From the NCBI GenBank assembly GCA_028864975.1, contig JAGWLG010000047.1, forward strand, positions 1 through 17,807: DNA of 17,807 bases, written 5' to 3'. This document shows positions 1 through 17,807 of this stretch, piece after piece (within the stretch, counting starts at the first letter, position 1; each line of letters opens with the position of its first letter). The notes beneath the pieces were generated by a model. The model was not told the origin of the DNA, ran no database searches, and saw nothing but the letters and a program-made list of their open reading frames with translations. The position numbers and the translations under genes were made by a program. The stretch is from Thermoplasmata archaeon. Its GTDB lineage: Archaea > Thermoplasmatota > Thermoplasmata > Lutacidiplasmatales > UBA184.

Positions 1-2
1 CC

Positions 3-374
3 CCCGGGGTCTTCGACCAACCGCGGACCGCCTTCGCCGCGTGGTTCCTAGGGTACAACGTGGTGCCGGGCCCTTCCGGTCGGGAAGAGAGCCTGGCGGT
101 GCTCCCGGAGGACATACGGTTCACTCCTCCTGGCGAAGAGGGCTCGAGCGACGCCGTCGTGGAATCTCGGGGAGAGGCGGGAGTCCGAAGGAGGTACTTC
201 GTTCGTCTTCGACCCGCTCAGGGTGAGGGTGCGCTCTTGGAGGTCCTCGCTTCGCGAGAGGGGAGCCCCGACCCCCGTGTGGGGGACACCGTGGGCGTAC
301 ACTTCGAGCGCTTGCGGAGTGTCGAGGGGGGCGTTCCGCGCGGTGGCTTCAAGAGCCTCTCTGCGTCGGGGTAG
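3..374 (+). CDS. ABC transporter ATP-binding subunit, C-terminal fragment with TOBE-like domain (PotA/CysA/MalK-type); 5' truncated by the window edge
   Basis: Frame 3 is open from base 3: PGVFDQPRTAFAAWFLGYNVV matches the P-x-E-(IV)-(FY)-x-x-P-x-T-x-F-(VA)-A-x-F-(IL)-G-x-x-N motif that follows the ATPase core. It is followed by a beta-rich OB/TOBE-like segment (DAVVESRGEAGVRRRYFVRL...RVGDTVGVHF). Stop TAG at 372-374. Confidence 0.8.
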   Translation, partial: PGVFDQPRTAFAAWFLGYNVVPGPSGREESLAVLPEDIRFTPPGEEGSSDAVVESRGEAGVRRRYFVRLRPAQGEGALLEVLASREGSPDPRVGDTVGVHFERLRSVEGGVPRGGFKSLSASG

Positions 375-392
375 GAGGAGGGGAAGTCGAGC

Positions 393-779
393 GTGACCGC
401 CGAGAATACGCCCCCGGTGCTCCTCGTCGGAGGGCCGGACAGTGAACTCGCGCTCCTCAAGAGCTACCTCGTGCGGAACAACGTGTCCGTGCTTGCCTGC
501 GTCGGTCAACTTCAGGAGGCGCTTCCCCACTTGGCATCAAGACCGGACTGCACGCTCCTCCTCGTCCGACCCACGGACCCCGCACAGGCGGGGGGCTGGG
601 TCCAGGAACGACGGGGGCAGGGGTTCCAGGGAAGGGTCGGGGTCGTCGTCCGGCCCGAGGAGGTAAGGGCCTACATTGGCAAGGGTCGATGGAACGATTT
701 CGCGCTCAAGACCTCGGTTTCCGAGCCTGACCTCTTGGGCGCGGCACGCTCCGCCTCACGGCTCTCCGAACGGAGCTGA
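393..779 (+). CDS. Stand-alone CheY-like receiver-fold protein lacking the acidic pocket (pseudo-receiver)
   Basis: GTG start with GGAGGAGG upstream. The (beta/alpha)5 pattern is VLLVGG / [10 protein letters not shown] / VSVLAC / LQEALPHL / TLLLVR / RVGVVV / DFALK / [10 protein letters not shown]106 lies where the conserved receiver Lys is expected. Confidence 0.6.
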
Positions 780-914
780 GCTCCGGTCGCGCGGACCTGT
801 CGCGGCCCACCGACCTTCCCGGTGGGGACCCTGCCTGACGAAAGGTGATCCTTCGGTCCCAGAACCTTGGAGGAGCGTTCGCCGCCGTCCTCTGCCGACA
901 CAATCCGCCGGGCC

Positions 915-922
915 AAGCTTAT
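915..922 (+). promoter_or_regulatory. Putative BRE/TATA-like element AAGCTTAT for a near-leaderless ABC ATPase transcript
   Basis: AT-rich island in GC-rich DNA. TTAT starts 33 nt before ATG 952. A similar motif (AACCTTAT) occurs at 8625-8632. Confidence 0.4.
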
Positions 923-951
923 CCCTCCGCGGAATCCTCTCGGCGGGCAGG

Positions 952-1635
952 ATGCCCGAGCCGATCGTCGTCGAGGGGCGAAACGTCTGGAAGGTGTACG
1001 CGTCGGAGGCCGGGGAGGTCCCGGCGCTCAAGGGCATCGACGTCAGCATCGCCAAGGGGGAGATGGTCGCCGTCATGGGGCCGTCGGGCTGCGGGAAGAC
1101 GACCTTCCTGAACTGCTTCTCAGGGCTCGATGACATCTCCAAAGGCACGATCCGTATCGAAGGCCGCAACCTGAGGAACCTCTCGGATAATGCGCGGAGC
1201 GAATACCGTGCCCTTCGTATGGGGTTCGTCTTCCAGGCCTACAACCTCCTCCCCGTGCTCACGGCCCAGGAGAACGTCGAGCTCCCCCTTCTCGTCGCCG
1301 GCGTGGCGCCGAAGGAAGCTCGGAACCGCGCGCGCCTTTGGCTGAACGAACTGGGGCTCCAGGGGAGAGAGGAGCACCGTCCCAGCGCCCTCTCCGGGGG
1401 AGAGCAGCAACGGGTGACCTTGGCACGAGCTCTCGCGAACCGCCCCGCGATCGTCTGGGCCGACGAGCCTACCGGCAATCTGGACGAAGAGAACAGCACC
1501 GCCGTCATGGAGCTCTTGCGGGACTTGAACCGCCAGCACCACCAGACCTTCGTGGTCGTGACGCACGACCCTTCGGTGGCGGCGTCCTGCGACCGCACGA
1601 TGAGGATGCGGGATGGGAAGATCCTCGCCTCGTAG
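952..1635 (+). CDS. ABC transporter ATP-binding protein, LolD/MacB/FtsE family (227 aa)
   Basis: Walker [10 protein letters not shown]-loop region GFVFQAYNL, signature LSGGEQQRV, Walker B variant [13 protein letters not shown]-loop VVTHD. The true start is taken as ATG 952 ([16 protein letters not shown]); the extension from 676 is Arg/Pro-rich and not family-like. Confidence 0.95.
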
Positions 1636-1647
1636 GCGGGAGGCAAC

Positions 1648-4600
1648 GTGACCGGGGCGCGCGACCGCGAGGGGCCGGCGCTCCCCGACATGGCTTCCGA
1701 AGGGTCGAGACGCTCCCGTCTGGCGGCGCAGGTCCTCTGGACCGGGGTCGTCCTCGGCGTGTGCATCATCGCGATGAGCCTCTGGCTAGGCACCTCTCAA
1801 GGCGCCCAACAGGCCTCCGGGGGCCTCACGGCCCTCGGCTGGGGGGACCCCACAGTAGGGCTGTTGGTGCTCCTCGTGCTCATCGTCGCGCTCTCCTCCG
1901 TCGTCCTGGGCGTGAAAGACCGGGTCATCGCAAAGATCGGTCTGAGGAACGTCGCCCGGGCCCGCACTCGAACGGTGGTCCTGCTGTTCGGTCTCCTGAT
2001 CGGCAGTACGATCATCTCTTCGAGCCTGGTGATCGGGGACACGGTCGGCGCCCTCTCGGTGCATTTCACGTACATCTCGGACGGGGCGGTCGATGAGGCG
2101 GCGTACGCCCCCCCTCCCCCTCAAGGGCTGAGCGGCCCCGCGCTGTGGTATGGCCCCCTCCCCACGTCGGTCTTCGATAAGGCGAACGCCTCTGTGGGGA
2201 GGACACCGTACCTCCTCGGTCTCACCCCGATGATCCTGGGAACGGCCGGCGCCTACGACCTCACCGCCAACGTGGCTCAGCCCGGGCTCACCATGGTCGG
2301 CGTGGACCCTTGGGCAAGCAGGAACCTTGGGAGCTTCACCACGACGGGAGGTTCGTCGCTCGCCGGACCCTTGCCGGGGGAGGTCCTTCTGAATCCCACC
2401 TCGGCTTCCGAGCTCTCCGCCTCGGTAGGAGATCGGATCAGGCTGAGCGGGCCCTCGGCCAGTCCGATGAACTTCACGGTCCTCGGCATCGTCAAGGCGG
2501 ACACACGGGGCGGGTTCCAGGACGCGGGGTTGGGGGACGTGTTCGTCGCGCTCCAGGATGCCCAGAACCTCTCGGGGATCCCCGGCAGTTTCAACTATCT
2601 CGCGGCGACCAACACCGGTGGCCTCGTCGGAGGGACCTCTCACAGCGATGACGTCTCGAACAGCCTCAACTGCACCCTCGCGGCGGCCACGAACGGCGCG
2701 GGTTGCGTTCCCGGAATGGGGGTCTCGGTCAACAGGGTGCTCCAGCGGGACATCGTTTCGGCCCAGGCGAGCGCGCAATCCCTGACCCAGCTCTTCCTCG
2801 TGCTCGGGCTCTTCTCGATCGGCGCCGGGTGCGTCCTCATCGTCGGCATCTTCGCGATGCTCGCCGAGGAGCGCAGGGGCGAGATGGGGGTCGCAAGAGC
2901 CGTGGGAATGCGTCGGGGGCAGCTGATCCGCGCGTACTACTTCGAGGGGCTGGCATACTCCGCTGGGGCTGCCCTCCTCGGAACCCTTCTTGGGGTTGTG
3001 GTCGGGTGGGGGATCATCCAGCTCTTCGCCGCATCGATCGGCGGAGGGGGAGGGGCCGCCACGAACGCCATCGTGGAATCGTTCACGTTCACTCCTCAGA
3101 GCCTCGTCCTGGCCTATGCGGCGGGCTTCCTGTTGACCCTGGGGACGGTCACCCTGACGTCCGCCTACGTCAGTCGGATGAACATCGTTCGGGCCATCCG
3201 CAGCCAGCCGGAACTCGTGCACAAGACGCGCTCGCAGAGGGCCATGCTCGTGCTGGGCCTCGTGCTGGTCCTCGTAGGGGCGCTCCTCTACCTCGACGGT
3301 CACGCAGCGCAGACGGACATCAGTATCGGGTTCATGGGCGCGAGCATGCTCATTCTGGGTGGGGGGCTCATCGCCGCATTCCGGGTCCCCCTGAGGCGGG
3401 CCTTCTCCGCGAGCGCCGTCGGGCTCCTCTTCTTCTGGGCCGACCTCCCGCTCCGCAACGACCTCTTCCCTGGCACGCACTCGGGCACGATCTTGGTCTT
3501 TTTCCTGGAGGGGGTCTTCCTCATCCTCTCGGCCGTCATCCTCTACGTCTTCAACTCGGATGTGATCGTACGGGTGCTGACGGGGCTGTCCCGCAGCAGT
3601 TCCCGCAACCTGCCCGTGGTCCGGCTCGCCTTCTCGTATCCCGCCCACCGGAAGTTCCGGTCGGCGATGACCATCAGCATCTTCGCCATGGTCCTGTTCA
3701 CGATCACCGCCATCGCCGCGATCGGGAACGGGATCTCGTCGGGGGTCTCGACCAGCATCACCACTGAGTCCGGGGGCTACCAGTTCTACGGCTTCTCCGA
3801 GTCCCCGATCGCGAACATCACGAGCGAGGTCACGAACAACTCCACCTTGAACGCCGAGGTCTCCACCCTCGTCCCGTTCTACTCGGGACCCGGCATCCTG
3901 AGCGTTCAAGGATCGAGGAACAGCACCTTCGGCTACGGCCTAGCGGCCGCCCCCACGGGCGAACCGGGGCGGTTCGACTTCTACACGTCGAACCACTACA
4001 ATTTCACCTCCACCCTGGACGGCATGTCCGCGAGCCGGGTCTGGCAAGAGCTCTCCACTCCGAACACGAACGTCACCGTGGTGGACGGGAGCTTTGCCGG
4101 GGGGGCCTTCGGCAGCTTCGGGGGTGGCCCGGGCCACCCGGGGGCGTCTCCGGGCGACATCCTGGACGTGCAGCAGTGTCCCGGGTGTCCCACTTTCCAT
4201 CTCAAGGTCCTGGGCGTGCTCAACGAGCAGACCCTTCCGATCGTCCTGGTCAATCCCGAGCTGCTGGTCAACAAGTTCGGGTACGACTCGCAGTCGATCT
4301 TCCTCTTCTCGGGCGCACCCGGAGCCGCGCCCCGGGCGATCATCCAGACCCTGCAGACGCACTTCTTCCAGGAGGGGCTCCAGATCTACGACTTCGCCCA
4401 GATCCTCTCGACGACCCTGCAGTTCACCGACGCGTTCATCAATCTCCTAGAGGTCTTCGTCGCGCTCGGGCTCATCGTGGGGATCACCTCCCTGGGGATC
4501 CTCGCCCTGCGCGCGGTCGTGGAAAGGCGGACCCAGATCGGGGTCGTCCGCGCCGTGGGGTTCCGCCGATCGATGGTCCTCGCCTCCTTCCTGACCGAAT

Positions 4601-4827
4601 ATTCGTTCCTGGCCCTCATGGGCATCGGAATCGGGGCGGTCATGGGGCTCATCCTCGCCTACAACCTGAACCAGGCGGTCGGCGGGTTCTTCGCCTTCGC
4701 CGTGCCCTGGGAGAACCTCCTCACCATCCTGGGCACGAGCTACGCTCTGACGTTGGTGGCGACGGGGCTCCCGTCCTTCCGGGCGTCTCGGATCGCTCCC
4801 GCGGAGGCGATCCGCTACTCCGAGTAG
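1648..4827 (+). CDS. ABC transporter permease with duplicated MacB-periplasmic/FtsX modules (1059 aa)
   Basis: Two FtsX-type motifs: AEERRGEMGVARAVGMRRGQL and VVERRTQIGVVRAVGFRRSMV. C-terminal RASRIAPAEAIRYSE. Large extracytoplasmic loops carry about 10 N-x-S/T sequons. GGGAGG precedes GTG 1648 (alternative ATG 1690). The gene lies 12 nt after the ATPase stop. Confidence 0.92.
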   Translation: MTGARDREGPALPDMASEGSRRSRLAAQVLWTGVVLGVCIIAMSLWLGTSQGAQQASGGLTALGWGDPTVGLLVLLVLIVALSSVVLGVKDRVIAKIGLRNVARARTRTVVLLFGLLIGSTIISSSLVIGDTVGALSVHFTYISDGAVDEAAYAPPPPQGLSGPALWYGPLPTSVFDKANASVGRTPYLLGLTPMILGTAGAYDLTANVAQPGLTMVGVDPWASRNLGSFTTTGGSSLAGPLPGEVLLNPTSASELSASVGDRIRLSGPSASPMNFTVLGIVKADTRGGFQDAGLGDVFVALQDAQNLSGIPGSFNYLAATNTGGLVGGTSHSDDVSNSLNCTLAAATNGAGCVPGMGVSVNRVLQRDIVSAQASAQSLTQLFLVLGLFSIGAGCVLIVGIFAMLAEERRGEMGVARAVGMRRGQLIRAYYFEGLAYSAGAALLGTLLGVVVGWGIIQLFAASIGGGGGAATNAIVESFTFTPQSLVLAYAAGFLLTLGTVTLTSAYVSRMNIVRAIRSQPELVHKTRSQRAMLVLGLVLVLVGALLYLDGHAAQTDISIGFMGASMLILGGGLIAAFRVPLRRAFSASAVGLLFFWADLPLRNDLFPGTHSGTILVFFLEGVFLILSAVILYVFNSDVIVRVLTGLSRSSSRNLPVVRLAFSYPAHRKFRSAMTISIFAMVLFTITAIAAIGNGISSGVSTSITTESGGYQFYGFSESPIANITSEVTNNSTLNAEVSTLVPFYSGPGILSVQGSRNSTFGYGLAAAPTGEPGRFDFYTSNHYNFTSTLDGMSASRVWQELSTPNTNVTVVDGSFAGGAFGSFGGGPGHPGASPGDILDVQQCPGCPTFHLKVLGVLNEQTLPIVLVNPELLVNKFGYDSQSIFLFSGAPGAAPRAIIQTLQTHFFQEGLQIYDFAQILSTTLQFTDAFINLLEVFVALGLIVGITSLGILALRAVVERRTQIGVVRAVGFRRSMVLASFLTEYSFLALMGIGIGAVMGLILAYNLNQAVGGFFAFAVPWENLLTILGTSYALTLVATGLPSFRASRIAPAEAIRYSE

Positions 4828-4847
4828 GAGCGATCGACGCCGCTCCT
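4826..4847. terminator. Stem-loop between convergent genes (possible terminator or processing site)
   Basis: AGGAGCG-atcgacgc-CGCTCCT, a perfect 7-bp stem overlapping the permease stop. There is no U-tract, so its function is uncertain. Confidence 0.3.
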
Positions 4848-4894
4848 GGCGAGAACCCCTTGACGCCCGGCCCTTCAAGATGGAGGGCACCCCG

Positions 4895-5374
4895 CTACGC
4901 TTCTAGGACGGCAAGATACGTGAGCGTCCGATTCGCGACCGAGGCGATCGCACGGAGGCCCAGCGCCACATCCCCATCGTGGGTCGCGGACGGGCCTTCG
5001 AGAATGAGGGCGAACCCGCCGATGTGGTTGCCACGCAGGAGCAGCGCGGTCAGGCTGGGAGGGAGGCACATCGCTCCGAGGATAGCCCCGTAGTCCATAC
5101 CGGGAGCGAGAAGGTCTCCCATCCCTCTCGTGGCCGCTCGGACCACCGGCCCGAGCGGAGGAAGCTCCCAGACGAGGTCGCAACGTACATTCTTCACGAA
5201 TCCGGGGTCGACCAGGGCGGCCGTCACCGCTTCGGAGGTCCCGGCGAAGAGCACTTGTCGGCCCTCGCCCGCGAAGGCCGAAGCCACCCATGCACGTGCC
5301 GAGCTTGATGTGATCTCGGGATGGTCGATGCGCGGGGGAACGTGGGCGCTTTCCAGACGTGACGCGGCCGACAT
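4895..5374 (-). CDS. Hypothetical protein with a GAF-like C-terminal half; the 5' end is uncertain and may be frameshifted from ATG 5519
   Basis: Balanced, non-shadow composition. The C-terminus ALLLRGNHIGGFALILEGPSATHDGDVALGLRAIASVANRTL resembles the GAF pattern (PL-x-x-x-G-x-x-hG-x-h-x-h...D-x-x-LL-x-x-IA-x-x-A-x-x-AL). The resemblance is by eye only. Confidence 0.5.
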   Translation of the reverse strand: MSAASRLESAHVPPRIDHPEITSSSARAWVASAFAGEGRQVLFAGTSEAVTAALVDPGFVKNVRCDLVWELPPLGPVVRAATRGMGDLLAPGMDYGAILGAMCLPPSLTALLLRGNHIGGFALILEGPSATHDGDVALGLRAIASVANRTLTYLAVLEA

Positions 5375-5620
5375 CTTCCAGAACTTGTATGCATATCCGC
5401 ATCGACGGTAACAAGTCCAAAGTAACCCCCAGGTAATCCCCGCGAAGCATCGTCTCGGGAGAAGTTCGGGCTGCCCTCCGCACCTCGAACCACTCGGACC
5501 GATGCAACAGAACCTTCATGGCCCGGGCGTCCCCTCTTGGACCCAAGGTCGGGTCGGGGCGCGGTTGAGAGGGTGGGGAGCGACCCCCCTCTCGACCGGG
5601 TTTCGGCTCCGTCCATCGTT

Positions 5621-5632
5621 CCTTAAGTAAGG
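5621..5632. promoter_or_regulatory. AT-rich palindrome CCTTA-AG-TAAGG in the divergent intergenic region (bidirectional TATA or operator candidate)
   Basis: Perfect 5-2-5 inverted repeat containing TTAA. It lies between the divergent starts at 5519/5374 (-) and 5676 (+). Confidence 0.35.
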
Positions 5633-5675
5633 CCACTTTACGGTCCACCAACCGCCTCTCACGCTCCAGAGCACC

Positions 5676-8588
5676 ATGCCGAAACGCAAGAGCGCACCCC
5701 GCCCTCTCCCGGTGGCCCCGGAGGGGACGGTCGGCGGCTCGTGGCAGGCGTCCTCTGCAGGCGGGGCCCCGGGGGGAGGCGCGCCCTCCGCGCCAAGCCC
5801 TCCTCCGGCGCCGAAGGGCCGTCACATCCGAACGACGGTCCCGACGGTCGTCGACATGGGGAAGGCCCGTGAGGAGGCCCTGTTCCAGCTTCGCCTGGGC
5901 CGTCAGTCCCTGGCCTTCGGGTTCATCGCAGGGTTGCTGCTCATCGTCGACTCGGCGATCGCGCTCTTCGTCGGCACGTCCGCTCTGGCCTCCGCGGGAA
6001 GCGTTTCGCCCTTCCTGGGGGCCATCCTGTCCAATCAACCCCAGCTGATCCTTCCGCTCGCTGCCGCTCTGTTCCTCTCGATCATGGTCTTCGTCGAAAA
6101 GTACGACACGTACGGCTTCTGGCCGTTCGAGGACCATTTTGCCCTCACCGTGGCTTCGCTGGTCCTTGCCGTGGTGCTGGCGGCGGTCTACGGTCTCCAT
6201 TTCACGGGGAAGGCCCCAGGACTCCTCAACACGCTCCAGCCGGTCATCTACATTCTGGTCCTGACCTCACTTTCCCTCGGGATGGTCTCCCTCGGAACGA
6301 CCTGGCGTGGCTGGCCCATCCGCAAGATCGCCAGCGTGGTCTTCGGTGTGCTCCCGCCGCTCTTCGCCATCCCCCTTTCCTTCGCGCTCACCCCGCTGGC
6401 GAACGTCGGGGCTCCCGGCATGTCAGGGGCGTTCAACCTCCAGCTCTCGATCGAGCTCAGCTTTGCCGCGTTCCTCTACACCGCGAGCGGGGCGCAGCTC
6501 CACCTCATGGCGAGCGCGACCCGCGCCCAGGAGCGGGAGGTCGTCGCCGGGAGCCACGAGAAGCTCTTCGCCCTCTCTCAGGAACTTGCCACCCGAAGCG
6601 AGGCGGCCCTCTTCCGAGAGGAGGCGCTGGCCCGACGCGAGGCGGATGTCGAGGCCCAGGAAGGCTCCCTGGTCGAGCGGGCCCGTTTCCTGGAGGACCG
6701 GCGGTCCGAGCTCGAGACCCTGGACCGCCACCTGCGTCAGAAGTCGGACGAGATCGGAGGCCGGGAGCAGGGGCTCCTGCCCCGAGCCGCCGAGGTCACC
6801 GCGGCCGAGGGGTCCCTCAAGGAGCGGAACGCCCAGATGGCCGCGCGGGAGCACGAGCTTCAGTCGGGTTTCCAGCGGCTGGGCGACCGGGAGAAGAACC
6901 TCCTCGAGCGCGAGCAAGGGACCCGCCAGAAGGAGCTCGACCTGCAGAACCGCTCCTCCGAGGTCGCGCGCCAAGAGGCGCAGAGCCGGGTCCTGGAGCA
7001 GACCGCGCAGAGCCGGCTGGCGGAGGCCGAGCGGCGATTCGCCGGAGCCACGGCACGGGAGGCGGAAGTGCGAGCCAAGGAGTCCTCCATGGTGCTCCCT
7101 CCGGACGCGCGGTCCCGCGTCCAGGCGAAGGAACAGGAGATCCTGCGCCGGGAGGCCGCGATCGAGGCCCAGCGGGCGGAGGTCCAGGACCGCGCGAACG
7201 CGTCCACGCAGAAAGAACAGGCCGTCGAGCGACGCCGGCTGGAGCTCCAGCAGGTGGCTTCGACCATCCTGGAGCGGGAGAAGCAGGTGGCCAATCGGGA
7301 GGCGACGATCTCGGCCAAGGAGAAGCAGTACGAGGTCGAGCTGGACCTCTTGAAGGGCGCCACCAAACGCCACGAGGAGGAGATCCGCAGGTACTTCGAC
7401 GCGACGAAAAAGAGCACCCTGGTCGAGAGCCAGAGCAGCCTGATGATGAACCAGCTCAAGGAGAAGGAGACGGGATTCTCGCTCCGGGAGCAGAAGCTCC
7501 TCGAGCGGGAGCGGGAGACCCAGTCGAAGCGGGTGGAGGCGGAGCGCCTCGCGCAGGAGGCGGCCGCCCAGCGTCGGGCCCTCGAAGCGCAAACCGCGGA
7601 CCTTCGCCTGCGAAGCACCCGTCTCGAGGAGGCCGCGGCGCGCCTTTCGGCAGCGAAGCCGGCCGTGGCCGACGAGCAGCTGTCGCAAGCCCTGCGGGAC
7701 CGAGAGAAGGCGCTCGAGCTCCGCGAGCGGCAGCTCTCCGACCGCGAGCAGAAGATCCGAGCCATGGCCTACGAGAGGGACCGCCAAGCGGCCGCGGCCA
7801 GCGCCGAGGACGCCTCGGGAGGGATCTCGATCGGTCCCACCACGGTGACCCAGCGCGTGCCGGGAAAGGTCTCCACGGGAACCCCCCGCCTCGACGACCT
7901 GCTGCTCGGCGGGGTCCCCGAAAAGGCCCATGTCGCCTTGGTCGGTCCGTCCTTCGTCGGTAAGGAGGTGGCGATCTACGCCTTCCTCGCCGAGGGATTG
8001 CGCAAGGGTGAGGGGGCGCTCATTGTGAGCACCGCGCGCGCTCCGGGCGAGATCGCCAAGGAGCTCGGGGTCGTGGTCCCTTCCCTCATGGAGTACGAAG
8101 GAGCGGGCCGTGTCATCTGGGTGGACGCCTCGAACCCGGCGGGGGTCCCGAGCGGAGACTCAAGGTCGCAGAAGGGGAGCACCGTCAAGGGACCCGGGGA
8201 CCAGGTAGGGATCCTTCAGGCGATCCACAAGCACTCCGCGGAGCTCGACAAGGCCGGAAGCTTCCGGGTCGCGTTCCTCTCGCTCTCCGCCTGCATCACC
8301 CAGACCGACGAGAAGGGGGCGGCGGCGTTCGTCCAGAACGTTCTCGGCACGCTCCGGACGAAGAGGTCGATCGGGGCCTACAGCGTCGAACGAGGCATGC
8401 ACAGCGAGCAGCAGGTCCAGGCCATCGTCTCGCAGATGGACGGGGCCATCGTCTTCCAGACGGAGCGCGGCAAGAACCAGCTCCAGGTCCTGGGGCTGGG
8501 CGAGGTCCAGTCGCGCCAATGGGTGGACTACCGCTTCACGCAGCGCGCGCTGCAGCTGGGCAGCTTCTCGCTCGAGCGTATCCGGTAG
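5676..8588 (+). CDS. Membrane-anchored long coiled-coil protein with C-terminal degenerate KaiC/RAD55-like (RecA-fold) domain (970 aa)
   Basis: About 6 hydrophobic segments in aa ~75-280, then an E/R/K/Q/L/A-rich heptad region in aa ~285-705. The C-terminal domain begins KVSTGTPRLDDLLLGGVP (typical KaiC/RAD55 start), followed by the P-loop GPSFVGKE and ...MDGAIVF. Confidence 0.85.
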   Translation: MPKRKSAPRPLPVAPEGTVGGSWQASSAGGAPGGGAPSAPSPPPAPKGRHIRTTVPTVVDMGKAREEALFQLRLGRQSLAFGFIAGLLLIVDSAIALFVGTSALASAGSVSPFLGAILSNQPQLILPLAAALFLSIMVFVEKYDTYGFWPFEDHFALTVASLVLAVVLAAVYGLHFTGKAPGLLNTLQPVIYILVLTSLSLGMVSLGTTWRGWPIRKIASVVFGVLPPLFAIPLSFALTPLANVGAPGMSGAFNLQLSIELSFAAFLYTASGAQLHLMASATRAQEREVVAGSHEKLFALSQELATRSEAALFREEALARREADVEAQEGSLVERARFLEDRRSELETLDRHLRQKSDEIGGREQGLLPRAAEVTAAEGSLKERNAQMAAREHELQSGFQRLGDREKNLLEREQGTRQKELDLQNRSSEVARQEAQSRVLEQTAQSRLAEAERRFAGATAREAEVRAKESSMVLPPDARSRVQAKEQEILRREAAIEAQRAEVQDRANASTQKEQAVERRRLELQQVASTILEREKQVANREATISAKEKQYEVELDLLKGATKRHEEEIRRYFDATKKSTLVESQSSLMMNQLKEKETGFSLREQKLLERERETQSKRVEAERLAQEAAAQRRALEAQTADLRLRSTRLEEAAARLSAAKPAVADEQLSQALRDREKALELRERQLSDREQKIRAMAYERDRQAAAASAEDASGGISIGPTTVTQRVPGKVSTGTPRLDDLLLGGVPEKAHVALVGPSFVGKEVAIYAFLAEGLRKGEGALIVSTARAPGEIAKELGVVVPSLMEYEGAGRVIWVDASNPAGVPSGDSRSQKGSTVKGPGDQVGILQAIHKHSAELDKAGSFRVAFLSLSACITQTDEKGAAAFVQNVLGTLRTKRSIGAYSVERGMHSEQQVQAIVSQMDGAIVFQTERGKNQLQVLGLGEVQSRQWVDYRFTQRALQLGSFSLERIR
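6600..7760 (+). repeat. Protein-level imperfect heptad repeat (x-x-[RK]-E-x-x-[LIV]) forming a coiled coil
   Basis: Examples: GDREKNLLEREQGT, QAKEQEILRREAAI, LEREKQVANREATISAKEKQY, SLREQKLLERERET, RDREKALELRERQLSDREQKI. The repeat is not conserved at nucleotide level. Confidence 0.75.
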
Positions 8589-8624
8589 GGCCGGACGCAA
8601 GCTTCCCTGTCGTGGAACGGCGTG

Positions 8625-8632
8625 AACCTTAT
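8625..8632 (+). promoter_or_regulatory. Putative BRE/TATA-like element AACCTTAT upstream of the hydrolase gene
   Basis: Same motif as 915-922, located in the 107-nt gap before ATG 8696. Confidence 0.35.
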
Positions 8633-8695
8633 CTCGCGTTCCGACCCCGGTGACCTCCGTTCGGGGTCGAGGGTCCAGCCGAGCGGGGCAGGAAG

Positions 8696-9373
8696 ATGAC
8701 CGGGGAGGGAGCGAGGTTGCGGTCCTGGTGGGGCAGGGTGTGGTCGACCGCTGTCCCGTGGATACCTTTCCTCGGGGTCTTCGCGATTGTCGCCTTCGCC
8801 TGGGCCTCCTTGGTCAACCTTGCCGCCAGCGCGAACCACGTTCCGCTGGTCGGGCCCCGGGTCGCGTTCTGGAGCGAGACCATCGATGCCTTCTGGCACC
8901 TGGGGACTGGGTTCCTTCTTGCCCTTCCTGCTCGAGACCGCCGTCTTCTCTTCCTCGCCCCGGTCCTTTCGCTCGGGCTCGACATCGACCATGCCTTCGG
9001 GCTGTTGTTGCCCGCCAGCGTGCCGCGACCCGACCACGCCCTTCTCTTCATCCTCCTGATCACGGTCGTGGCTGCGCTCTGGAAGGGACGGCTGCCCGCC
9101 CTGGCGACGGCAGGGGCCATAGCGACCCATCTCGCGGTCGACGGGGGCGACTTCCCCTTGCTCGACCCGGTGACGATGGCTCGGTGGCCCTTCCCGCTGT
9201 GGGCGAGCGCGCTGGCGCTTGCTCTGGCCGGAGCGCTCTTCCTGCTGGCCCTGCCCGGCCCCCGCCGATGGACGGTTCGAAGGGCCTGGGTGGAGCTTGC
9301 GGTCATCGTGACCGCGCTCGTGCTCTTTCTCGCCCTCGTGGGGCCGAGTGCCTGGCTCTTCCTCTCGAATTGA
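8696..9373 (+). CDS. Membrane-bound metal-dependent hydrolase, YdjM-like (225 aa)
   Basis: Hydrophobic protein with ordered motifs WH, LDIDH, RPDHALLF, THLAVD and FPLLDP. These parallel the YdjM pattern H...PDxD...R-x-x-THS...SHLLLD...PLLWP. Confidence 0.7.
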   Translation: MTGEGARLRSWWGRVWSTAVPWIPFLGVFAIVAFAWASLVNLAASANHVPLVGPRVAFWSETIDAFWHLGTGFLLALPARDRRLLFLAPVLSLGLDIDHAFGLLLPASVPRPDHALLFILLITVVAALWKGRLPALATAGAIATHLAVDGGDFPLLDPVTMARWPFPLWASALALALAGALFLLALPGPRRWTVRRAWVELAVIVTALVLFLALVGPSAWLFLSN

Positions 9374-12300
9374 AGGACGGACGGGGACGCGCCCCTGATG
9401 GAAGGTGGGCGCACGGGGGGGCGTCGAAAGCGACTTCCCCCACCTCGCTGTGGGTCACCTCGACCTTGGCAGGAAGCCCGGCCCCCCCTCTCGCGACGTC
9501 GTCGGCAGTCCCTTTCGTGGGCCGGACCCGAGAGACGAACGTTCTTGAGGAGGCCCTGAGGAGGGCCCAGAACGGCGAGGGGAGCACCTGGCTGCTGGAG
9601 GGCCCGGGAGGGATCGGCAAGACCCGGCTCGCAAGATGGCTCGAGTCCCGTGCGCGCGCGGAGGGCTTCCGGACCCTCTGGGGTTACTGCCTGAAGCAGG
9701 CCCTCTCCCCTTTCTTCCCGTTCGAACAGATCTTCCGGCACGAACCGGAACGAGGTCGAATCGCTGGCGAAGGCCCTCCCTCCGCCGACCTGGCATCGGA
9801 GGACCTTCCTACCGTCACGATCTTCGAGTCCGATCGGCCGACCGAGATGCTCCATCGGGTCTCCCGGCTCTCGTCCCGTCACGCGACCCTGCTCGCGACG
9901 CGGGACCGGCCCGCCGCCCTTCGACCTCGGCTCCCCGGGCTCGCCGAAGGTGCCCGCCTCCTCTGGCTAACACGCTCGGAGGGGGAGGGGTGTGTCAACC
10001 CGAGCGACCTGGACGGCCTCGGCAAGCGGGTCGAGGACCACCTGCGCCAGCATCCCGGAGGGCTCGCAGGGATCGCAGGGCTGGAGTATCTCGTCAGCCA
10101 GCGGGACTTCACCTCGGTCCTCCGGCTCGTGCAGTTCCTCCGGGACGTCGCGGAGAGCGCCGGGGGACACCTCTTCGTGAACCTCCTTCCCGCGGGGCTG
10201 GAACGGCGCGAGACGACCCTCCTCGAGGCGGAGGGGGAGGTCGTTCGTCCCGAGGCCGCGCTCCCCGTCCAAGGTCCGACGCCCCCCGCGGTGACCCTGC
10301 TTCGCTACCTGAACATCCTGGAGCGCGACGCGACGCGGGAGCGACCTTTCCTGCTCGTCCTGGACGATGTCCAGTGGGCGGACCCCGCCTCCCTCGAGGC
10401 CCTGCTGTTCCTCTCGAGGAACACGCAGCGGCTGCCCGTCCTGATCGTCGGCACCCTCCGGAGCGAAGAGGTCCCTTTGGAGAGCGAGGGCGGCGACCCG
10501 AAGGTGCTCGAGGTCCTCGAGCACATGGAGCGCGAGGGGTCGATGCAGCGCCTCACGCTCCGGGGCCTCTCCAGGAACGAGATCGTCCAGGTCGCGGAAG
10601 GCCTGCTCGAAGCGAAGCTCGAACTCTCTTCGCGGGACCAGGAGTTCCTCCGCTCCCTGGAGCGGACCGCCGGGAACCCCTACTTCGTGCTCTCGATGGT
10701 CCGGATGCTGGCGGACCAAGGCTTCCTCCGCCGGGAGGGCACGGAGGCCCGCCTGGTCGGCGGGGAGGAAGGGCGTTTCTCCACCTTGCCCGACAGCATC
10801 CGTCGAGTGGTCGAACGTCAGTTCTCCTCCCTCCCACCGGAGTCCCGGACGGTCCTCGAGGTCGCCTCCGTCATGGGGGAGGAGTTCGACCTTTCCGCGC
10901 TCTCGGGGGTCCTGGGCCGCCCCCGCGACCCGCTCGAGGCCGTTGTACGCACCCTCGAGCGGGAACACCACTTCCTCCAGCCCTCGCTGGAGGGAGAGAA
11001 CGGTTGGTCCTTCTCCCATCCGCTCGCGTGGGAAGTGATCGCGGGTCAGATCGGTCCCGAGCGTTACCGGTCCATCTCACGGGAGCTCGCGGAGTGGTGG
11101 GCCCGCTCCCGCCCCGGCGACGCGGAGAACATCGCCCGACTCTACCACCAGGCGCGCGCCCCGGAGCCGGGTCTCGACTGGGTCCGTCGTCTCGTCCAGA
11201 AAGCGCTCCGCCTGCCCTCGGACCAGCTCGCCGAGCGCTACCACCGATGGCTCCAGGACCTCCTCGCCGAACAGGGGAAGACCGCGGACGCGCGTGTTGA
11301 GGAGGGGCTCGAGATCGTCCACTACATCGGCAGTGCCATCGGTCCCTGTGAAGGGGTCCGGGGGATCCTTCGACGCCTCTCCCAGCTCCCGGCTTCCGAT
11401 GTCCCCAAGTGGAGGATCCGGGACTGGGCCATCCGGTTCCACAGCGTGGTCGACCCGAAGGAGGCGGTACGGAGGATGGAGGCGCTGCGCGCCGAGATCG
11501 ACCGCAGCGGGACCCCGCTGCCTCCCCTGGTCCAGGCCCACCTCGAGTTGACCCATGCCGTTGCGCTCGCCGGTCAGGGGCGCTACCTCGAGGGCATGGA
11601 GCCGCTCTCCCGCGCCATCGAGCTCCAGGACCCGACCCATCCCGCGACGGAGCGCGCGCTCGCGGCCCTGTTCCAAGGGGTCTTCCTCGCGGCCGCCAGC
11701 CCTGAGGAGGGCCTAGCGAAGCTCCGGGAGGGCAAGGCCCTGGCGACCGCGTCGGGAGCCCGCCTCCTTTCCTTCCTCTTCCTCCGCTACGAAGGCACCC
11801 TCGCCCGCTACTGGGGGCAACTGACGCAGGCCGTCCGGTCGCTCGATGCGAGCATCCTCGAGAGCCGCACGAACGGGGCCATCGAGTGGCTGGAGATCGT
11901 CCTGCTCGACAAGACCATGGTCCTGACAGAGCGCGGTGAGCTTCCGGCGGCACGGGAGTGCTGGCAAGAGGCGAGGGACCTCGCCCAGAAGTTCCAGCAC
12001 CCGGTGGGACTGTGTTACGTCACCCTCGCCGAGGGATACATGCTCACGGCGGAGGGGAGGTCCCGGGAGGCGCTCCCCCTGTTGGAGGAAGCCCACCAGC
12101 GCTTCCGGTCCCTAGGTCAGCTCGAAGGCTACCGGAACTGCGGCCTCTCCCTCGTCGAGGTGTTGGAAGACCTGGGGGAGTGGGAGCGGGCGGACGCCCT
12201 GCTCCCGAAGCTCGTGGAGGAGGTCCTCGAGCCATGGCCGCTGGCGTGGGCCGACCTCTTGAAAGCGCGAATGGCGGAGCATCGTGGGGAGCCCGACCGG

Positions 12301-12498
12301 GCTAGGGAGTTCCTTCAGGAAGCGCGGGACTACTCCACGACGGGGCAGCACCGTCTCATGCTCGCCCGCACGCTCCGGGAGCAGGCGAGGTGGGAGGAGC
12401 GGCACAGATCGAAAGAGAACGCCTCCCGTCTCGAACGAGAGTCGGCGACGCTCTACCGCGAGATCGGAGCCCGCCCGTTCTCCGCGCAACACTCTTAG
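9370..12498 (+). CDS. STAND/AAA_16-type NTPase with inserted DUF835-like domain and C-terminal TPR-like repeats (about 1040 aa; start uncertain)
   Basis: FVGR (9514), Walker A GPGGIGKT (9601-9624), Walker B LLVLDDVQWAD (10351-10383), sensor-1-like LIVGTLR, GNPYF (GxP motif), winged-helix-like FSHPLAWE, then Ala/Leu/Glu/Arg-rich helical repeats. TTG 9370 overlaps the upstream TGA (TTGA). The ORF-track extension from 8650 overlaps the hydrolase gene and looks non-coding. Confidence 0.85.
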   Translation: MKDGRGRAPDGRWAHGGASKATSPTSLWVTSTLAGSPAPPLATSSAVPFVGRTRETNVLEEALRRAQNGEGSTWLLEGPGGIGKTRLARWLESRARAEGFRTLWGYCLKQALSPFFPFEQIFRHEPERGRIAGEGPPSADLASEDLPTVTIFESDRPTEMLHRVSRLSSRHATLLATRDRPAALRPRLPGLAEGARLLWLTRSEGEGCVNPSDLDGLGKRVEDHLRQHPGGLAGIAGLEYLVSQRDFTSVLRLVQFLRDVAESAGGHLFVNLLPAGLERRETTLLEAEGEVVRPEAALPVQGPTPPAVTLLRYLNILERDATRERPFLLVLDDVQWADPASLEALLFLSRNTQRLPVLIVGTLRSEEVPLESEGGDPKVLEVLEHMEREGSMQRLTLRGLSRNEIVQVAEGLLEAKLELSSRDQEFLRSLERTAGNPYFVLSMVRMLADQGFLRREGTEARLVGGEEGRFSTLPDSIRRVVERQFSSLPPESRTVLEVASVMGEEFDLSALSGVLGRPRDPLEAVVRTLEREHHFLQPSLEGENGWSFSHPLAWEVIAGQIGPERYRSISRELAEWWARSRPGDAENIARLYHQARAPEPGLDWVRRLVQKALRLPSDQLAERYHRWLQDLLAEQGKTADARVEEGLEIVHYIGSAIGPCEGVRGILRRLSQLPASDVPKWRIRDWAIRFHSVVDPKEAVRRMEALRAEIDRSGTPLPPLVQAHLELTHAVALAGQGRYLEGMEPLSRAIELQDPTHPATERALAALFQGVFLAAASPEEGLAKLREGKALATASGARLLSFLFLRYEGTLARYWGQLTQAVRSLDASILESRTNGAIEWLEIVLLDKTMVLTERGELPAARECWQEARDLAQKFQHPVGLCYVTLAEGYMLTAEGRSREALPLLEEAHQRFRSLGQLEGYRNCGLSLVEVLEDLGEWERADALLPKLVEEVLEPWPLAWADLLKARMAEHRGEPDRAREFLQEARDYSTTGQHRLMLARTLREQARWEERHRSKENASRLERESATLYREIGARPFSAQHS

Positions 12499-12535
12499 AG
12501 GGAGTCCCCGGTCCTGTCGCGCGAGGAGCCATAGC

Positions 12536-13771
12536 GTGCCCGTCAGGGAGGTCCGGGCCGGCCAGCGAGGCGTCGGTCGAGTACCGATGCTCGAGGCGGC
12601 GGCCGCCGCCGCCCAAGCAAGCCATCCCGAAGGGCTGGCCGGCGCAGCCCTCCCTCCTGTCGGAGAAGAGGGACAGGAACAGCGACGTCTCGTCTATCGT
12701 CGCCGCGACATCCTCCGTTACGCTCCTGCCGCGGTCCTCCGTCGTCTTTGGGTGCAGCTCTCGGTCCTGCTGGCCATGTTCCTCTCCTGCGCCGCGCTGT
12801 TCTACTACTTCCGCGGCCCTCTGGGGAACCCGACGATGGACGCGCTGGGGGCGCTTCTGGGCGCGGTCTCGACCATCACCACCATCGGGATCTACGCCCC
12901 CGCGAACCTCATCCTGCTCCCGGACTGGGCCAAGGGGGCCTTCATCGTCATCTTCCTGGTGAGCGTGGGGGCGGCGGCGAGCATCGTGCAGACCGTATTG
13001 ACCCAGGCGGTCAACCGAGACCTCTGGACGGAGGACGTCCTCCGTCGGGAGGTGGCCAAGATGAAGGACCACGTCGTCGTCATGGGGTACTCCTTCCTGG
13101 GCCGATACGTCGCCGACAAGCTGCGCGACATGGACGTCCCGTTCGTCGTGGTCGTGCGGGACAACCAAGACCTGGTGAAGCTCCGCGAGCAAGGGGTCCC
13201 GGCCTTCTCGAGCCCGGTCACGGAGTTCCACCGCGCCCTCGAAGATGTGGGGGTCCGGCGGGCCTCGACGATGATCTGCACCTTCAACGAGGACCCCGAC
13301 AATCTGATGGCCGTGCTCTACGCCAACAAGGTCCACCCCCAGCTGCGCATCATCACGATCGTGCACGACCGCGAGCTCGTGCCCTCGGCCAAAATGGCCG
13401 GAGCCGACGTGGTCTTCCCCATGGCCAACATCCTGGGCGACCTCCTAGGCCTCACCGCGGTCTCCCGGGAGGTCGCAGGGGTCATCCTCTCCGCGAAGAT
13501 CCCCGGACGCTACCTGGCTGAGTTCGAGATCCCCAAGGGGAAGGCCATCACCTTCGGACGACTGAACGCGCTCGCCCCCGTGCTCCTCGTCCTCCAGGAC
13601 GGCAAGACCTTCAGCAACCCTCCGGACGACTTCGCCATCCACGGGGGAAGCACGGCCTTCATGCTCACGAGCACGGAGGGCCTCCACCGCATACGCCGCG
13701 AGCTCGGGAGCGGCCCGGTGAGCACCTCCCTTGAACCGCACGAGCACACCGAATCCTCCGCTCGACCCTAG
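12536..13771 (+). CDS. 2-TM potassium-channel-like protein with RCK (TrkA_N) domain, MthK/Kch-type; atypical filter
   Basis: TM1 LWVQLSVLLAMFLSCAALFYYF, pore helix/filter AVSTITTIGIY, TM2 KGAFIVIFLVSVGAAASIV. RCK motifs KMKDHVVVMGYSFLG and AKMAGADVVFP. GAGGAG lies 7 nt before GTG 12536 (alternative ATG 12587). Confidence 0.85.
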   Translation: MPVREVRAGQRGVGRVPMLEAAAAAAQASHPEGLAGAALPPVGEEGQEQRRLVYRRRDILRYAPAAVLRRLWVQLSVLLAMFLSCAALFYYFRGPLGNPTMDALGALLGAVSTITTIGIYAPANLILLPDWAKGAFIVIFLVSVGAAASIVQTVLTQAVNRDLWTEDVLRREVAKMKDHVVVMGYSFLGRYVADKLRDMDVPFVVVVRDNQDLVKLREQGVPAFSSPVTEFHRALEDVGVRRASTMICTFNEDPDNLMAVLYANKVHPQLRIITIVHDRELVPSAKMAGADVVFPMANILGDLLGLTAVSREVAGVILSAKIPGRYLAEFEIPKGKAITFGRLNALAPVLLVLQDGKTFSNPPDDFAIHGGSTAFMLTSTEGLHRIRRELGSGPVSTSLEPHEHTESSARP

Positions 13772-13794
13772 CGGCGCCCGGCGAGGCTGTCGGC

Positions 13795-14187
13795 CTAAGG
13801 TAGGCTGGGGGGAGACCCGGGAGGAGGCTCGTAGGGCCCGTTCGGTCCTGGACCGCGCCCCGACGGGGGGTTCACCACCTCGTCCAGGAGCCGCTCGCTG
13901 CGTCGTCGTCGGCGAACCCACACGACGAACATGAGCGCGAGCGCGAGAAAGACCAAGACCGCGAGCACACCGAGGATGATCTCTCCTGCCCCTCCGAGCG
14001 TGAACGGCGGGGAGGGTGGAGTGGTGTACTGGGATGGGGCGGGAAGCGCGTCGGGGGTCCCGGAGGAGATCCCCACGATCGACAAGCCGATCAGGGCGGC
14101 CATCCCCAGGGCCAGCAGCCAGGGAACCGCTCGTGTCGCTACCGAGGGTGCAGAGGTCGTTCGGTGACGAGTCACGACGGTCGCCAT
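13795..14187 (-). CDS. Small hypothetical membrane protein (2 TM, poly-Arg, Pro-rich tail; 130 aa)
   Basis: Two clear hydrophobic segments separated by a Pro/Thr/Ser linker, RRRRR after TM2, and a Pro-rich C-terminus. It fills the gap between the channel and rpS17e. Confidence 0.65.
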   Translation of the reverse strand: MATVVTRHRTTSAPSVATRAVPWLLALGMAALIGLSIVGISSGTPDALPAPSQYTTPPSPPFTLGGAGEIILGVLAVLVFLALALMFVVWVRRRRRSERLLDEVVNPPSGRGPGPNGPYEPPPGSPPSLP

Positions 14188-14261
14188 CCCCCCCAGGTCG
14201 CGCTCGAGTATAGGCGCGTTTCTGCCCGTGAAATCTCCCCGGGCCGTGAGAACCGAACGGC

Positions 14262-14272
14262 AACCGTTAAGA
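14262..14272 (+). promoter_or_regulatory. Putative BRE/TATA element (AACCGTTAAGA) for a leaderless rpS17e transcript
   Basis: TTAA begins 31 nt before ATG 14298, and no Shine-Dalgarno is evident. It overlaps the inverted repeat AACGG-CAA-CCGTT (14256-14268). Confidence 0.5.
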
Positions 14273-14297
14273 ACAGCTCCCAGGTGGCGCGCCGCGC

Positions 14298-14531
14298 ATG
14301 GGCAACATCCGTCAGACGTACATCAAGCGTGTCGCGATCGAGCTGGTCAAGCTCCACCCCGACGCGTTCACGGCGGACTACAAGCACAACCACGCGAAGG
14401 TCCTGGAGCTCACGGACCTGGTGGAGAAGGGACCCACGGGTGCCGACCGGGTGAAGTTCAAGAAGCTCGCGAACCGCATCGCCGGTTACGCGACCCGCTA
14501 CTACAAGCGGCAGAAGCGCCAGGTCTCCTAG
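14298..14531 (+). CDS. rps17e: 30S ribosomal protein S17e
   Basis: MGNIRQTYIKRVAIEL...F-x-x-D-Y-x-x-N...NRIAGYATR matches the S17e signature. Confidence 0.95.
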   Translation: MGNIRQTYIKRVAIELVKLHPDAFTADYKHNHAKVLELTDLVEKGPTGADRVKFKKLANRIAGYATRYYKRQKRQVS

Positions 14532-15844
14532 CGCGGTTTCGCGACCGGCGGTCTTCCTTCCCCGCCCTTGCTGGGGTCGTAGGAGAGGGCCCGAAGCTCC
14601 TTTCTCGTGGAGAAGACCCCGCCGACCCCCAGGCACCCGATGGCGGCCACCGCATAGGTCACGAGCACCCCGCGGGCTGCCGTCAAGAGTCCACCGGTGA
14701 CCTGAGCGATCGGCGTCGCCGCGAAGCTCCCCAGGTTGTCGAGCGAGAAGTACCTGCCCTGGAACTCATCGGGGACGATGGCCTGGGCGGTCGAGAGCCA
14801 CGCGGTGCCGATCATGCCGCCGAACACCCCCGTGGCCAGGCTGACCGCGATTGCGGTCGCAAGGACCCACGGGCCAACACCGAGAAGGAGCGGGGCGATG
14901 ACCAGGGCGCCATAGGAGGCTCCGAAGAAGAGCCCTGCGGAAGCCCATAGCACACCCGCTCGCCGGGTCAGGTGGAACGCCCCGGCGGCCAACCCGCCCA
15001 CGACAACGCCCGCGAAGCCCACGGCGTTCAGTACCCCGAACATGAGCGCTCCCGCGTGGAGCACCTGCGCGACGTAGATGACCGTGAAGAGGCCCACCAG
15101 CGTCGTGAAGAAGTTCAGCCCCAGGGCCGAGAGAGTGAGCTCGAGCAGCCCCGTTTGGCCCCGGAGGTACCTTGCGCCCTCGACGATCTCCGACACCAAG
15201 CCCGCGGGGGTCGTCGCGGCTCGGGGTGGGGTGGACGGGGGGCGCACCTCGGACGGTCGGATGGCGAGCACGAGAGCACCCCCCACGACGAACGACACCG
15301 CGTCCAGCATGAGAGCGGGGACGATGCCGAGCAAGGCCACGACCACCCCCGCCAAGGAGGCGCCCGCGATCCCCACCGAGTTCTCCGAGGCCTGGAGCAT
15401 CGCGTTGGCGGGAGCGAGGTCCGACCGCTCCACGATCTGCGGTAGGAGGACCGTCGTCGCGGGTCCCATGAACGACGACAGCAGCGAGAAGACGACGACG
15501 ACCGCCAGGACGATGGTCAAGTGGAAGCCCATCGCGATGGTCGCGCCGACCAACACGGCCATCGAGAGCGCCCTCCCCAGGGTCGTCAACCCGCTCGTCC
15601 GACGTCGGTCGAACCGGTCGACCAGCGCCCCCGCGAAGAGCCCCACCGTCAAGCTTGGGAGGAGCTCCGCCAGTCCGACCAGGGTCAGGGCGATGGGGGA
15701 GCGCGTGGCGGAGTAGACGTACCAGACCAAGGCCACGGCGCCCAGGTTGTTCCCGAAGCGCGCCACCGTCCGGGCGGAGAAGAGAAGGGCGAAGGGGCGC
15801 CGCCGCAGGAGGGGGCCCCAGGAGTGGGATGAGGGTTCGGCCAT
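14528..15844 (-). CDS. MFS transporter, DHA3/MefA-like efflux family (438 aa)
   Basis: About 12 TMs. N-terminus LLRRRPFALLFSARTVARFG, motif A GALVDRFDRRR, late motif VPDEFQGRYFSL. Confidence 0.9.
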   Translation of the reverse strand: MAEPSSHSWGPLLRRRPFALLFSARTVARFGNNLGAVALVWYVYSATRSPIALTLVGLAELLPSLTVGLFAGALVDRFDRRRTSGLTTLGRALSMAVLVGATIAMGFHLTIVLAVVVVFSLLSSFMGPATTVLLPQIVERSDLAPANAMLQASENSVGIAGASLAGVVVALLGIVPALMLDAVSFVVGGALVLAIRPSEVRPPSTPPRAATTPAGLVSEIVEGARYLRGQTGLLELTLSALGLNFFTTLVGLFTVIYVAQVLHAGALMFGVLNAVGFAGVVVGGLAAGAFHLTRRAGVLWASAGLFFGASYGALVIAPLLLGVGPWVLATAIAVSLATGVFGGMIGTAWLSTAQAIVPDEFQGRYFSLDNLGSFAATPIAQVTGGLLTAARGVLVTYAVAAIGCLGVGGVFSTRKELRALSYDPSKGGEGRPPVAKPR

Positions 15845-15928
15845 GGTCGCACTCGTTCCGGGTCGCAGGGACGCCGGGGACCGTGGCTCGTGGGTCGCGC
15901 GTAGAAAGAGGCTTCGCCGAGGGCTCGG

Positions 15929-16594
15929 TCAGTCGAAGATCTTGAGCCCTTCCTGAAGATGGACCATCTCGACCGGAGTGGTCGGGTCCCCTACGATGAA
16001 TCCCCGGGAGTTGGCGACCAGGCAGGCACCGACCAGCGGGACCCCGAAGTTCGCGGTCGAACGGTGCACCGGGACCCCCAGCGCGCCTTCGATGGTCTCG
16101 AGCTCCTTCGGGGTGGCCCGGGGATGGATGACCGCACCGCGGTCCGTGGCCGCGGCCGCCATGGCGACGGTGCCAAGCCCCGCCACGGTCGAAGGGACCA
16201 CCGTGACCCCCAGGGCGTCCGACAGATGGCGCCGCTCGTTCGCCGTGAACTCCGGGTGGCAGACCGCCCCACGGTTGTTCGCGAGCACGATGTTCCCGAG
16301 CGCATTGAGGCGGCTCCGAACGACGGTGACGCGGAAGCTCTCCTCCAGCCGTCCCCGCTCGGCGGGCGTGAGCTCCTCGGAAATGACCGCGCCATGGTCG
16401 TTCATCGCGAGCAGCGACCCGACCAGCTCGCTGTCGGCGATGCGGCTTCGGATGACCTTCACGCCCAGGGTGTGCTCGCTCGCCCGCACGAGCTCCCCCG
16501 GACACGTGGGCGGCACCACCGCGATCTTCTCGCCGACGCGCAGGTAGACCCCGAGATAGGGGCTGCCCGAGAACGAAAGCTTACCCACCGGCAA
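15929..16594 (-). CDS. eif6: Translation initiation factor 6 (aIF6, ribosome anti-association factor)
   Basis: GSPYLGVY, SELVGSLLAMNDHG, NALGNIVLANNRGAVCHP, TANFGVPLVGACLVANSRG. It follows rpL31e as in the conserved archaeal cluster. Start is TTG 16594 (alternative GTG 16588). Confidence 0.95.
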   Translation of the reverse strand: MPVGKLSFSGSPYLGVYLRVGEKIAVVPPTCPGELVRASEHTLGVKVIRSRIADSELVGSLLAMNDHGAVISEELTPAERGRLEESFRVTVVRSRLNALGNIVLANNRGAVCHPEFTANERRHLSDALGVTVVPSTVAGLGTVAMAAAATDRGAVIHPRATPKELETIEGALGVPVHRSTANFGVPLVGACLVANSRGFIVGDPTTPVEMVHLQEGLKIFD

Positions 16595-16624
16595 AGCGAG
16601 CCCAGCCCCCGGGGGGAACGCCCC

Positions 16625-16921
16625 CTAGCCCTCGTCCTCGGCGAGGTCCACCTCGACGAGACCGTCCTCGAACCGGATGGCCTTCACGCGGACCTTGGAC
16701 GGAACGTGGGAGATCGACCGCTCCCAGAGGAACTCGTTGAGACGGGGGTCGATCCAGATGTCCTTCATCTCGCCCTTCATGTGGCGGATCATGAAGCGCT
16801 TGATCGTCAGTACGGAGTGGCTCGCTCGCTCCCGGCGAGGGGGCGCGTGCTGGCTCGCACGGAGCGGCACGATGAACTCCCGCTCGAGCTCCTCGATGCG
16901 GGTCTTCTCTTCCTTCGCCAC
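16625..16921 (-). CDS. rpl31e: 50S ribosomal protein L31e
   Basis: EREFIVPLR...RA...IKRF..RHMK...IDPRLNEFLWERS...P.KVRV. GGAG precedes the GTG start. Confidence 0.93.
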   Translation of the reverse strand: MAKEEKTRIEELEREFIVPLRASQHAPPRRERASHSVLTIKRFMIRHMKGEMKDIWIDPRLNEFLWERSISHVPSKVRVKAIRFEDGLVEVDLAEDEG

Positions 16922-16932
16922 GGTTCGAACTC

Positions 16933-17091
16933 CTAGAGCTGCATGTGCCCGCGGCGCCAGCTACGGCGCTTCGGGTGCTTCGTGAACCGACGGGCGGTGC
17001 GCTGCATGACCCAGGCCGGGACTCGCCGGTTGGACTTGACCGCCCTCAGCAGCCTGAGCTTTCGCGCGAAGGGCTTGTGACGGCTCGCCAT
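16933..17091 (-). CDS. rpl39e: 50S ribosomal protein L39e (52 aa; below the ORF-track cutoff)
   Basis: My translation is [52 protein letters not shown]. It carries the L39e motifs NRRVPAWV and HPKRRxWRR. GGGAGGGAGG lies upstream. Confidence 0.95.
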
Positions 17092-17124
17092 GGAACTGAG
17101 TACCTCCCTCCCGTCAACGCTCGG

Positions 17125-17136
17125 TATATATCGTTC
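17125..17136 (-). promoter_or_regulatory. Putative internal BRE/TATA promoter (GAACGATATATA) upstream of rpl39e
   Basis: TATATA at 17130-17125 on the minus strand, purine-rich BRE-like bases upstream, then an SD-like GGGAGGGAGG (17112-17103) before ATG 17091. Confidence 0.55.
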
Positions 17137-17138
17137 TC

Positions 17139-17501
17139 TCAGCGGCGCGTGATCTTGATCTCGCGCCGTTCCGGCATGAGGCGCTCCAGGATCTGGACCA
17201 GGGTCGGGTCGTCGATCTGCCGCCGGAGGCGCCCGGAAGCCGCGAGCTGGATGATCTGTTGTTCCACGGCCTGAGCGACATCGGGCTTCGCGAGCCGGAT
17301 GCGTCCTAGGCGCTCCCGCGCCTCGGGGGTCAGGAGCCGTCGAAGGACTTCCTTCTGCTCGGAAGCCCGCCGGTCCATCTCGGCTTCCTGGGCGGCGAGA
17401 AGGGTGGGGTCGATCTGCTGGGCTCCCAGCTGCGCCTGGAGCGCGGCCGCGCGACGGCGCCTGAGCTCTTCCAGTTCCGCATCATCCTCGCCTTGGGCCA
17501 T
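17139..17501 (-). CDS. PDCD5-like DNA-binding protein (TFAR19/MTH1615 family)
   Basis: ELEELRRRR...[39 protein letters not shown]...IDD..L..IL...RREIKITRR. It sits in the conserved position between rps19e and rpl39e. Confidence 0.93.
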
Positions 17502-17549
17502 GGTCGACCTCGTTAGAATAACGGAGACTCGGACGCTCCGGGACGGCGT

Positions 17550-17807
17550 TCAGAGGTATTTCTTGAGCGCGGGGTCCTTCTCCGCGAGCGCCTTGAAGGT
17601 CTCGGTGGAGACCTTCGAGAGGAGCTTCTGCCCCTGCGGGGAAAGGGTCCTCCCTCGCAGGCGGACCTGCTGGACGAGCCCGGCCTTCTCCAACTGCTGG
17701 AAGATCTCCCGGGCCACGGAGCGGCTCCCCTTGCGGGCATGGTAGGGCGCGCTGCCCTTGTCCCGCCGGCCGCCGTAGGTGGCCGCGAGGTTCGAGACGC
17801 CCGACGG
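17550..17807 (-). CDS. rps19e: 30S ribosomal protein S19e, C-terminal part (5' end beyond the window)
   Basis: My translation from 17807 is PSGVSNLAATYGGRRDKGSAPYHARKGSRSVAREIFQQLEKAGLV...GRTLSPQGQKLL...KKYL*. It matches the S19e motifs YGG, GS-x-S, QQLEKAG and GR-x-(LI)-(ST)-P-x-G. Confidence 0.95.
   Translation of the reverse strand, partial: PSGVSNLAATYGGRRDKGSAPYHARKGSRSVAREIFQQLEKAGLVQQVRLRGRTLSPQGQKLLSKVSTETFKALAEKDPALKKYL

Follow-up and report, generated by a model that had tools for sequence, protein, structure and literature searches.

What is an inactivated P-loop domain doing between the Walker A and Walker B motifs of another nucleotide-binding protein whose own motifs are intact? 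The question is raised by one gene in a 17,807-nucleotide stretch of DNA from a Thermoplasmata archaeon (GenBank assembly GCA_028864975.1, contig JAGWLG010000047.1; here called the window). The gene, an open reading frame at positions 9466 to 12498 of the forward strand, starts at TTG, encodes 1010 amino acids, and coincides exactly with database gene call P0002. Its Pfam matches (AAA_16, DUF835, and TPR) describe a STAND NTPase with a nested DUF835 domain and a TPR sensor. STAND and NLR switches are usually described as an effector, a nucleotide-binding domain, and a sensor in end-to-end order.

A preliminary description of the window had placed the two Walker motifs of the NTPase about 240 codons apart, with a DUF835-like block at positions 9805 to 10248 in the spacer, and both statements proved accurate. 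Walker A (GPGGIGKT, 9601 to 9624) and Walker B (LLVLDDVQWAD, 10351 to 10383), read directly from the forward-strand sequence, stand exactly there, at a spacing of 241 residues. Searched alone, the block from 9805 to 10248 matched PF05763 (DUF835) at 68 bits (E 9.5e-19); in the whole protein the match scored 62 bits against a cut-off of 33.1 and covered profile positions 12 to 135 of 136, and in a genome-wide scan it fell at 9859 to 10233. As had been predicted, the AAA_16 match (PF13191; 78 to 79.5 bits, cut-off 32.6) was found as two stretches flanking the insert. The DUF835 motifs that had been quoted (TLLATRDRP, LLWLT, NPSDLDGL, GIAGLEYLV, LRLVQFLRD, and RRETTLLEAE) are all present, and in GIAGLEYLV an alanine does replace the DUF835 aspartate that precedes GLEYL.

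The forward strand can accordingly be read as a split NTPase followed by a sensor. The amino-terminal half of the NTPase (residues 17 to 93; 9514 to 9744) comprises the FVGR helix, β1, the P-loop, α1, β2, and a PFFPFEQIFR motif, spans AAA_16 profile positions 1 to about 85, and is modeled at a pLDDT of 91 to 98. Linker 1 (residues 94 to 112; 9745 to 9801), which is variable, differs in length between paralogs, has a pLDDT below 50 over residues 94 to 111, and is probably flexible, leads into the inserted DUF835 or inactivated KaiC-like domain of RecA fold (residues 113 to 262). The folded insert occupies 9802 to 10251 and is supported by the PF05763 match, a stand-alone model, Foldseek, and VIA-align. 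Linker 2 (residues 263 to 273; 10252 to 10284), with a pLDDT down to 58 in the block of residues 261 to 270 and below 50 at residues 266 to 269, rejoins the carboxy-terminal half of the NTPase and its helical arm (residues 274 to 435; 10285 to 10770), which comprises a helix, the Walker B strand, the sensor-1 strand VLIVGTLR, and a GNPYF motif, has an AAA_22/AAA_16 C-terminal match, and is modeled at a pLDDT mostly above 90. A winged-helix/arm region with approximate borders (residues 436 to 600; 10771 to 11265) aligns with uninserted paralogs, and the TPR sensor array, with TPR_12 and TPR_MalT matches, completes the protein (residues 601 to 1010; 11266 to 12498).

Structure prediction bore out the expectation of an independent RecA-like domain within the NTPase: in the AlphaFold model of insert plus core (pLDDT 88.7), a RecA/KaiC-like domain sits between the two linkers, to which low confidence is confined, in an AAA+/STAND core. 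Modeled alone, the insert reached a pLDDT of 96.7 and a pTM of 0.90. Its top Foldseek matches were FlaH (4yds; E 1.3e-5, TMq 0.70), KaiC (7s65_B; TMq 0.70), and RecA, and VIA-align of model residues 104 to 270 gave Z scores of 12.3 to 13.8, among them FlaH (Z 13.8; 155 residues aligned, rmsd 3.5) and PH0284 (Z 12.6). In the host, a helical arm follows an AAA+/STAND core fold, as expected of MalT/PH0952-type STAND proteins, with VIA-align matches to MalT (8bob_D; Z 14.0), PH0952 (6mfv_A; Z 12.5, rmsd 2.6), ZAR1 (6j5t; Z 13.9), and Avs3 (8dgc; Z 12.8); because Orc1/Cdc6, at Z 15.5, scored slightly above MalT, PH0952, and ZAR1, fold alone cannot separate STAND from Orc/Cdc6. Searches against PDB sequences returned nothing useful for the insert alone and only a designed TPR for full-length P0002, and the insert profile gave a single weak match in PDB, to FlaH (E 0.12). 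The ESM Atlas yielded generic AAA_16 clusters and no large cluster of the nested form. A complex prediction for two copies of the insert, made with alignment A3 (score 0.00, mark 0.42), gave no evidence either way.

The comparison of paralogs fixes the insertion to one site. This genome encodes 14 inserted and at least 7 uninserted paralogs, and alignment of 14 of the former with 7 of the latter shows a clean indel of 150 to 170 amino acids in the loop that runs from the β2/PFFPFEQ motif to the helix leading into the Walker B strand. Walker A-to-B spacing is 236 to 265 residues in the inserted paralogs versus 80 to 133 in the uninserted ones. Since the block is conserved in every one of the 40 inserted family members scanned, its presence is not a matter of chance. 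We regard the nested architecture, at these coordinates, as almost certainly real. In all described architectures DUF835 is terminal or stands alone; here it is nested between residues 93 and 274 of AAA_16, and this position is the point of novelty, the Pfam membership of the domain being unaffected.

The motifs of host and insert differ sharply in their state of preservation. In the host, the sensor motifs are intact, as are Walker A (GxxxxGK[ST]) and the hhhhDD pattern of Walker B (LLVLDD at 10351 to 10368). A set of 40 relatives shows no variation at G51, K52, or D300, and in alignment A1 W304, D306, and R318 are invariant as well, with D301 kept in at least 90%. The insert had been described as an inactive KaiC-type domain, and column counts over 41 sequences agree. 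At its P-loop position (ESDRP, 9826 to 9840) an acidic loop with the family consensus E-E-[ED]-[RK]-P, free of glycines and of GK[ST], replaces GxxGxGK[ST]. Its Walker-B-equivalent strand (GIAGLEYLVSQ, 10069 to 10101) is placed by the weak profile alignment to FlaH, a positional correspondence only; there the acid column lacks aspartate in all 41 sequences (A 13, E 10, S 6, T 4, and G 3), and downstream of it Y, L, and Q are nearly invariant. PF06745, the family of active KaiC-like ATPases, was absent from the Pfam matches of the insert. Judged by these motifs, the insert is a catalytically dead RecA/KaiC fold.

Could such a domain simply be a passenger without function, carried in a permissive loop? 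The loop certainly varies in length among the uninserted paralogs, and the insert has been cleanly lost at least once: P0043, which has a natural linker of roughly 10 residues in its place, is sister to an inserted copy at 97% SH-aLRT, so the core tolerates the cassette either present or absent. The core tree did not recover monophyly of the inserted copies, and its starred branches force at least two changes. Mean pairwise identity within the inserted family, however, is 0.48 for the insert, close to the 0.50 to 0.53 of the NTPase core (0.53 for the N-terminal half) and far above that of linkers 1 and 2 (0.13 and 0.22); the arm and winged helix fall at 0.37 to 0.40 (0.40 for the winged-helix/arm region), and the TPR array, at 0.245, is the fastest-evolving part. 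DUF835 has been retained in 40 of 40 inserted members at an overall identity of about 35%, and many polar residues of the insert, including R146, Y208, Q212, and R226, are invariant. We therefore find a functionless passenger hardly credible. The nested DUF835 copies also form a tight subgroup of their own, with 48% mutual identity versus about 30% to the terminal copies.

The family as a whole is lineage restricted and turns over fast. The preliminary description knew of no characterized example of the nested architecture, and in a search of 1.84 billion proteins the inserted form was found in Thermoplasmata only, as about 65 clusters at 50% identity; it is thus confined to a narrow lineage and is not widespread. 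We found no literature description of the nested layout, the iKaiC reference of Makarova et al. 2017 (mBio) lying outside that search. Genomes of relatives hold 5 to 12 or more inserted copies. When 10 copies were tested, 3 had orthologs at 61 to 72% identity in congeners, and the window copy reached at most 48%. All members come from genomes of uncultured Thermoplasmata. The archaeon that carries the window gene occurs in mine-drainage and soil metagenomes: the sequencing runs with matching DNA belong to two studies, and some of them are possibly the source sample. The listing contained no RNA run, which is uninformative as to expression.

If the insert is functional, where is the output of the switch? 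The preliminary description could see neither a kinase or cyclase nor a nuclease or LuxR-HTH effector, and Pfam searches found none of these, no other HTH, and no further effector domain in any of the 40 inserted members. The carboxy-terminal region reads as a sensor: TPR_12 matches this copy at 31 to 33 bits (cut-off 30.1) and TPR_MalT matches it below its own cut-off; across the 40 members TPR_12 was found in 38 and TPR_MalT in 30 (E ≤ 0.001), and the family profile matches the TPR regions of AfsR, PH0952, and MalT at E 1e-13 to 1e-17. Three of nine uninserted paralogs carry a weak MarR/Crp-type wHTH match at an end, below Pfam cut-offs. The uninserted relatives P0043 to P0045 have no effector either, so the missing end effector is not unique to the inserted form.

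DUF835 itself occurs 28 times in this 3.6-Mb genome, and elsewhere in it the domain is always a C-terminal module, in eight short proteins and two Kelch/PKD receptor-like proteins. Galperin et al. 2018 (PMC5847659) described DUF835 as an inactivated KaiC (iKaiC), found in Methanomicrobia and Thermoplasmata, that archaeal response regulators and membrane sensors use for output; terminal fusions only are listed there, REC-DUF835 among them, in keeping with the earlier statement that the domain usually stands alone or at the end of sensor fusions. We favor reading the insert as the output or adaptor module of the STAND switch, at a probability of roughly 0.55, because it is nearly as conserved as the core, is present in all 40 members, has no other effector beside it, is C-terminal elsewhere in the genome, and has a published counterpart in REC-DUF835. 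The earlier suggestion that it may act as the output, or as an interaction module on the rim of the oligomer, fits both the conservation pattern and the position of DUF835 in the other proteins of this genome.

In the mechanism that we propose, the host NTPase would remain a ligand-gated nucleotide switch of the MalT/PH0952 type. Once the variable TPR array had captured a ligand, nucleotide exchange and oligomerization would follow; the DUF835 domains would thereby become exposed or clustered and could then engage a common downstream partner. The membrane-receptor-DUF835 and REC-DUF835 proteins may share that partner, which is possibly a small KaiC-like ATPase hub. Five small KaiC-like ATPases are encoded in this genome (G000:C15:17548-18216, C52:11640-12326, C119:31591-32244, C21:647-1393, and C28:4280-4969). 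Against an output role count the placement of the insert near the nucleotide site, between Walker A and Walker B, which a regulatory role fits equally well, and the genomic context described below, in which no neighbor is conserved at the 14 loci and proximity to KaiC genes is weak.

The same placement invites the alternative of an insert that works as an integral regulator or as a second input. It would gate nucleotide exchange or oligomerization of the host, either through autoinhibition or because a small ligand or phosphoprotein binds in its remodeled cleft, and the output would come from the oligomer as such or from the TPR array. E121, P125, R146, Y208, and Q212, near the former nucleotide cleft, are among the most conserved residues of the insert. 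There is an analogue, too. At the corresponding point between their Walker motifs, Rvb1/Rvb2 (RuvBL1/2) carry domain II, an independent, flexibly connected unit of 160 to 170 amino acids for which a role in controlling helicase activity and the assembly of dodecamers has been suggested (PMC4706439); RuvBL chains were among the Foldseek matches of our two-domain model. A regulator would nevertheless sit oddly with the transmitter or output position that DUF835 holds in every other architecture, here and in the literature, and with the uninserted paralogs, in which a short loop suffices at the same site; the long, variable linkers, modeled at low confidence, suggest a tethered rather than a docked domain. 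We consider a regulatory insert a doubtful second choice to an output module.

Genomic context bears on a more specific proposal, in which the gene would belong to a dedicated four-gene module (a TM-coiled-coil-dead-KaiC protein, a membrane protein, the STAND protein with its DUF835 domain, and an RCK channel) and DUF835 would pair with the dead KaiC encoded upstream. The genes are co-oriented with short gaps, and the upstream protein does end in a KaiC-family domain (PF06745, 33 bits, plus DUF7090). The congeners G013 and G014 keep the neighbors, however, with syntenic ABC, FtsX, TM-coiled-coil-KaiC, and membrane protein genes at 50 to 88% identity, and lack the STAND gene: in blastn and tblastn comparisons with G013:C54 and G014:C5, a presence/absence segment of 3.36 kb at positions 9345 to 12706 of the window corresponds to 309 bp in the syntenic locus of G013, where the junction is continuous sequence without N. 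No flanking repeats or transposition signature were found around the segment. Given its absence from the syntenic locus of the congeners, the STAND gene does not accompany the upstream dead-KaiC gene as a conserved partner, and none of the 13 other inserted paralogs has such a neighbor. Synteny thus largely refutes the four-gene module, which we hold to be very improbable.

When the ORFs lying up to 7 kb from the 14 inserted paralogs were all compared with one another, no conserved neighbor emerged; the recurrent neighbor "families" that this comparison returned were shadow ORFs on the paralogs themselves. Proximity of DUF835 to KaiC-like genes was also considered as support for a partnership: 4 of the 28 DUF835 copies lie within 6 kb of such a gene versus 1.2 expected (p ~0.03), and the value depends on the threshold (p 0.13 at 3 kb, 0.03 at 6 kb, and 0.10 at 10 kb). 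We set this association aside as weak and threshold dependent.

The presence/absence polymorphism within conserved synteny is one of several features that might instead mark the family as NLR-like conflict or defense sensors, whose hypervariable TPR arrays would sense invaders and whose DUF835 adaptor would trigger dormancy or death. The family is large in this genome and its relatives, its copies turn over fast, the TPR array evolves most rapidly, and the core fold resembles those of Avs3 and a plant NLR. PADLOC, on the other hand, assigned no defense family, its only match being a weak one to BrxD (26 bits) over residues 18 to 93, the P-loop region, and the NCBIfam model of BrxD likewise scored 26 bits, against a cut-off of 350; toxic effectors, whether nuclease, protease, TIR, or of another kind, are absent from the 40 members; the 14 loci have neither conserved neighbors nor defense-island genes; and the uninserted sister paralogs, with their weak wHTH matches, resemble MalT-type regulators. 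A defense function appears unlikely on this balance. It concerns the biological role of the family and is compatible with the insert as output.

Other STAND-TPR proteins of Thermoplasmata carry an unrelated, unnamed domain of about 120 amino acids at exactly the same loop site. A Roadblock/LC7-like identity that was considered for this second insert drew no Pfam match at E ≤ 5 and no PDB profile match, an Atlas lead at 0.86 being its sole trace. It is conceivable, if speculative, that the loop between β2 and the Walker B helix is a modular output port of an archaeal STAND clade, filled by DUF835 in one Thermoplasmata lineage and by the ~120-amino-acid domain in other Thermoplasmata proteins, and that DUF835 joins STAND sensors, Kelch/PKD receptors, and REC regulators to one hub, for example a small KaiC-like ATPase. 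If so, these proteins would be a new class of NLR-like switch, with the effector or adaptor nested inside the nucleotide-binding domain.

The preferred reading of the insert as an output or adaptor module would already have consequences of its own. A family with no end effector, in which a dead P-loop domain lodged inside a live one is the sole candidate for the output, would extend the STAND/NLR scheme, and the orphan domain DUF835 would gain a testable role, for which the inserted and uninserted paralogs of a single genome offer a natural experimental pair. Since DUF835 occurs so often in this genome and is an output domain in the literature, the result bears on how signaling is wired in archaea without classical transmitter domains.

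Comparison with known systems shows what is shared and what sets this protein apart. With the Avs/NLR-type STAND immune sensors it has in common the NOD fold, a repeat-type sensor, and an expanded family with fast turnover; it differs in having no N-terminal effector (nuclease, protease, TIR, or CARD), and its PADLOC match is a P-loop fragment only. MalT of Escherichia coli, PH0952 of Pyrococcus horikoshii (PDB 6MFV), and AfsR have the same order of FVGR helix, AAA_16, arm and winged helix, and TPR array, but with about 80 to 130 residues between Walker A and Walker B and an effector at an end (a LuxR HTH in MalT, SARP in AfsR), whereas the window protein holds a whole RecA-fold domain of 150 amino acids in the Walker A-to-B loop and has no end-attached effector. 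In structure, the insert comes closest to FlaH/ArlH and other small archaeal KaiC-like ATPases (4YDS, 4WIA, 2DR3, and 2W0M). Stand-alone FlaH/KaiC-like proteins bind ATP through their Walker motifs; FlaH-type proteins are about 230 amino acids long, in contrast to an insert of about 150 that lacks both Walker motifs and is only weakly similar in sequence (E 0.12). The likeness to Rvb1/Rvb2 is an analogy of topology and implies no family membership, as the inserts are not homologous: that of RuvBL is an OB fold in a classical eukaryotic/archaeal AAA+ hexamer, and this one, which belongs to a STAND protein, has a dead RecA/KaiC fold. Like iKaiC/DUF835, finally, the insert scores above the family cut-off, shows the RecA/KaiC fold, and no longer has the NTPase motifs, and, unlike any DUF835 domain described so far, it is nested within another P-loop domain.

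The open frame at 8650-12498 on the forward strand holds a gene that starts at a TTG at 9466 and ends at 12498. Its 1,010-residue product matches database gene call P0002 exactly, and the part of the frame upstream of the TTG belongs to a separate gene (8696-9373) for a hydrophobic membrane protein. The preliminary description had placed a DUF835 domain between Walker A and Walker B of a STAND NTPase, and direct reading recovered both motifs exactly, GPGGIGKT at 9601-9624 and LLVLDDVQWAD at 10351-10383. Pfam matched AAA_16 to P0002 in two stretches (78 bits; cut-off 32.6) with DUF835 (PF05763) nested between them, as had been expected; the latter scored 62 bits in the whole protein and 68 bits when 9805-10248 was translated alone (cut-off 33.1). 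The C terminus matched TPR families. By these tests, P0002 is a STAND protein of the AAA_16/MalT type and its insert is a DUF835 domain.

Alignment A2 comprised N-terminal modules fetched for 40 relatives, drawn from nine genomes with the source genome among them. In an AlphaFold2 model of residues 1-435 (mean pLDDT 88.7), only the insert's two connectors, at residues 94-111 and 266-269, had low confidence. Modeled from its own alignment, A3 (window 9802-10251), the insert formed a compact alpha/beta domain (pLDDT 96.7, pTM 0.90), consistent with the independent RecA-like domain inside the NTPase that had been proposed, and the first-ranked Foldseek matches were FlaH 4yds (E 1.3e-5, TMq 0.70), KaiC 7s65_B (TMq 0.70), and RecA. 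Matches to the two-domain model in an exhaustive VIA-align search fell into two separate sets. With the insert skipped, the core aligned with Orc1/Cdc6 (Z 15.5), MalT 8bob_D (Z 14.0), ZAR1 (13.9), Avs3 (12.8), and PH0952 6mfv_A (Z 12.5, rmsd 2.6), and residues 104-270 aligned with FlaH (Z 13.8), PH0284 (12.6), Sso2452 (12.3), and also RecA. Together, these models and fold matches place one P-loop fold inside another. In AfsR, PH0952, and MalT, the family profile also matched the TPR regions.

The host core is intact and the guest degenerate. Across 40 relatives at approximately 35% identity, G51 and K52 of Walker A, D300, W304, and D306 of the Walker B region, and R318 were invariant, and D301, R332, and the GNP motif were nearly so. 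In the insert, the P-loop position reads ESDRP (E-E-[ED]-[RK]-P in the family), and the alanine reported to replace the aspartate before GLEYL aligns with the Walker B aspartate of FlaH, a position occupied by A, E, S, T, or G in the family. The E-Y-L-x-S-Q that follows and the LRLVQFLRD helix were almost invariant. DUF835 has been termed iKaiC, an inactivated KaiC-like domain, and in Methanomicrobia and Thermoplasmata it is listed as the output domain of response regulators built as REC-DUF835 or REC-PAS-PAS-DUF835 (PMC5847659).

The window is the entire contig C65 of a 3.6-Mb genome in 124 contigs with 28 DUF835 matches. Searching every long frame with phmmer yielded 14 full-length paralogs that contain the nested domain and at least seven members of this STAND family that do not; in the latter, the match passes over query residues ~100-275, the insert-bearing part. 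Aligned with MAFFT, the two sets correspond on both sides of a single site, where the inserted proteins have 150-170 additional residues; it lies between a conserved PFFPFEQ-x-FR motif, which follows beta2, and the helix (PPAVTLLRYL...) leading into the Walker B strand. Walker A and B are 236-265 residues apart in inserted copies versus 80-133 in uninserted ones. When a tree was built from the core alone, leaving out the insert columns, inserted and uninserted copies were interleaved, and the uninserted P0043, which has ~10 residues where the insert would sit, was sister to the inserted P0038 (SH-aLRT 97%), from which it follows that the cassette can be cleanly lost or gained.

A second type of insert occupies the same site in other Thermoplasmata AAA_16-TPR proteins, in which Walker A and B are 213-223 residues apart (L010:5395-5859; L011:5497-5961 and 8604-9068; L013:6238-6702; L014:6259-6723; L015:5497-5961; L052:6238-6702). 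It is a different conserved segment of ~120 residues, with 60% mean column identity and neither a Pfam match at E<=5 nor a PDB profile match. By language-model features, it lies closest to ESM-Atlas clusters of stand-alone archaeal proteins 140-160 residues long (0.92-0.93), with a weak Roadblock/LAMTOR2 lead at 0.86. If this insert is confirmed, the loop between Walker A and B would be a recurrent insertion port. In related genomes, several frames of 668-1604 residues with DUF835-region matches contain one or two in-frame TGA codons (G015:C8:21837-22277, G013:C3:2956-3396, G010:C15:64835-65308, and G004:C9:62208-62582) and could represent two genes, pseudogenes, or recoding. In a relative, an 887-residue frame (G009:C2:25637-26245) matches only from query-module residue 121, DUF835 onward, and may be a variant without the Walker A half.

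Within the order (186 genomes), the complete nested architecture was found in all four genomes from the same genus (9-12 or more copies scored), five of five from a second genus (5-12 copies), and one of eight from a third; an even sample of the class (301 genomes, 89 genera) placed it in those same genera only. Among 1.84 billion representatives, ~65 clusters at 50% identity had one continuous match across the NTPase-insert-NTPase profile, including a more divergent subgroup whose DUF835 matches are stronger and closer to the canonical form (94-130 bits); NCBI annotates one cluster of this subgroup as "DUF835 domain-containing protein [Thermoplasmata archaeon]." Elsewhere, the sources give "TPR repeat protein" or "predicted ATPase" or no name, and the best named relative is from a "Thermoplasmata archaeon" MAG. 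DNA of the P0002 gene is present in mine-drainage and soil metagenomes. The nesting is a departure from every described architecture; no description of it was found in the literature searched on DUF835, PF05763, and STAND+KaiC+TPR.

The upstream gene at 5676-8588 (+) encodes a 970-residue protein whose hydrophobic N-terminal (TM) region precedes a long charged coiled coil and, at the C terminus, a domain of the KaiC family (PF06745, 33 bits; DUF7090). This prompted the idea of a four-gene KaiC/DUF835 locus pairing the STAND gene with this dead-KaiC gene. Synteny largely refutes this: in two congeners (G013 and G014), the ABC, FtsX, TM-coiled-coil-KaiC, and membrane-protein genes are syntenic and the STAND gene is absent. 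The STAND gene thus does not belong to a conserved operon with the dead-KaiC gene; its presence or absence is a polymorphism at the strain level, in a spot that varies. Flanking genes there are 50-88% identical, among them the TM-coiled-coil-KaiC protein (73-76% in one tblastn comparison, 74-77% in another search) and the 225-residue hydrophobic protein at 8696-9373 (+; 50-56%), first read as YdjM-like and without a Pfam family at E<=0.1. In G013, an uninterrupted 309 bp take the place of window positions 9345-12706 (3.36 kb), and no flanking repeats were found that would explain the gain or loss. Gene content varies further: the RCK/TrkA-N channel gene (12536-13771, +) is absent from G014, and the MFS transporter gene (14528-15844, -) from both. 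Fetched congener copies included no ortholog of the window copy (best, 48% over the N-terminal module), and only 3 of 10 tested copies had counterparts at 61-72%. Shorter relatives of the 5676-8588 C-terminal domain occur in a second genus.

Conservation across the 40 inserted members was 0.53 and 0.50 in the NTPase halves and 0.48 in the insert, falling to 0.40 in the winged-helix region, 0.37 in the arm, 0.245 in the TPR, and 0.22 and 0.13 in the linkers, a gradient that would be expected of a constant switch and constant output behind variable sensors. As the preliminary description held, no other effector is visible: at E<=0.001, no further effector domain and no DNA-binding domain was matched in any of the 40. 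In the source genome, three out of nine uninserted paralogs have a terminal winged-helix match of the MarR/Crp/GntR type (E 8e-6 to 9e-5, all below the Pfam cut-offs). These weak MarR_2, HTH_Crp_2, or GntR-type matches (L143:1-3126, L144:1-3180, and L146:1-3147), two C-terminal and one N-terminal, suggest MalT-like transcription regulators.

Every other DUF835 in the source genome is C-terminal, in eight proteins of 290-440 residues and two large Kelch/PKD receptor-like ones. The latter (G000:C115:27443-30913 and G000:C124:32281-36573; 1,157 and 1,431 residues) join receptor-like Kelch beta-propeller, PKD, and Ig-like domains to an iKaiC transmitter, the second at 27 bits, below the cut-off of 33.1. 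No conserved neighbor common to the 14 inserted loci was found. The genome encodes five small KaiC-like ATPases, and KaiC-like genes are in only weak excess near DUF835 genes; the closest pairing is on contig C28, where a DUF835 frame (3294-3701) lies ~0.6 kb upstream, on the same strand, of a small KaiC-like ATPase gene (4280-4969).

Beyond the observed architecture, folds, motif states, and conservation, we infer an output role for the insert, and a partner. The reading we favor, at a probability of roughly 55%, is a ligand-gated STAND switch with the dead KaiC-like insert as output or adaptor. In this model, the variable TPR array would bind a signal, the intact NTPase would exchange nucleotide and oligomerize, and the tethered DUF835 domains would become exposed or clustered and engage a shared partner, possibly the same as that of receptor-DUF835 and REC-DUF835 proteins and perhaps a small KaiC-like ATPase. 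An NLR-like defense role, compatible with an output function, fits the turnover of the family but appears unlikely; the proteins carry no other effector domain, and PADLOC gave no defense family. The main rival to the output reading is that the insert acts as an internal regulator or second input, which we regard as possible though doubtful. The known precedent for a domain between Walker A and Walker B is domain II of Rvb1/Rvb2, which has been suggested to play such a role (PMC4706439), and P0002 likewise has a domain inserted at this position.
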